64,000 bases of DNA from Spirochaetia bacterium (lineage in GTDB: Bacteria > Spirochaetota > Spirochaetia > DSM-2461), in NCBI GenBank assembly GCA_963666985.2, contig CAXXIA010000001.1, positions 800,001-864,000 of the forward strand. Reading direction: 5' to 3'. The notes under the pieces were generated by a model that was not told the DNA's origin, ran no database searches, and saw nothing but the letters and a program-made list of their open reading frames with translations. Positions 1-64,000 of this stretch are shown here, piece after piece (the first letter of the stretch is position 1; each line of letters opens with the position of its first letter). The position numbers and the translations under genes are program-made.

Positions 1-507
1 CGTTGCAGATACCCTTCGTCTCATTAGATGGCGAAATAATTCTAGCTTGTTACTTGCATTCTTAGGTTCTATTGCGGAAGCTGACTCTTTGAAAGAAATG
101 CGAATTTGTTCATCTATTTCCTGGAATAGTTCATGTTTAATTTTTACAAAAGGTTCAATTTGTTTGATTTTTTCAATGACTTCCTTTTTGGCACTCGAGT
201 CAGATCCCTTTTTAATTTTATATACAAATGAAGCTTCTTGTGGAAGTTTTTCAGGAGCTGCCGAATAGACAATAATCGGACAGAAACTATGATCCCATAT
301 TTCATTATATTCATCATTACCCAGAGGTATTCCTGAATCTACAGGACCACTCATTAGGTCTAATATGATACAATCAGGGTCAAATGATTTAATTTCATCA
401 ATTTCTACGCTGAAATCTTTTACTTCAAGTTCTGTGGAGTACTCCTCAAGATCAATTCGAAGAAGTTCTGCATTATCCATGTCATCTTCGATTATTAGTA
501 TTTTCAT
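1..507 (-). CDS. Response-regulator receiver-domain protein, runs off the left edge (not in ORF track)
   Basis: Manual translation MKILIIEDDMDNAELL...PDCIILDLMSG...CPIIVYSAAP...YKIKK shows the acidic pocket, phospho-Asp, Ser and Lys positions; ATGA overlap with the stop of the upstream kinase. Confidence 0.85.
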   Translation of the reverse strand, partial: MKILIIEDDMDNAELLRIDLEEYSTELEVKDFSVEIDEIKSFDPDCIILDLMSGPVDSGIPLGNDEYNEIWDHSFCPIIVYSAAPEKLPQEASFVYKIKKGSDSSAKKEVIEKIKQIEPFVKIKHELFQEIDEQIRISFKESASAIEPKNASNKLELFRHLMRRRVSAT

Positions 508-2627
508 TTTATCAACCTCTCGGGAAAATCAAATTCAATAGAAAAGCCTCCCAACCGTCCGGGTGTAACAATTTTCACCTTACCTTCATACTCAACAACA
601 ATTTCAGAAACAACACACAATCCCATACCTATTCCACCAGGTTTTGTTGTTACCCCAGGCAACAAAATACGCGATGGATCATCTATATCTATCCCAGGCC
701 CATTATCATTAAAAATGATTCTAGTTCCTGATTTGTATTTTATTGATGTAATCGAAATCATCCTTTCATATTTTACTTTTGAAAGCCAGTAAAGTGAGTT
801 GTTAAAAAGATTGATAAATACTGTTTCAAGCTCTCCCGGATCTACATTAATAGAATTCACCTTTATGTTTGTTTTTATATCAATTTTAAGTTTTTTAATA
901 TCTCCGGCAAAATAGGTACTACAATTATTTATTATGGTTGAAATACTTGATGATCTATCGGTTCGTTTAAATGAACGATTTGCTAGTGGATTAAAAGTAT
1001 CAGCAAGTTCTTCAAGTTTCTTGACTGCGTTATCAGCAAGGAGTAAAAACTTTTTTGCCTTTTGTGGCAGTGGTATATTTTCTTCATTGAAAACAGAAAG
1101 GAGTCGACCAATAACGGAAGTTCTGTTTCTTATTTCATGAATAATATATAGTGCAATACTTCCTACTGTTGCGAGGCGACTATAATAGCTAAAGCGTTCT
1201 TGAATTTCCTCGGATGCATTATCGATATCTTCACTTAATCTCTCAATTATTGGGATAGCATCACTTATTGGTGCGTTTTCTTTTGAAAGAGATTCGATAT
1301 CATCAAGAAAAGAATCAATACGCGATTTGTTAAAAAGATCTCTGACGGCATCTTTTTTTTCGGACTGCTTTCTCTGATTTCTATAGTTTTCAAGAATTCG
1401 TACAATTGAGATAAGTAAGGAAGTAAACTCAATTGAGTATTTATTTTTTACAAGATTTTCTCTATCACTTGCATCCTTAATTCCTTTGTTAGTGTCTGCT
1501 TCAATTGATACATAGCCGACTATTTGGCTAGTACTTAATCTGGTTCCAATACTACTGACTCTTCGTAAATCAAGTCCTAGCCAATCTCTATTATTCTCGT
1601 TCTTTGGAAGTACTAAGATATCATCTCTATATAAAGAAATACCCATATACGTTCGGATGGATTCCCGAATTTTGCGTTTGCCTATACTATATTTATCTTC
1701 AATGTCTTGAATCCCTTCTTTATCAATATCCCAAGTTCGGATATCAAACTTGAAAGGACCTATTGAAGGTATATCAGAAAAAGTTCTCTTTTCTTGTAGT
1801 GGTGGGCTGGTTAAAAACTGTGTCCATGTAAAAATATCATCCTCATGTGAGTTGTGACTTTCATCTTGATAATTTTTATATTCATATGTATATGAAACCT
1901 GTTTTTCAACAGGGTTAAATTCTCCTACTATTCTGTGATTAGGATTATTAAGAAAAGCTGGAGCCTCAATCCTAGCTGGTTCTTCAAGAAGATGATTAGG
2001 CCTTTTTAGAAATATTTGAAAATTCTTTGAATCCCAGAATGGTGACACCATTCTAGATAAACTTTCAGTCAATTCTTCTATTTCAGAGGAATCCCAATTG
2101 TCAAAAAGATCATATATCTCGATACGGGTTCCTGTATCTCTTTTTGATGTTGTAAAATGTTCATGTTCAACTTTAATCTTACAGTTATTTAGTGATTTTT
2201 CCTTAAATAGATCTGGCCATCTTACTCGGATGGCGTTATTTTCATACTTGGTTTTTGTTGTTATGTATGCTTCCGAACCAAGTCGCGCCAGAGATAGTCT
2301 TCCCAGTCCCTTTTCTCCAGATACTCTTCGTGTTTTTCCATCTAACATTGTAATAGTGTTATTTAGTTTGTTCGGTGTTCCGACTACAGACCAAACATTT
2401 TTAATAACATCAAGAGTCATGCCAGATCCGTCATCCACAACACATAAGAATAGGCCGTGCTCTTTACTTGATGAAAACTCAATCTGGACATAGCTAGCAA
2501 ATGCGTCATATGCGTTTTTTGCAAGCTCGATAACTGCTACCACGCTACTTGTTACTAGATCTTTTCCTAGAGCCTCAAGAGCTCGTGGATGCATTTCTAT
2601 ATTTATTTCCTGATTCGACAAAGACAT
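504..2627 (-). CDS. MORC/MutL-like GHKL ATPase fused to a C-terminal histidine kinase
   Basis: N-terminal ELAKNAYDA, DDGSGMT, GEKGLGRLS, GTRIEI; C-terminal H-box IIHEIRN, N-box NLFNNSLYW, DNGPGI and GIGMGL; no TM segment. Confidence 0.9.
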   Translation of the reverse strand: MSLSNQEINIEMHPRALEALGKDLVTSSVVAVIELAKNAYDAFASYVQIEFSSSKEHGLFLCVVDDGSGMTLDVIKNVWSVVGTPNKLNNTITMLDGKTRRVSGEKGLGRLSLARLGSEAYITTKTKYENNAIRVRWPDLFKEKSLNNCKIKVEHEHFTTSKRDTGTRIEIYDLFDNWDSSEIEELTESLSRMVSPFWDSKNFQIFLKRPNHLLEEPARIEAPAFLNNPNHRIVGEFNPVEKQVSYTYEYKNYQDESHNSHEDDIFTWTQFLTSPPLQEKRTFSDIPSIGPFKFDIRTWDIDKEGIQDIEDKYSIGKRKIRESIRTYMGISLYRDDILVLPKNENNRDWLGLDLRRVSSIGTRLSTSQIVGYVSIEADTNKGIKDASDRENLVKNKYSIEFTSLLISIVRILENYRNQRKQSEKKDAVRDLFNKSRIDSFLDDIESLSKENAPISDAIPIIERLSEDIDNASEEIQERFSYYSRLATVGSIALYIIHEIRNRTSVIGRLLSVFNEENIPLPQKAKKFLLLADNAVKKLEELADTFNPLANRSFKRTDRSSSISTIINNCSTYFAGDIKKLKIDIKTNIKVNSINVDPGELETVFINLFNNSLYWLSKVKYERMISITSIKYKSGTRIIFNDNGPGIDIDDPSRILLPGVTTKPGGIGMGLCVVSEIVVEYEGKVKIVTPGRLGGFSIEFDFPERLIK

Positions 2628-2661
2628 AGATTCACCAATAGCCTTTAATAATTGGATTATA

Positions 2662-3081
2662 TCATGTATTCATATTATGATGATCAAGGAATTGCATAAC
2701 CTTTTGAACGCATGATTCAATATCATTTTCAATTTCGTGTTCCCAGAAACGGAGTACTTTCCACCCCAAAGCTTGTAGTTCTTTGTTTATTTCTTTGTCG
2801 TGTTCGATGTTCCTTTCAATTTTTTTGACCCAGAAATCACGATTCTGTTTCAGGTCCGATTGTCTTTCTTCCCATTGATAGCCATGCCAGAAATGAGAAT
2901 CACAAAATATAGCAATTCTTTGTTTAAGAAGGACATAATCTGGTTTCCCTGGGAGTTTTTTATATTGTTTTCTGTATCGTAGTCCTGCTTTCCACAATGC
3001 TTTCCCCAGTGCCCGTTCGATTCTTGATCCAGATGCCTTCACAGCTCTCATGTTATTTCGAATATGCTGACGATCTCTCAT
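2662..3081 (-). CDS. vsr: Very-short-patch repair endonuclease (Vsr family)
   Basis: RNNMRAVKASGS, LPGKPD, FCDSHFWHG, FWVKKIERN, GWKVLRFWEHE motifs. Confidence 0.93.
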   Translation of the reverse strand: MRDRQHIRNNMRAVKASGSRIERALGKALWKAGLRYRKQYKKLPGKPDYVLLKQRIAIFCDSHFWHGYQWEERQSDLKQNRDFWVKKIERNIEHDKEINKELQALGWKVLRFWEHEIENDIESCVQKVMQFLDHHNMNT

Positions 3082-3269
3082 AACACTGTTGTATATCGGT
3101 CAATTGATTATAATATCTCACAATTCTAATCGAGATATTTAAAATACAGCCATTAAACTTAACACTACTATCATAATTTAAGGACTTTACCCGTCTTCTC
3201 AAGAATTCCATGTCATTTCGAAAGTCATTAACCATTGTTCAGCCGCCGTATAAAACCAAAGATCTAATA

Positions 3270-3674
3270 TTATTTTCTTACAAACTTTAGCTTTATACTC
3301 CCCTCACCAGTTATCTTCCCGCCGGTTCCAAGGAACGATATGCTTCCTTCCGCCCCAATGACCAAGTTCATCTCAATTTCATCTACCTTGAAGCGTGTTT
3401 CATTAGTTTCGGTTTTCAGTAATACCTTTTGCATGTGATGAGTGAATAGCTCAAATTCATTTTCAAGAGTTGTTGGTGAGAACTTTTGGACATGACCACG
3501 CTGACCTGGTTTAAGCCTCCCAGTAAAATCAAAATTCTTCAGTTGGTCTGTTTCAAAACCTTCTTGAGGACCGACGAGAGTGTGTACATGATAGTCCTTT
3601 AACTTAGCATCAATGGGGGAGTCGGTAGTAGCCTCATCGACTAACACACTGAATTGATATTCTTCTTCAGCCAT
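3270..3674 (-). CDS. Small protein with Pepco/Trypco-like C-terminal domain (peptidase co-occurring conflict-system adaptor)
   Basis: C-terminal FKVDEIEMNLVIGAEGSISFLGTGGKITGEGSIKLKFVRK pattern recalled for these families; GGAGG RBS. Confidence 0.6.
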   Translation of the reverse strand: MAEEEYQFSVLVDEATTDSPIDAKLKDYHVHTLVGPQEGFETDQLKNFDFTGRLKPGQRGHVQKFSPTTLENEFELFTHHMQKVLLKTETNETRFKVDEIEMNLVIGAEGSISFLGTGGKITGEGSIKLKFVRK

Positions 3675-3685
3675 GGAATCCTCCG

Positions 3686-3903
3686 TTACTCATCTTCCTT
3701 TTCCTCCGTCTCCGACCTTGCTCTTTCCTTGAAGCGTTCGTGGTCTTCAGCAAGATCACCAGCCATTGCACGGCCGCCATACTCCACCAGTGCACTGATG
3801 GCCTCGCCAACGGGGTGACACCGGTCTCAGACTTGTATCCCTCAATGTAGAGTAGGGCGGTCTCGGAGAAGCCTATCCGTTCAAGCCTTCTACAGATATT
3901 CAT
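3686..3903 (-). pseudogene. Possible frameshifted small ribbon-helix-helix-like regulator
   Basis: MNICRRLERIGFSETALLYIEGYKSETGVT continues in another frame as VGEAISALVEYGGRAMAGDL...KEDE*; break at the G4 run 3812-3815. Confidence 0.35.
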
Positions 3904-4002
3904 TCCCTATAAGGATACATTCGCTTATCTTATAATTCCAGAAAAGATTTTCTGAATAGAACCAGAACGCATCAACAGCTGTTATGTATAATTACAGATC
4001 TA

Positions 4003-4668
4003 TCATGACTTAATTCTCTTTATTACTTCTTTTACCATTTCTGAAGAAAAGTTACTAATTAATGTATCGAAAGTTTTATACCCATGACGACAACTAGGAT
4101 GATGGTAATCAATTACTAAACGTTTATCAGATAGAAATATCCATGTATCAATTCTCTCTGAGTTGTAGAAAAAATCAAATGATTTGTTTGTTTCTCCACA
4201 AAAAGTTATTTGAGGAGCAGTTAAATCTATTTGTCTTTTTATGAAATCACAATCATTTCTTGCAAATTCAAATATTTCAGAATCATCAGAAATTGATTTG
4301 TTTTCTATTTTCTTTTTTATATTAATATAGGCTATAGATATTACTGGTTTTTCTTTAGCAATCATAGCATCATATTTAGTTATCTCTTCTTCATTCCAAG
4401 CCTTATATGCAATATAGTACCATCCGGAAATTAATCTCCAAAAGGTATTACTATTACCACTTGGCCCATAACCATCAGATCCCTTTTTTATGGGAGCAAT
4501 TTGTTCAAAATCATCATTACTTTCCTTTAATAAGAATAAAATATTTGGAGTACTTTCGGTGTAGGATATTTCATCTAATATACCATCCATAACAAATCGT
4601 TTGTATTCGGGTCGGTTCGCCTTCCATTCTTCAAGTAGTTCTTTTTGACTTTCCATAATTGACGACAT
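4003..4668 (-). CDS. Uracil-DNA-glycosylase-superfamily-like protein
   Basis: ILFLLKESN, AYINIKK, QIDLTAPQITFCG and YHHPS occur in the spacing of UDG-fold motifs. Confidence 0.6.
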   Translation of the reverse strand: MSSIMESQKELLEEWKANRPEYKRFVMDGILDEISYTESTPNILFLLKESNDDFEQIAPIKKGSDGYGPSGNSNTFWRLISGWYYIAYKAWNEEEITKYDAMIAKEKPVISIAYINIKKKIENKSISDDSEIFEFARNDCDFIKRQIDLTAPQITFCGETNKSFDFFYNSERIDTWIFLSDKRLVIDYHHPSCRHGYKTFDTLISNFSSEMVKEVIKRIKS

Positions 4669-4693
4669 TTTTCGCCACTCCTTCCTGAGTACT

Positions 4694-5737
4694 TCAATTT
4701 GTTGCAGATTTTCTTAATATTTCAACGATTCCTACCTTTATATAGTTCTGTAGTTGTTCAATATTTCCGCTGTCTATTGCATAATCAATATCAGATTGAG
4801 TAGTTTCTGGGTTCAGAATCTTAAACTGCTTGATTTGTTCCTCATTAAAATCATCAGCTTTGTGATATGCTTCAAGTATTTTTATGAAGAACAATCGGCT
4901 GCCAACGAGATGAAAAAAACCGCCATAGTCTCTAACCTTTGCAGGTGTGGTTACACCATTTGTTCGATTTTCAATAGACAACAAGGAGTAGGTGACTGTT
5001 CCTTCGACTTTTACCCCTAGAAACTTTATTTTAAATGGGATTCCCGTATTGAACCTTTCATTGTAGGACTGATTACCGTAATCAAGCTCATCAGTTTTGC
5101 CAACGAGAACTTTACTCGGACTATGCACATAGGGGAATGCTCCGTAGTGCTCATTGATATAACTAAGGTCGATCACAGCGTCTTGGCCTATAAGACTTAC
5201 TAATTCGGGAAGTGTATACTTTCCAATAACGACACCATTATTGAAGAATATGAGCTCATTGCTGGTACTCTGGAACGCTACTGAGTCTTTTATCCATTCG
5301 AAGGTATTATTGATAGAACTTGCTTTTTTTGTACCTTTAATACCAACGGAGATAATTTCTCCGTCTTTTCCAACAGCGACCCATTCGTCGATGGGTTTGT
5401 CGAAATCATATTTTGTTTCTAGGTCATCAGAAAAAGAATCGTGTATATTATTTGTCGCGAAGAAGGCTCCAACAACAAAGACCGCAAAAACGGCAATTGG
5501 GCCAGAAAGCGTTCCAAGCTTTGTTGCAAATGTTGAATCATTTACTCGATATCCAAAACCGTTGACCAGTAGAATGGTAATAGCGAGGGAAATAGTTACA
5601 CTTGTAAGTGAAATAAAAACCTTGTTGTGAGTAGATATCCAGATGAAAATTAAGATACCAGTGATTACGGTAAAAGTCCCAACGATTATCCAAACCCCTC
5701 TTTTTTTCAAATCTGCAAAGATAGGGTTGTCACTCAT
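4694..5737 (-). CDS. Membrane protein, three N-terminal TM helices plus soluble domain, function unknown
   Basis: 347-aa ORF with three hydrophobic stretches in the first 95 aa; AT-rich cargo. Confidence 0.7.
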   Translation of the reverse strand: MSDNPIFADLKKRGVWIIVGTFTVITGILIFIWISTHNKVFISLTSVTISLAITILLVNGFGYRVNDSTFATKLGTLSGPIAVFAVFVVGAFFATNNIHDSFSDDLETKYDFDKPIDEWVAVGKDGEIISVGIKGTKKASSINNTFEWIKDSVAFQSTSNELIFFNNGVVIGKYTLPELVSLIGQDAVIDLSYINEHYGAFPYVHSPSKVLVGKTDELDYGNQSYNERFNTGIPFKIKFLGVKVEGTVTYSLLSIENRTNGVTTPAKVRDYGGFFHLVGSRLFFIKILEAYHKADDFNEEQIKQFKILNPETTQSDIDYAIDSGNIEQLQNYIKVGIVEILRKSATN

Positions 5738-6065
5738 TTAATGCCCCCAGCGTTTCTGCTCTCTGATCTTGTGGATATTATTCAATTAATGATATATATC
5801 CTGAATATATGTACACCGAAGCGGTAGTAGTCTTAACTAGTTGATATTCTTCAGCTTACATTTCTGTTGATCAAGATAATGAGAGCAGCCATGAGAAATT
5901 TTCAATAGCGTACTTTCACCTGCTTTAGAATGCAATAAAAATATACATTTAGTCTTCTAATATGTATTCGTAATGCAGCATTATATCAGCTCTTTCTATC
6001 ACTATATTAGAAAATATTTAAAGATTAACCCGTATTAAGAACGATAAGATAGTAGGAGATGTCTA

Positions 6066-6404
6066 TTATCCGACATTCATGTTTGGTTTTTCAGATTCGT
6101 CGACCCATGCGGTAGCGATTTTAAGAAGATCATCAATCCGATTATCAGGAAGTTCTGCGGCAATCACGACGAGGTCCTTAAGCCTTTCAGGTACGAACGT
6201 GTCATCATGTTTCCCAGTGACAAGATATTCAACACTGGTGTGAAGAATCTGAGCGATTAATACGGCTTGATCAGCATTTGGCATTATCTTTCGTGAGATC
6301 CAACCCCTAAAAGTTCTATAACTCACGTCTATTTGATTCGCTACCCATTCTTGGGTTGTGTTTTCTTCTTTGATTTTATTTTTGAGCCTTTCCCAAAATG
6401 TCAT
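6066..6404 (-). CDS. XRE-family HTH prophage repressor (no S24 peptidase domain)
   Basis: TQEWVANQIDVSYRTFRGWISRKIMPNADQAVLIAQILHTSVEYLVTG; divergent from the early operon. Confidence 0.85.
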   Translation of the reverse strand: MTFWERLKNKIKEENTTQEWVANQIDVSYRTFRGWISRKIMPNADQAVLIAQILHTSVEYLVTGKHDDTFVPERLKDLVVIAAELPDNRIDDLLKIATAWVDESEKPNMNVG

Positions 6405-6426
6405 ACATCCATTATCGACTAAAAAA

Positions 6427-6508
6427 GACGCAGAAACGCGACAAAAATGCTTGACAAGTGCGCATAAATGGCCATATATACAAATGTATGACGCAGAAGT
6501 GCGACAAA
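6427..6508. promoter_or_regulatory. Immunity switch: repeated operators around a rightward promoter
   Basis: GACGCAGAAACGCGACAAA (6427-6445) and GACGCAGAAGTGCGACAAA (6490-6508), degenerate middle copy near 6459-6475, TTGACA at 6451-6456. Confidence 0.7.
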
Positions 6509-6517
6509 GAGAGGCCT

Positions 6518-6724
6518 ATGGTCAAGATCAAGGAATACCTGATTCAGAAACAGGGACAGAGGGGGCGGGTACTAACTCTTCCCAAGGTGTGGATTGATGA
6601 CAATGATCTCGAGTTCGGTGACTCTATCGAATACTACCGTGGAGAGATCGCTGAGCTTGAAGGGCGTGATGTTCTGGTACTTGCGGCCAAGAAAACAGGC
6701 CCGAACGATGAGGTCCCAGCATGA
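6518..6724 (+). CDS. AbrB/MazE/SpoVT-like DNA-binding protein in the Cro position
   Basis: MVKIKEYLIQKQGQRGRVLTLPKVWIDDNDLEFGDSIEYY swapped-hairpin pattern; GAGG RBS before ATG 6518. Confidence 0.7.
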   Translation: MVKIKEYLIQKQGQRGRVLTLPKVWIDDNDLEFGDSIEYYRGEIAELEGRDVLVLAAKKTGPNDEVPA

Positions 6725-6811
6725 TCACCCGCCAGCAGAAAAAAATTGAATTATTTCAATTCATAACTTCACAGTGCTTCGGATACCAATTACCCGAAAG
6801 GGAAAACTAGT

Positions 6812-7573
6812 ATGAGAACAATACCTCAAGTTTTTAATTTTCGTGGATCGGATATTCGGGAGGTTACGGATGAATATGGTGAGCCGTGGTTTGTAGCTAA
6901 GGATGTAACCGATATCCTCGAAATGTCGAATGGTAGAGAAGCCGTTCGTCAGCTAGATATAGATGAAAAAAGAACCGTCAGAATTACTGACGGTGGTCCC
7001 GAAAGGGCAATCATCAATGAATCCGGCCTGTATTCGCTTATTCTTCGGAGCCGGAAACCAGAAGCCAAAGCATTCAAAAAATGGATCACCTCTGAAGTTC
7101 TACCTTCGATTCGTAAGACGGGGAAGTATTCGACTAATATCCAACCTGTAGGCAGTGAAATTGAGATGGAACGGCAGACTCTTGAGGTGATTGCCTGGCA
7201 TCGGCAGAAAATGGGACTTCTTGAGGCCGAGAATGCATCCTTGAGGATTCGCGCCAACGTTGCGGATACCATCGCTGGGTCGAAAGGGTTGATCCTTCTT
7301 TCCGACGCTGGAAAGCAAATCTGTGGCCATCCCATCAAGTTCATCCAATGGGCCGAGGAATCCGGCATTCTTTTCCGCCGGAAGGGGGGCGATCCCCTTT
7401 TGCCGAAAGCCGAGTACGACAAGAAGTATTTCCAGGTCAATTCAAAGTCAGTCGACGGGTATCTGCGTGAACAGGTCTATCTCACGCCGCTTGGGCTGAC
7501 ATGGATCACGGCTCGATACAACCGGGACCACAGCCTTCTCAGTCTCGATTACACAGGAGGTGATGCCGCATGA
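6812..7573 (+). CDS. Phage antirepressor (BRO-N plus ANT/KilAC-like domain)
   Basis: GEPWFVAKDV, INESGLYSLILRSRKPEAKAFKKWITSEVLPSIRKTGKY; C-terminal QVYLTPLGLTWI. Confidence 0.9.
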   Translation: MRTIPQVFNFRGSDIREVTDEYGEPWFVAKDVTDILEMSNGREAVRQLDIDEKRTVRITDGGPERAIINESGLYSLILRSRKPEAKAFKKWITSEVLPSIRKTGKYSTNIQPVGSEIEMERQTLEVIAWHRQKMGLLEAENASLRIRANVADTIAGSKGLILLSDAGKQICGHPIKFIQWAEESGILFRRKGGDPLLPKAEYDKKYFQVNSKSVDGYLREQVYLTPLGLTWITARYNRDHSLLSLDYTGGDAA

Positions 7574-7743
7574 TTTTTCTCCATATCGACCAAGCCGCCG
7601 ATATTTTTCTGGCTCATCAGGGGAATAAAAAAGCGCAAGGAATTATCACCATCCGGGAGGCGGAACACTTTGTCCCGGCACAAACCTTCGAGCGATTCCT
7701 GGCGATCAATCAGATTCAAATCTACGGGGAGACACAGAGATGA
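7570..7743 (+). CDS. Small hypothetical phage protein (57 aa, not in ORF track)
   Basis: MIFLHIDQAADIFL...YGETQR*; ATGA overlaps at both ends, GGAGG RBS. Confidence 0.6.
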   Translation: MIFLHIDQAADIFLAHQGNKKAQGIITIREAEHFVPAQTFERFLAINQIQIYGETQR

Positions 7744-8114
7744 GGGGGGAGGAAGTAGTCGGCAGAATGGCGGCCCTGGTCGATATTTCTGAGAAGCGGA
7801 TTGAAAAGACTGAAAGGATTCATGAGGCGATCAGTGAAGATGTTCTTCGGCTGCAGCAAAACGCCCGAGAGATGGATGACCTCCGGGGCGTAGTCGGGGA
7901 TCTGGTCGATATCGTAGCCAAATCACGAAATACCGACTGGGTCGGTGTTGGAAAACTTGCCTCCATACTCGAGGTCGATGAACAGACCATCCGTCGATGG
8001 TTTCGAGAGGGAGTTATTCCCGGATATCGGATCACCGAGAACGGCCATATCCGTTTTGACTTACGCGAGGTAGATCAAGCTATCAAGGCCAGAGGTAAGG
8101 TTACATATGGATGA
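7740..8114 (+). CDS. Coiled-coil plus excisionase/MerR-type winged HTH protein
   Basis: WVGVGKLASILEVDEQTIRRWFREGVIPGYRITENGHIRFDLREV. Confidence 0.75.
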   Translation: MRGEEVVGRMAALVDISEKRIEKTERIHEAISEDVLRLQQNAREMDDLRGVVGDLVDIVAKSRNTDWVGVGKLASILEVDEQTIRRWFREGVIPGYRITENGHIRFDLREVDQAIKARGKVTYG

Positions 8115-8337
8115 AAACACCGATGTCCCAAGAATGGTCCGCCAAGGGATGGTCGGTTCCGTTATGGGACTTGCCGAATCCCTATCGGTAAAATCCCTTG
8201 TTTTAGTAGACAACCGGCCGCCGAAAGCGGCGCCGGATGAACGATAGAAAGAAACACACACACCAACACTCGGGATGTAGGAAATCTTCACGGTCAACTG
8301 GGAGGACGGGTGAGGTGTGCCTCAAGGAGAAGAGCAA

Positions 8338-9234
8338 ATGAACCAAGACCAAGTGAAAGAATTGTTGGTATCCCTCGATAACAGGACTCCTGATTTCAGT
8401 GTCATTTTCACCGGGAAAGAGAGCAAACGAATCGACGGTCTTTACAAGCCGAAATCCCGGGAAATATTAATCAACAATAGGAACTTTCGAGACGAGAATC
8501 AGCTTATCTATACGGCTATCCATGAATTCTCCCATCACATCCACTTCACCCGATATCCCGGAGAATTCAAACGCCGCTCCCATACAAATCATTTCTGGAG
8601 CATCTTTCATGAACTGCTTGATCAAGCAGAATCCCGCGGACTCTATTCCAATATTTTTGTCACCGATCCGGCATTTGTGACACTCACCGAGCGGATTCAG
8701 ACCAATTTTCTTTCCCGAAATGGTCAATTGATGAAGGAATTCGGGAAAGTGCTTATTGAGGCATTAGAGCTTTGCGGGAAAAAGCATGCGACATTCGAGG
8801 ACTACATAGATCGGGTACTCGGGATGAGTCGAACCACGGCGAGGAGCATCATGAAGATGTACGCCTTGGATATCGATGAAGATTTCGGCTATGACCGAAT
8901 GAAGGCTGTCGCAACAATCCCAAAATCATCAACTCGTGAGGCGGCCAGTGAAGCCTTCAGGGAAGGAAAGACCCTGGCCCAGGTACGACATGAAACCAGT
9001 CATTCCGAACGGGAATCTTCGAGGCATGCGCTCAAATCCGAGAAAAACGTGCCGGAATCAAGTGAAATCGATTCGAACCAGCCATCTACCATCGAACATC
9101 TTCAGGCTCAGAGGCGTTCTCTTGAGAAGAGTATCGCCGACCTGGAAAAGAAGCTTCAAGAGATTGATCGAAAGATTCATCGGGTTCATGAGAATCGTGG
9201 GCATGGTTATTTGTTTGAGGATATCCCGGTATGA
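8338..9234 (+). CDS. HExxH zincin metalloprotease-like protein (ImmA/IrrE/SprT-like) with HTH-like and coiled-coil C-terminus
   Basis: GLYKP..EILIN...IYTAIHEFSHH..H motif; FEDYIDRVLGMSRTTARSIM; AAGGAG RBS before ATG 8338. Confidence 0.7.
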   Translation: MNQDQVKELLVSLDNRTPDFSVIFTGKESKRIDGLYKPKSREILINNRNFRDENQLIYTAIHEFSHHIHFTRYPGEFKRRSHTNHFWSIFHELLDQAESRGLYSNIFVTDPAFVTLTERIQTNFLSRNGQLMKEFGKVLIEALELCGKKHATFEDYIDRVLGMSRTTARSIMKMYALDIDEDFGYDRMKAVATIPKSSTREAASEAFREGKTLAQVRHETSHSERESSRHALKSEKNVPESSEIDSNQPSTIEHLQAQRRSLEKSIADLEKKLQEIDRKIHRVHENRGHGYLFEDIPV

Positions 9235-9617
9235 GCGGGGAAAAGAGGACACCCCTGCCAACGCACTATCGGTATGAGGATGGGGATTTCTACGAAAATC
9301 CAGAATTCGGAACGGTTAAGAATCCTCCTTTGCTCAGGCGATTTTATGCGGTTCGCGAGACTCCGTGCGGCTACTGGATACGGATGATGAACGGACGTGA
9401 GAGGTGGGTGAGTAAGACCAGCCGAAAACGATACGCCTACCCGTCACTCAAGGAAGCGGCCCAAAGCTACCTGCAGCGGAAGCGACACCAGGTCGGCTGG
9501 TGCAAGTTTTACCTCAAGAAGGCAAAACACTTTCTGACCCATGCCGAACGGCTGGAGGACCAGCTCAGTGAAGTCTCTACCGACAAAACGGTGAATCACG
9601 ATGCGCTGGGAAGATAA
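9231..9617 (+). CDS. Hypothetical phage protein
   Basis: Coupled ORF in the early operon (ATGA overlap). Confidence 0.65.
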   Translation: MSGEKRTPLPTHYRYEDGDFYENPEFGTVKNPPLLRRFYAVRETPCGYWIRMMNGRERWVSKTSRKRYAYPSLKEAAQSYLQRKRHQVGWCKFYLKKAKHFLTHAERLEDQLSEVSTDKTVNHDALGR

Positions 9618-9882
9618 CGAACTCATCATCATTCTGTCGGTTCGTCATAGCCGACTGACGGTCGATCAATCCTGTCATCTTTGTCAGGGCGAGATGGAGA
9701 AGGGGGATCAATATATCTCTGTCGGGATCGTCGATCGTCTGAACGGAACCAAAGAACGTTGGAACCTTTGCCTTGGCTGCGGAGAGTTTTTCCAATTTCC
9801 CTCGGTTGAGGATGCCCCGCCATATGCTCAAGAGTTTCTTTTCGAAAACAGAATGGCCTCGGAGATCTGGAACCATGGATGA
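9601..9882 (+). CDS. Small CxxC...CxxC zinc-binding phage protein
   Basis: CHLC and CLGC pairs; overlaps both neighbours. Confidence 0.55.
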   Translation: MRWEDNELIIILSVRHSRLTVDQSCHLCQGEMEKGDQYISVGIVDRLNGTKERWNLCLGCGEFFQFPSVEDAPPYAQEFLFENRMASEIWNHG

Positions 9883-10087
9883 GGATCGGAAGATGAAGGA
9901 GGTTTCAGTCCATCGCTTCGGACCGATAAGATCGTGCCCCTTCGATTCTCATTGCGGGAACGACGAGGGGGGTGGATGCAACGAGTCGCCTTCTTGTGCA
10001 GCTGACTTTGACGCCCCTACGACCTTGAAAAAGGCAATGTCTTTTCCTGCAAAGAGTAAGGGTGAGAAAGGGTTTACAAAGGGATAA
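9875..10087 (+). CDS. Small Cys-rich hypothetical phage protein
   Basis: MDEDRKMKEV... fills the gap before the recombinase. Confidence 0.45.
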   Translation: MDEDRKMKEVSVHRFGPIRSCPFDSHCGNDEGGGCNESPSCAADFDAPTTLKKAMSFPAKSKGEKGFTKG

Positions 10088-10098
10088 TTATGCAAACT
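10071..10098. other. dif-like 28-bp tyrosine-recombinase site overlapping the recombinase start codon
   Basis: GGTTTACAAAG-GGATAA-TTATGCAAACT: 11-6-11 layout, imperfect inverted arms, right arm resembles the XerD arm TTATGTTAAAT. Confidence 0.55.
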
Positions 10099-10917
10099 TC
10101 AAGGGCCATGGATCGAATCTTGGGAATCGCCGACAACTATGAGATTGATACACGTCTCTACTGCCGCTATCTCCGGGAGACCGATCAAGAGGTCGGGGCC
10201 GAATCTTTGAAGGCTTGGGCTGGGTTTTTGGTCGGCGAAGGGTATGCCGCTGCGACGGTGAATCGGCGAATCTCCGCGATTCGTTCCCGGATTCGGACCC
10301 TCTTCGAGGAATCCGGAGATGAGGCCTTCGATGTTCTGGCTCTTTACAGCTTGGAGCGGGATTTGAAGCGGGTTCACGGGATGAAGATCAACTCGAAGGC
10401 CGTTGATCCTTCAAAGGTTCTTACGGCCGATGAGGTCCGCGCCGTTATCGCAAAGTGTTCACTTCGGATCGGTCTGATTGTGGAGTTTCTCTATACGACC
10501 GGCTGCAGGATTTCCGAGGCCTTGGGAGTGAGGCGGAAAGATGTGCGGCGCCACCGGGAAAACGTCGTGATTCGAATCGTGGGAAAAGGATCGAAGGAGC
10601 GGGTTGTCCGGATCACCGTCGGTCTTTTTTCCAGGATCACGCAAACACACCATGGCAAAGAGTTTCTGTTTGTAAACCTTTCCGGCGAACCGTACACCCG
10701 GCAATACATCGAGAGGGTGGTTCATGAGGCGGGAGAGGCGGCATTGGGGAGGCGAGTGACACCGCACTGCCTGCGGCATTCGTTCGCGACCGAGACGATC
10801 GAGAGGACGGGAAAGATTAAGGGTGTGTCCAAGTATCTCGGGCACTCATCTACGACGACCACGATGGATATGTACAACCAGGAACAGCTGGACTTCGTTG
10901 AAGTCCCGGAGCTGTAG
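10090..10917 (+). CDS. XerC/D-like tyrosine recombinase
   Basis: TGCRISE, GKGSKER, HCLRHSFA, LGHSS...TMDMY catalytic R-K-H-R-H-Y set; no arm-binding domain. Confidence 0.92.
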   Translation: MQTSRAMDRILGIADNYEIDTRLYCRYLRETDQEVGAESLKAWAGFLVGEGYAAATVNRRISAIRSRIRTLFEESGDEAFDVLALYSLERDLKRVHGMKINSKAVDPSKVLTADEVRAVIAKCSLRIGLIVEFLYTTGCRISEALGVRRKDVRRHRENVVIRIVGKGSKERVVRITVGLFSRITQTHHGKEFLFVNLSGEPYTRQYIERVVHEAGEAALGRRVTPHCLRHSFATETIERTGKIKGVSKYLGHSSTTTTMDMYNQEQLDFVEVPEL

Positions 10918-10926
10918 GGAGGGACT

Positions 10927-11118
10927 ATGGAGAAAGGAAAGACGTGCCAATACACCTACGAGGGAGGCGGTGATTATCGGACCGGCTGCGGAGGGAAATG
11001 TTCAATGGAAATGGTCCGGGAGATCGATCGCAATAACTACCGGCACTGTCCCCGGTGTGGCGGGGCGATCGTGTGGCCGGACCCGACGATGAGGAAAGGA
11101 AGGATAACTGATGGCTGA
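10927..11118 (+). CDS. Small zinc-ribbon phage protein
   Basis: TGCG...YRHCPRCG; GGAGG RBS. Confidence 0.6.
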   Translation: MEKGKTCQYTYEGGGDYRTGCGGKCSMEMVREIDRNNYRHCPRCGGAIVWPDPTMRKGRITDG

Positions 11119-11578
11119 TATGAACCACGCCGGTATGGTCGGCCGGCTCACGAAGGCTCCTGAGTTGAGTTATACACCAAGCGGGTGTGCGATTCTCCAG
11201 GGATGCATCGCGAACAACTACATGAAAAAGAAGGGTGATGCCTACGAGGATGAGGGTCAGTTCTTTGATTTTAAGATCATAGGACGCCGGGCTGAGAGGC
11301 TGGCGAGTTATCTTCATAAGGGTTCTCGGGTTGGATTGGAATACCAGCTTCGACAGGACCGCTGGACGGCTCAGGACGGAACGCCTCGGTCCAAGGTATA
11401 CCTTCTTGTTCAGAACATTCAGTTTCTCGACAGCAAGCATCAGGAGAAGACCGAGGGCGGCCTTGAGTACGATCCGAGCGGTGCACCCCGGACTATGGCC
11501 GAACGAGATGCCAGGGTTAGAGCTGAGCGTGACGGATGGAATCCGCGGCCTGATTTCGAAGACGATATTCCGTTCTAA
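11111..11578 (+). CDS. ssb: Single-stranded DNA-binding protein
   Basis: VGRLTKAPELSYTPSG, YLHKGSRV, acidic tail DFEDDIPF. Confidence 0.95.
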   Translation: MADMNHAGMVGRLTKAPELSYTPSGCAILQGCIANNYMKKKGDAYEDEGQFFDFKIIGRRAERLASYLHKGSRVGLEYQLRQDRWTAQDGTPRSKVYLLVQNIQFLDSKHQEKTEGGLEYDPSGAPRTMAERDARVRAERDGWNPRPDFEDDIPF

Positions 11579-11600
11579 AGAACTGCTCGGGGAGGGAAGT

Positions 11601-12518
11601 ATGGCACGAGGCAGAATGATCAATCAGAGAATAACCAGATCTCAAAAATTCGACGCCACAATCAGGGCGGATGAGGGTGCCGGTTTGCTTTATACCCTCT
11701 TGATTCCTTTTGCAGATCGCGACGGACGGCTTGAAGGAAACGCTTCAATTATTAAGTCAACTTGTTATCCAAGGTGGGATGAGATGCCGAAGAAACGGGT
11801 TTCCAACCGCCTTCAAAGGCTTCACGACGAAGGATTGATTCTCTGGTACGAAGTCGATGGTGAGAAGTATATCCAGATAACCGCTTTTACCGAGAACCAA
11901 GAGGGGATGAGGTACGAGAGAGAGAAGCCTTCCGCGATTCCTCCATGCCCCGAAGGTTTCACTTCGGAGACTGGCGGACGTACTCCGGCAACTGCCGGAG
12001 TTAATCCGGAGGATGACGGAAACAATCCGGCAAAAAATCGAGAAAATTCGACAAAAAGCGCTCTAAGTGGCCTGGAGGGGGATTGCGGAGTTACTCCGGC
12101 AACTGCCGGAAGTACTCCGGCTGAAATAGAAAGAGAAATAGAAATAGAAATTAAAGAAGAAGGAATGGCGGTCGTCGCCCAAGGCTCCGCCACGCCATCT
12201 CTCTACAAGGCCATTGAAGCGGCGTTTCTTTCACGGGTTGAAAAGTTCACCAACTACCAAAAAGAGGGCCAAGCAATCAAAGGGTTAATCAGCAAGGCTG
12301 AAAAGTGGTCTCCGGATGATCCGGAGAGTTTCATTTTTCAGGTTATCTCCATGTTCTTTACCCTTCGTCAGAAAGACAAGTTTTTCGGCGGGCAGCCTTT
12401 CACTCCATCAGCTCTCAATTCCTCGGGAATCTTCGACCGGGTAATGGTCCAGTTTGAAAACCGGAAAACCACGATCGATCCAGAGGTTGAGGCTTATCTC
12501 AAAGGGGTATCAGCGTGA
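11601..12518 (+). CDS. Phage replication initiator (replisome-organizer/O-like)
   Basis: Starts MARGRMI at ATG 11601 after GGAGG; ADRDGRL, EGLILWYEVDGEKYIQI; central iteron linker followed by EIEREIEIEIKEE. Confidence 0.8.
   Translation: MARGRMINQRITRSQKFDATIRADEGAGLLYTLLIPFADRDGRLEGNASIIKSTCYPRWDEMPKKRVSNRLQRLHDEGLILWYEVDGEKYIQITAFTENQEGMRYEREKPSAIPPCPEGFTSETGGRTPATAGVNPEDDGNNPAKNRENSTKSALSGLEGDCGVTPATAGSTPAEIEREIEIEIKEEGMAVVAQGSATPSLYKAIEAAFLSRVEKFTNYQKEGQAIKGLISKAEKWSPDDPESFIFQVISMFFTLRQKDKFFGGQPFTPSALNSSGIFDRVMVQFENRKTTIDPEVEAYLKGVSA
11960..12160. repeat. Iteron array plus A-rich tract, probable phage replication origin
   Basis: TACTCCGGCAACTGCCGGA at 11981 and 12092; degenerate copies at 11960, 12002, 12023, 12044, 12113 with 21-bp spacing; GAAATA repeats follow. 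Confidence 0.75.
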
Positions 12519-12850
12519 ATCCGGAATTGTTTGTAAAACTGGCCGAAGGGTATTTCGGTGAGTATCGGCCCGTGGTGAAAGCGGAAGTTCTCCGAGAACT
12601 TCACACCTGGGATGCCCGATCCCTGGAGAAACTCTGGGAAGAAGCGAAGCGGACTGTAGGAACGCAATATAAAACTCCTCCGGATGTCTGTTTTATCGAG
12701 AAATCAGAGGCTTTTGATTTCCGGAAAGAGATCGCCCGTGAGGAGCGGATTGAAAACCGAACGAAACAGCTCACAGTCGGAGAAGAGAGATTCGATTCGG
12801 CGGCGATTTTCGCATCAATCAGAAAGCAAATAGCGAAGGGGACTGCATGA
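12515..12850 (+). CDS. Putative helicase loader/inhibitor-type replication protein
   Basis: Directly after the initiator (GTGA overlap); YKTPPDV motif. Confidence 0.45.
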   Translation: MNPELFVKLAEGYFGEYRPVVKAEVLRELHTWDARSLEKLWEEAKRTVGTQYKTPPDVCFIEKSEAFDFRKEIAREERIENRTKQLTVGEERFDSAAIFASIRKQIAKGTA

Positions 12851-13053
12851 CTTCCTTTGAGACCATCGGAGCCCCGTTAACCTGCCGGAGGTGCGGGAGA
12901 TCGGTAGACACGGTTTATCCACTCCGGGACGCAAAGGGGACGCGGGCCGCATGGTGCGCCGGGTGCATCGTCAGTCATTCGGATGAGATATCAGAGCGAC
13001 CTGCCGATTTTAGGCCGGAGCAAGGGGAGTTATTTGGGGAGGAATGTGCATGA
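12847..13053 (+). CDS. Small zinc-finger phage protein
   Basis: CRRC...CAGC; coupled to the upstream gene. Confidence 0.55.
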   Translation: MTSFETIGAPLTCRRCGRSVDTVYPLRDAKGTRAAWCAGCIVSHSDEISERPADFRPEQGELFGEECA

Positions 13054-13222
13054 GAGAGCATATCGACAAAGGAAAATTCGTTCTCCGGAAACGGAAAGTA
13101 GCGTGACCTGTCTCTATTGGGTTCTCGGATATTTCGGGTTCATTGCCTTGATCCTTGGATTTAACCGGATGGCCTGCAGCGGGGGATTTCCCGAAGAGAG
13201 AGCAGGATGACAAGAAGGAGGC

Positions 13223-13857
13223 TTGGGAGAAGTGAGCAAGAGCGTACAACGGAGATTTGAGGTACAGAGGGGCACTAAGGCGACAGAAAAAACATTAATC
13301 ACATGCAACGCCGAAGAGCTTCAATGGGTCGAGGATTCCCTTAATGAAAAAGACTGCCGGATAGAAGAGCTTGAAGCAGAATTGTTATCGGCACAATGCG
13401 AACTTGGTAAGGCGAGGAGTGTGATTAAACAAGGATTGTCGGAACTCTCAGAGTGGGAAGAACCACAATCTGAATATCATACAAAGGCATATAAAGCATT
13501 GCTTAAATGGGTTGAAGAAGACAAAGAAAAGCGCAGAACACTTGGCCGATCCCAATCAGTTGTTGCAAAAATGCAACTGGTGAAACATGCTCTGAATGCG
13601 GATTAGATCCAGGGCTTATATGTAGCTGTGCCGGAAAAAAGCCCGAATCCCAGCGCGGTCCTTGTATAAAGAATCAGTATAAATTAAGTGAAAAAATAAA
13701 GCCTTTGGAATCACTGAGTGATGGAGATGATGAGGCGGCTCTGGGCTTTTGGATAAACGGAAGAGATTGGGGAGACGAGCCGGAAGCGACCGCGTTCAAG
13801 GTACAGGCCGCCGAGGCGTGGAGAGCCGCTCTCTCTTACTCCAGAGGAGAGGAGTAA
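13223..13857 (+). CDS. Coiled-coil phage protein, probably frameshifted into a Cys-rich C-terminal part
   Basis: ORF 13223-13606; another frame is open from about 13515 to TAA 13855-13857 (KAQNTWPIPISCCKNATGETCSECG...AWRAALSYSRGEE*); junction at an A run near 13527-13530. Confidence 0.45.
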
Positions 13858-13889
13858 CCTTATGGAATATGAAGATGAGGAGATGCCTG

Positions 13890-14333
13890 ATGGCGACACT
13901 CTATGAAAACGGAAGTAGTAAAGGAAGCAGATCACGGTATCAGGTTAGTTGGAGAGAGGGCTCTAAAAAGAAGGTTAAGGGATTTTCTAAACTGGCTGAT
14001 GCGCAAAGTTATTACCGGGAAAAACAAGCCGGCATGCCACCCGGTCAACCGAGATACAAGAGCCGGGATGCCCGAAACAAAACCGGCAAGGTCGGAGTCG
14101 GCCGGAAGTATGATAACGGCCAGCTGACCTATTTCACCGTTTTGGTAACGTTTAATGGTCGAAGGAAAATCCTGTCTTTCTCTATATCAAAGTATGGCAA
14201 GAAGAAAGCTTTCGAATATGCCTGCGCATGCCGTAAGGAATGGGAAAAGAATCCTGAATCCGTGAAAGACTGGGTAGAAATAGGCCCTGACGGACGCTGC
14301 CGGACATGTGTGCCAGGTGAAGTCACTTCATGA
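13890..14333 (+). CDS. AP2-domain DNA-binding protein
   Basis: NKTGKVGV...FNGRRKILSFSISKYGKKKAFEYACACRKEWE and a second AP2-like unit YQVSWREGSKKKVKGFSKLADA. Confidence 0.7.
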   Translation: MATLYENGSSKGSRSRYQVSWREGSKKKVKGFSKLADAQSYYREKQAGMPPGQPRYKSRDARNKTGKVGVGRKYDNGQLTYFTVLVTFNGRRKILSFSISKYGKKKAFEYACACRKEWEKNPESVKDWVEIGPDGRCRTCVPGEVTS

Positions 14334-14801
14334 TCGAATACGACGGATACGAATTCGAAAGTCCCCTGGAGCGGGCGAAGGTTGAACGCATTGCCGATAT
14401 TTGCAGTCTTTCCGTTCGGATCGCCGCGGCAAAGGTATAAACCATTCTATGAATGCCTTGGCGAGTTGGTTTCCTGTATGAACGATCTTGAACGTTTGAG
14501 CGGGCCGTTATTTCCGCCGAAGGGCGGCTTTGTTCCGCCGGTGTCGGGAGAATGTGTTTTCCCGAATATCATAAGTCCGGATCTCATTAAGGAATAGGCG
14601 CATCGCCATGGGGAGGATGATGATGTTATCAGAGATGATCGAGACGTACGTCGAAGAGAACCGGGAGTTTATCAACAGTCTCGGTGATTTTGCGGACCAT
14701 TTCATTCCATTTGAGAAATGGGATCATGGATGCCGTACCATCACGACGTGACCGAGTGTATCAGGATAAAACAAATGTTAATGCGAATAATGGCTTTAGA
14801 G

Positions 14802-14830
14802 TTGACAATGATGAGAGCATGAGATAATTT
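14802..14830 (+). promoter_or_regulatory. Putative late promoter
   Basis: TTGACA (14802-14807), 17 bp, TAATTT (14825-14830), upstream of the packaging operon. Confidence 0.55.
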
Positions 14831-14865
14831 AAAAACAAATCAGAGGCAATCGCTGACCGAAGACG

Positions 14866-14918
14866 GAGGCGAGGACCGGAGATATCACACCAGTGGTGTC
14901 TTTAGTTCTCGCCTCTTT
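14866..14918 (+). terminator. Long hairpin in the late leader (tR'-like attenuator candidate)
   Basis: GAGGCGAGGAC/GTTCTCGCCTC and GGAGATATCAC/GTGGTGTCTTT stems, short U tail. Confidence 0.55.
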
Positions 14919-14931
14919 CGTTGGGGGCGAG

Positions 14932-15378
14932 ATGCCAAAGAGGCCGGAAAACCGGATCTGCTTATCGTGTGGCAAAACCTTTAAAGGAAAGGGCCACCGC
15001 TGCCCACAATGCCGTCCGACCTCTGATATAGACCGCGGCGAACACCGAAACGCGAAATATTACACATCGGCAGAATGGCGAAAGATTCGTGCCGAAGTTC
15101 TTACATCCCACGGAATCCCGAAAGATATCTGGCATCTTTACGATGTAGACCATACACCGCAGTACAACCCGGAGGTTGAGAGCGACCACCGGAAATACAC
15201 GCTTACTCCTTTACTCCACGGTGAGCACTCCCGTAAGACAGCAAACGAGATCAGCAGGGACAATGGAAGGTTCTCCAAGCAAGGGGAGAGGGGGGAGAAA
15301 TCTCTCCAGGGTACCGCCCGAAACCGGGTAGGGCAGTTTCCTTCGCACTCTGTCAGCAAAAAGGTAAGGGGGTCCTGA
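14932..15378 (+). CDS. Terminase-associated HNH-like endonuclease with N-terminal zinc finger
   Basis: CLSC/CPQC, YYTSAEWRKIR, DVDH...HGEHSRKT; immediately upstream of terS. Confidence 0.75.
   Translation: MPKRPENRICLSCGKTFKGKGHRCPQCRPTSDIDRGEHRNAKYYTSAEWRKIRAEVLTSHGIPKDIWHLYDVDHTPQYNPEVESDHRKYTLTPLLHGEHSRKTANEISRDNGRFSKQGERGEKSLQGTARNRVGQFPSHSVSKKVRGS
15283..15362. other. Putative cos region
   Basis: GGGGAGAGGGGGGAGAAATCTCT...ACCGGGTAGGGCAG...AAAAA layout and position before terS resemble HK97-type cos regions; cut site not definable. Confidence 0.4.
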
Positions 15379-15884
15379 TGCCGAGCGGTGGGCACAACAA
15401 GAAGCCGACTCGCCAAAAGATCATCCAAGGGACCTTCCGGAATGATCGGATACCGCCTTTTCCTCCGGAAGCGCCGAAGATCATCACCATTCCGCGAGCC
15501 CCCTCCTACATGAACAAGTGGGCGAAGAAATATTGGTCGGATCAGATCGGGGATATGGTCGAGACCGGTGTGATTCGGACTGTGGATCTCGGTGTTTTTG
15601 AGCTTCTTTGCGAAGCATACGGCCAGTATCGGGAAGCGCGAGAGGCTATCTACACAGTAGCCGGTCCACGGGGCGGGAAGAGAAAGCGAACTCTTGCCGA
15701 GTACTTGCGTGGCCGTAATTCACAGACGGCTCCGGAACTTACGGCGATGAATAAAGCCTTCGACAACTTTCAGCGACTCGCCAAAGAGTTCGGGATGACT
15801 CCTGTCTCTCGGAACCGTATCGATGTTCCGCCGGAGAAGGGGGAGATCAAAGATCCGATGGAGAGGCTTTGTGAAGAGGGGTAG
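15378..15884 (+). CDS. Terminase small subunit (P27 family)
   Basis: GHNKKPT..KIIQGT.R.DR, LLCEAY, EFGMTPVSRNRI. Confidence 0.9.
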   Translation: MPSGGHNKKPTRQKIIQGTFRNDRIPPFPPEAPKIITIPRAPSYMNKWAKKYWSDQIGDMVETGVIRTVDLGVFELLCEAYGQYREAREAIYTVAGPRGGKRKRTLAEYLRGRNSQTAPELTAMNKAFDNFQRLAKEFGMTPVSRNRIDVPPEKGEIKDPMERLCEEG

Positions 15885-15915
15885 CGTGGTTGCGCTGCTC
15901 CTTATCGGGGTGGTG

Positions 15916-17631
15916 ATGAACCTGACGGCCGAACAATATATAGAGGATGTTCTCTCCGGGAAACAGGTCACCGGTCGACTGACCCGCTTGGCCGTGGAAC
16001 GTCATGTCCGCGACCTGGAACGTCAGGAAGATCGAGATTTTCCGTTTTATCACGACCCTGAAGCTGCGATCCGTAAAATCGAATTTACCCAGCAACTCCG
16101 CCATTCGAAAGGCGAATGGGCGAACCCGCGGTTGCATGATACGCGGATTTGTCTTGAACCCTGGCAGCAGTTTATTGACTGGTGTCTCTACGGCTGGAAG
16201 AGGAAAGCGGATGGTTATCGCCGGTTTTTGAAGGCCTATGTCGAGGTTGCCCGGAAGAACGGAAAGACGACCGACGGGGCGGCAAAAGCGAATTATGCCT
16301 TTTTCGCCGACCGCCCTCGGGAAGAAGGAGCGGAGGTCTACTTCGGCGCCACAAAACGAGATCAAGCGAAGATCGCATGGCGAGAAGCCGAGGCGCAAAT
16401 CCGGAAGCACCCGTATCTTCGGAAGAAAGCCAAGACCTACAGTCATTCATCGACCATTATTATTCCGGGAACTCAGAACAGGATGCTTCCCTTGGGGAAG
16501 GATTCGGATACCGAAGACGGCTTAAATCCGCACTTTGCACTGATCGACGAGTACCACGCCCACCCGGATAACTCCATTTTAGAAATTGTGGAGTCCGGTA
16601 TGGCGGCCCGCCGGCAACCCTTGATCTACGTCATCACGACCGCGGGCTTCGATAAGAACTCGGTCTGCTATCAGGAAGAGCGGACCCTTGCGGTTAACAT
16701 CCTTGAACGCAATATTGACCCGGTTCCCGAGACGGTTTTTGCCATGATCTTTGCCTTGGATGAAGGTGATGACTGGGCCGACCGGAACGTTTGGATCAAA
16801 GCAAATCCGAACCTTGGGGTTTCCGTTCGTTGGGAATTCTTGGAAAAACGTGTCGAGGAGGCCCTTGCGGTCCCCTCGAAGCAGAACGATATCATCACGA
16901 AAAATTTTAATGTCTGGACGCAGGCGGTCACACGGTGGATTTCGCCGGAGGCGTGGAAAGCCTGTAACGGGAAGGTCTTCGAGGCGGCTCTTACGGGCCG
17001 CATCTGCTATGGAGGCCTGGATCTTTCGACGAACATCGATATCACCGCATGGGTTATGGTCTTCCCGCCGGAGCAAAAGGAGAGCGAGTACCGAATCGTC
17101 CCCCCGTTTTTCATTCCGGAGGAGAACCTTCTTGAGAGGGAACGGCGGGATAAGGTGCCCTATTCGGCGTGGGCGCGTGATGGTTTTGTCATTCTTACTC
17201 CCGGAGATGTCATCGACTACGACTTCATCGAAGCTCAGATTCTCAAAGACGCCGAGACGTTCGATCTTCAAGAGCTTGCCTATGACCGATGGAACGCAAC
17301 CGAGATCGTGAACCACCTCTCCGAGAACGGCGTAACGATGGCTCCCTTCGGGCAAGGTTACGCCTCAATGAATCCGGCCTGTCAGCTGCTTGAGCAGAAG
17401 ATCCTCGCCAAGGAAATCGCCCATGGAGATAACCCGGTCCTCACCTGGATGATGTCCTGTACGGAACTCAAGAGTGACCCCGCCGGGAATGTAAAGCCGG
17501 TCAAGCCGGATCGTCGGAAGAGCGGCAAGCGGATCGACGGGATCATTGCGACCCTCATGGCGATGCATAGGGCCGTCTCCGGGAATGAGACCACAAGCGT
17601 TTACGAGGGAAGGGGAGTCCGCGCCGTATGA
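15916..17631 (+). CDS. Terminase large subunit
   Basis: LEPWQQF, VARKNGKT (Walker A), IDEYH, ITTAG, GLDLS, KRIDGIIA; start could be GTG 15886. Confidence 0.96.
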   Translation: MNLTAEQYIEDVLSGKQVTGRLTRLAVERHVRDLERQEDRDFPFYHDPEAAIRKIEFTQQLRHSKGEWANPRLHDTRICLEPWQQFIDWCLYGWKRKADGYRRFLKAYVEVARKNGKTTDGAAKANYAFFADRPREEGAEVYFGATKRDQAKIAWREAEAQIRKHPYLRKKAKTYSHSSTIIIPGTQNRMLPLGKDSDTEDGLNPHFALIDEYHAHPDNSILEIVESGMAARRQPLIYVITTAGFDKNSVCYQEERTLAVNILERNIDPVPETVFAMIFALDEGDDWADRNVWIKANPNLGVSVRWEFLEKRVEEALAVPSKQNDIITKNFNVWTQAVTRWISPEAWKACNGKVFEAALTGRICYGGLDLSTNIDITAWVMVFPPEQKESEYRIVPPFFIPEENLLERERRDKVPYSAWARDGFVILTPGDVIDYDFIEAQILKDAETFDLQELAYDRWNATEIVNHLSENGVTMAPFGQGYASMNPACQLLEQKILAKEIAHGDNPVLTWMMSCTELKSDPAGNVKPVKPDRRKSGKRIDGIIATLMAMHRAVSGNETTSVYEGRGVRAV

Positions 17632-19670
17632 GAGTCCGTGAACGCTTTCGCGCCGTCGGTAAGGCTCTTCGTTCTTCTCTTTCTCATCCCGAACTCTGGC
17701 TTTCGGAAATCTTTACGGGAGGAAAATCGAAAGCCGGCATCTACGTCGACACGATCAGGGCGATGAATATCTCAGCGGTTTTCGCCGCCATTCGCCTCGG
17801 AGCCGAGACCATCGGAACCCTTCCTGTTCAGGCGTTCAGGAAAACAGGCGAATCCCGAGAACCGATCGATCACCCAGTGGGCGATCTTTTCGCCGGCCAG
17901 GCGAATCCGGAAATGGCCGGGCATATTTTCCGCGAAACCATGCAGGGGCATCTTGAGGCCAGAGGAAACGCATACGCCGAAATCGTCCATGATAAGAACG
18001 GATTCCCCATAGAACTCTGGCCGATCCATCCATCCGATATGCAGCTTCAGCGGAATCCAAACAAGGCTTTGGAATACATCTATGTCCCGACCGGAGAGAA
18101 GCTCCCAGCGTGGAAAGTCTTTCATCTTCGCGGCCTCGGTTCGAACGGGCTTGTAGGATATTCGGTAATTAAGCTTGCCAAGGAATCGTTCGGTCTTACC
18201 GCGGCCGCCGAAGAATACGGCTCCCGGTATTTCGGAGAGGGGACGAACCTCGGCGGGTTCCTGCAGCTCCCGGAAGGGAAGGCCTTATCGGATGAAGCCT
18301 TTAAGCGCCTGAAAGCGCAGATGAACCAGAAGTACAAAGGGCTTCAGAAATCCCACGGTTTGATCGTTCTTGAGGGCGGCGCTCGATACGAGAAGATCGG
18401 GCTTTCCCCGGAAGATTCACAGTTTCTTGAGACGCGAAAATTTCAGGTAACCGAGATCGCCCGGTGGTTTCGATTTCCGCCTCATATGATCGGCGATTTG
18501 GAGAAGGCGACATTTTCAAATATTGAACATCAAGGAATGGAGGCCGTGCGCTACTCATGGCTTCCACGGGTTACCCGGTGGGAAGCGGAGATTTCTTCGA
18601 AGCTTTTGTTCAATCCCGTCTCGGATCGCGGCGTATTCGTCCGGTTCAACCTGGACGGTCTTCTCCGCGGCGACATCAAGACTCGCTACGAATCCTATCA
18701 CCTGGCGATGTCGGACGGCTGGATGAATGCCGACGAGGCGCGCGCCCGAGAGGATATGGGGCCGCAGGAAGACGGGCTCGGGAAGATGTTCCTGGTTCCT
18801 TTGAACATGGTGAACAAGGCGGACCTTGTCGGCGGCGGCCGGGATGAGCCGGAGATGAAACAGCCGAGCGAGCCGAATCCACCTGCGGCGGAGGATGATC
18901 CGGAAGATGATCGGAACGCCGGAGGGTACGAGCTCCGTGCGGCGCAGTCGAATTCCATCGCACTCCGCCGGAAGATCGGGAATCGCTACCGGCCGAAAAT
19001 CCGCAAGGCCGCCGATAGCCTTGTGAAGGCCGAGGTCAAGATGATCCGCGGACTTCTTGAGGCCAACGAAGCCGGCGATGCTTTCATAACATCCTTCATC
19101 GAAAGAATGAAGGACAGCCGAGATACCTATCGACAGAAGATGGGGCCGATCCTTTCTTCTTACGCCTCTGATCTTTACCCGGTTGCCCGCGATGAGGTGG
19201 GAGAGGCGGGAGAGATCCCCGCTGAGTACGAGGAATTCGTCGCCGAATATATCAATCAGTACGGAAGCCGGCACGCCGGCCGGACGCGAAAGCAAATCCT
19301 CGCCATCGCCAACGATCCTGAAGAGGACACGCACGAAGGAATCGAAGCCCGCCTTGCCGAGTGGGAAGAGAAACGTGCGAAGAAGATCGAAGAGGAGGAG
19401 ACGACCCGCGGTCGAAGCGCGTTTGTGAAGGCCGCTTATGGAGTTCTCGGGGTCACATTCATCCGTTCGGTTGCCAATGGGAAGTCCTGCCCGTTTTGTA
19501 CGGCGCTCGACGGAAAGGTCATCGGAATCAACAGCGTGTTTTTCTCGAAAGGCGAGAGCTTTCAGCCGGAGGGGGCGAAAAGCGCGATCAGTTTTTCGAG
19601 CAATATCGGCCACGCGCCATATCACGAGGGTTGCGACTGTGATGTCGTCGCCGAACTGGGAGGATCGTGA
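17628..19670 (+). CDS. HK97-family portal protein fused to a MuF/gp7-like head morphogenesis domain
   Basis: Portal motifs GNAYAEI, QFLETRKFQVTEIARWFRFPPHMIG, LLRGD; C-terminal CPFCTALDGK...PYHEGCDC. Confidence 0.92.
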   Translation: MRVRERFRAVGKALRSSLSHPELWLSEIFTGGKSKAGIYVDTIRAMNISAVFAAIRLGAETIGTLPVQAFRKTGESREPIDHPVGDLFAGQANPEMAGHIFRETMQGHLEARGNAYAEIVHDKNGFPIELWPIHPSDMQLQRNPNKALEYIYVPTGEKLPAWKVFHLRGLGSNGLVGYSVIKLAKESFGLTAAAEEYGSRYFGEGTNLGGFLQLPEGKALSDEAFKRLKAQMNQKYKGLQKSHGLIVLEGGARYEKIGLSPEDSQFLETRKFQVTEIARWFRFPPHMIGDLEKATFSNIEHQGMEAVRYSWLPRVTRWEAEISSKLLFNPVSDRGVFVRFNLDGLLRGDIKTRYESYHLAMSDGWMNADEARAREDMGPQEDGLGKMFLVPLNMVNKADLVGGGRDEPEMKQPSEPNPPAAEDDPEDDRNAGGYELRAAQSNSIALRRKIGNRYRPKIRKAADSLVKAEVKMIRGLLEANEAGDAFITSFIERMKDSRDTYRQKMGPILSSYASDLYPVARDEVGEAGEIPAEYEEFVAEYINQYGSRHAGRTRKQILAIANDPEEDTHEGIEARLAEWEEKRAKKIEEEETTRGRSAFVKAAYGVLGVTFIRSVANGKSCPFCTALDGKVIGINSVFFSKGESFQPEGAKSAISFSSNIGHAPYHEGCDCDVVAELGGS

Positions 19671-20320
19671 TGAGCAAGATGGAGCGCCGGTATCTGCCGG
19701 CCGACGGTTTGGAAATTCGCTCTGAAGAAGACGGGAAACTCATTGTCGAAGGCTATCCGATTGTTTTTAACGAGCGGACGGTTCTCTATCCGGGATTCGC
19801 CGAAATAATCATGCCCGGAGCGGCATCGGATGCGCTATCCGAAGGGCGGACGGTTCTCTACTGGAACCATAACACCGATCAGCCGATGGCCGCGATGAAG
19901 AACGGAACACTGGAGGCGCACGAAGACGAGAATGGCGTCTTCATGCGTGCCGAAGTATCCGGGTCCGAATGGGGCCGCATGGGTCATGAAGCGATCAAAT
20001 CAGGCCTTGTCGACCAAATGTCCTTCGGGTTTTTCGTCGAGCGCGATGGCCAAGAATGGAGCACTGAGACAGACAAGGAAACCGGGGCGGTTGTGGATGT
20101 ACGAAGCATCACGAAGTTCTCCGCCATACCGGATTTCTCGCCGGTGAGTCAGCCGGCATATCCAACAACAGAGATTCAAGCGCGATCAAAAGACCTCGCG
20201 CTGCAGGATAAGCCCGAATCCTCAACGGAGGAAGAGGACGCCCCGTCGGGGGACGAAGCGGCCCGGAGTATGGAGATGCTGCGTTTGAGACATCAGCACA
20301 AAGGGAGGAACGTGCGATGA
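19667..20320 (+). CDS. HK97-family prohead protease
   Basis: YWNHN, MSFGF, SPVSQPAYPTT. Confidence 0.92.
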   Translation: MMSKMERRYLPADGLEIRSEEDGKLIVEGYPIVFNERTVLYPGFAEIIMPGAASDALSEGRTVLYWNHNTDQPMAAMKNGTLEAHEDENGVFMRAEVSGSEWGRMGHEAIKSGLVDQMSFGFFVERDGQEWSTETDKETGAVVDVRSITKFSAIPDFSPVSQPAYPTTEIQARSKDLALQDKPESSTEEEDAPSGDEAARSMEMLRLRHQHKGRNVR

Positions 20321-21540
20321 TCAACAAGCAGAAAATCCTCGGCCTCAGACAGGAGAGGAAGAAGGCCTTCGATAAGGGCACCGAGTATCTGGAGCGCGCC
20401 AAAGACGGCGTTATGTCCGCCGAGGATCGAAGCGCTTATGAGGCGGTCATGGAAGACTTCGATCGGCTGAGCGGTGAGATCGAAGCCCTGGAGGCGCACG
20501 AGGAACGAGCGGCCAGGATGGGATCTTTCGATGATGATCCCGGTGGCGAGGCTCACAAGCCCAATCCGGGTGAAGAGCGCGGTGATGAGGGCAAAGCCGA
20601 ATACCGGAAGGTCTTCGAAAAGGCCCTCCGTCACGGGATGGTCAGCCTGAACCGCGAGGAGAGAAAGATCCTCGAGACCCGCGCCATGGCCGAAGGCACC
20701 ACAACCGCCGGCGGTCATTTGGTCCCGGATGTTCTCGACAAGAAGTTTCTTGAGCACTTGGCGAACATCTCCGTGATGATGAAGCTCGGGACCGAGATCG
20801 CCACTTCCGGCGGGGACCACGAGATTCCGATCGCCGACGGCCAGGGAACCTTCTACTGGACCGGTGAGAGTGAATCGTACACCGATTCCAGCCCGACCAT
20901 CGATAAGAAGACTCTTTCGGCCTACAAGGGGACCTTCCTTGTGAAGATCTCCGAGGAGCTGGTCGCCGATTCGGCCTTCGATATCTTCAACCATTTGGCG
21001 GTTTGTTACGCCAATGTCGCAGGCGATGCCATCGAGTCCCGCCTTATCAGCGGAACCGGCTCCAGTCAGATTTCCGGCGTGGCCACCGGCGCGGCCGCCG
21101 GTATCACAGCCGCGGCGGCGGCCGCGATCACCACGGACGAACTTTTGAACCTTAAATCGTCCGTCAAGGCTAAGTACTGGCGGCAGCCGAAAGCCGGCTA
21201 TCTCATGAGTCCTTCGACAATGATGGCCGTTCGCAAGCTGAAAAACTCCAACGGGCAGTATCTGTGGCAGCCGTCTCTTACCGTGGGCGCTCCGGATAGC
21301 TTCGACGGAAACGCCGTATACGTCTCCGACCAGATGCCCTCGATGGAGGCTGCGGCCGTTCCCGTTCTCTTCGGCGACTTCTCTTACTACTGGATCGGCA
21401 AGCGCGGATCGCGCGCCATGCAGATTCTGAACGAGCTTTACGCCGAGAACGGCCAGATCGGATTCAGGGTATACGAGCGCCTGGACGGCGTTCTCACCCG
21501 TTCCGAAGCGGTCAAGAAGCTGACCATGGCGGCTGCCTGA
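20317..21540 (+). CDS. Major capsid protein, HK97 family, with N-terminal delta domain
   Basis: Coiled-coil N-terminus, GGHLVP, KISEEL, LKNSNGQYLWQP, FGDFS. Confidence 0.96.
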   Translation: MINKQKILGLRQERKKAFDKGTEYLERAKDGVMSAEDRSAYEAVMEDFDRLSGEIEALEAHEERAARMGSFDDDPGGEAHKPNPGEERGDEGKAEYRKVFEKALRHGMVSLNREERKILETRAMAEGTTTAGGHLVPDVLDKKFLEHLANISVMMKLGTEIATSGGDHEIPIADGQGTFYWTGESESYTDSSPTIDKKTLSAYKGTFLVKISEELVADSAFDIFNHLAVCYANVAGDAIESRLISGTGSSQISGVATGAAAGITAAAAAAITTDELLNLKSSVKAKYWRQPKAGYLMSPSTMMAVRKLKNSNGQYLWQPSLTVGAPDSFDGNAVYVSDQMPSMEAAAVPVLFGDFSYYWIGKRGSRAMQILNELYAENGQIGFRVYERLDGVLTRSEAVKKLTMAAA

Positions 21541-21601
21541 TCAGGCATTGCCTGATCCAGGCTCGCCTGGTAGGCAGTCCGCCTGGTAGGCGGTTCGCCT
21601 G
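21535..21601. repeat. Tandem array of GCCTG...AGGC mini-palindromes
   Basis: Units start at 21535, 21550, 21565, 21581, 21597 (15-16 bp period). Confidence 0.75.
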
Positions 21602-21608
21602 AATTTTA

Positions 21609-21632
21609 GCCGGGGGCCTTCGGGCCTCCGGT
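21609..21632 (+). terminator. C(UUCG)G hairpin after the capsid gene (terminator or mRNA stabiliser)
   Basis: GCCGGGGGCC-TTCG-GGCCTCCGGT; weak U tail. Confidence 0.6.
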
Positions 21633-21645
21633 CTTGGAGGGATTC

Positions 21646-21924
21646 ATGAAGGGAAAAATCAAGATGCTTAAATCCGCCGGCTGTTTCCATGAAGGGAAGA
21701 ACTACGGACTCAGCGAGGGAGAGACTTATTCGGTGCCGGCCGACTGTCCGAGCGAGCTTGCCGAGGATTTGATTCGCGCAGGTCACGCTGAGCAGGTGAA
21801 GACCAAGGCCGGCAGTAAGAAAGATGCCGAAACCGCGACTTCCGCCGAAGCGGAAACTCCGGAGACTCCTTCGGAGTCAACCGAGACGGCGACCGCTGCG
21901 GCTTCGGAGAGTCCGGAAGAATGA
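21646..21924 (+). CDS. Hypothetical head-associated protein with acidic Ala/Glu/Thr tail
   Basis: GGAGG RBS; ELAEDLIRAGHAE motif common in post-capsid genes. Confidence 0.7.
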   Translation: MKGKIKMLKSAGCFHEGKNYGLSEGETYSVPADCPSELAEDLIRAGHAEQVKTKAGSKKDAETATSAEAETPETPSESTETATAAASESPEE

Positions 21925-21992
21925 AAAACATGATTCTCGGCGCCGGGATTCTTTAGGGCCGCGGCGATTTCGACTGATGGGAGAAAAGACTT

Positions 21993-22565
21993 GTGGCCCT
22001 GAATGATAACGCCCTTGTGACTTGGGATCAGCTTAAGAGAGCCCTCGGAATCTCGAAGGATGATGATGAGAGCCGCTATGAGTGGCTGATCAACGGCGCC
22101 TCAAGTCGCATTGAACAGATGGTCGGAAGAAAGCTCTTTTCGGCTGAACGAACCGAGTATCAGGCCGGTCATGGAGGAGAGATTATCCTCCTGGATTGCT
22201 GGCCCGTGAGTGAGATTGACTCGCTTTATGTGGATGCCAACCGTGAGTTTGGCTCCGATACGGAAATCGATTCGGAAGATTATGACCTCGATTCTGGTTC
22301 GGGGGTTGTTTATCTTCTCGGCAAAAAAGCGCCGCGGGGCCGCAAGATCATCAAGGTCACATACACCGGAGGGTACGAGAGTATCCCGGAGGATTTACAG
22401 GCGGCGACGGTTGAAATCGTTGTGGCGAATTTCCGTCGTATGGCGAAAAACCAAGGCGGGATCAAGAGCATTTCGGCTCCCGATTCGGTGGGGACGACCT
22501 ACGAGTTATCAATCCCTGTTAATGCCAGACAAGTGATTGAACTCTACAAAGGGGGCCGCGTGTGA
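21993..22565 (+). CDS. Head-tail connector (gp6/gp15-like)
   Basis: LVTWDQLKRALGI, IKVTYTGGYESIPEDL; position. Confidence 0.8.
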   Translation: MALNDNALVTWDQLKRALGISKDDDESRYEWLINGASSRIEQMVGRKLFSAERTEYQAGHGGEIILLDCWPVSEIDSLYVDANREFGSDTEIDSEDYDLDSGSGVVYLLGKKAPRGRKIIKVTYTGGYESIPEDLQAATVEIVVANFRRMAKNQGGIKSISAPDSVGTTYELSIPVNARQVIELYKGGRV

Positions 22566-22933
22566 TTGAGATAAATGTCACGCGGACCAATGGGAAGGCG
22601 TTTAAGAAATTCATCACAGAATTTCCGGAGCACGCGGACACGATCGCGAACGCGGTCGCGGATGCCTTTGCGCGTCATGCTGCAGATTTGGCTCGAAGTC
22701 AAAACTGGCCGAGTGAGGCGGCGCCGTCAATGAAGGCTTGGCGAGAGAATGGGTCTTACTATGTTCGTCCGGGGCATGGGATCACAGGGCTTCTGAATTT
22801 TCTGAATGTCTTCGAACGCTCCGGCACCGGATGGCCTCACCGTCCGGTGATGAGGCCGGCGGTAGGATCGTTTGACACAAAGACGCCCGCAATCACCGTC
22901 TATAACCGCATCGTAAGGAAAAAATTCAAATGA
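22562..22933 (+). CDS. Neck/tail-completion protein (HK97 gp10-like)
   Basis: FERSGTGWPHRPVMRPA; position. Confidence 0.55.
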   Translation: MIEINVTRTNGKAFKKFITEFPEHADTIANAVADAFARHAADLARSQNWPSEAAPSMKAWRENGSYYVRPGHGITGLLNFLNVFERSGTGWPHRPVMRPAVGSFDTKTPAITVYNRIVRKKFK

Positions 22934-23364
22934 ACGAGATGCGGAGGTTCAAGAATTTACTTAAAGCGGCTCTCGCTGATGATCTACCGGATCAAATCAC
23001 GGCTCATGCCGATGATGCCGGCATTTCGCTCACTGTTCCGTCAGTAAAAACCGGGTACGCCGACCCGTTTGTTGAGGTCGAAGAGTTTCCCGAAATCCGA
23101 ATTTTCGAGGTGAAAAAAAAGGGGTACGAGTACGAACTTAGAATGCACCGCTTGGGGTGCCGGATGTTTGTGGTTGTGCAATCGGATGAGGCGGAAGAGG
23201 CGGCCGATGCGATGAGCGAGGCAATCGGGGCCACCGTCGAGGGGATGTGCGGGGGTGAGATTTACGATGTTGAGAATCTCACGATCGGAGTGTTTCTAGG
23301 CCCGCCGGATGCGAAGCAAATGGCGGTCGGGACAATCGATTTCGATGTCCTTTTGAACTCATAA
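22930..23364 (+). CDS. Probable tail terminator protein
   Basis: Size and position just before the tail tube gene. Confidence 0.5.
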   Translation: MNEMRRFKNLLKAALADDLPDQITAHADDAGISLTVPSVKTGYADPFVEVEEFPEIRIFEVKKKGYEYELRMHRLGCRMFVVVQSDEAEEAADAMSEAIGATVEGMCGGEIYDVENLTIGVFLGPPDAKQMAVGTIDFDVLLNS

Positions 23365-23377
23365 AAGGAGGGGGTTT

Positions 23378-23860
23378 ATGGGTTCTCCAATTCGCGGAAT
23401 TGATGGGGTGGTCAAAGCAGGCGCCACCGAATCGGGAACATATACGGAAGTTGCTTATATCGATTCTTTTGAGCTTCAGCTTGATAACGATGAGAACGAA
23501 ATCACAAAGCTGAATGCCAAATCAAAAGAGTACACCGCCGGTCTTGGCTCCGGCTCTGTCTCGATGTCCGGAACCTTGATTTGGGATGATACATATCAGC
23601 AGGCGATCATCAAGCAATTCATGAAAATCAACAACAAAGGGACTCTCTCGGCCATAGATAAAACCGAACTGTACTTTAAAGGTTATCTCAAACAGGGCGA
23701 TGCGGAGGGAGCAGGCGATGAGCTTACAAGCGTGTCCGTGGATATGAAGCTCGTTCCGACATCCTTTTCCGTTTCGATGTCTTCCGGAAGCCAGCACACG
23801 TTCAGTTACTCGGGACGAGTTTCGGGCGACGTGACTTACACCATTGAGGATGAGACTTAA
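23378..23860 (+). CDS. Major tail tube protein
   Basis: Strong AAGGAGG RBS; beta-rich, KEYTAGLGSGSVSMSG, FSYSGRVSG. Confidence 0.75.
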   Translation: MGSPIRGIDGVVKAGATESGTYTEVAYIDSFELQLDNDENEITKLNAKSKEYTAGLGSGSVSMSGTLIWDDTYQQAIIKQFMKINNKGTLSAIDKTELYFKGYLKQGDAEGAGDELTSVSVDMKLVPTSFSVSMSSGSQHTFSYSGRVSGDVTYTIEDET

Positions 23861-24237
23861 TGGAGTACGAAGTTAAGAGAGGGGATGTTTTCATCCCCGA
23901 TTGGAAAGGGAACAAGGATTCTGAAGAGCCCATAAGAATTCACTACCGGTATCTTACGCCTGAAGAGCGGAATCGGTTTTTTTACACGAAGCCGGTTGAT
24001 TTGTCGGCAGCGGTATCTGAGCGAAAAGTCGAATACGTTCAGAACGTCGAAGGCGCCGCTCGGGTGATGATCACCAAGATTGAGAATTTCGCCTTACGCG
24101 TTGAGGGTGAGCGAGTCGAAATAAACACCGCCGAAAAGCTCTATACCACACGGGGTATTCATCAGGATTTGATCGCTGAGATTGAGGCGTATTTGCGGTT
24201 TGCAACGCCGGAGGTGGATGCGAGCCCTTTAGGGTAG
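23860..24237 (+). CDS. Tail assembly chaperone (gpG-like)
   Basis: Between tail tube and tape measure; ends in a slippery heptamer. Confidence 0.75.
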   Translation: MEYEVKRGDVFIPDWKGNKDSEEPIRIHYRYLTPEERNRFFYTKPVDLSAAVSERKVEYVQNVEGAARVMITKIENFALRVEGERVEINTAEKLYTTRGIHQDLIAEIEAYLRFATPEVDASPLG

Positions 24238-24545
24238 CGTTCGTTCTCTTGGCCCGCCGGCAGGGCTGGGAGAATTACAAACCTGGTCCGAGAGATAAAC
24301 CGGGCCGGAGGATGCTGGTCGGGAATGAATGGGTTGAGAGGCGCGAGGTTCCCAAGTTTTTTAACGAGGAGTTTTGGAGCGCCTACCGGATTTATTCCCG
24401 GTTCCGGCGTTTTGGATTTCCGTATTCGGGCGGGTGGGAAGAGCAGCCCGCTCACATTGTTGAGTTGATTGAGGCCATGGATCAGGCGAGAGATATCGCC
24501 GTCAGAGAGGCTGATGAGTGGGAAAAGCTGACGAAATCAAAATAA
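24225..24545 (+). CDS. gpGT-like extension reached by programmed -1 frameshift at C CCT TTA (24225-24231)
   Basis: X XXY YYZ heptamer in correct phase two codons before the stop; -1 frame open into ORF 24249-24545 (GFPYSGGWEEQP). Confidence 0.8.
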   Translation, partial: PFRVAFVLLARRQGWENYKPGPRDKPGRRMLVGNEWVERREVPKFFNEEFWSAYRIYSRFRRFGFPYSGGWEEQPAHIVELIEAMDQARDIAVREADEWEKLTKSK

Positions 24546-26467
24546 AAGTCACCGCTGAGGGAGCGAAGGCCCAAAAAGTCATCAGCGGAGTCGATAAAAA
24601 GATCTCATCGCTTGGTTCCGACTTGGCAAAATTAGCCCTGGCTGGTGTTGGGGCCGGTGGTGTCGTCACCGCGTTCAAAAAGATATCGGCGGAACTGCAG
24701 GAGGCCTCGGAAAAAGCCGCCATCCAAGAGGCCGCCGTCACGCGGCTTCGTGCCGCACTGGAAATAACCGGGCAGGCCGGAGGCAGCGCCTTATCTGAGA
24801 TGAAATCTTTTGCCTCCGAGATGCAAAAGCTGACAGTGGTTGGCGATGAGACGTCTCTCGGATTAATGCAAATCGCTCTAAACATGGGGCTTACTTCGGA
24901 GCAATCGCAGGATGCAACTCAGAAAGCAATAGCTCTCTCTCGTGCATACGGGATTGACTTGAATACTGCAATGGTGGGTGTTGTAAACACAATAAAAGGC
25001 CAGACATCGACCTTGACCCGATACATTCCTTCTTTGAAGGCCGCCACTGATGCAACCGACCGAATGCGAATACTCAATGAAGAATCTTCGAAGGCTTGGG
25101 CGATCGCGACATCAGAAGTTAACGCGGCAAAGGGAGCGCAGGCGCAGTTAGATAATGCCCTCGGAGATTCAAAAGAAATAACCGGTCAATATATCAATGA
25201 TGTTCTGACGCCTTGGCGTCAGAAATTAACCGAGATAGTAACGGGCCTCAATGAGACACGACAGGCGCAATATGATTTACAGGCCGCTCAGAAAGCCTCC
25301 GCGGAGGGAACGGCCACAACCTCAGAAAAAATACTTCTTATTCAAGATGCAATAAAAAAATCGCAAATCGATTTAAACCTTGCAAGGACGATGGGGGATC
25401 AGGCTCAAGTTGAATATTTGGAAAATGAAATAGCTCGACTTGAAACCGTCATTGCGCGAACTGAATATCTGGGAACAATCGAAGAAGCTCAGGCAGCGGC
25501 CACGGCACGGCAGGAAAAAGAGAAAGCTGACGCTGCAGCTGCGATCGCGCAGGCCGAGGAAGACGCGGCCGCGGCGGTGCAGAAAAGGCAAGATATTGCC
25601 AACTCCGCTTATTCGGCCATTGCCGAGGGCTTAAAGACAATAGCGATTAAGGAAGAGATGGCGCTCCTCACGGCGGAAGACTATGACGCCGAGGTTGAAC
25701 GGCGAAAATTACTCTTAGGTGAGATCGCAAAATTAAACGAAGAAGGTTTCTCAGCCGAGTCCGGCGCGATCCAATACATCTTATCGCTCTATGGAGATCT
25801 TTTAGAAAAGAAACAAGATGTTGCCGCTGCCTATGAAAGCGCAACGGAAATGATGCGCATTTATCAGGCAAGTGCCGAGCAGATAGCCGTCTCGGAAGCC
25901 GAATTGGAAAAGGCTCGCCATGACCAAAAGATGGCGAATCTTCAAACTGAACTTGCCTACTACTCTCAATACGCATCGAACATCGGTTCTATGTTTTCGA
26001 ACCTCATCTCAGTGATGATGTCCGGAGACGAAGAGCTCTCTGATAAAAAGAAGAAACAGATTCTTGCTCTCTTTTATATGCAAAAAGCCGCGAACATTGC
26101 GCAGATTGGGATGGATACGGCTACAGCGGTTATGAGGACCTATGCGAATCTCGGCGGAGTAAAGGGTGCTGTGATGGCCGGGATCGTAGCCGCGGTTGGC
26201 ACGACTCAACTGGCTGTCGCCGCTGCCGCACAACCTCCGGTCGCTCTCGCAGAGGGCGGTATTATCAAGCACAAACCCGGCGGAATCTACGCAAATATCG
26301 GTGAAGGTAATTACGATGAAGCCGTTATCCCCCTAAAAAACAATTCATCATTTGGAAACACCTACAACATTAATTTGAGTGGGGTCGTTGGGGATTTAGA
26401 GTCTGTCGCCGTCGCCGTCCATACGGGGATTGAACGAGCAAAACAATCCGGAGCGATAGCGGCATGA
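24518..26467 (+). CDS. Tape measure protein
   Basis: IKIKVTAEG N-terminus, Ala-rich helical body, C-terminal LAEGGII...IGEG..EAVIPL. Confidence 0.9.
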   Translation: MGKADEIKIKVTAEGAKAQKVISGVDKKISSLGSDLAKLALAGVGAGGVVTAFKKISAELQEASEKAAIQEAAVTRLRAALEITGQAGGSALSEMKSFASEMQKLTVVGDETSLGLMQIALNMGLTSEQSQDATQKAIALSRAYGIDLNTAMVGVVNTIKGQTSTLTRYIPSLKAATDATDRMRILNEESSKAWAIATSEVNAAKGAQAQLDNALGDSKEITGQYINDVLTPWRQKLTEIVTGLNETRQAQYDLQAAQKASAEGTATTSEKILLIQDAIKKSQIDLNLARTMGDQAQVEYLENEIARLETVIARTEYLGTIEEAQAAATARQEKEKADAAAAIAQAEEDAAAAVQKRQDIANSAYSAIAEGLKTIAIKEEMALLTAEDYDAEVERRKLLLGEIAKLNEEGFSAESGAIQYILSLYGDLLEKKQDVAAAYESATEMMRIYQASAEQIAVSEAELEKARHDQKMANLQTELAYYSQYASNIGSMFSNLISVMMSGDEELSDKKKKQILALFYMQKAANIAQIGMDTATAVMRTYANLGGVKGAVMAGIVAAVGTTQLAVAAAAQPPVALAEGGIIKHKPGGIYANIGEGNYDEAVIPLKNNSSFGNTYNINLSGVVGDLESVAVAVHTGIERAKQSGAIAA

Positions 26468-29400
26468 GCTTTTCGGTCACGATAAATTACGGCTCGGATG
26501 ATGTGACGCTCACGGATTACTCGGGAGAGAATTTACTCCTCGCCGACTCGTTTAAGAAAACAACGAACGTGCAGAGCACTTCATATAAACATGAGACTTC
26601 AAAGGCGTCATTTTCTTTTCTCTCAAAACCGTCTCTTGTCTCAACGCTTTTTGGATTGCCGCGCGACCAATTGATATCAGTTTCAATCCAAGAAGACGGT
26701 GTTGAGTGGTTTACCGGATATGTTCGCCCGACGGGAATCAGTTTCACCGATTCGCCGGGGCATGCCGCGAATAACGTCAGTTTTGAATGCGTCGATTCTT
26801 TATGGATTTTGCAGGACTCACCGAGTAGTTATATTTCTCGTAACCCCGATGACTCGATGACGGTGTGCGATACGAGCACCACGGGACAATCTTTAATCCA
26901 CTGGCTTTTAGAACAGGCCGGATTCACCGGAACAATAAATGCCTATGATATCACCGATGATATCGAATGGTTCTTGATGTCCCCGGATGAAAATTACATT
27001 GATGTTCTCAATGATATTTGTTTTTCCCATCATTGTACTTTTTATCCGGGAGATGATGGTTCGTTTAATCTTTATGATTGGGGTGAAGCCGCAGCCGATA
27101 TTTCCGTCTCCGGGACGATCGATGAAGATGATATTCTCGGTGATTTAAAAATAAGCCGTGAATCGACTGAGATAAAAACACCGACAGTCGAATACTATAA
27201 TCTTGTCCGTGAAAATGAAGTGCAGGTTAGCACGTACACAGACTTCTTTGGTCTTGATGAAGACGGATCGCAAATCGTTTTTGAAGATTATTCCGGACAA
27301 GAAAAATGGTCCGATATCCAAGCGGATTATGATTGGCAATATTGTACCGCTGCCAAAACTATCCCGGCTGAGTTTACCTTTCCGGATGGTGCGGTTGGAA
27401 TCATAGACTTCAAACTTGAGGTTATCGGCCGTCCGTCTTGGATTTGGAGCTACGGATATTTATATGCCGGATCATTAAGAACAAAGACTGTGGATCTTCC
27501 TGCCTCGGGAAGTAAGATCCCTGGTAATTTTAGAACAGCCGTAACCTCTGAAATAGACGAAAGCGACTATACAGCCTCATATGTTTTGAAATGGTCAAGT
27601 TCGAGTGATTATTACTCATCAAGCTTTGAATCAATATCGACCTTGGCCGATTTATATTTGCGAGAAAAAGCCGGCACGGCAGATGGCAAGGACATCGGTA
27701 ACGGGACAAAAACCTACAAGGGACTTTATTGCTACAATGAGAGTGCCGCCAAGGCTCTCGCAACAGCGCTGTCGAGCAACTTAGAATACGGGGAATTTAA
27801 ACATACCTTTGAATCGGAAAACGATTATACTCCGGGCGGCTATTATACATTAGAGAATGATCAGGCGAATATTTCCGCAGTCGTTAGGATCGTTAAAAAA
27901 ACCGAAAAGATTATCAGCTCGACTTATCGCAAATACGAATATGAATGCCGGCAGTATTCGGGTTTCTCCGCACTCGTTGAATTAATAACCGAGGGAACAG
28001 GATCAACATCAATAACCAAGTCAAACAGGATGAAATCAGTCGTTGGTTCCGATCTGGAGGCCGCAGAAGATCTCAACGTAGACGAAAGCGGGCTCTATAT
28101 GTTTTCGGATGTGATGGGATTTTACAATGAAACATCCGAAAAGTGGACCGCTTACATCAAAAATGACGGCTCCTTTTTATTCCAAGGCGATTCAAATAAC
28201 TACATCCTTTGGGACGGATCAAAATTATCTGTCCATGGAGATTTCTATTTATCCGGGGATTCGGAACTCAACGGAACCGTCACGACAGGTAACGGAATAA
28301 AGTCGAGTGATTATAACGCGGGTGTTGCCGGCTGGAAAATAGACGGTGATGGCAACGCCGAATTTAATACGATAACAATCCGCAAAGAAGCCTTTGAAGC
28401 CATTATGACCGGCTACGAAACCGCACTCATGATCGGCTTCGGTGGAGAAGGAAGTTTATCTTCTCCCGGTGAGGGGGATCGTGGAATTCTTATCGATGAG
28501 GATGAGATTTCTTGGAAGGAGATTACAGATGAAGAGTTTTCAAATTACAACCCGATTAGGATTGGCGGCGTTGATTCTGATGGTATCTTCTGGCCCTTTT
28601 TTTCTTGCCGGGGAGTAATTAATCCTCAAGGTGATATCGATGATGTTACCGAATTATTACCCGGCGGGCACCTCTACACTTTTGAAGATGATTTATTGGA
28701 TCAAGATGATGAATACGAATTATCATACAATCAGGTCGAACGCTCTACCGTTTGGTCAAAGTTTGGCAGTTATTGTTTAAAGACCGTCTCAGGCGGGACG
28801 AACGGATATGTTCAATACGATTCTTCAACAACCTCTGATTTATCTTTATTAAACCTTGCGAAAGATCAAACCGTTTCGCAATGGTTCTGTAAACCGAATG
28901 ACGGGGAAGATCCTTACCTTTATGGCGTAGGATTTATGTATATCCGGAACGTCGAAGGATCGACGACAACGGTTTTGAAGGTTGTCGCTGATGTCGCAAA
29001 CAATACCTATTATTTGCAGATTACTCAAACGGGGATCAATAGCTTAACCGGTAATGCCGTATCTTTAGAATCCGGTGTCGGACATAATATCGCTGTAACA
29101 TGGGACGCCTCGGAGAAAACGGCATATTTAATCGCTGACGGAGAGATTGTTGATACCTTAGATGCGTCCTCTTCCGGTTTGGTTCTACCCTCAGAGCCAA
29201 CAACAATTAATTATTTTGGGACAACTTATACAGATGTTGATGATCCTGATGATCCCGGTTTCTACATAGACCAGTTGCTCATCGTTCCCGGAGAATTAAT
29301 TGATGCTGATGCTTTAATCCAACACTACAACCATAATCGAGAATGGAATACGAAATATTCCGATAAGGATGCTTTTCTCCTCCCGGCTCTCGGTGGGAAA

Positions 29401-30153
29401 TCACGAATCTCATATCAGATGAATGATTTAACCGGGTGTCAATGTACGCCCGGAACCGACAGCGAACATGATGTTGCTGTATCTGCCGGACATAGACGTT
29501 CAAGTAATGACGGAGCCAACCTTGATTTTAAAGGTGGAACCGCTGCAATTGACGCAACATTTTCAGAGTCGGGAACATGGGGGCTATTTCCCGGCGCCTC
29601 CCTTTCTGCTGGTGATACTGCTCACTTATTTTTAGTGAGAATGTCAGACGGAAATACTGGCCTTGGTTTTGATGATAATATTTCTTGTTCGAACGGCGGG
29701 TATTCTTACTGTCGGAGAGTTGGATCTCGGCGAGTTTTAGCCGGCCCGGTTCTCGCACCGGCAAGGCAATTTGGGAATTATAATGAGCTTGTAACAGCCG
29801 TAAATGATTGGAACTTACAAACGGTCTCAACATCACAAGTGAATCGTGCATTAAGTTGTATCCCAAAAGGTAAATCATTTTTAGCCGATATTGCTGCTTC
29901 TATAAATAACAATTCCTCGACAACAACATATGTTTTATTTGGCTCACCATATACTACGCTTCCAACGCCAGATGCCGGTATCTGCGATATGAGAACGGCT
30001 GATGGATCTGCGGATTCAACACGAGTAATAGTTCCAACAAATCCGGATGCAGAAATAGCATATATCGCGGCAGGAGATACTTCCTTATCTGCTGGTTTTA
30101 GGGGTACTCCTGTCGGCTGGTATGACGATCTTGGTGTATTCGATGGTGTTTAA
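26464..30153 (+). CDS. Large tail tip/baseplate hub plus receptor-binding protein with LamG/ConA-like domain
   Basis: 1229 aa, beta-rich; KSSDYNAGVAGWKIDGDGNAEFN (lambda J-like motif); HNIAVTWD...YLIADG...IDQL LamG-like pattern. Confidence 0.75.
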   Translation: MSFSVTINYGSDDVTLTDYSGENLLLADSFKKTTNVQSTSYKHETSKASFSFLSKPSLVSTLFGLPRDQLISVSIQEDGVEWFTGYVRPTGISFTDSPGHAANNVSFECVDSLWILQDSPSSYISRNPDDSMTVCDTSTTGQSLIHWLLEQAGFTGTINAYDITDDIEWFLMSPDENYIDVLNDICFSHHCTFYPGDDGSFNLYDWGEAAADISVSGTIDEDDILGDLKISRESTEIKTPTVEYYNLVRENEVQVSTYTDFFGLDEDGSQIVFEDYSGQEKWSDIQADYDWQYCTAAKTIPAEFTFPDGAVGIIDFKLEVIGRPSWIWSYGYLYAGSLRTKTVDLPASGSKIPGNFRTAVTSEIDESDYTASYVLKWSSSSDYYSSSFESISTLADLYLREKAGTADGKDIGNGTKTYKGLYCYNESAAKALATALSSNLEYGEFKHTFESENDYTPGGYYTLENDQANISAVVRIVKKTEKIISSTYRKYEYECRQYSGFSALVELITEGTGSTSITKSNRMKSVVGSDLEAAEDLNVDESGLYMFSDVMGFYNETSEKWTAYIKNDGSFLFQGDSNNYILWDGSKLSVHGDFYLSGDSELNGTVTTGNGIKSSDYNAGVAGWKIDGDGNAEFNTITIRKEAFEAIMTGYETALMIGFGGEGSLSSPGEGDRGILIDEDEISWKEITDEEFSNYNPIRIGGVDSDGIFWPFFSCRGVINPQGDIDDVTELLPGGHLYTFEDDLLDQDDEYELSYNQVERSTVWSKFGSYCLKTVSGGTNGYVQYDSSTTSDLSLLNLAKDQTVSQWFCKPNDGEDPYLYGVGFMYIRNVEGSTTTVLKVVADVANNTYYLQITQTGINSLTGNAVSLESGVGHNIAVTWDASEKTAYLIADGEIVDTLDASSSGLVLPSEPTTINYFGTTYTDVDDPDDPGFYIDQLLIVPGELIDADALIQHYNHNREWNTKYSDKDAFLLPALGGKSRISYQMNDLTGCQCTPGTDSEHDVAVSAGHRRSSNDGANLDFKGGTAAIDATFSESGTWGLFPGASLSAGDTAHLFLVRMSDGNTGLGFDDNISCSNGGYSYCRRVGSRRVLAGPVLAPARQFGNYNELVTAVNDWNLQTVSTSQVNRALSCIPKGKSFLADIAASINNNSSTTTYVLFGSPYTTLPTPDAGICDMRTADGSADSTRVIVPTNPDAEIAYIAAGDTSLSAGFRGTPVGWYDDLGVFDGV

Positions 30154-30768
30154 ATGGGAGAAATATTTCCGAAGAAAGACCCGTATGCTGAAGCTTTGGA
30201 GATACGGATATCGGAATTAAATCCGGGTGATTTTAATCAAGATGATTTGCCGGAAATTGAGATTGAGGATGGCGCGATGAGCGACGAAAACGACAGAAAT
30301 AGCAACACTTGGCCAACTATCCTCCTCGGGGAATTCCGTGAGTTGAAGGGCTGGCTCTCTGGGACCGATGGACGTGGCGGAAAAATCGGTTCTCTTGAAA
30401 CTCAGATTTCGGATGTCGCGATCGAAGTCCGTCATATCAATGACCATTTGAGCACTCTCACGAATACGCAGATTAAAGACCGGGCTCACAGCGACGCACG
30501 AGATAGCGCGATCGAGAATGAGATAGAAAAGACTGAAAAAAGACTCTCGACACAGATTTATAACGTTGCTGAGATTGGACGAGGAGCACACGAGAAAATT
30601 GATGAACACCTGAAGGAATTAGAGATCGCCAAGAAGGCCGAAGCGAAGGCGGAAGAAAAGAAAGAAGAGAAAAAAGAACGGACGGTCGGTCAGTGGCTGA
30701 CCATCGCCGGGATTATTGTCGCCCCGTTTATCGGGGCCGGTGCCACACTTTTGATTCTGGGAGGTTGA
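30154..30768 (+). CDS. Coiled-coil protein with C-terminal TM helix (lysis-region membrane protein)
   Basis: Heptad region and terminal WLTIAGIIVAPFIGAGATLLILGG; start may be ATG 30277. Confidence 0.6.
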   Translation: MGEIFPKKDPYAEALEIRISELNPGDFNQDDLPEIEIEDGAMSDENDRNSNTWPTILLGEFRELKGWLSGTDGRGGKIGSLETQISDVAIEVRHINDHLSTLTNTQIKDRAHSDARDSAIENEIEKTEKRLSTQIYNVAEIGRGAHEKIDEHLKELEIAKKAEAKAEEKKEEKKERTVGQWLTIAGIIVAPFIGAGATLLILGG

Positions 30769-30770
30769 AA

Positions 30771-31313
30771 GTGGATCATGGTTATTGTACGCAGGACCGA
30801 TTCGGATATTTCGGAGAAAGGTGGGCCTGTGCAATCACAACTCTTGTAATTGTTTTTGAGCATATCCGCCGGTATGTCATGAAGATGACCGAATGGTGGG
30901 TTTCTCAAGAAGAGATCGAGAGAATCTGCGGGCGTTTTCTTTTACTCGGGAATTCCCAAATCCAGCCGCCTTGTTATGTCGCAAACTACAAGGATCATGC
31001 CGATGTTTTCGACGGCGACAAGGTAGACGATGGATGGGGCGCCGACGCTGATCCGGAGGCCCATTTTTATATCCGGTCATGGAAATGGACGTTCGTTGAA
31101 ATCGCCGATGTGATGGGAGTCAATCTTGAAGACGCAATGGTGAAACGCTCCCTTTCTCGATACGGAATCCTTGTCGTCGATGTCGACGGGAACGTTTTCG
31201 ATAAGCACGTAAGCACTCATTTTGAACCGCTCCATTCAGGGAAAGTTATCTCAAACCCTGATCCAAGGCTCGAAGGATATCCCGAATATGAACGGCGGGC
31301 ATTGCCGGTTTAA
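30771..31313 (+). CDS. Putative C39-like cysteine peptidase, candidate endolysin
   Basis: Q...WACAITTL near N-terminus and THF...NPDP near C-terminus; GGAGG before GTG 30771; adjacent to holin. Confidence 0.5.
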   Translation: MDHGYCTQDRFGYFGERWACAITTLVIVFEHIRRYVMKMTEWWVSQEEIERICGRFLLLGNSQIQPPCYVANYKDHADVFDGDKVDDGWGADADPEAHFYIRSWKWTFVEIADVMGVNLEDAMVKRSLSRYGILVVDVDGNVFDKHVSTHFEPLHSGKVISNPDPRLEGYPEYERRALPV

Positions 31314-31322
31314 GGAAAAAGT

Positions 31323-31577
31323 ATGAACGAAGAGAAAAAAGAAATCCTGATTGAGGCCGCGAAGTCGGCCAAGAGTCCGAACGGCTTCCAGCGGTTCCTC
31401 GCCAAGATCGGAGCGTTCTTCGCCGTGAACAACGATGTGAACGAGAACACCGTCATGGGGCTGGCGTTTTCTGTTGTTTTGATCATTGCTGTTTTTGACT
31501 CTACCGTCACGTTGGATAAGTTCGGGATACTCGCGGGACTTGTTGCGGGTTGTTTCGCCTTAAACCTTAAAAAATGA
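31323..31577 (+). CDS. Putative holin (2 TM)
   Basis: 84 aa, two hydrophobic helices, basic C-terminus. Confidence 0.6.
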   Translation: MNEEKKEILIEAAKSAKSPNGFQRFLAKIGAFFAVNNDVNENTVMGLAFSVVLIIAVFDSTVTLDKFGILAGLVAGCFALNLKK

Positions 31578-31585
31578 GGTAGGAA

Positions 31586-32068
31586 ATGAATGAAAAGATT
31601 TACCGCCGTCTTATTCTTGGTTTGTCTCTTCTCGCCGTTCTTGGGATCGCAGGAACTCTCTTTTTCGGTATCCGAAGCGCAGATGATGCTCGCGCTTACC
31701 GGGAGCTCATTGAGCTTAATCGATGGATCGATAGAACACGCGACGGAGCTGAAGAGATCAAACTCAACCTTGATCGAATCGTCGGAGAGCAGCGCGAGTA
31801 CATTGGAGAACTCGAAGAAAATAATCGACAGCTCCGAGACGACAATATCCTACTTATCGACAACAATCGATCGGACAGAGCAGAACTCCGAAAATCTCGG
31901 GAATATATCGACGGACTTGAATCTAATCTCGCAGGACTTAAATCAAACAACGCAGAACTTGAAACCGTCCTTTTGGGAATCCTCTCTCGGAACGGGTTTG
32001 CTGTACATGATGGGCTCATCACTGGGAGCGGCTATGGGGGCAACGGCGGGAGCGGTGGCGGGGGATAA
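31586..32068 (+). CDS. N-terminally anchored coiled-coil protein (i-spanin/Rz-like)
   Basis: Basic N-terminus, TM LILGLSLLAVLGIAGTLFFGI, long heptad region; GAGGT RBS. Confidence 0.65.
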   Translation: MNEKIYRRLILGLSLLAVLGIAGTLFFGIRSADDARAYRELIELNRWIDRTRDGAEEIKLNLDRIVGEQREYIGELEENNRQLRDDNILLIDNNRSDRAELRKSREYIDGLESNLAGLKSNNAELETVLLGILSRNGFAVHDGLITGSGYGGNGGSGGGG

Positions 32069-32159
32069 ACCCGGCGCAATCGTCGGCGCGGCGGCCGGGG
32101 CGGCTTTCGGAACGGTCATCACGACAATCGTTCGAGAAGTTCTAAATAGGAATGAATAG
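31590..32159 (+). CDS. Overlapping +1-frame protein: signal peptide, coiled coil, C-terminal glycine zipper (spanin partner candidate)
   Basis: MKRFTAVLFLVCLF..., GAAMGATAGAVAG...GAIVGAAAGAAFG; AGGA RBS at 31581-31584. Confidence 0.65.
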   Translation: MKRFTAVLFLVCLFSPFLGSQELSFSVSEAQMMLALTGSSLSLIDGSIEHATELKRSNSTLIESSESSASTLENSKKIIDSSETTISYLSTTIDRTEQNSENLGNISTDLNLISQDLNQTTQNLKPSFWESSLGTGLLYMMGSSLGAAMGATAGAVAGDKPGAIVGAAAGAAFGTVITTIVREVLNRNE

Positions 32160-32281
32160 CGAGCAACATCTCTGATGAGGGACTGGATTACACGGGATCG
32201 AAGAAGTGCGGATCCAAGTGATAAATGGAAGGGCCTGTAGAGATAGGAACGCGATTCTGATCAGAAACAGATAACGAAAAA

Positions 32282-32406
32282 AGACGGAGACCCGGGGAAA
32301 GCCATCCCCGAGCAGGTGTAGGCGCACCTACGGAATAGTCCGCCACCGTCTATCATATTTTCGGTGGAAAATTCCATGCTCTTGATCCGTCATGGAGGAA
32401 AGAGTG
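32282..32406 (+). promoter_or_regulatory. Structured RNA leader of the adenine methyltransferase
   Basis: Closing stem AGACGG/CCGTCT around three hairpins; alternative CCACCG/CGGTGG pairing; TCCATG/CATGGA hairpin over the SD. Confidence 0.55.
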
Positions 32407-33195
32407 AAAACGCCTTTGACTTATTACGGAGGGAAGCAGCAGCTTGCATCGAAAATTGTTGAACTTATACCGGAGCACCGGCTTTACTGCGAACCGTTTG
32501 TGGGAGGAGGGGCCGTATTTTTTAGAAAAGAACCTTCGGAAGTTGAAGTCATTAACGACATAAACAATGAGCTCATCAATTTCTACGAAGTCATCAAGCA
32601 CGATTTCGTGAGTCTTGAGAAAGAAGTTCAAATCAGTCTTCACAGTCGAGACCTTCATCGGCAGGCATCGGTCATTTACAACAATCCGGACATGTTTCCC
32701 AAACTCAAACGAGCCTGGGCAATCTGGGTGTTGGCTTCCCAATCGTATGGAGCAAAACTGGATTCCTCCTTCGGATATGACAGATCCGGAGCGACGTCTA
32801 AAACCATTCGTCGGAAACGGGATGCCTTTACTGTCGACTATGCCTTTCGTCTTCAGGATGTGCAAATCGAATGCGCCGATGCACTCCGGATTATTCGGAG
32901 TCGAGATTCCGCCGATTCTTTCTTTTATTGTGATCCGCCATATGTTGGAACCGATATGGGCCATTATGACGGGTACACCGATGATGATTTCCGAGCGCTT
33001 CTATCGGTACTCGAAGAGATCGAAGGAAAGTTTATTCTTAGTTCTTTCCGAAATGCTGACCTTTCTAATGTTGCTACCCGGAAGGGCTGGGATTCCTTTG
33101 AAATCCGAATGTCCAAGCCAATGTCGAGTAATCGTGATGGAACCAAAAAATCGAAAGTTGAAGTACTGACAGCAAATTTCCCGATAGATTCTTGA
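32404..33195 (+). CDS. D12-class N6-adenine DNA methyltransferase (orphan, Dam-like)
   Basis: YYGGK, EPFVGGGAV, INDIN, DPPY; likely GTG start 32404 after GGAGG (alternative ATG 32392). Confidence 0.93.
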   Translation: MKTPLTYYGGKQQLASKIVELIPEHRLYCEPFVGGGAVFFRKEPSEVEVINDINNELINFYEVIKHDFVSLEKEVQISLHSRDLHRQASVIYNNPDMFPKLKRAWAIWVLASQSYGAKLDSSFGYDRSGATSKTIRRKRDAFTVDYAFRLQDVQIECADALRIIRSRDSADSFFYCDPPYVGTDMGHYDGYTDDDFRALLSVLEEIEGKFILSSFRNADLSNVATRKGWDSFEIRMSKPMSSNRDGTKKSKVEVLTANFPIDS

Positions 33196-33285
33196 AGCCG
33201 GTTAAAACAGGATATCCTTCTTGGAATCTCCTGTTGAGATTTGGACGTACTTGATAGGTATCGTTCAATCTTCGATATTAGGGAT

Positions 33286-34017
33286 ATGTGTGTTAATGCT
33301 TCACTAGTCGAGATTGCAGAGATTATCGAAGAAATCTATGGAGTAAAAATGCCTCAAGAACACTTCGAACAACCTGCCTATTATGTCTCGGCCTATGAGC
33401 ATCCCAAATGGCCGATCTTGAAACAGGGAGAGACCGAGACCTTTAGACCTGCCGCCTGGGGGCTTATACCATCATGGATAAAGGATACTGACGCAGCCTC
33501 TTCGATTAGGGACAAGACCATTAATGCCAGACTTGAAAGTATTGATTCCAAACCATCTTTTCGATCGTTAGTTGATTCTCGAAGATGCGGTGTTCTATTG
33601 GATAGCTTTGTTGAATGGAGAAGCTTCAACGGGAAAAAATATCCTTATCGAATAGGATTACCGGAAAATCGTCCTTTCTTGATAGCTGGGTTATGGGATA
33701 GATGGCACGTGTCCGAAAGCGATTCAATGATTGAAACATTCACTGTAATCACAGTTGAAGCTCAAGGTATACCAGCACAGGTGCATAATACTAAACTTCG
33801 GATGCCCTTGATTCTTAGTCGCACCGTTGGGCAAGCTTGGCTTGATTTAGATAGGTCGTTTACAGCATGCAAAGATTCCATAACACCACTTTTTCGACCA
33901 CTGGAAGCATGGCCAATTTCCCGGGATATTTCTGTGAGGGGAAAGGACAAGAACGTTCCAGGTATTCTTGATCGTTTTGAGTATCCAGAATTACCGGCCC
34001 TTGAGCCGGTTCAATGA
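33286..34017 (+). CDS. SOS-response-associated peptidase (SRAP/YedK/HMCES family)
   Basis: Start at ATG 33286 gives catalytic Cys2; [30 protein letters not shown]. Confidence 0.9.
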
Positions 34018-35270
34018 GCATAAGCCACTGGAAGATCGTTCCAACATGTGGTGTATCTCGGAGATAAGAATTCTCTGCGCATGTGCCAGTCCGCATCAAA
34101 ACGTGTGGCTCGACAATGCAATGCGTCCCGACCGAATTTCGCTGTAACTTTGTCTACAGCTTCCATTATTGCAGCTTTACGAGGATCAGGCTCTCTGAAT
34201 AAATCGCCTTGGCGACCTGATCGGTTCTCGATCCCCGAGAGGAAAACCGAAACCTTTTTGTATTTATAACCGGGCTTGAAAATCTCTTCGATACCTTTCT
34301 TGGCGGCTGCAGCTAGAGTAGGGAGGTAGTCGGTAGGTTCGTCGAGCGTAATGGTTCTATTTGCAGAGTATTGACGATCGCTTTTCTTGAAATAGTTTGT
34401 TGTCAATATCACATCGACGATTGAACAAATCGAATCCTGTGCACGAAGTTTCTCTGCCGCTCTCATTGCGTAGTCGACTACAGCTTCCTTGAGATCGGCC
34501 AGATTAGTTACCGGATGACCGAAACTTTTTGAACTCATGATACCTTTTTTGGCAGGCGGTACTTCTTCAAGTGAGATGGAAGGGCGACCTCGAAGTTCCC
34601 ACACGATCCGTAGACCTGTAATGGTGAGGCGTTGCTTTGCCCATGCATCGTCGACATTTTTCAGATCAAGGGCTGTGGTAATTCCTCGTGTCTGTAGGCG
34701 TGTCGCAAGTCCCCGGGAAATACCCCATATGTCTTCAACGGGTGTTTTGTTCAGAATGCTATTTATCGTGTCTTCTTCAGGGCCAAGGGTAAATACTCCG
34801 TCAGGTTTGTTTTTTGCATGCTTTGCGGCGATTTTTGCAAGTACCTTTGTCTGGGCAATTCCTATCGATGTTGGGATACCGATTCCGAAATACACATCGT
34901 TTCGGAGTGTACGGCACAGTATCTCTGGACTATCCGGATGTCCGTCGAGAATCAGAAAAGCCTCATCAATAGAATAGACTTCCATCTTTGGTACTTGTGA
35001 GTCCAGAAGGTCCATTATCCGCCGGGAAAGGTTTGCGTATAGTGCATAATTAGAACTGAACACGGTGATGTCTTCCCTCTCAATTATTTCACGTGCTTTG
35101 AAGAGGGGGAGTCCACGTGGAATACCGAGATTCTTTGCTTCTCTGGAGAGCGCTACAATGCAGCCATCATTATTAGAGAGAACAACAATCGGTTTGTTTT
35201 TTAGATCCGGCCGAAAAACTCGTTCGCATGCCGCGTAAAACGAATTGCAATCGATGAGCGCAACGGTCAT
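34011..35270 (-). CDS. umuC: Y-family DNA polymerase V subunit UmuC
   Basis: [37 protein letters not shown]. Confidence 0.96.
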
Positions 35271-35707
35271 CGGCGGTTGGCTGCCCGGAAGCTTGTAATG
35301 GAATGAGTGACCACACCGATGATAGTTAAGTCGGAGGCATCATCGATGGCTAGTACCGGATATGCAGGATTCTCAGGAGCTAAAACGTACCGCCCTTGGT
35401 CAACTCGCAAACGTTTGACTGTAAATTCACCATCTAAGGCCGCGACAACAATATCACCCGGCCGTGCTAGTAGCCCCCGATTTACCACAAGAAGGTCGTT
35501 ATTTTGAATCCCGGCTCCAATCATCGATTCGCCTGTTACTCTCATAACCACTGTTACTGGTGGATCTGCAATGAGGAGGCGGTTGAAATCCAATTCTTCC
35601 TCCGCATAGTCGTCCGCTGGCGAGGGAAAACCAGCAGGAACACAAACCGAGAAGCTCGGGATAGACTGAGTTGTTTCTTTCTCAAATACTGCGGACATAC
35701 TATTCAT
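35267..35707 (-). CDS. umuD: DNA polymerase V subunit UmuD (S24 peptidase)
   Basis: PAGFPSPA cleavage site, GESM, FTVKRL. Confidence 0.95.
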
Positions 35708-35897
35708 ATGTTATGTATAATAGATGATATTATGTGATGCAATACTGATATCGAAAAAGGGGGAGGCGTTGGTAGGCCATGGCTCTTTTTTCACAGATAA
35801 TCATTCATAATCAGAGAGGAATCAAAGAAACTCGCCTCTGTTAAGGGCTCGATTTTAGCGCCTAATATGGATCTAAATGGTGCCGAGTTTTTCTTCA

Positions 35898-37160
35898 TTA
35901 GTCACGGAAAGAGCCCTCAATCATTCTCCGTTGGGCCTGAGCTACAATCTGAAGATCCTGAGGAAGCATATCATCATAGTGTTCAGTCATTTCATCCGAG
36001 TCATGGCCAGTGAATCTCTGAATCACAGCGTTGTCGACCTGCGCCCGCCGGAGGAGTGTGTTGAAATATCGTCGACTTGAGTGGAAAGTTATGTTTCGCG
36101 CTTCTCTGTCTTTAATCTCTATGCCTTCCTCTTCCATACGAGTATATAGCCAATCTCGAAGGCGGTTCGAAGAGATCGGGTGCTCTTGACGGGGATGAAA
36201 GGAGAAAACATATCGTGCGGAGCCAGTGAGGTATGGCTCCAGGGCCGTACGGAGTTCTTGGGTAATCGGAATATTTCTGGTGTCTTTATCTTTTACGAGT
36301 GTTCGAGATTTTACCCTGGAATTATATTGTCTCGAAATAGCCAGATAGGACATCTGAACCTCCCTATCACCTTGTCGTACTATGATGTCCCGAACATCGT
36401 CAGTGAAGAGCCCGCAGACTTCGCCAATTCGGAGCCCGGTCAGAAAAGCAACACGAACTGCGGTGAAGTATAGCCTATCTCTCTCTGTAGAAAGATTGCC
36501 AAGGGTGGGGTCTAGGAGGCGGCCGCCTTCTGCTAACGTGAGTCCTCCTCGCTTGTTCTTTTCAATTGCTAAGGGTCGAACCATTCGCCAAGGATTGAAA
36601 AAATCGGCCTTGGGGTTTCTCATCTTTCGCTCTCGTTCATACTCGCTCATCATCCTTGAGTAGACCGATTTTCGATTATTGGCTGTTTTATGTGAGGCCC
36701 CGTCGGTGATCCACTTCATAAGCAATTGTTCGCAATCAAAAGGACTGATATCTTCAATAGGCCGATTCCCGTGGTAAGGGCGGATATGCTGTTCATAAAC
36801 ACCGCGGGCGTGGGAAATGTAGGACTCAGTTATCCCAGGACGATCGGCAGGAGAATGAACCAGTACGTCTCGAACAAAAGAGGAACGGCGCCAATCCCAG
36901 AAATGATGCACTTCGGCCCATTCCTCAAGCGTTGGGGAGTCAGATTCTTCTAGTCCGCCTGATTCAAGAAGCTGTATGCAGTAAGCCTCGGCCTCTCGTC
37001 GCGTCCGCGCACGATCTTTCTGGCGAGTGTAACCAATTCCCGTAGACTTCGAGATACGTTGTCCATCTGTGTTGTAGATGTAACAGTACCAGACAATTGC
37101 GTCCTTATTTTTTCGTGAATAAAGACTGTATTCTTTCTCTCGATAGGCCGCCATCTTCAC
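35898..37160 (-). CDS. Prophage tyrosine integrase
   Basis: N-terminal arm-binding WYCYIY..GQRISKSTG; TGLRIGE, FHSSRR, GHDSDEMTEHY; start may be ATG 37154. Confidence 0.93.
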   Translation of the reverse strand: MKMAAYREKEYSLYSRKNKDAIVWYCYIYNTDGQRISKSTGIGYTRQKDRARTRREAEAYCIQLLESGGLEESDSPTLEEWAEVHHFWDWRRSSFVRDVLVHSPADRPGITESYISHARGVYEQHIRPYHGNRPIEDISPFDCEQLLMKWITDGASHKTANNRKSVYSRMMSEYERERKMRNPKADFFNPWRMVRPLAIEKNKRGGLTLAEGGRLLDPTLGNLSTERDRLYFTAVRVAFLTGLRIGEVCGLFTDDVRDIIVRQGDREVQMSYLAISRQYNSRVKSRTLVKDKDTRNIPITQELRTALEPYLTGSARYVFSFHPRQEHPISSNRLRDWLYTRMEEEGIEIKDREARNITFHSSRRYFNTLLRRAQVDNAVIQRFTGHDSDEMTEHYDDMLPQDLQIVAQAQRRMIEGSFRD

Positions 37161-37187
37161 GCCCCCAGGCGGATTTCACGATCATTC

Positions 37188-37206
37188 TGATGTCATATTT
37201 GATGTC
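37188..37206. repeat. Candidate integrase arm-type sites
   Basis: TGATGTC twice, 12 bp apart, between int and the ssrA 3' end. Confidence 0.4.
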
Positions 37207-37208
37207 GC

Positions 37209-37237
37209 AAAAAAAAGGTAGCCGTAAATAGCTACCC
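37209..37237 (-). terminator. Rho-independent terminator downstream of ssrA
   Basis: GGTAGC/GCTACC stem followed on the minus strand by an 8-T run. Confidence 0.8.
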
Positions 37238-37253
37238 TGTCAAGAATTAAAAA

Positions 37254-37627
37254 TGGAGGTGGGGGGAATCGAACCCCCGTCCGAAAGGGCGTCTGACGCA
37301 CATCTACAGGTTTAGTCCACCGATGGATTTTCGAGCACGGGTTAGGCGGTTGACGTCCGCCCGGGCCTTATCCTGAAAAAATGTCCCGCTTAGGCTTCAG
37401 GCCGGATAAGCGGTCAGTCCCGGTTTTTGGCGGAGCATCCGTCCCTCGGAACAGCGTGACGGAGATCCGTGGCAGCTATGATTAAGCGGCCAGGGCGAGG
37501 GCGCCGTCGAACTCGACGACGATCTCATCTTCTTTTTTGGCACTTAAAGGTGTGCGCCGGTTTAAGGAGTCGGCTCTCCACCTGCAGTACGACCTACGGA
37601 ACCTCCCGTCGAAGCCAGGGCACCCCC
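37254..37627 (-). ncRNA. ssrA: tmRNA; tag reading frame 37541-37482 encodes AKKEDEIVVEFDGALALAA*
   Basis: 5' GGGGGTG...TTCGAC, 3' T-arm GGGTTCGATTCCC and CACCTCCA acceptor end; tag ends ALAA; next to smpB. Confidence 0.96.
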
Positions 37628-37671
37628 GGCAAAAAATCAAATAAGCGGGCCGTCGCCGCTATCGGCAAACT

Positions 37672-37700
37672 AAACTACTCCTAAGAAAGTCTTGAGTCAA
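37672..37700 (-). promoter_or_regulatory. ssrA promoter
   Basis: TTGACT-17-TAGTTT on the minus strand. Confidence 0.65.
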
Positions 37701-37781
37701 GTTTTATCGGAGGCTTATCGATAAGGTTCGGCATTCTCACCCTCGCCGCAAAAAACAACAGTCAACAAGCCGCCGGTGTTT

Positions 37782-38255
37782 TCAGCGGGTTCTGAATTCT
37801 CTGTCCATGTCCCGCTGGATGTCGCGCTGTTTAATGGAATCGCGTTTATCGTGCATCTTCTTTCCCCGGCACACGCCCACTTCAACTTTTACAATTCCTG
37901 ATGAAAGGTAAAACTTCAGCGGAATGAGCGTAACGCCTTTTTCATTGACGCGCCGTTCGAGTTTGAGGATTTCCTTTTTATGCGCCAGAAGGCGTCTGGG
38001 CCTATCGCTGGCGTGGTTGAAAACACCGCCTCGTTCATAAGGAGTGATTTGAAGATTGCGCATCCAAAGCTCGCCGCCGCGGACTTCGACATACGCGTCG
38101 GTGAAACTGAAATGAGCCGATTTGATGGACTTCACTTCCGTGCCGACCAATTCGATTCCGCATTCCAATGAATCTTCTATGATGTAGAGAAATCGAGCTT
38201 TCCTGTTGTCACCCAGAAGACCGGGCGTTTTGCCTTTTTTCTTTTTTGCGCCCAT
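37782..38255 (-). CDS. smpB: SsrA-binding protein
   Basis: NRKARF, GIELVGTEVKS, RRLLAHKKEI, GKKMHDKR. Confidence 0.97.
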   Translation of the reverse strand: MGAKKKKGKTPGLLGDNRKARFLYIIEDSLECGIELVGTEVKSIKSAHFSFTDAYVEVRGGELWMRNLQITPYERGGVFNHASDRPRRLLAHKKEILKLERRVNEKGVTLIPLKFYLSSGIVKVEVGVCRGKKMHDKRDSIKQRDIQRDMDREFRTR

Positions 38256-38348
38256 GACGCCGAGGATAGTGGCACATGGGGCCTTCGGTCGTCAATCGAG
38301 AGCCTCAAAAAATATCCTCTTGGTTCGAATGAGGGTTTTGCAAGTGCA

Positions 38349-40022
38349 TCATTCGACGATGACGAGTCGGAATCCTATAACGGGGCTTGCTGTTTCAGGG
38401 CGGAGTCCTCCGCGGACAGCCGCGGGATAGGAGAGCTTTCCGTCGATATAAGCGCCTCCGCGGACCGTGCGTTCGGGCGCGGCGAGGGCCGCATCGGAAG
38501 CTTGAAAGGAAGGTCCGCCCGTTTTTCCGTAGAGGTATTCGTTTCGTCTGTAAGGATTGGAACACCATTCTCTGACGTTCCCGGCCATTCCTTTCAGGCC
38601 TAAAGTTCCGCCGTCGGCGGCCGAAACATTTTTCAGGCCGGCATCAAGTTCGGAGACATCCTCAACGATACGATTCAGCCTGGCGGCGATTTCCCATTCA
38701 TCTTCCCGAGGAAGTTCGGCGTGCAAGTTCGTTCCCGCCAAGTAGGTTTTTGTAAACCAGTCGGCATACGCTTCGGCGGCATGCCACGAAACACCGGTAA
38801 CGGGTTCACGAGCGGTTTCCGAGGGAGGGGGCGTTGAGGTCCATGAGGAAAGATAATCTTCGTCGGCCAGGCCCGACTGTATCAAGGAGTCAATGTTTTC
38901 CAAAGACCATTCGGGGCTGGCTTCGAGAAAGAGTGAGAAATCACCGTTGCTGATTTCCGTCGTTCCGATGAGGTAGGAGGAAACCGAAGCCGGAGTCGGA
39001 TAAGCTCCCGAACGCGGCATATATCCGTCGTTAACGGCTTCAATATCACCTATGAAAGCATCGGCGGCCGGAATGGAAACGAATCGAAGATTTCCGATGC
39101 TTCGCTGCGTAAGATTGGAGGAAAGAGGTGCCTTTTCATAATATTCGGCCGCCGAATGAGCGATTTTCACAACTCCCTCTTCGGCCTCCGCATACAAATC
39201 GGACCAGCCGAAGGACTTCGCCGTTTCGTCATCCATGCACATCACGACACCGGAAAACGAGACTGTCCCGGCATGAAGCATTTCGGCGGCCGAGTCAATC
39301 GCTGCAAGAAGCGATACGGCACTGAACGGAGCGCCGCCGCCCGCCCGTATGATTTCAGAACGAACTAGATCGGCAAGATGCCGTTCGTCCGAGGCCAACG
39401 GAAGCGCGGCTTCGATGAGTCCGTCCGCGGGATTCTTCGCGGCAACGGCGTCTCTGGCCGCTTTCGTCAGTGAAGGCGGAATGGCGTAATGATCCCGCTC
39501 TTTACCGGTGGCGGCCCACAAGGCAAACTCCCGGAATTCTCCGGCAAAAGGCCGCTCCTCCGGTTGGGGCTCAAGGACCACCGAAACGGATTGTTTCCTG
39601 GGAAAAAGACGTGAAGCGAAAATTCGGCCTTTCACGGTGATTGTGCTTTCATGCGTGATGAAGCCCGGCCGCATGACAATCAGGGATTTCTCTCCCTTCG
39701 GAGCAAAAACAGATTCGCCCGAGGCTCCGAGACGAATTCCGTCGACGATAACCGACGCATCGGCGGGAGAACTGTCGACGGTCAGGACGGTCCCGTTTTT
39801 GCGTATTCCGGGAAGAACGAGGAGGAGAAAAAGAATCAGGGCTGCAAGAAATGCCCAGACGATACGGACATAAACGCGGGGTTCAATTCCGAGAATCGGC
39901 GTGAGTACAACCTTAATATCTTCGATGGGGACTTCATAATCCCCGTTTTTACTGTGATTCGGCGCAGTTTTTTTCCCTATCGGCATGGGAGGATTATAGG
40001 TTCCGCCGAAAACTGTGGTCAA
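38349..40022 (-). CDS. PEGA plus SUMF1/FGE-sulfatase-domain membrane protein
   Basis: TM, VDSSPADASVIVDG, PVTGVSW, LPREDEWE, GMAGNVREW, GFRLV; start may be near 39986. Confidence 0.85.
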   Translation of the reverse strand: MTTVFGGTYNPPMPIGKKTAPNHSKNGDYEVPIEDIKVVLTPILGIEPRVYVRIVWAFLAALILFLLLVLPGIRKNGTVLTVDSSPADASVIVDGIRLGASGESVFAPKGEKSLIVMRPGFITHESTITVKGRIFASRLFPRKQSVSVVLEPQPEERPFAGEFREFALWAATGKERDHYAIPPSLTKAARDAVAAKNPADGLIEAALPLASDERHLADLVRSEIIRAGGGAPFSAVSLLAAIDSAAEMLHAGTVSFSGVVMCMDDETAKSFGWSDLYAEAEEGVVKIAHSAAEYYEKAPLSSNLTQRSIGNLRFVSIPAADAFIGDIEAVNDGYMPRSGAYPTPASVSSYLIGTTEISNGDFSLFLEASPEWSLENIDSLIQSGLADEDYLSSWTSTPPPSETAREPVTGVSWHAAEAYADWFTKTYLAGTNLHAELPREDEWEIAARLNRIVEDVSELDAGLKNVSAADGGTLGLKGMAGNVREWCSNPYRRNEYLYGKTGGPSFQASDAALAAPERTVRGGAYIDGKLSYPAAVRGGLRPETASPVIGFRLVIVE

Positions 40023-40050
40023 TAATCCTCCTCGTTGTTAGGATAAAGAT

Positions 40051-41064
40051 GTGAATGCAGACGGTCTCGTCCAATGGACGGAAAAACTTCTGACGCACCG
40101 CGCCAGAAGAATAGAGAAGAAAAAGAGAAAGCAGAAGGCCAGGGGAGTCGTCATGGAATGGGTCGACGCCTTTCTTTGGGCCGTGATGGTGGTTCTTCTG
40201 TTGAACCAGTATCTGCTGCAGGCGTATCAAATCCCTTCCGGGTCCATGCGTGATACGTTAATCGGCGGGAATGATCCTTATACGGCGCAGCGCAGCAGCA
40301 GCGACAGGATTTTTGTCGATAAGCTGACGTTCGGTCCCGAGCTGCTTCCCGGAGTCGCCAAACTCCCGGGATTTCGCGAATCCCGCAGAGGCGAGGTGAT
40401 TATCTTCGAGAACCCTGAGTTCGAGAGTCCTTCGCTTCCGTATGAAATCGCTCAGCGCGTTCTCTACATGGTTACGCTCTCTCTTCTGGACTTAAACCGG
40501 CACGGCGGTGAGATTGCTCATCAGTTCCTGATTAAAAGGCAGGCCGCCCAGGATGGAGATAGGGTGGTTTTTAAACGCGGAGAGTTGTCTTTCACTCCTC
40601 GCGGTGAGAGTCGCCTTATACCCGAAGACGAGTTCAAAGAATATGTTGCTCTCGAATACGGGAATCATCTTCTTCTTGATGAAGGCTATTACGATAAACT
40701 CGATGCCACGATCCGGACCGTTCGTTATGAGCGGGCCGGATTGCCCGTGGACAGGAACCTTGCGGACCGCGCCGCGGAAAATTGGGTTTCACCGCTGAAA
40801 AAAACGGTTTTGGATCTTTATGAGGAAAAGAGACTCGATTCGGCCGTTCTCAGGGGAATGTATCCGCAGAATGAGGGAATCTCTTCCGAAGAGGCCGTCT
40901 ATGAACGCGGCATCTATGTTCCAGAAGGATGGGTTCTGCCTCTCGGCGACAACAGGAGCGACTCTCTTGACGGCCGGTATTTCGGACCCGTCCCTTCACG
41001 AAAAATTCTCGGCCGGGCTCTCTTCATCTATTGGCCGCTGCCGCGTTTCGGCGGCATAAAATGA
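40051..41064 (+). CDS. lepB: Signal peptidase I
   Basis: IPSGSM, LIKR, LGDNRSDSLDGRYFG. Confidence 0.92.
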   Translation: MNADGLVQWTEKLLTHRARRIEKKKRKQKARGVVMEWVDAFLWAVMVVLLLNQYLLQAYQIPSGSMRDTLIGGNDPYTAQRSSSDRIFVDKLTFGPELLPGVAKLPGFRESRRGEVIIFENPEFESPSLPYEIAQRVLYMVTLSLLDLNRHGGEIAHQFLIKRQAAQDGDRVVFKRGELSFTPRGESRLIPEDEFKEYVALEYGNHLLLDEGYYDKLDATIRTVRYERAGLPVDRNLADRAAENWVSPLKKTVLDLYEEKRLDSAVLRGMYPQNEGISSEEAVYERGIYVPEGWVLPLGDNRSDSLDGRYFGPVPSRKILGRALFIYWPLPRFGGIK

Positions 41065-41065
41065 A

Positions 41066-41797
41066 ATGATTTCATCCTCGCGTTCAAGACTTTCGTACAA
41101 AGATCGAAGAAGTCATCAGAAGCAGAGATTCCGCTTTGTTGGAGTCGTTATCGCCGTTATCGCGGTGTATCTGGTGATTACCGAATTCGCCGTGCAGACC
41201 TGGAAGTTCCAAAGCGAGTCGATGCTGCCGGGATATCCGCCGGGAACGCGGGTTTTGGTAACGCATTATATCCTTCGGGATTCGGACGGAAGGCTTCTTC
41301 ATCCGCCCGAAAGAGGCGATATCGTCGCGATACATCCGCCGTATGCGGAAGAGGATCCCTGGCTCGAACGTCTTTTCGATCCTCTGGTCCGCCTTATTTC
41401 CATCCAAAGAGCGACTCTTGCCGGTCACAGGAGCGGATGGGAGGACCATAGAGTTTTTAAAAGGGTTATAGGAATCCCCGGCGATACGATTACCCTGGAT
41501 AAATCGGTCGCTTATGTTCGGGGAGCCGATGATGCGTTTCATCTCAGTGAATTCGAGATGAGCGGCAAAGGATATGATATTTCCGTACCCCGGCTTCCGG
41601 AAGGATGGACCGAGGAGATGCCGCTTTCCGGAAAAATGGAAAAAATAACGCTCGCCGAAGGGGAATATTTCCTTCTGGGAGATAATCGGGGTGCTTCGAA
41701 TGACTCCCGTTACTGGGGAGCGGTTTCCGATTCGGTCATAAAAGGACGCGTTATTTTCGCGTATTGGCCGCTGCGACGTTTTGGCCTTATCCACTGA
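41066..41797 (+). CDS. lepB: Signal peptidase I, second tandem copy
   Basis: SESM, FKRVIGIPGD, LGDNRGASNDSRYWG. Confidence 0.92.
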   Translation: MISSSRSRLSYKDRRSHQKQRFRFVGVVIAVIAVYLVITEFAVQTWKFQSESMLPGYPPGTRVLVTHYILRDSDGRLLHPPERGDIVAIHPPYAEEDPWLERLFDPLVRLISIQRATLAGHRSGWEDHRVFKRVIGIPGDTITLDKSVAYVRGADDAFHLSEFEMSGKGYDISVPRLPEGWTEEMPLSGKMEKITLAEGEYFLLGDNRGASNDSRYWGAVSDSVIKGRVIFAYWPLRRFGLIH

Positions 41798-42965
41798 CAC
41801 CGGTCTCTACATCCATATTCCCTTCTGCGTGAGCCGATGCCGGTACTGTGATTTTTACAGTGAAACCGGCGTTGAAAAATCGGTGGTGAGAAGAACGCTG
41901 CAAACCCTCGCCGATCATTTGGAAAAATCCATGGAGTCCTTCGGCATTGAAGGATTTAAAACGGTATATATCGGAGGCGGCACTCCCAGTCACGTTCCGA
42001 TTGATCTTTTTCATCAATTTCTAAGCGGACTTAGACCCATGCTCGGCGCTCCGATTGAATACACGGTGGAGGCCAACCCCGAATCGCTGAAGGCGGGATT
42101 CCTCGATGTATTGGAAGAGGGCGGCGTGAATCGTCTGAGCATGGGAATTCAGACCTACAATGAAAAACTTCTTTCCTGGCTCGGCAGACCGGCCGGCCTT
42201 GATGCGATTGAAAAGGCCGAATCGCTGCTGAGTGATCGGTGGAAAGGACGCTTGAGTTTTGATTTTTTAGCGGGACTTCCCAGGGATCGGCATGGCCTTG
42301 CCGAAGAACTTGAGAGGGCTTTGGCATACGGCGTTGGTCATGTGTCTTTGTATGAGCTGACCATTGAGGATGGAACACCGCTTGCCGCCGACAGCCATGC
42401 TCTTTCCGAGCTGCCGGGAGAAGAGCGCTCTTTCAAAGAATGGCGGGATGCCGTGGGAACGTTGGAAGAAAACGGATACGCCCGATACGAGATTTCGAAT
42501 TTCGCCTTAGCCGGAGAAGAGTCCGTCCATAATCTGGGTTATTGGCGACTCAATCCCTATCTCGGGATCGGACCGGGAGCCGCTTCCACGCTGCCGGGGC
42601 CCTCCGGACCGCTTCGGAGAGAAGAGACTCGGGATTTGGGAGCCTGGCTGGATGCGGCAGGTTCTTCGGCTTCGGAAGAAGTTCTGACTCCAAAACAGTT
42701 TGCTCTGGAACAGTTTCTTACCTCATTAAGAACGAGTGAAGGTTTGAATACGGCCCGTTTTGAAAAAATCTTCGGAATCTCTCCTTTTTCGGTTGTCCAA
42801 AGGAGTCTTGAAAAGTGGGAGTCGGCCGGATCGCTCGAGATTCTTCCCGACCGGATTCGTCCGACCTCGGGCGGAATGGAACTGGTTGATGCCGTTCTTT
42901 CGGATCTCGCATTCGAGTTGGCCGAGGGAGTTTTCAGCCGGCCGCTCCAATGGCCCTCACCTTGA
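41781..42965 (+). CDS. hemW: Radical SAM heme chaperone HemW (HemN-like)
   Basis: LYIHIPFCVSRCRYCDF, GGGTPS, YEISNF, HNLGYW. Confidence 0.9.
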   Translation: MALSTDTGLYIHIPFCVSRCRYCDFYSETGVEKSVVRRTLQTLADHLEKSMESFGIEGFKTVYIGGGTPSHVPIDLFHQFLSGLRPMLGAPIEYTVEANPESLKAGFLDVLEEGGVNRLSMGIQTYNEKLLSWLGRPAGLDAIEKAESLLSDRWKGRLSFDFLAGLPRDRHGLAEELERALAYGVGHVSLYELTIEDGTPLAADSHALSELPGEERSFKEWRDAVGTLEENGYARYEISNFALAGEESVHNLGYWRLNPYLGIGPGAASTLPGPSGPLRREETRDLGAWLDAAGSSASEEVLTPKQFALEQFLTSLRTSEGLNTARFEKIFGISPFSVVQRSLEKWESAGSLEILPDRIRPTSGGMELVDAVLSDLAFELAEGVFSRPLQWPSP

Positions 42966-43078
42966 CCACGCGCCGCGCGTCATGATAGATTTTTTTACTA
43001 TAATTCACTAAGAGGCAATGGAATAAAAAAATTGCCGCGGCATCAATGTTTCGGAAATGCTGAAATAAGGAGTCACTC

Positions 43079-43822
43079 ATGTCCGGCCATAGTAAATGGC
43101 ATACAATCAAGCACAAGAAGGGGGCCGCGGATGCGAAGCGCGGAAAACTCTTCACCAAAATCATTAAAGAGATAACCGTGGCCGCCCGCATGGGCGGCGG
43201 GGATGAAGAATCGAATCCCAGGCTTCGAACCGTCGTTCTTAAGGCGAAAGCCGCCAATATGCCCAAGGACAATATCGAACGGGCCATAAAAAAGGGAACC
43301 GGAGACCTCGACGGGGTTGATTATGTCGAACTCAGCTACGAGGCCTACGCGCCCGGCGGCGTCGGTCTGATGATTGAAGCGCTGACCGACAACAAGAACC
43401 GAACCGCGGCGGACGTCCGGACCATTCTTTCCAAAGGCGGCGGTCAATTGGCCGCCAGCGGCGCCGTTTCCTATATGTTCAACCGCAAGGGCGTTATCGT
43501 CTATGAATCCGAAACGGTTGATTTTGAAAAGCTGTTCGAAGCGGCCCTGGAAGCCGGAGCCGAGGATGTCAGCGAAGACGGCGGCATTATTGAAGTGATT
43601 ACCGGTCCCAGTGAATTCGCGGATGTTCTGGAAAACCTTCAGGCAGCCGGTTTTGAGCAGTCCAGCGCGGAGGTAACACTGGTTCCCGATACCTACGCAT
43701 CCCTGGATAACGATGCGACGGCCAAGGTTCTCCGGCTGATTGATCGTTTGGAAGATAACGACGATGTTCAGTCGGTCGCCTCCAATCTTGACGTCCCGGA
43801 TGATTTTGAGATGTCCGAATGA
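43079..43822 (+). CDS. yebC: YebC/PmpR family protein
   Basis: [33 protein letters not shown]. Confidence 0.97.
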
Positions 43823-44322
43823 TGCGAAGGATTCTGGGAATCGATCCGGGCTTCGCCTCTACGGGATGGGGCCTTATCGATTCCGACGGAGTCCGAAACA
43901 AGCATATTGATCATGGAAGTATAGAGACGGCATCCGGTGATGCGGCGGAAAAGAGGCTTATGGCCCTGTATGAAGAAGTCGCCGGTATCATCGAATCCTT
44001 CAAACCGACCGGATTGGGAATTGAAACGCTGTTTTTTACGAAAAACATCAGTTCGGCCATGCCCGTCGCACAAGCCAGAGGCGTTGTTCTTCTGGCGGCG
44101 GCCCAGGCCGGACTGGATGTCGGTGAATTCTCGCCTGTTACCATAAAACAGTCCGTTGTCGGTGCGGGCGGGGCCGATAAAGCCCAGGTTCAGGAAATGG
44201 TCCGCCTTTTATTGGGACTCGGGGAAATCCCGAAACCGGATCATGCGGCCGATGCCCTGGCGGCGGCCATTACTTTCGTGCATCATGGTAAGCCATGGTC
44301 AACAGTATCCGCGGTATCCTGA
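43819..44322 (+). CDS. ruvC: Holliday junction resolvase RuvC
   Basis: [22 protein letters not shown]. Confidence 0.96.
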
Positions 44323-44893
44323 CATTCAAACACTCCGATACTCTCGGTGTTGAAACCGGAGGCGTCGAGTGGGCTCTTGAGGTGAGTACGGCGACGCTGA
44401 GCACTCTACCCGGTCCCGGGAGGGAAGTCCGCGTTTTTACCTATCTTCACCACACCCAGGATGTGATGAAGATGTACGGATTCGCGTCCGCCGAAGAGAG
44501 ACATATTTTTCTGGCTCTCCTAACGGTTAACGGCGTGGGGACCCTCTTTAGCCCGAAAGATTCTTTCGGGGATTACGCCGCAGGCCTTTCAGGCCGCTCT
44601 CGACATGGAAGATTTGGCGGTTCTGGAGAGAATCCCGGGACTGGGCAAGAAAACCGCGCAGAAGATTGTTCTTCAGCTTCGGGGCAATCTTGTCAAAGAC
44701 GATGAGGGATCGGGCGGAGTTCCCTCGGAGGCCAAGGATGTCGTTGAGGCCCTCACCGCCATGGGATTCGATTCCAGAGGCTCGTTGAAAGCCGTTGAAG
44801 AGATTCTCGCGGATTCCGAAGTACGCTCTCTCAGCGGTGAGGAGCGGGGAAAAAGAAGTTCTTCGCCGGGCGATTATTTCGCTCAGTTCGTAG
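44295..44893 (+). CDS. ruvA: Holliday junction branch-migration protein RuvA, with two apparent +1 G frameshifts
   Basis: Removing one G at 44537-44540 restores NGVGPSLARKILS and joins IPGLGKKTAQKI; removing one G at 44846-44849 gives REKEVLRRAIISLSS* ending at 44893. Confidence 0.9.
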
Positions 44894-44905
44894 CGGGGGG
44901 GCGGC

Positions 44906-45928
44906 ATGGAAGACAAACCACTGGCGCCTCATGCCGAACGCGGCGAGGATGAGGCTGATATAGGAATCAGGCCGAAGTATTTGGCCGATTTTCAGGGGCA
45001 GAAGGAACTCAAAGAGAATCTTTCCATCTTCATCACCGCGGCGAGGGAACGAAGAGAATCGCTGGATCACGTCTTCATCAGCGGACCTCCGGGACTTGGG
45101 AAAACGACTCTGGCGAACATCATGGCCAATGAACTGAGTTCCGAAATCAAAGTGACCAGCGCTCCGGCGCTGGATAAGCCCAAGGATTTGGCCGGTCTTC
45201 TCTCGACGATTCCCGAACGGGCCGTGTTTTTCATCGATGAAATTCATCGGCTCAAACCCGCCATTGAAGAAATGCTCTATATCGCCATGGAGGATTTTGA
45301 ACTCGACTGGATTATCGGACAGGGGCCGGCGGCTCGGACCGTGCGGATTCCGGTTCCGCCTTTTACGCTTGTCGGCGCCACGACCAAGCCGGGCAGAGTT
45401 TCCAGCCCTCTATTCACCCGTTTCGGCATTACCGTCAGAATCGACTATTACGGACCGGCCGAACTGGTTTCCATCGTCCGCCGCAGCGCGGGGATTTTGG
45501 GAATCGGCATCGACGAAGATGCCTCGGTGCTTTTGGCTCAGTGCAGCAGAGGAACGCCGCGGGTGGCCAACAGACTTCTTCGCCGCATGAGGGATTATGC
45601 TCAAGTCAACGGTTCGGGCAGCGTGACGAAAACGGTTGTTGAGGATGGACTTGCCAGACTCGGAATCGACCTTGAAGGATTGGAAGAGCAGGATCGGCGT
45701 ATTCTTGCGGCCATCATCGAGCGCTACGGAGGCGGCCCTGTCGGCGCGGAAACCCTTGCCATCAGCGTGGGTGAGGGAATAGACGCGCTGGAGGATTTTT
45801 ACGAGCCTTATCTGATACAGCGCGGCTTTCTCCAGCGTACGCCGAGGGGACGCGTTGTAACGAATCTTGCTTATCGGCATTTACGAAGGAGCCCGGAATC
45901 GGATGCGGACCAGCCTCTTTTCCTTTGA
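44906..45928 (+). CDS. ruvB: Holliday junction helicase RuvB
   Basis: [28 protein letters not shown]. Confidence 0.97.
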
Positions 45929-46931
45929 CCTGCCCGAGCATTTGATTGCTCAGCACCCAACGACGGTTCGCGGTACAAGCAGACTCATGATTCTGGATAG
46001 ACTCAGGCCGGGATCAGCCCCGAAACATTCCCATATTTCGTCTCTGGCGGAGTTTATCGAACCCGGCACGCTCATGATTTTCAACGATACCAGGGTGCGG
46101 AAAGCCAGAATGTACGGGCGGAACTGCGAAACCGGCGGAAAGGGCGAATTCCTTTTTCTAACGCCGGAGGGGAGCGGTCTCTGGGAATGCGTTGTGGATA
46201 AGGCGAAGAAGAAACGGGTGGGCCAGAGGTGGGAGTTTCCGGGCGGCGTGATCGGGACCATCGCCGCTCTGCCTTCCACGGACCGGCGGCTCGTTTCTCT
46301 GGAGCCTCGGCCGGATGAATCGTGGTTTGAAGAGTACGGGCACATTCCGCTGCCTCCCTATGTGAAAAGACCGGATGCCGCCGAAGATGCCAAGCGCTAT
46401 CAGACCGTATACGCCCGAAAAACAGGTTCCGCGGCGGCGCCGACGGCCGGTCTGCATTTTACCCCGGAAATCCTTTCTTCATTGGATGATGCGGGTATCG
46501 AACGTGCCTGGGTGACACTCAACGTGGGTACCGGAACCTTCGCGCCTGTTCGAACGGAGGAAATTGAGGATCATCGGATGCACCGGGAAAGCTACGATGT
46601 ACCGCTTGAAACCTCGGAAGCGTATCGGCGGGCCCGTGAAGAAGGCCGGAAAATTCTGGCGGTGGGCACCACGGCGGTAAGAACTCTTGAATCCGCGTGG
46701 AACGGCGAGGGAATTACGCCGGGAGCCGGCGATACGGATATTTTCATTTATCCGGGGTATCGGTTTCAGGCGGTCGATCAGCTTTTTACGAACTTTCATA
46801 CGCCGAATTCGAGTCTTTTAATGCTTGTTTCGGCTTTCTGCGGACGGGAACGTTTGCTGGATGCGTATAGGATTGCCGTAAATGAAGAATATCGGTTCTT
46901 TTCCTACGGCGATGCGATGCTGATACGGTAG
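45903..46931 (+). CDS. queA: SAM:tRNA ribosyltransferase-isomerase QueA
   Basis: [36 protein letters not shown]. Confidence 0.97.
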
Positions 46932-47145
46932 TTTTGAGGCGCCGGGTGGAAAAGCCGGGTTGGGGAAGTATGCGGCGCGGGCGATAGGCCGCAAAGAGAT
47001 TCGGCTGCGGAAAGCGGAGTCTCGGGATTTGGAATTCCGCTGATGTAAAAAGGCTCTTTTGCCGAACTGCCGGATGAAGATTTTAACGCGCAAATAAAAG
47101 GCGCTTTATATCGCGCTTTTCGCACTCCGAATCGGAGCGGAAACT

Positions 47146-47787
47146 TCAATAGGTCTCGTAATCCATATCTTTAAACTCTTCGCGAACTCGTTCCAGCCTG
47201 GCCAGATGATTTTCAATGATGTCCCTGTAATCCAAATCTCCCGATTCAATCCGGAAAGCCTCGTCTTCCCAGTACTGGATTTCTTCGAGGTTGATCCAGC
47301 GGAAGCGTGATTCCCTGGCAACCTCGGAGTAGGACCGGGCGAGTTCCCAGGATTCCATCGCGAGTTCGTAGTAGTCTTCGGCGATCCTCAGACTGTCGAG
47401 ATTGGCCGATTTCCAGGGATAGTTGTAGAAATACGCGTTGAACTTATCGTACTTGGCCGCCATGGCCAGATATTCGTCGACGATGCGAAGATACATGTGC
47501 ATCACAAAGAGATTCCGGTATTTTTCCCATTCGGTTTTATCCGTTATTTCCGCCAGAGCATTGGCCGGATTCGCGAACGGAGAGCGCAGAGCCATGGAGA
47601 GATACCAGATATTCTCGGCGCTGTCTTCCGGATATCTGTAAAAATGCTGATGGTAGAGCTCGTAGAACTGCTCGGCATACTGAATCTTCCAGGCCGAAAG
47701 CGGCAAGGCGGCTGAAAAAAGAATAAAAATCGCGAGCATGCGCCGAAATACGGTTTTCATCATTTTGAATATCGGCACCGGTGGCAC
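47146..47787 (-). CDS. Exported hypothetical protein
   Basis: Signal peptide ending AALPLSA, aromatic-rich helical body. Confidence 0.75.
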   Translation of the reverse strand: MPPVPIFKMMKTVFRRMLAIFILFSAALPLSAWKIQYAEQFYELYHQHFYRYPEDSAENIWYLSMALRSPFANPANALAEITDKTEWEKYRNLFVMHMYLRIVDEYLAMAAKYDKFNAYFYNYPWKSANLDSLRIAEDYYELAMESWELARSYSEVARESRFRWINLEEIQYWEDEAFRIESGDLDYRDIIENHLARLERVREEFKDMDYETY

Positions 47788-47886
47788 AGGATTTCAGTTC
47801 CTTGAAGCGCATCGTCGGAAGGATTCTTTCGAATTGATGAGGATAACGAAAAATCCGTACCGATATCGGCAATCTGTTGAAGAAAG

Positions 47887-47978
47887 AGTTTTCACAATCG
47901 CCGATATCGCGGCCCTCTTTTCGCTGTTGGAGCGTTACTTAAAAAAGTTTTCACAATCATCGATGCCGCGGCCCTCTT
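47887..47978. repeat. Imperfect 33-bp direct repeat, two copies
   Basis: AGTTTTCACAATCGCCGATATCGCGGCCCTCTT (47887-47919) and AGTTTTCACAATCATCGATGCCGCGGCCCTCTT (47946-47978). Confidence 0.8.
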
Positions 47979-48012
47979 CACGGAATAAGGGCCGTTACCG
48001 AAAGGCGGCGGG

Positions 48013-48636
48013 CTAAAAAAGATCGGAAAGGAAATCGACGGATTGACGGCAGAGCTCATGCGGAGTTTTCGTTGAATCGAGACGAAGAACTTTCATTCCC
48101 GAATCCTCATAAGCTCCGATGGCCTTCTCATAGGCTTCGACAACCCGATACTGAAGAGCCGCTTCATCAAAAATATCCTGACCGTCCCGGCGAGACAGTC
48201 TTTTTTGCGCTTCATCGACCGGAATGCCGGCGAATATCAGATGTCCGGGGAGCGGATAGGGTGCATTGAGATAATCCACCCAATCCCAATCGGAATCGAG
48301 AGTCTGGTAGGCCAAAGAGGAAAACCAATACCGGTCGGTAATATAAACTTGGCCTGCTTTTAAAGCCTCTTGTATTCCGTTTTTTCCGTAAAGATGTTCC
48401 CGCCTGTCGGCGGAGAAAAGAAGCGCCAGGGTTTCGGGGCACAGATTTTCTTTCCCCGAAAGGGCCGTCCTGATGATTTTTCCGATAACCCCGTCTGTCG
48501 GCTCGAATCCGGCTGTAAAAGGAATATTTTTTGACGACAATGCATCTTTCAGTTCTCGTGTTAGGGTTGTCGTCCCGGCCCCGTCGATTCCTTCGACGGC
48601 AACCAGCCCCTTCCAAACGTTCCTATTACGTTTCAT
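48013..48636 (-). CDS. tmk: Thymidylate kinase
   Basis: VEGIDGAGTTT, FEPT, LFSADRREH, DRYWFSSLAYQ. Confidence 0.93.
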   Translation of the reverse strand: MKRNRNVWKGLVAVEGIDGAGTTTLTRELKDALSSKNIPFTAGFEPTDGVIGKIIRTALSGKENLCPETLALLFSADRREHLYGKNGIQEALKAGQVYITDRYWFSSLAYQTLDSDWDWVDYLNAPYPLPGHLIFAGIPVDEAQKRLSRRDGQDIFDEAALQYRVVEAYEKAIGAYEDSGMKVLRLDSTKTPHELCRQSVDFLSDLF

Positions 48637-49147
48637 CCATGTTCCTTCCGAACCCGATCGGTTTCCGTTAAGATATGATCGATGTCGTCATTGCGTCCAC
48701 CCGGAAAGGGCATTCGTCGATTAACAGCGCTTTGTTTTTTTCGTGCTGTTAATCCTAATCCCGCAAGCCGTATCACTCGGAGCAGGGGAACTCTATCTGC
48801 CGGACTTGGTGATTCCCCGACGATCGAAAAAAGATATTCCCCAGCCCTACGTCCAATTGAACATCGATTCGGACTGGATTTACCGGATGCCGCGCACATC
48901 GGCGCATCTATCCTTTGCCCATCAATATCGATTATTCCGGTGTGTACCGGGTTCCGGCTCCTGAAAATCATGACCTGCCGCTGCCTGTTACACTCATTTT
49001 CCCGGAAGCGTTGAATGCTCAATACTTTGATCTGCCGATAATTGTGTACGGGGAGAAAATGCCGATTTCTCTTTTACGGACTATCCCGGCAATCCGGTTG
49101 GAACGGCATTCCCGCGTAAAAAAACATCGTCCGGGCTGGAGATCTTG

Positions 49148-49793
49148 ATGAATGAACTTATTCGGGCGAATTGGCTGATTTTAACGCCCATTATCCTCCT
49201 TTCCGTTATATCCTTGGCCCTTATCATAGAACGGGTTTCGTATTTCCATCGGATTCGAGGGCGGTCGGGAAACGCTTTGTCGGATGCTCTGGGAATGATC
49301 GGCCGATATCCGCCGGAGCAAATCCTCGGACTGTTCTCGGAGGAAGACTCCAGTCCCGCAAAGCAATTGCTTTCGGCGGCTCTTAATTCCAGGATAAAAG
49401 CCGTTCCGTCTCTCTATCGTCAGCGGCTTGGAATCGTTACGAGACCGCCAGCTTGACCGAATGGAAAAGCATTTTCCCATCCTTCTGGGAATCGGAAACA
49501 TTTCAACGCTTCTCGGTCTGTTCGGTACCGTATCGGGAATGATTACCGCCTTTTCCAGAATGACCGAGACCGGGAATTCCGATCCTTATGTCCTGGCCGG
49601 CGGAATTTCACGAGCTCTGGTAACAACCGCGGCCGGTCTCGTGGTGGCCATACCGACAATGGCCGCCCATCATGTTCTGGAAGCCTTGGCGGACAGACAT
49701 GCGGACGAAATGGAAGAAGTCGTTACCGAATGCATCGCCTACAGCGGAGTGTCTTATGCGCGTACGAGAGAACAGAAGACGACGAACGCGTAA
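49148..49793 (+). CDS. exbB: MotA/TolQ/ExbB proton-channel protein with one apparent frameshift near 49430
   Basis: N-half LALIIER and C-half TLLGLFGTVSGMI...LAGGISRALVTTAAGL lie in different frames. Confidence 0.85.
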
Positions 49794-50182
49794 CGGCGGT
49801 CTTATGCTGACCCCGATGATCGATATTATTTTCCTTTTGACCTTGTTCTTTGTTCTTGAACACCAGTTTTCTAGGCAGGAACGGTACATAGACGTTAATC
49901 TTCCGGAATCCGAAACATCGGAAGATATCCAGGCCGAGGGATTGGTTTTAACGCTTCGTTCGGACGGAACGCTGGATTTGGACGGCATGGAAGTTTCATG
50001 GGAAAGCCTGACTGGGGCTCTCGAAGACCGCGTCGCCGAAACGGGTGCCGCCGCCGTAACGATTCGCGGTGATGAAACCATAGAATACGGAACAATCGTA
50101 TCGGCCATGGACAGAATCCGTAAATCGGGCCATGGATGCCGTCTCTTTGCAGACAATCAGGGGAAATGACCCTCATCGCTAA
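49756..50182 (+). CDS. exbD: ExbD/TolR protein with probable frameshift near 50127-50131
   Basis: LTPMIDIIFLLTLFF, VNLP, IRGDETIEYG; the typical SGMDAVSLQT ending lies in another frame. Confidence 0.85.
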
Positions 50183-50900
50183 ACCCCTTCTGCTTTCAGC
50201 GGGCGTCCATGTCGCGATCTTGGCCGCTCTCCTGGCATTCGGGTTCATCCGAATCCCGGAAGAAACAATAACGCATACCGTGCATCTGAAACTTTCCCGC
50301 TCGGCCGCCGCCGGTTTCTCGGGCCCCGCCGAGGCATCCAGGCCGGAAGACGTTGAAAGAGACGGCCGGCGGAATTGGACGGTTCCGCCGGGCAATCGGG
50401 AAGATCGGAACGAATCCTTGCCTCAAAATCATTTTTTCGAACCGGTTCCGAAAATTGTCGAATTAAATACGAATCTCTCCCATCGGGATATCTCGTTTAG
50501 GGAATTGTCGGAACGAATCTCCGAAGCGATTCTCGACCCCCTGGAGGGAATGGAAGGATTTCTTCCGTCCGAAGAGAAGCCCGAAGATGTCGGTTTTGTA
50601 AGAAAGTGGTCTCTTTCCTGGGAAGAAGGCGGTGAACGCGGTATTCTTTCTTCGTTGGAGATTGACGGCGATGTATTTCCGGACACGCCTGAACGTCTTT
50701 CTAATATAACCGTCCGTATTGCCGTTTCTCCGCAGGGAGAAGTTTTGTCGGCGGAAATCGAAGAACAGGGATCCGGAGACATCCGAATCGACAGATATCT
50801 CATCTCATGGGCGCTTAATTTGGTTTTTGAACCGATACCGCCGGAGAGTTCCATACAGAACGGCGAGTTTCGTCTGTATTTTTCGGATGGTGATGCATGA
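50166..50900 (+). CDS. TonB-like energy transducer
   Basis: N-terminal SAGVH TM, C-terminal VSPQGEV...SGDIRID...FEP; follows exbBD. Confidence 0.65.
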   Translation: MTLIAKPLLLSAGVHVAILAALLAFGFIRIPEETITHTVHLKLSRSAAAGFSGPAEASRPEDVERDGRRNWTVPPGNREDRNESLPQNHFFEPVPKIVELNTNLSHRDISFRELSERISEAILDPLEGMEGFLPSEEKPEDVGFVRKWSLSWEEGGERGILSSLEIDGDVFPDTPERLSNITVRIAVSPQGEVLSAEIEEQGSGDIRIDRYLISWALNLVFEPIPPESSIQNGEFRLYFSDGDA

Positions 50901-53900
50901 GGGGCGTCTTGGGGCGAAGAGCCGCTCATCGTCTTCAGATCTCGATTCTTCTCGCCGCCATCGGAATCGGTGCGGCTCTCCTCGGTCCGCTTAAAGCCGA
51001 GGCCGACAGGCGCGCGGATACTCTGAAAAACAAGTTCATCGGCCAGCTGGAAGAGAACCTCAACATCACAATCGGTTATGAGAGCATTTCACCGGCCCTT
51101 CTTTCGGCCGTAACCGTAAGGAATCTTCGGGTTGATTTTGAAGGAGGTTCTTTCGTCGCGGATAAAGTCCGCGTTTTCTACAACCCCTTAAGCGGTAAGG
51201 GAAAACGCAAATTGAATCCGGCCCGGATGATTTCACGCATCAGCGTCGACGAAGGGCGTCTTGATGTGTTTCTCCCCGATTTGGAATTCGCCGAACAGGG
51301 AAAAAAAGACGGGGATTCGTTCGATCCGTGGCCTCTTCTTTTGGACAAAACGGTCATACTGACGAATTTTACCGCTTCCGTTGATATCGGCGGAAGAACC
51401 TCGGCCGTTGCCGAGGACGTTTCACTCTCGCTGAAGGCGAAAGACGATGAAGTACGGTATGTTTTAAAAAGTTCGATTCAAATCGATGACGACGGATTAA
51501 ATGAGAATTTAGGCGTTATCGGAGCGAAAATCGATTCCGACGGAGTCTTTTCTCCCTCGGGCGGAGATATCAACGGGCGCATAGACGTTGGAGAATTCCA
51601 TACCGATGTGGTCAGGATTCTGCCCTTATCCGTAGATTTTACTTACGCGGAGGGAGAGGCAACCATCAGACGAATCGACGATCATTCCCCGATTGATTTG
51701 TCCGCGAAATATTCCGGAGATGTCTGGGAAGTCGCCTGTGAAACCGAAAATCTCAGAATCGACGATATTGTCTTACCCGGGGAAAAAAAAGCGGGATTGG
51801 CTCCGTGGTTTTCTTCCGTTATGAACGGAACATTGAGTCTTTCCGGCAATTCCGACTTCTCAGAACTTCGCTATAGCGCCGATATCACCGTCGATATTCC
51901 CGAAGAGCCTTCGCCTTGGCCTTTGACCGCTTCTTTGAAAATCGACGGAGATAAGAAGACCGTCAGGGTGAACCGTTTTAATGCGGATTCACTGTGGGGA
52001 GAGGCGTCATACAAAGGAACAATCGGGCTGAACGGGATTGCTCCCGAAGGCGCCTTGAACGTGGTTCTGAACGAAGATGTTCTCGGGTATCCTCTTCGGG
52101 CTGAATTCCTTTTGGAAACTCAAGGAAAAACCATCTCGGCACGGCCTCTTGGATTTGAGGCCGCGGGCATGGAATTCCACGATTTCAGCTTTCTCATTGT
52201 TTATGGTGAGGGAACATACGCCTTATCGCTGAATGCCGTTCCCGCGATGCCTGAAGATGATGCCCCCCGGAGAATCCTCATCGATGCTCTGCTTGATGCC
52301 GGAGCAAAACCCGTCGTTCATGGTTTTGCTTCCGTGGAAGGATTCGAAGCCGCGCATATTGCTCGTTTCGCGGGAATATCGGGGGTGGACGGACTTCCCT
52401 TGGTTAAAAACTCAAGATGCGACATCTCCGCCTTTTTTGAAGCGAACGGACAATCCTGGGTTCTTTCGGTTGAAGACGCCCTCATTGTCGATAAAGAAAA
52501 AACGAATAATGTCGTGAGACTCAGCGGGCGGGCTTATCCGGGGAATTGGCGCATCGACAGTCTCAGAATGTCCTGGAACGATTATGTCGTCGATGGGAAA
52601 ATCTCCGCTCAGGGAAACAGCCGTACGGGTCTGTTCGACGGCCGCTTTGTCGTCGAGGAGAGCCTTTTTGCTCTCAATGGGGAATGGCATGAGGACGGCA
52701 GGATCGACATCGATTCGAATTTCGGTTTATCGGCGTCCTTCGGAGAGAAAAAACTCAGAGGCCGATCCGTAAAAATCACAGGAGATGATATATCCGTACC
52801 CCTTAAAGACGGATATCTGGTTGCCGATGTCGATGCAAGAGGACAAATCAATAAGGAAGATTGGCACCTGTATTTGGATTCCTTGGATTTGAAGATGACA
52901 AACAGAGCTTCGATAGGGGATCTTTCATTTTCCGCAAGAGGGACGATCAATCCGGGGAATCTCGTTCTTCCCGTTATCGCTCTTAAAGATGATTTGGGTG
53001 AATTGAAAGGAAACGCCGTTGTCGCGATTGAAGAGTCTGGACGCGAATTAAAAGGAAAGGTTTTTTTAAACGGGGCGGAAGGAGAGCGCTACGATCTGTC
53101 TCTGTTAAGAAGCAATGAAATCTGGGATATCGGTATGGGGATTACTTCCGCCGAATTGGCGCGCTTCCAAAGGGAACGGCTTTCGGGACGAATCGACATT
53201 AATGGCCGAATGTCCGGTTCGCTTGACAATCCTAAGATAACACTGGGCTTCAAATCGAGAGACGGATATCTGGACGGCAAGCAATTCGATGTCGAAGGCA
53301 AAGCGGTTATGGAATCGCGCCGTCTCAGAGTGTATGACATCACATTCAAAAACGAGGGAGTTGTTCTGGAACGCGGATTGGCGATTGCGGATTTGAATGA
53401 AGGGAATTTAAGATCCACGGCGGAAATTAATGCGAATTTCAACCAAGTTCCCGTTTCAACGGGTTTCTCCCTGGCCTTGGATTTTCGCAAAGGTCTCAAT
53501 CCGTCGGATTTTTTTGGAATGGAGGCTTTAAACTATACAGGAACCCTTGCCTCCAGACCCGTAATCTGGGATTCAAAACCTCATCTTCCTCCCTTTACGT
53601 TTCAATTTACAAAAGATGATGAGGCCTTCCGCATCAAGAATCCGAACGGCCGGATACTCGACATCGTTTATTTATTTGATTCCGGACGTCTTGATGTTTT
53701 TTCAGCCGATCCTTTGCCCATTGCCGTTCAAGGCGGAGGTTTCATTTCAGGGGGCCGGATGGATCTTTCCTTCCCTGATTTGGAAATAGATCCGATCCTT
53801 ATTAATTACTTCATGAAGAGAGATCCCATCCTTCGGCAATACTATGTCGTCTTTCAAGGCGGGCGGTTCATCGGGAATCTCAATCTTGACGGTCCGACCG

Positions 53901-55237
53901 GAGACGCGGATCTTTACGGTACGTTAAGGGCTCAAGATCTTATCGTCGATACACCCTACACCTATGCCGATATTTTGCCGGCAAGTTCCGATATTATTTT
54001 CAACGGAAACAAGATTACGTTCGAAAGACTCCAAATCCCCGTCGGCAAGGGAATTGTCTACGGTTACGGATCTGTCAACATCGACAGATGGTCTCTGACG
54101 GATTTCGATATGCATTACGGGGGAATGGCGACTTCAAAAGGAGAAGGCGTTCCCATTTATTATCCTCTTTTCGGACTCTTTATCGACGGAATGTTCACCG
54201 GTGATATTCACATGACCGGCAACGGAAAAAAATATTTTCTGGATGCCGAGTTAACCTTCCCTTATTTAAAGGCGTGGCTGGGCGATACGCCCACGCCCGT
54301 AGACCAGAGGAAACCGGGGAAATTCCCCACACCCGTGTTTCTGGATTTCGATTTGATAACGGGGAACAACTGCACGTTTTATCTGCCGAATGAGCAGTTT
54401 AAAATCGTCCGGGCCACGGCGGAATCGGGGAAAAGACTTTCTTTTATTTACAGTACGGACCCGAAAAATCTTTCGCTTACCGGCGTGCTTCCGATTAAAA
54501 ACGGCGAGATTTTCTACTTCGACCGTGATTTCCAAGTTACGGAAGGCGAAATGAGATTCAACGAAAATCTCATCGAGTTTGATCCCGTACTCTCCTTTCG
54601 CGCCGAAACGAAAGTTCGGGACGATGAGGGTGATGATGTTACCGTCGCTCTTGTTTATAATGCACCCGTCGGAACGGACTTTCAGCCCAGTATTGAAACG
54701 GAGCCGAAAAGATCGGAAACGGAAATCCTCGCCCTGTTCGGACAGGCGGTTGTTCCGTATGCCGAATCGCGCGAAACGGACGCCGGAACGGTTCTTCTCG
54801 CTACCGGGGGGATGTTCGGTCAGGTGGGCATTGTTCAGCCGTTCGAGGATGTTCTCAGAGAGGGGTTAAATCTTGACATGGTATCAATACAAACGGATAT
54901 AATCGAAAACACTTTGGCGGAAGGTCTGACCAGGAGCGGAAGTACGAACAGCTCTTCAACAACTTCCGGCTTGGGACGTTATTTGGACAACACGAGCCTT
55001 TTCGTCGGTAAGTATATCGGCAATTCATTGTTCCTATCGAGTTCGCTTACGGCAAGTTATCTCGAAGGACAGAGACTACGATCCATATTCGGGGAGCTTG
55101 AGTTCGAAACTTCAGTCAGCCTGGAGATGGAAACTCCGTTTTTCAATGTCGCTTGGTCGTATTCCCCCGATTCGACGAAAGACCGGAATTTCATCGACAA
55201 TAACGAAATATCCCTTAAATGGCAATTTGCATATTAG
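50897..55237 (+). CDS. tamB: TamB/AsmA-like translocation and assembly protein
   Basis: 1446 aa, N-terminal anchor, beta-rich, C-terminal GKYIGN..W.F.Y; directly upstream of bamA. Confidence 0.75.
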   Translation: MRGVLGRRAAHRLQISILLAAIGIGAALLGPLKAEADRRADTLKNKFIGQLEENLNITIGYESISPALLSAVTVRNLRVDFEGGSFVADKVRVFYNPLSGKGKRKLNPARMISRISVDEGRLDVFLPDLEFAEQGKKDGDSFDPWPLLLDKTVILTNFTASVDIGGRTSAVAEDVSLSLKAKDDEVRYVLKSSIQIDDDGLNENLGVIGAKIDSDGVFSPSGGDINGRIDVGEFHTDVVRILPLSVDFTYAEGEATIRRIDDHSPIDLSAKYSGDVWEVACETENLRIDDIVLPGEKKAGLAPWFSSVMNGTLSLSGNSDFSELRYSADITVDIPEEPSPWPLTASLKIDGDKKTVRVNRFNADSLWGEASYKGTIGLNGIAPEGALNVVLNEDVLGYPLRAEFLLETQGKTISARPLGFEAAGMEFHDFSFLIVYGEGTYALSLNAVPAMPEDDAPRRILIDALLDAGAKPVVHGFASVEGFEAAHIARFAGISGVDGLPLVKNSRCDISAFFEANGQSWVLSVEDALIVDKEKTNNVVRLSGRAYPGNWRIDSLRMSWNDYVVDGKISAQGNSRTGLFDGRFVVEESLFALNGEWHEDGRIDIDSNFGLSASFGEKKLRGRSVKITGDDISVPLKDGYLVADVDARGQINKEDWHLYLDSLDLKMTNRASIGDLSFSARGTINPGNLVLPVIALKDDLGELKGNAVVAIEESGRELKGKVFLNGAEGERYDLSLLRSNEIWDIGMGITSAELARFQRERLSGRIDINGRMSGSLDNPKITLGFKSRDGYLDGKQFDVEGKAVMESRRLRVYDITFKNEGVVLERGLAIADLNEGNLRSTAEINANFNQVPVSTGFSLALDFRKGLNPSDFFGMEALNYTGTLASRPVIWDSKPHLPPFTFQFTKDDEAFRIKNPNGRILDIVYLFDSGRLDVFSADPLPIAVQGGGFISGGRMDLSFPDLEIDPILINYFMKRDPILRQYYVVFQGGRFIGNLNLDGPTGDADLYGTLRAQDLIVDTPYTYADILPASSDIIFNGNKITFERLQIPVGKGIVYGYGSVNIDRWSLTDFDMHYGGMATSKGEGVPIYYPLFGLFIDGMFTGDIHMTGNGKKYFLDAELTFPYLKAWLGDTPTPVDQRKPGKFPTPVFLDFDLITGNNCTFYLPNEQFKIVRATAESGKRLSFIYSTDPKNLSLTGVLPIKNGEIFYFDRDFQVTEGEMRFNENLIEFDPVLSFRAETKVRDDEGDDVTVALVYNAPVGTDFQPSIETEPKRSETEILALFGQAVVPYAESRETDAGTVLLATGGMFGQVGIVQPFEDVLREGLNLDMVSIQTDIIENTLAEGLTRSGSTNSSSTTSGLGRYLDNTSLFVGKYIGNSLFLSSSLTASYLEGQRLRSIFGELEFETSVSLEMETPFFNVAWSYSPDSTKDRNFIDNNEISLKWQFAY

Positions 55238-55247
55238 AGGAGCTTGA

Positions 55248-57749
55248 ATGCAGCGAATAGTTACGGCACTGCTCCTGATTTCCCTGTTATCCGCAGTCGC
55301 GGCGGCGCAGGACGATCAGTGGTATCTTAACAAACCGATAGCCGATATCCGTTTCGAAGGTCTTTCATCCATATCCGAGAACGAACTGCTCGGCTTGATG
55401 CGTCCTTATATCGCGAAACCGTATACGGACGTCCTCTCATGGGAAATCCAAGGCAAACTCTACGCATTGGATTATTTCGATATCATCATTCCGGACCTTA
55501 TTCCCGTTAATGAAAATTTGGAGCAGGTTATTCTTGTTCTTCATGTTGAGGAAAAACCGGAAATAACCGATGTGCTTTTTACCGGCAATAATAAAATCCG
55601 CCGCGGGGAACTGCTGGATACGGTTCTCGTCAAATCGGGAGATCTTCTGAATCCCGGTTCTTTGCGAATCGACGAACAGGCTATTGTCGATTTTTACTTG
55701 GAAAAGGGCTTTATAGAAGCGACGGCGGTCTCAAGATATGAAGTCAATGATCAGACCAACAAGGCTGTTGTGTATTTCGACGTCGTTGAAGGAATGCAGA
55801 CGAAAATCAGTGAAATCCGTTTCGTGGGAAACGACATTCACGTATCGGACAGCACGCTGCGGAGCCTCATGCAGACGAAAACACAGTCATTGTTCAATAA
55901 AGGTTTGTTTGTCGAAACAAAACTTCAGGAAGATATCAAGGCCATTGAACAATATTACGGAGATCAGGGATTCATTGACGCGGAAGTGGAGGATATCGCC
56001 AAGGATATTGTTTTCGACAAAGAAGAGAATCTCAACAAGATGGTTATCACGATCGTCATTAAAGAAGGAGATTCCTGGACTTTTGGCGGATTAACTTTTG
56101 TCGGAAATTCCATTTACACCAAAGAGGACTTGGACGTTCTTGTTTCTCAAGAATCCGGTGAAACGTTCAGCCGGACGAAGTTCCAAATGGATTATCAAAG
56201 AATAACGGATCAGTATTTCGAAAACGGATATATATTCAACACCTTTACCTATGAGGAAAAAAGAGATCCTGAGAAACGAACGGTTTCCTACCTGGTGTCC
56301 ATTACCGAGCGGGATCGGGCTCATATCGAGAACATCATCATCAGGGGTAACGATAAAACGAAGAGTTATGTTATCCGTCGGGAAATTCCTTTGGAAGAAG
56401 GTGAAGTTTTCAGTAAAACGAAAATCTATAAAGGGATGATGAATCTCTACAACCTTCAATATTTCGACGCGGTTGAACCGAATCCCTATCCCGGAAGCGA
56501 AAACGGACTGATGAATCTTGTCGTCGATGTTTCCGAAGGGAAAACATCGGATATCGGATTCGGACTTTCCTTCAGCGGCGGAACGGATTTCCCGATTTCC
56601 GGACAAATCAGCTGGAACGATCGGAATTTTCTCGGACGCGGGCAGACCTTGGGAGCGGAAATAACGGCATCTCCCGATGTGCAGCAGGTTACTTTGTCGT
56701 TTACCGAACCGCGCCTGTTCGGTAAACGCTGGAGCGGCGGAATCGATTTTACGTGGAGCCGCCGCGACAACGCGACCGCCAATCAGGATAAAGATGGGAA
56801 CGGTATTCCCGATCCGTTTACAACTTGGGCGGAGTACGACGCCGCCGACGGCGATGTGCCGGACGATTCCCTGATGGAATACAAGTCCAACTATTTATCG
56901 TCGGGAGTCAATACAGGATATTCATGGGTAACGAAATACGGGCGCTTTGCACTTTCAACCGGCCTTCGCGTTACCTGGCAGTACGTTAATTACGATGCCG
57001 ATATTTACACGCCTTATAATAAAACGATCCGTTCGAATCTCGACACCTGGAAGTACAGCGACAGTATTTCGCTGAGCACCAGCTGGGATACACGGGATTT
57101 GCAATATGATCCGACTAAAGGATTCCGTCTGGGCGAAACGCTCACCTATACGGGAATCCTGCGGAATTATTCGAGTAAGAATTTCATCAAGTCCGTAACC
57201 AAGGGAAGCTATAATCTCATGCTTTTCGATATTCCCCTGAAGGAAGAAGAGAAAACTTTCCGGTGCGTTATGTCAGTCAGCAGTGCCTTCAACGCGCTTT
57301 TTAATAAGCCCAATTGGACTCAGGACGATGATTATCTTGAAACCGACGGATTCTATATCGACGGCATGTTCGTTGCCAGAGGCTGGCCGTCGGCGGAATC
57401 GGATTATTACAAGTACCTTTGGGACAATACTCTTCAATTCAAATTCCCGCTCTTCCCGAACATCCTTTCCTTTGATGTGTTCCTGGATGCGGTCGGTGCC
57501 TGGACGGCCAACCGAGGGGATACCCATTCGCTTCTGGACATGCATGGCAACGATTGGATGTTCAGTCTCGGAGCCGGACTTCGTTTCGCGAATCAGCAGT
57601 TCCCCATAGGAATCTATCTTGTGAAGCGATTTCAATGGACCGCGGACGGCACCTTCACGTGGTTCCCCGACGATCCCGACAACGAATATTATGAGTTTAA
57701 CAAGTCAGGTATCGATATCGTTATCGCATTCGACATGGATATTTACTAG
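55248..57749 (+). CDS. bamA: Outer-membrane protein assembly factor BamA
   Basis: Signal peptide, POTRA repeats (GNDKTKSYVIRRE), NFLGRGQ, ARGW. Confidence 0.93.
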   Translation: MQRIVTALLLISLLSAVAAAQDDQWYLNKPIADIRFEGLSSISENELLGLMRPYIAKPYTDVLSWEIQGKLYALDYFDIIIPDLIPVNENLEQVILVLHVEEKPEITDVLFTGNNKIRRGELLDTVLVKSGDLLNPGSLRIDEQAIVDFYLEKGFIEATAVSRYEVNDQTNKAVVYFDVVEGMQTKISEIRFVGNDIHVSDSTLRSLMQTKTQSLFNKGLFVETKLQEDIKAIEQYYGDQGFIDAEVEDIAKDIVFDKEENLNKMVITIVIKEGDSWTFGGLTFVGNSIYTKEDLDVLVSQESGETFSRTKFQMDYQRITDQYFENGYIFNTFTYEEKRDPEKRTVSYLVSITERDRAHIENIIIRGNDKTKSYVIRREIPLEEGEVFSKTKIYKGMMNLYNLQYFDAVEPNPYPGSENGLMNLVVDVSEGKTSDIGFGLSFSGGTDFPISGQISWNDRNFLGRGQTLGAEITASPDVQQVTLSFTEPRLFGKRWSGGIDFTWSRRDNATANQDKDGNGIPDPFTTWAEYDAADGDVPDDSLMEYKSNYLSSGVNTGYSWVTKYGRFALSTGLRVTWQYVNYDADIYTPYNKTIRSNLDTWKYSDSISLSTSWDTRDLQYDPTKGFRLGETLTYTGILRNYSSKNFIKSVTKGSYNLMLFDIPLKEEEKTFRCVMSVSSAFNALFNKPNWTQDDDYLETDGFYIDGMFVARGWPSAESDYYKYLWDNTLQFKFPLFPNILSFDVFLDAVGAWTANRGDTHSLLDMHGNDWMFSLGAGLRFANQQFPIGIYLVKRFQWTADGTFTWFPDDPDNEYYEFNKSGIDIVIAFDMDIY

Positions 57750-57758
57750 GAGCCGAAC

Positions 57759-58277
57759 ATGAAACGTCTTGTCATTGCCGTTACTCTGATTGCCGCGGCA
57801 TCATCATCGCTTTGGGCCGAACAGATAACCAAGGTTGCCGTTCTGGATTATTCCAGAATCCTTGCCGCGTTTTACGCGGATTCCGCCGAGGTTCGTCGGA
57901 TTGAAGAGATGAAAAAAGCCTTCGCGGATGAAGTTCGCCGGCTGCAGGATGAAATCCAGGGTTTGGAGGAACGGAAACTCGAAGCGGAGAACCGCGGCGA
58001 TTCCCGAGCGGCCCTGGAACTGGACGATCGCATCCAGGAGCGCAAACAGTATTTTCAGGAATACACACGAGTCCGCGGGAATCAGATTCAGCGGGCTTTG
58101 ACCGATCTTTCATCCAGCAATGCCCTTGCCCAGGAAATATTGAAGGAAGTGCAGTTTATCGCGGAAACACACGGATTCAGCATTGTTATTAAACGTTCCG
58201 ATCCCAATCTTCTGTGGTGGAGCTATGAAACCGATATTACGGAGCTTGTTTTGGAACGGCTGATGGGATCGCACTGA
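57759..58277 (+). CDS. skp: OmpH/Skp periplasmic chaperone
   Basis: KVAVLD, coiled coil, DITELVL; follows bamA. Confidence 0.88.
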   Translation: MKRLVIAVTLIAAASSSLWAEQITKVAVLDYSRILAAFYADSAEVRRIEEMKKAFADEVRRLQDEIQGLEERKLEAENRGDSRAALELDDRIQERKQYFQEYTRVRGNQIQRALTDLSSSNALAQEILKEVQFIAETHGFSIVIKRSDPNLLWWSYETDITELVLERLMGSH

Positions 58278-58290
58278 TAAGCCTTCGACC

Positions 58291-60882
58291 ATGCCGGATT
58301 CCAAGGAAACGACGCCGATGTTCCGCCAATACGCGGAACATAAAAAAAAGCACAAAGACGCCGTGCTTTTTTTTCGCATGGGGGATTTCTATGAGATGTT
58401 TAAAAGCGACGCGGTTGAAGTCAGCCGTCTTTTAAACCTGACCCTAACCCAGCGCCAGGGAATCCCCATGTGCGGCGTTCCCTATCATGCGGCGGGAAAT
58501 TACATCGCCCGCCTGCTGAAGCTGGGGAAAAAAATCGCCATTTGTGAGCAGATTGAGCTTCCCGTCGGCGGCAAGGGGCTGGCCAAGAGGGAAGTGGTTG
58601 AAATTGTAACCCCGGGAACCGTCGTGGACGATTCCTACCTGGACGAGAAAACAAACAATTACCTTGCGGCCGTCGGGGGAAATCCCGAAGAGCCTGTTTT
58701 TATTTATGTCGATCTCTCCACGGGAGAATTTCGCGGAACGCTCCTCACCGGCGAAAAACCGAGAGACGCCCTTCGCCGGGAACTCGCACGAACATCGCCG
58801 CGGGAAATCATCGTCAGAGAGGCTCTCCTTGAAGAAGATGATTTCGCTTTTCTTGCCGACGAAGGCGTTGTGCTCGACAGAAAACCGGATTGGTCTTTCG
58901 ACGCGGAGTCCTCACAAGAAAGGCTGAAGCGGCTGTTCGGCACGGTAAACCTGAAAGCGTTCGGTCTGGAATCCGGCAATCCTCTGATTCCCGTCGCCGG
59001 AGCCGTTCTGGAATATCTGGAAGATCAGCACAAAGCACTTTTAACGCATATTCGCGGTATTGAAATTTACGGTGAAACGGATGCGGTCGGACTCGACGAA
59101 TCGACGATTCGCAATCTTGAAATTGTCCGGAACCTTCAAGACGGCGGAACGGCCTATACGTTGATTGAAACGTTGGATCATACCAAAACCGCATCGGGAG
59201 CCAGAAGACTGCGCTCGCGGCTGTTGCGGCCCTTCCCCGATGTGAACGAAGCAAGAAGGCACCTTGATCGGGTGGAAGCGCTGTACAGGGATCAGGCGAA
59301 ACTTTCATCACTCAGAACGGTTCTGTCGGGGATTCTGGATCTGGAAAGACTTTCGGCAAGAGCCTCCATGGATCGGGCTCATGCCAAAGACCTTTTGGCG
59401 ATTCACCAGTCCTTGGAAAAATCCCGTTCATTAAGGGACATTGTCGGTGATGAACTTCTTGACGACTCATCCGACGGACTGGATGAACTGTTCAATCCTT
59501 TGACGGAACTCTCGATTCTGCTCGGTTCTTCCCTGATGGACGATCCTTCCATCCTTCTTACGGAAGGCCGTCTTATCAGGGAAGGGTGGGATGAAGAACT
59601 GGATCGGATGCGGCATGTCCGCGACGATGGGAAAAAACTCCTGGAGGACTATATCGCCGAAGAAAAGGCGGCCACGGGTTTATCTTCACTGAAGCTCAAA
59701 TACAATCGCATTCTCGGTCATTTCATTGAAATCTCGAAGAATCAGGCGGAAAAAGTCCCCGACCGTTTTCGCCGTCGTCAATCCTTGACGCAAGCGGAAC
59801 GGTTCTCCACGAACAGACTGGAAGATCTTCAAACCGAAATACTTTCTGTTGGCGAACGTATCGTAGAAAAAGAAAAGGAGCTTTTCCTGGATATCCGTGA
59901 ATCGGTCAAGGAGCGGATCGATTCCCTGATGCGGTTGGCGAGTATTCTCTCGGAAATCGATGTAACACAGTCTTTTGCTCATGCCGCCGCCGAATACGGA
60001 TACGTGAGGCCCCAACTGAGTGAAGATATCCGTCTTGTCATCGAAGGCGGCCGTCATCCTGTGGTGGAACATCATATGCCCAGGGGCACGTTCGTTCCCA
60101 ACAGCGTCTCGCTGGACGGAGAAGGCATCTCTTTCGGAATGGTCACCGGTCCGAACATGGCCGGTAAATCGACGGTTCTCAGGCAGGTCGCGCTGATTGT
60201 CCTTATGGCGCAGTCCGGCAGCTTCGTGCCGGCCGATTCCGCGAGGATCGGCGTTGTCGATAGGATCTTCTGCCGTGTCGGTGCTTCTGATAATCTGGCA
60301 CGCGGGGAATCCACCTTCCTTGTCGAAATGAACGAAACGTCCAATATTCTCCGTAATGCGACTTCCGGAAGTCTGGTTATCATGGATGAAGTGGGAAGGG
60401 GAACGGGAACCGAAGACGGGCTGGCCATCGCGCACGCCGTTTGCGAACATCTTCTGGGGGATATTTCACCGCGGACTCTTTTTGCCACTCACTATCGGGA
60501 ACTTACGAGAATCGAACATAAGAAAATGGCCAACTTTTCGATGGCCGTTAACGAGAGTCCAGAAGGAATCGTGTTCCCCAAAACTCTTATTGCCGGTCCG
60601 GCGGAGGCCTCTTACGGAATCCATGTTGCCGCTTTGGCGGGCCTGCCTCAATCGGTCGTTCGAAGAGCGGAAGAGTTTATGGCCGACCGCGGCGGCCTTT
60701 CGATTCACACGGAGCCCGCTTCGGTTCGAACCTCCGCCGTACATGATTTTGCACCGCTCCTTTTTGATCCGGGCGATATCATTTTGGATACCCTCAGGGA
60801 TCTTGATATTGACGGCATAACTCCCCTTGATGCGTTAAACCTTATGCATCAATGGAAGAAAGAACTCAAATACGAAGATTAA
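58291..60882 (+). CDS. mutS: DNA mismatch repair protein MutS
   Basis: TPMFRQY, GDFYEMF, GPNMAGKST, DEVGRGT. Confidence 0.98.
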   Translation: MPDSKETTPMFRQYAEHKKKHKDAVLFFRMGDFYEMFKSDAVEVSRLLNLTLTQRQGIPMCGVPYHAAGNYIARLLKLGKKIAICEQIELPVGGKGLAKREVVEIVTPGTVVDDSYLDEKTNNYLAAVGGNPEEPVFIYVDLSTGEFRGTLLTGEKPRDALRRELARTSPREIIVREALLEEDDFAFLADEGVVLDRKPDWSFDAESSQERLKRLFGTVNLKAFGLESGNPLIPVAGAVLEYLEDQHKALLTHIRGIEIYGETDAVGLDESTIRNLEIVRNLQDGGTAYTLIETLDHTKTASGARRLRSRLLRPFPDVNEARRHLDRVEALYRDQAKLSSLRTVLSGILDLERLSARASMDRAHAKDLLAIHQSLEKSRSLRDIVGDELLDDSSDGLDELFNPLTELSILLGSSLMDDPSILLTEGRLIREGWDEELDRMRHVRDDGKKLLEDYIAEEKAATGLSSLKLKYNRILGHFIEISKNQAEKVPDRFRRRQSLTQAERFSTNRLEDLQTEILSVGERIVEKEKELFLDIRESVKERIDSLMRLASILSEIDVTQSFAHAAAEYGYVRPQLSEDIRLVIEGGRHPVVEHHMPRGTFVPNSVSLDGEGISFGMVTGPNMAGKSTVLRQVALIVLMAQSGSFVPADSARIGVVDRIFCRVGASDNLARGESTFLVEMNETSNILRNATSGSLVIMDEVGRGTGTEDGLAIAHAVCEHLLGDISPRTLFATHYRELTRIEHKKMANFSMAVNESPEGIVFPKTLIAGPAEASYGIHVAALAGLPQSVVRRAEEFMADRGGLSIHTEPASVRTSAVHDFAPLLFDPGDIILDTLRDLDIDGITPLDALNLMHQWKKELKYED

Positions 60883-60932
60883 TTTTTAGAATTTTTTCAA
60901 GGATTTACGATTCGGAACATGTCTAATCGGAC

Positions 60933-61589
60933 ATGAGAAGCCTTTATCGCTGTCCGATCTGCAATCGAGACGCGGATGCTTTCATGCGTCCGTGCCGTTC
61001 CTGCCAGGATGAAATGACCTTCTCTTCCGCGCCGCTATGCATCGGCTGCGGAATCGATCTTGCCGGTTCCGATAATCCTTGTCCCGCATGCCGAGGTATT
61101 CAATCGCCTTTAAAAGACGTCTTTGCCGTCGGGCCCTGGTCGGGAGCACTGCGCGAATGGCTCTCGCTTTTAAAGTTCGGAGGTGAGAAAAGACTGGCCG
61201 AATGGCCGGCGGAGATTTTTTACCGAATAATTGAAAACAAATGGCCTCAAGCCGCTGTGGTTCCCGTTCCTCCGCGCAGACGGCGAATTGTGTATGAGGG
61301 CTATGATGCCGTTGATGCGATAGCCGATGAATTATCCCACAAGGGAATCGAGGTTGTTAAGCTCTTAAAACGGAGAGGCGGGAAAACGCAGAAGACCTTA
61401 AGCCGCGAAGAGCGGCTTAAGGCGTCCGCTTTAAAATTCGAACTGCGGGGGAGCCGGATGTCACATCGCGGAGAAGTTGTTTTACTCGATGATGTTTCCA
61501 CTACGGGAAGTACCCTCCGCGCATGCGCCGATTTGATGAAACAGTGCGGAATCGAAGTGATTCATGCTCTGGTGTTCTGTAAAGATTAG
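60933..61589 (+). CDS. comF: ComF family protein (double zinc ribbon plus PRTase)
   Basis: Four CxxC pairs, VPVP, LLDDVSTTGST. Confidence 0.88.
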   Translation: MRSLYRCPICNRDADAFMRPCRSCQDEMTFSSAPLCIGCGIDLAGSDNPCPACRGIQSPLKDVFAVGPWSGALREWLSLLKFGGEKRLAEWPAEIFYRIIENKWPQAAVVPVPPRRRRIVYEGYDAVDAIADELSHKGIEVVKLLKRRGGKTQKTLSREERLKASALKFELRGSRMSHRGEVVLLDDVSTTGSTLRACADLMKQCGIEVIHALVFCKD

Positions 61590-61737
61590 CCGAGGCGCAA
61601 TTCCATTGAGTCTCCTTTGGGAAAAGCGGAGCAAATTGCTCCCTTAAAACCGGTGGAAAGAGAAGTTGGAAAGGACAGAATTCTCGAAATCGGAAAATAT
61701 GTTTCTTTTTGATCGATTCGTTCGGTGCACTCTTATC

Positions 61738-61766
61738 TTGACGGAAGCCTTTCGGATGAGTATGAT
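61738..61766 (+). promoter_or_regulatory. rimP-nusA-infB operon promoter
   Basis: TTGACG-17-TATGAT. Confidence 0.75.
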
Positions 61767-61793
61767 GCATCCATAAGCTCGTACAACGTGTGA

Positions 61794-61822
61794 AAGAGCC
61801 CGCAATGCGGTCTCTTTTTTTT
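61794..61822 (+). terminator. rimP leader attenuator hairpin
   Basis: AAGAGCCCGC-AAT-GCGGTCTCTT plus U run between the promoter and rimP. Confidence 0.7.
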
Positions 61823-61834
61823 GGCATAAAAATT

Positions 61835-62269
61835 ATGGGAATGCTGGTAGACGATACGGAACTCGAAGATTCACTGAAGGAAGTCATCGAAGGCATGGGC
61901 CTTTCCCTTGTGGAAATGTCCGTTGGACGGCATCGCGGTGATGTTAAGGTCAATCTGGTTCTCTATAAGGCCGGAGGTATCGGGCTTGATGATTTGACCG
62001 AAGCGCAAAAAACGCTGAGACCGAGGCTGGAGCTCGTGTTTAACCGTGAAGGTCTTTCGGTTGAGATATCGTCTCCCGGAACCTCAAGGATTTTAAAGGA
62101 TTCCAAGGAGTATGGGATTTTCGCCGGTCGGCGAATCAAGCTCCTTATCGATAACGATTGGATTCACGGAACGATAAAGTCCGCCGGTGATGAAATCGTG
62201 AAACTTGCCGTGGATGATGGAATTCGGGATATCCCCTTTTCCGGCATTCAAAAGGCCAAGCTAGAATAG
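61835..62269 (+). CDS. rimP: Ribosome maturation factor RimP
   Basis: GIGLDD, VEISSPG, IQKAKL; upstream of nusA. Confidence 0.9.
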   Translation: MGMLVDDTELEDSLKEVIEGMGLSLVEMSVGRHRGDVKVNLVLYKAGGIGLDDLTEAQKTLRPRLELVFNREGLSVEISSPGTSRILKDSKEYGIFAGRRIKLLIDNDWIHGTIKSAGDEIVKLAVDDGIRDIPFSGIQKAKLE

Positions 62270-62287
62270 AAAGGAGAGCGGAGCGTA

Positions 62288-63778
62288 ATGAACGCAGATT
62301 TCGCCGAGTCCATAAGGGCCATACAATCGGAACGGGGTATTACCGAAGACCTTGTTCTGGCCACCATCGAGGAGTTCTTGATGGCGGCGTATAAAAAAAC
62401 ATTTGGAACCTCGGATAACGCCGTTGTTAAGTTCTCGGAAACGGGAGGCGAAGTGGCGATTTATGCGAAAAAGATCATCGTGGAAGATGATGATCTTTAC
62501 GATCCTGTCGCCGAGATTGAGCTTAAGGACGCCCTTGAACTCGTCGAAGACTGTGAAATCGGGGATGAGCTTCTTATAGAAATTGATCCGAAAGATTTCG
62601 ACAGAGGCGCCGTGCAGAGCGCGAAGCAGAAGGCCCGCCAAAATCTGAGGGAAATCCAGAAAGATACGCTTTACTCCGAGTTCAAGGATAAGGTCGGTGA
62701 GATGATCATCGGCTATTATCAGCGGGAGAAGAACGGGACTATTTTTGTTGATTTGGGGAAAACGGAAGGTATTCTCCCCAGACGATTTCAATCCCCGAGA
62801 GAAGAATATCATAACGGTGATCGCATCAAGGCGATGATCGCCGAGGTGAAGAAGGCTCCGACGGGACTGGAAATCATTCTTTCTCGTTCTCATGGTGAAT
62901 TCGTCAAAAGGATTTTCGAACTCGAGGTTCCCGAAATCTACGACGGAACGGTGGAGATTTTTAAAATCGTCCGCGAACCCGGCTATCGAACCAAGGTCGC
63001 GGTTTATTCAACACGGGATGATGTCGATCCGGTCGGCGCCTGTGTCGGGCTGAAGGGAGTTCGCATACAAGCCATTGTTCGTGAACTCGAAGGTGAAAAA
63101 ATCGATATCCTCAAATATGATAATGATCCGATTACTTTTATCCGGAACGCCTTAAGCCCCGCAGAAGTTCAGGATGTTGTTGTTCTCGACGCTTCAAAGA
63201 GGCAAGTTCTCGCCATCGTCCCCGAACAGCAATTGTCGCTGGCGATCGGAAAGCAGGGGCTCAACGTTCGTTTGGCCAACAGGCTTGTTGATTGGAATAT
63301 CGATGTAAAAACCGAAACTCAATTCTCCGAAATGGATATTTCTCAGGAAATCACCCGGGCCGCTTCGGACCTCTTCAGCGGCATCGATGAAGATGAGGAA
63401 GAAATCACTCGAATAAGTGAGCTGCCTGAAATCTCCGAACGTTTGGTTTCGCTCCTTAAGGAAAACGGCATTGAACTTATTGAAACGCTAATCGGCTTGT
63501 CTAATGATGAACTCGAAAGCTTAACGGGGATTACTCCGGCCGATGTTGAACAGATTCAGAAAATAATCGAAGATAGCGTTGAAATAATCGAGAGCGATGA
63601 TGATAACCTCGATGCGACTGAAGAAACCGCCGATGCTTCCGAAGGTCCCGACCCGGAAGACGAAACCTATGAGTGCCCCGAATGTGGTCATTTAATCACT
63701 GTCGATATGAATATCTGTCCGAACTGCGGAGTGGGTTTGAGTTTCGAGGTTGAAGAAGTCGAGGAGCAGGAAGAATAG
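62288..63778 (+). CDS. nusA: Transcription factor NusA with C-terminal HhH and double zinc ribbon
   Basis: FELEVPEI, DPVGACVG, LAIGKQGLNVRLA; CPECG..CPNCG tail. Confidence 0.97.
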   Translation: MNADFAESIRAIQSERGITEDLVLATIEEFLMAAYKKTFGTSDNAVVKFSETGGEVAIYAKKIIVEDDDLYDPVAEIELKDALELVEDCEIGDELLIEIDPKDFDRGAVQSAKQKARQNLREIQKDTLYSEFKDKVGEMIIGYYQREKNGTIFVDLGKTEGILPRRFQSPREEYHNGDRIKAMIAEVKKAPTGLEIILSRSHGEFVKRIFELEVPEIYDGTVEIFKIVREPGYRTKVAVYSTRDDVDPVGACVGLKGVRIQAIVRELEGEKIDILKYDNDPITFIRNALSPAEVQDVVVLDASKRQVLAIVPEQQLSLAIGKQGLNVRLANRLVDWNIDVKTETQFSEMDISQEITRAASDLFSGIDEDEEEITRISELPEISERLVSLLKENGIELIETLIGLSNDELESLTGITPADVEQIQKIIEDSVEIIESDDDNLDATEETADASEGPDPEDETYECPECGHLITVDMNICPNCGVGLSFEVEEVEEQEE

Positions 63779-63783
63779 CGTTT

Positions 63784-64000
63784 ATGGCCGAAGAAACTGA
63801 TAAAAAGAGACCGAAAGCGACACTCATTAAGCATCGAAGTGAATCTTCGAAGCCTGAGGCTCAGGCTGACAATGCCGCTAAATCCGAAAGGAAAAAAGTC
63901 GTCGTTGTTAAGAAAAAAGTCGTCGTTAAGAAAAGCCCCGTCAAAGTTTCCTCTTCCAAAAAAGAGGACGAACCCGTAAAGAAAACGGAAGCGAAAAACG
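63784..64000 (+). CDS. infB: Translation initiation factor IF-2, 5' part
   Basis: MAEETDKKRPKATLIKHR...KKVVVVKKK, open to the window end; synteny after nusA. Confidence 0.8.
   Translation, partial: MAEETDKKRPKATLIKHRSESSKPEAQADNAAKSERKKVVVVKKKVVVKKSPVKVSSSKKEDEPVKKTEAKN

Follow-up and report, generated by a model that had tools for sequence, protein, structure and literature searches.

An i-spanin-like gene overlapped by a possible full-length second coding frame in the lysis cassette of a Spirochaetia prophage

The last gene position of the late operon of a Spirochaetia prophage, which is the spanin slot, holds two open frames, A and B, that overlap over most of their length. All positions refer to the window, i.e., the whole stretch of 64,000 nucleotides that was analysed. 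Gene A (31586..32068, + strand) encodes a 160-aa i-spanin-like type II membrane protein, recognized from its homologues, its hydropathy and an AF2 model. ORF B (31590..32159, + strand), in the +1 frame relative to A, encodes 189 aa; its open frame and the signals carried by the wobble positions of A suggest that it is probably translated from position 31590 as a second product. We estimate the probability of genuine full-length dual coding of A and B at about 0.5. A more tentative proposal, which we consider possible without favouring it, is that the two products form a spanin devoid of a lipid anchor, i.e., a heteromeric periplasmic coiled coil in which A would be the inner-membrane anchor and the Sec-exported B would carry a glycine-zipper hairpin inserting into the outer membrane.

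The two frames are opened by the heptanucleotide ATGAATG (31586-31592), with ATG 31586 for A and ATG 31590 for B, and they overlap over 479 nt (31590-32068). The shared ribosome-binding region (31576..31584, + strand) can be read directly from the sequence: in the element GAGGT (31576-31580), GAGG(T) stands 6 nt 5′ of the start of A and 10 nt 5′ of that of B, and the element AGGA (31581-31584) stands 5 nt 5′ of the start of B. The original prediction of two starts 4 nt apart, each with its own SD-like element, is thus confirmed, and the coordinates also agree with its statement that B is longer than the i-spanin-like frame and, unlike Rz1, begins at the 5′ end of the latter. The TGA stop codon of the upstream 84-aa gene is located at 31575-31577. 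Two runs of one sample yielded Logan contigs (contig depth 3.4 and 4.2) that cover the region 31200-32400 with no differing letter and no gap, which makes an indel introduced by assembly unlikely. A promoter scan retrieved no promoter, and terminator-like sites were as numerous as expected (3 versus 3.0).

Analysis of the first frame points to a membrane anchor followed by a long helical rod. Protein A exhibits a membrane helix at about residues 7-32, one long helix up to residue 135 and a disordered Gly-rich tail (residues 141-160). Hydropathy windows reach at least 1.6 over residues 5-32 and are preceded by Lys/Arg-Arg; the N-in C-out topology rests on the positive-inside rule, applied without computation. 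The AF2 model is a single helix from residue 2 to residue 135 (pLDDT 79.6, exceeding 90 for residues 50-120), and the heptad power of the sequence is 6.47 (shuffle p 0.001). Among 1.84 billion protein representatives, only three proteins were retrieved at E ≤ 0.001: A itself and two distant, unnamed homologues, P0002 (E 2e-9) and P0003 (E 5e-8). In their alignment, the N-terminal membrane helix (kept in P0003) is conserved together with a C-terminal motif, NNxELxTVLLGIxxRxGxxV (residues 121-140; 31946..32005, + strand), in which N121, N122, L125, T127, V128, L129, L130, R135, G137 and V140 are invariant. The conservation of these residues indicates that reading in frame A continues beyond the T4 run (31971-31974). 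P0003 ends 6 residues after the motif. In the protein collection, the called gene corresponds to A's frame only and all members of the family are in that frame. On this sequence evidence, frame A encodes a genuine, conserved protein, and its initial description as a transmembrane anchor plus coiled coil is supported by the hydropathy, the AF2 helix and the two homologues.

Protein A shares with i-spanins its position in a lysis cassette, an N-terminal transmembrane domain and a helical periplasmic domain. It lacks a match to any spanin family in Pfam, PHROG or NCBIfam, and no lipobox ORF that could be a cognate outer-membrane lipoprotein gene, embedded, overlapped or adjacent, was detected between positions 5000 and 37300. 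The best atlas look-alikes of A (score 0.88) are viral hypothetical proteins of about 128 aa and those of B reach 0.76; both are leads only. The language-model 'recognition' value is low in both frames (2104 for A and 1908 for B, with a mark at 2300).

The genes located upstream of A and B resemble a lysis cassette. The first gene after the tail fibre gene (30154..30768, + strand) encodes a coiled-coil protein of 204 aa that ends in a membrane helix (hydrophobic window at residues 181-204) and has only weak family matches. It is followed by a gene encoding an endolysin-like orphan protein (30771..31313, + strand), whose probable GTG start at 30771 is preceded, 6 nt upstream, by a clear GGAGG. 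This protein has no match in Pfam, NCBIfam or the PDB (0 matches in the PDB profile search) and its AF2 model is unusable (pLDDT 47). A paralogue (63-64% identity) is encoded on contig C2, in a second cassette, and a copy with 56% identity is present in a metagenome contig (L017); Cys and His residues are invariant in these proteins, suggesting that the endolysin-like protein could be a cysteine peptidase. The next gene (31323..31577, + strand) encodes an 84-aa small membrane protein that is holin-like by its position and by its hydrophobic windows (residues 39-80); it has no family match in Pfam, PHROG or NCBIfam, and its slot is occupied by multi-TM proteins in both related cassettes. On contig C2, the genes downstream of the endolysin-like paralogue encode, in this order, a 4-TM protein, a protein of 99 aa that combines a TM segment with a coiled coil, and an overlapped lipoprotein in the +1 frame. 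The 99-aa protein matches seven PHROG 'Rz-like spanin' families (best E 1.5e-5) and the lipoprotein matches phrog_456 (E 0.006). The metagenome contig displays the same gene order up to its end. The order common to these two cassettes bears out the assignment of A and B to the spanin position of a prophage lysis cassette.

The lipoprotein partner expected at this position is missing. No ORF with a strict lipobox was detected in any frame between positions 5000 and 37300 of the window; as a positive control, the same scan detected 77 ORFs on contig C1 as well as the o-spanin of the paralogous cassette. According to the PROSITE-type lipobox rule, B itself has no lipobox, with Val at −1 and Cys at position 12. 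Of 145 Cys-containing signal peptides of the host, 115 carry Ser, Gly or Ala at −1, and their Cys never precedes position 14. The claim that B has no clear lipobox was therefore correct, and it extends to the rest of the prophage over positions 5000-37300.

The openness of frame B is by itself poor evidence for a gene. Among the 797 confident ORFs of 120-200 aa of this genome, nine (this one included) have an open alternative-frame ORF on the same strand that covers at least 90% of their length, four of them in +1. Synonymous shuffles of A left the +1 frame open in 12% of cases, and an exact calculation over residues 2-130 gave 8e-4 to 1.2e-3 (an ATG followed by a codon starting with A forces a TGA). 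More informative signals were found in the wobble positions of A. The first 20 residues of B (31590..31649, + strand) resemble a Sec-type leader in hydropathy tests against shuffles and controls: MKR is followed by a hydrophobic core including Cys12, and positions −5, −3 and −1 relative to a putative cut after Ser20 are occupied by Pro, Leu and Ser, respectively; the −3/−1 rule was used to judge this cleavage site. The maximal hydropathy over 11 residues is 2.89, with p 0.002 in synonymous shuffles that kept the +1 frame free of stops and p 0.0008-0.0045 under codon-context models; none of 229 genes with N-terminal membrane segments matched this value in their +1 frame. Residues 34-134 of B (31689..31991, + strand) form an amphipathic heptad region encoded in T-ending codons of A. 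Its power at period 3.5 is 11.75 versus a shuffle mean of 4.1 (p 0.0023; p 0.0003-0.0008 under codon-context models), a value reached by none of 900 genes and none of 434 heptad-periodic windows (maximum in the latter, 7.41). In the calibration, p ≤ 0.01 was obtained for 0.7-0.9% of the 900 and 434 controls. The mirror test on frame A, known to be real, was weaker (p 0.033 and 0.008).

The hydrophobicity of the leader and the heptad periodicity of B thus exceed, beyond chance, what the protein sequence of A imposes, and constraint on the second frame independent of A is observed within this one sequence. The product of the individual chances (about 1e-2 × 2e-3 × 2e-3) would be of the order of one case per ~10^7 genes scanned, counting neither the spanin position nor the zipper tail; the locus was selected by its reader for the protein-like look of B, so that the p values are partly post hoc. 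Other features of B are less telling. Ser and Thr account for 38 of the 114 residues from 22 to 135, and this richness largely follows from A (shuffle p 0.03). Pro and Gly are few in B (p 0.0013) and its acidic net charge was reached in none of 4000 simulations; we discounted these composition tests as evidence for B since they rest on the low third-position G of A, which merely corresponds to the 5th percentile of prophage windows. In a 3-periodic Markov analysis, frame A outscores frame B by 7-14 nats over 31590-32006; a margin as small was found in 14 of 215 controls, and the p value of 0.087 against prophage windows is borderline unusual. The features originally listed for B, namely a leader with Cys12, a Ser/Thr-rich middle part and a two-helix Gly/Ala-rich tail, are all present in the sequence. 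The broader claim that both frames look protein-like throughout is strengthened by the leader and the heptad region, which go beyond expectation, and weakened for the Ser/Thr richness, which mostly comes from A. Statistical signs of a selected frame extend over the whole of B.

The signal changes in the last part of B. Residues 140-189 (32007..32159, + strand) correspond to a putative two-helix glycine zipper, detected by frame scoring and by sub-cut-off matches to Pfam and NCBIfam models. The zipper starts at an ATGATG directly after the conserved motif of A and runs 91 nt beyond the stop codon of A. The tail matches Gly-zipper_YMGG (3.5e-5), Gly-zipper_Omp (7.5e-5) and DUF6861 (2.9e-6), all just below cut-offs; bit scores versus gathering cut-offs for PF13441, PF13488 and PF13436 are 23.9/28.9, 23.0/25 and 16/27, respectively (E 3.5e-5 to 0.011). 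The NCBIfam zipper lipoprotein models give 5e-4 (an OmpA-family lipoprotein) and 0.022, far under their cut-offs. The alignment to the zipper models covers about residues 137-179, and the C-terminal hydrophobic window (162-181) scores 1.92. Over 32007-32065, frame B exceeds frame A by 6.2-6.6 nats. The portion of B located past the stop of A scores like the median tail of a real gene, a score also reached by 6% of the open frames in intergenic gaps.

Searches for relatives were mostly unproductive. No homologue of B was found among 1094 candidates of similar length or in 50,697 phage records (tblastn), and a search of 60 relatives yielded one weak match only. No usable relative of the locus was detected in 38 genomes of the family, in 401 genomes of the class searched with the endolysin-like profile, or in scans of viral, genome and metagenome contigs; 401 genomes of the phylum gave only weak coiled-coil matches (E 9e-4 or worse). 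One viral match (L004) was dismissed, as it corresponds to a head-scaffold-like protein encoded between portal and capsid genes. In P0003, residues 2-3 are Arg-Asn, which is incompatible with a start codon at +4, so that the exact start of B is not conserved in this homologue.

These data have to be weighed against several other explanations. That A alone is functional, B being open by chance with a zipper likeness due to composition and with wobble patterns that are a rare coincidence surfaced by the selection of the scan, is in our view rather unlikely. The base rate of 9 in 797, the search for B homologues that returned none, the zipper matches that all lie below curated cut-offs, the 6% of intergenic open frames whose scores match that of B downstream of A's stop, the gene call on record in A's frame only, and the bias inherent in a scan that picks protein-like oddities all agree with it. 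It conflicts with two independent calibrated tests at about 0.002 each, in which 0 of 229 and 0 of 434 controls were as extreme, with the good ribosome-binding context at the start of B and with the slot itself, which as a rule holds a +1 partner, the prophage having no lipoprotein ORF. Another explanation, which we regard as unlikely, limits translation to the last 41-50 codons of B, from ATGATG (32007/32010) or from ATG 32034, as a short gene overlapped with A. Its product would be a small membrane peptide with a glycine zipper, i.e., an accessory resembling a holin, an antiholin or a disruptin, and the 139 upstream open codons of B would be coincidence. The coding signal indeed turns to frame B only at about 31985-32007, the ATGATG lies 2 nt past the motif of A, the zipper overlaps only the disordered, unconserved tail of A, and P0003 ends right after the motif; a GGGAG is present 5 nt upstream of ATG 32034, and no spanin layout is more frequent than this +1 overlap, present in 228 of 677 phages, in the portion of the spanin survey considered here (PMC6139136). 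However, a short gene leaves the leader and heptad signals of the first 135 codons of B unexplained, only a weak purine run precedes the ATGATG, and a start at 32034 would remove part of residues 141-177, which align to the zipper models. None of 3 shorter candidates proved to be a small homologue. In addition, a short peptide without signal sequence would not leave the inner membrane and could not act in place of a partner located in the outer membrane.

Two further explanations connect both frames in a single product. A programmed +1 frameshift late in A, e.g., at the G5 run GGC-GGG-GGA before TAA 32066, would produce an A-B fusion beside A, whose C-terminal hydrophobic helix would make it a one-chain spanin-like bridge. 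The five-G run directly precedes the stop of A, a +1 slip there enters frame B (DKPG..., then the second zipper helix), and frame B is still coding-like past this stop. We consider such a frameshift very improbable: there is no stimulatory element or precedent at the G5 site, the match to the zipper models already begins before the slip site, at residue 141, the homologues end in frame A, and the signals in the first 135 codons of B are again left unexplained. Even less credible is a single gene disrupted close to the T4 run (31971-31974) by an indel, whether this arose by recent mutation or by faulty sequencing, the real gene being either the N-terminal part of A joined to the zipper of B, or B alone. 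A first codon-usage scan had suggested a clean frame switch at about 31970-31990; the sharpness of this switch (values from 31991 on) was inflated because the windows spanned the stop codon of A. Residues 127-140 of A, encoded past the T4 run, are conserved in both homologues, and two run assemblies match the window without gaps; on these grounds we rejected the fusion of the front of A to the zipper of B. Upstream, A beats B by 7-14 nats and the family members are all in A's frame.

The spanin reading was also explored by structural modelling of the putative complex. The model of A (residues 31-160) with B (residues 22-189) obtained a score of 0.48, whereas the best of three controls scored 0.00; at least 82% of the contacts are shared between runs, with a partner pLDDT of 65 or more. 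This score reaches a pass mark attained by 116 of 157 solved complexes and by 2 of 215 mismatched pairs; among scores of 0.60 or less, the mark is reached by just 18 of the 157 solved complexes, plus both mismatches. As unrelated proteins rather than other coiled coils served as controls, the pass may be due to heptad register alone. The suggestion to model A and B together thus gave weak support for an A-B complex.

If A and B are both translated and form a spanin, A would be an inner-membrane protein with a cytoplasmic N terminus and a periplasmic helical rod of about 105 residues ending in the conserved hydrophobic motif. B, started 4 nt downstream from the same ribosome-binding region, would be exported by the Sec pathway; its amphipathic helical region would be encoded heptad for heptad by the nucleotides encoding the rod of A, and its C terminus would form the glycine-zipper helical hairpin. 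The helical regions of A and B may pair in parallel, which would place both the zipper hairpin of B and the conserved tip of A at the end far from the inner membrane. There, the hairpin could insert into the outer membrane, replacing the lipid anchor of an o-spanin, and, after degradation of the peptidoglycan, the A-B complex could disrupt or fuse the outer membrane. A role of A and B in outer-membrane disruption is one that we infer.

The locus can be compared with known lysis systems. Like lambda Rz/Rz1 and P2 LysB/LysC, as presented in the sections of the survey used here (PMC6139136), A and B occupy the last position of the lysis cassette. As in Rz/Rz1-type two-component spanins, A is a type II protein of the inner membrane whose periplasmic domain is helical, and the putative partner lies in the +1 frame of the same DNA, a second frame missed by gene callers. 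However, unlike an o-spanin of this type, B has no lipobox, is longer than A instead of short, and ends in a putative glycine-zipper hairpin; its start is located at 0.01 of the length of A, whereas the same sections give 0.4-0.5 as usual for embedded o-spanins (PMC6139136). In a spanin without lipid anchor, the i-spanin gene would lie entirely inside the gene of its partner, the reverse of Rz/Rz1. In contrast to the protein from the paralogous cassette on contig C2, A has no sequence match to Rz-like families. B alone has the layout of u-spanins of the T1 gp11 type, with a Cys-containing export signal, a middle part of periplasm length and a C-terminal hydrophobic segment, as far as that part of the survey describes them (PMC6139136), but it does not present their defining N-terminal lipoylation signal and, unlike u-spanin loci, its locus also contains a conserved i-spanin-like gene, with which B overlaps.

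Glycine-zipper outer-membrane lipoproteins (YiaD/OmpA-family, Gly-zipper_Omp and YMGG) align to about residues 137-179 of B by their zipper region, and the glycine zippers of YiaD/OmpA-type lipoproteins sit in the outer membrane. B differs from YiaD-type lipoproteins by its sub-cut-off scores, the lack of a lipobox, a putative C-terminal zipper that follows a 120-residue helical region, and its phage origin. Phages without spanins that use another small protein for the last step of lysis are exemplified by the disruptin phiKT gp28, which is a cationic antimicrobial-type peptide according to the portion of the preprint considered here (bioRxiv 10.1101/515445); in contrast, the tail of B is Gly/Ala-rich without net charge and its middle part is acidic. 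Long overprinted gene pairs of viruses and bacteria, as far as part of the literature describes them, resemble A and B in that the second frame occupies the wobble positions of an older conserved frame that dominates codon usage; A and B differ from these descriptions in that their products, presumed to be partners, would have similar structures, namely amphipathic helices that share one register.

The sections of the survey considered here indicate that spanin searches require a lipoprotein signal and that its authors left partners with other anchors unconsidered (PMC6139136). If our reading is right, a zipper-anchored partner in the full-length +1 frame of an i-spanin gene would be invisible to gene callers and to lipobox screens, and search criteria would have to be widened. 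A and B could then represent a novel route by which phages breach the outer membrane. They would also be an uncommon instance of a single DNA stretch that encodes, in register, two helical proteins interacting with each other, and would give a first insight into how the unusual envelope of spirochaetes, free-living or host-associated, is opened by their prophages. If B is open by chance, the locus still encodes an i-spanin-like orphan family without lipoprotein partner, in a genome that also encodes a canonical spanin pair. We found no printed zipper-anchored spanin in the literature searched, outside of which fall the supplementary tables of PMC6139136, which may list unusual architectures. 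The glycine zipper that is described in this literature is carried by a pinholin helix, which is not a spanin.

The A/B locus lies in a prophage that spans approximately positions 6800 to 37250 of the window and encodes an anti-repressor, the small and large terminase, portal, protease, major head, adaptor, tail and tape-measure proteins and a tail fibre of 1229 aa. Its right arm (32392-37627), with genes for a D12 adenine methyltransferase, a SRAP protein, UmuC and UmuD homologues and a tyrosine recombinase, adjoins a tmRNA gene (37254-37627, minus strand), the kind of site classically used for integration. The element also contains, at 10090-12518, a replication-initiator-like gene and a second gene of integrase type (PHROG integrase, E = 3e-35); it may correspond to two tandem mobile elements or to a composite. 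In the host genome, a family-model search detected three genes above the family cut-off for FlaA, the sheath protein of the periplasmic flagellum and a marker of spirochaetes.

The locus forms the end of the prophage late operon, where genes are spaced by 2-9 nt. A coiled-coil protein of 204 aa with a C-terminal membrane helix (30154-30768) is followed by an orphan protein with invariant Cys and His residues (30771-31313), a membrane protein of 84 aa (31323-31577) and the two overlapping frames. As originally predicted, these are opened by ATGAATG, with the ATG of A at 31586 and that of B at 31590, downstream of the SD-like elements GAGGT and AGGA. ORF A (160 aa, 31586-32068) and ORF B (189 aa, +1 frame, 31590-32159) have 479 nt in common. 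The region 31200-32400 is identical and gap-free in independently assembled contigs from two runs of one sample, at a depth of only 3.4 and 4.2. The antisense strand is also open over 108 codons (31696-32022, minus strand), with a Ser/Arg-rich product. A 7-bp hairpin with a T-rich run (31637-31665, plus strand), 50 nt inside both frames, is probably due to chance, because the terminator scan gave 3 sites where 3.0 were expected.

Frame A is a genuine gene and its i-spanin-like character is solid. Among 1.84 billion representatives, HMMER retrieved three proteins at E ≤ 0.001: A itself and two unnamed homologues from metagenome-type assemblies, P0002 (169 aa, E = 2e-9) and P0003 (137 aa, E = 5e-8). 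Their alignment reveals a conserved membrane helix (GIAGTxxFGIRxAD) and a conserved C-terminal motif (NNxELxTVLLGIxxRxGxxV, residues 121-140). The AF2 model of A, based on this small alignment, predicts one helix (residues 2-135, mean pLDDT 79.6) and a disordered Gly-rich tail (residues 141-160). Searches of Pfam, PHROG and NCBIfam gave no spanin-family match for A. No internal Met occurs in any of the three proteins, and the family carries an internal repeat, some 35 residues long (EYIGxLE ... NN), whose Asn-Asn pairs are invariant and fall on heptad positions.

A related second set of lysis genes is present on another contig of the same genome (C2, 2560093-2561829, minus strand; loci L006/L018). 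It encodes a 93-aa transmembrane coiled-coil protein, a paralogue of the Cys/His protein (64% identical), a 133-aa four-helix membrane protein and a spanin pair, composed of a 99-aa protein with a transmembrane segment and a coiled coil and an overlapped +1-frame ORF with a canonical lipobox. The 99-aa protein matches seven PHROG families annotated as Rz-like spanin, with a best E of 1.5e-5, and the overlapped lipoprotein matches phrog_456 (E = 0.006). A metagenome copy, L017, shows the same initial gene order up to the contig end. A and B occupy the spanin slot. A scan of all frames between 5000 and 37300 detected no lipobox ORF in the prophage; as a positive control, it recovered the paralogous o-spanin, plus 77 ORFs on the window's own contig. 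The prophage thus combines an i-spanin-like gene with the lack of any canonical o-spanin or u-spanin and, the C2 pair being canonical, a canonical and a non-canonical solution coexist in one host.

The orphan endolysin-like proteins of these cassettes (30771-31313 in the window; 1501-2028 of L018, minus strand; 186-689 of L017) share invariant Cys and His residues. They have no match in Pfam, NCBIfam or PDB, and the AF2 model was unusable; the three proteins probably form a family of peptidoglycan peptidases that is new. For Leptospira prophages, one study describes lysis modules in which spanins are predicted alongside an endolysin that is a putative cysteine protease (PMC8705779).

In the available sections of a survey of 677 phages (PMC6139136), two-component spanins are embedded (182), overlapped (228) or separated (118), 58 phages have unimolecular ones and 91 are without any. 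A lipoprotein signal defines every class there, the start of an embedded o-spanin usually falls at 0.4-0.5 of the i-spanin length, and partners with other anchors were, according to the authors, left out of consideration (PMC6139136). The A/B locus resembles two-component spanins in its position and in the anatomy of A but lacks the lipoprotein signal and the family matches, and we therefore do not file it as a spanin. The only glycine zipper found in a literature search combining it with spanins belongs to a pinholin.

The locus is real and unusual, and its second frame probable; that A and B are both genuine from end to end has, in our estimate, a probability of about 0.5. The main rival, that B is a chance open frame, is rather unlikely. 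It draws on base rates: among the genome's 797 confident ORFs with lengths of 120-200 aa, 9, one of them A, are covered over at least 90% of their length by a same-strand alternative-frame ORF, and the +1 frame stays open in 12% of synonymous shuffles of A's own codons. Up to 32006, A outscores B by 7-14 nats under 3-periodic Markov models (orders 2-5), and three protein searches and a phage tblastn yielded no homologue of B. Long off-frame ORFs are common in this genome, as shown by one of 184 aa (32615-33169, plus strand) within the methyltransferase gene. The second codon positions of B are the third positions of A, so that the hydrophobic pattern of B is A's pattern of T-ending codons. When synonymous codons were permuted within A with the +1 frame kept stop-free, however, the leader hydropathy of B (2.89, first 25 residues) was equalled in 0.2% of shuffles and its heptad power (11.75 over residues 34-134, a single sharp peak at period 3.5) in 0.23%; codon-pair and next-base context models gave 0.08-0.45% and 0.03-0.08%, respectively. 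These tests are calibrated (p ≤ 0.01 in 0.7-0.8% of 900 random genes). None of 229 genes with an N-terminal membrane segment reached 2.89 in the +1 frame (99th percentile 2.37), and the top +1 power in 434 windows as heptad-periodic as A was 7.41 (p ≤ 0.01 in 0.9%). The mirror test, of A's features against what the B protein imposes, gave 0.033 and 0.008 for the known-real frame A; judged in this way, B is no more accidental than A. Because the locus had been picked for the same features that were then tested, the p values are to some extent post hoc. Multiplied together, the terms for openness, leader and heptads come to about 4e-8 per gene, roughly what would yield a single chance case if some 10^7 genes were scanned. 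This figure leaves out three further facts: +1 partners are usual in this slot, the prophage has no lipoprotein ORF, and B has a zipper-like hairpin end. The claim that both frames look protein-like gains strength from the leader and heptad signals of B, which exceed what A imposes, and is weaker for its Ser/Thr richness, which largely follows from A (p 0.03-0.07).

From 32007, B scores higher than A (by 6.2-6.6 nats over 32007-32065), and the score of the 84 nt beyond A's stop is comparable to the median for 3′ ends of real genes, a value equalled by 6% of inter-gene open frames. Three glycine-zipper families of Pfam, DUF6861 and the zipper part of OmpA-family lipoprotein models are matched by residues 137-179 of B, with all scores under curated cut-offs. 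The zipper begins at ATGATG, 2 nt past A's conserved motif, and overlaps only the disordered tail of A. B being better-scoring only from 32007 and this ATGATG would suit a short tail gene as the sole real part of B, which we consider unlikely. A late +1 frameshift is very improbable, and an indel, or B alone, still more so. A single gene broken at a T4 run was discarded because A's conserved motif is encoded downstream of the run and the two run assemblies agree without gaps.

If both frames are genuine, the function that we infer for the locus would involve A as an inner-membrane anchor with a rod of about 105 residues and B as a partner exported by a Sec-type leader. Cys12 of B lies outside any lipobox: position -1 is S, G or A in 115 of 145 host candidates, and none of them has its Cys before position 14. 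Cleavage after Ser20 would fit the -3/-1 rule. If A and B formed a parallel coiled coil, the zipper hairpin of B would lie beside A's conserved hydrophobic tip, at the end that needs to reach the outer membrane. The predicted A-B complex (contact agreement at least 82%, partner pLDDT at least 65) scored 0.48, against 0.00 for the best of controls that were not coiled coils. Of 157 solved complexes, 116 attain this mark, as do 2 of 215 mismatched pairs; with scores ≤ 0.60, it is attained by 18 of the 157 as well as both mismatches, so that the model weakly supports the pairing. By analogy, zipper lipoproteins offer a basis for a Gly/Ala-rich hairpin that could cross the Sec translocon and enter the outer membrane.
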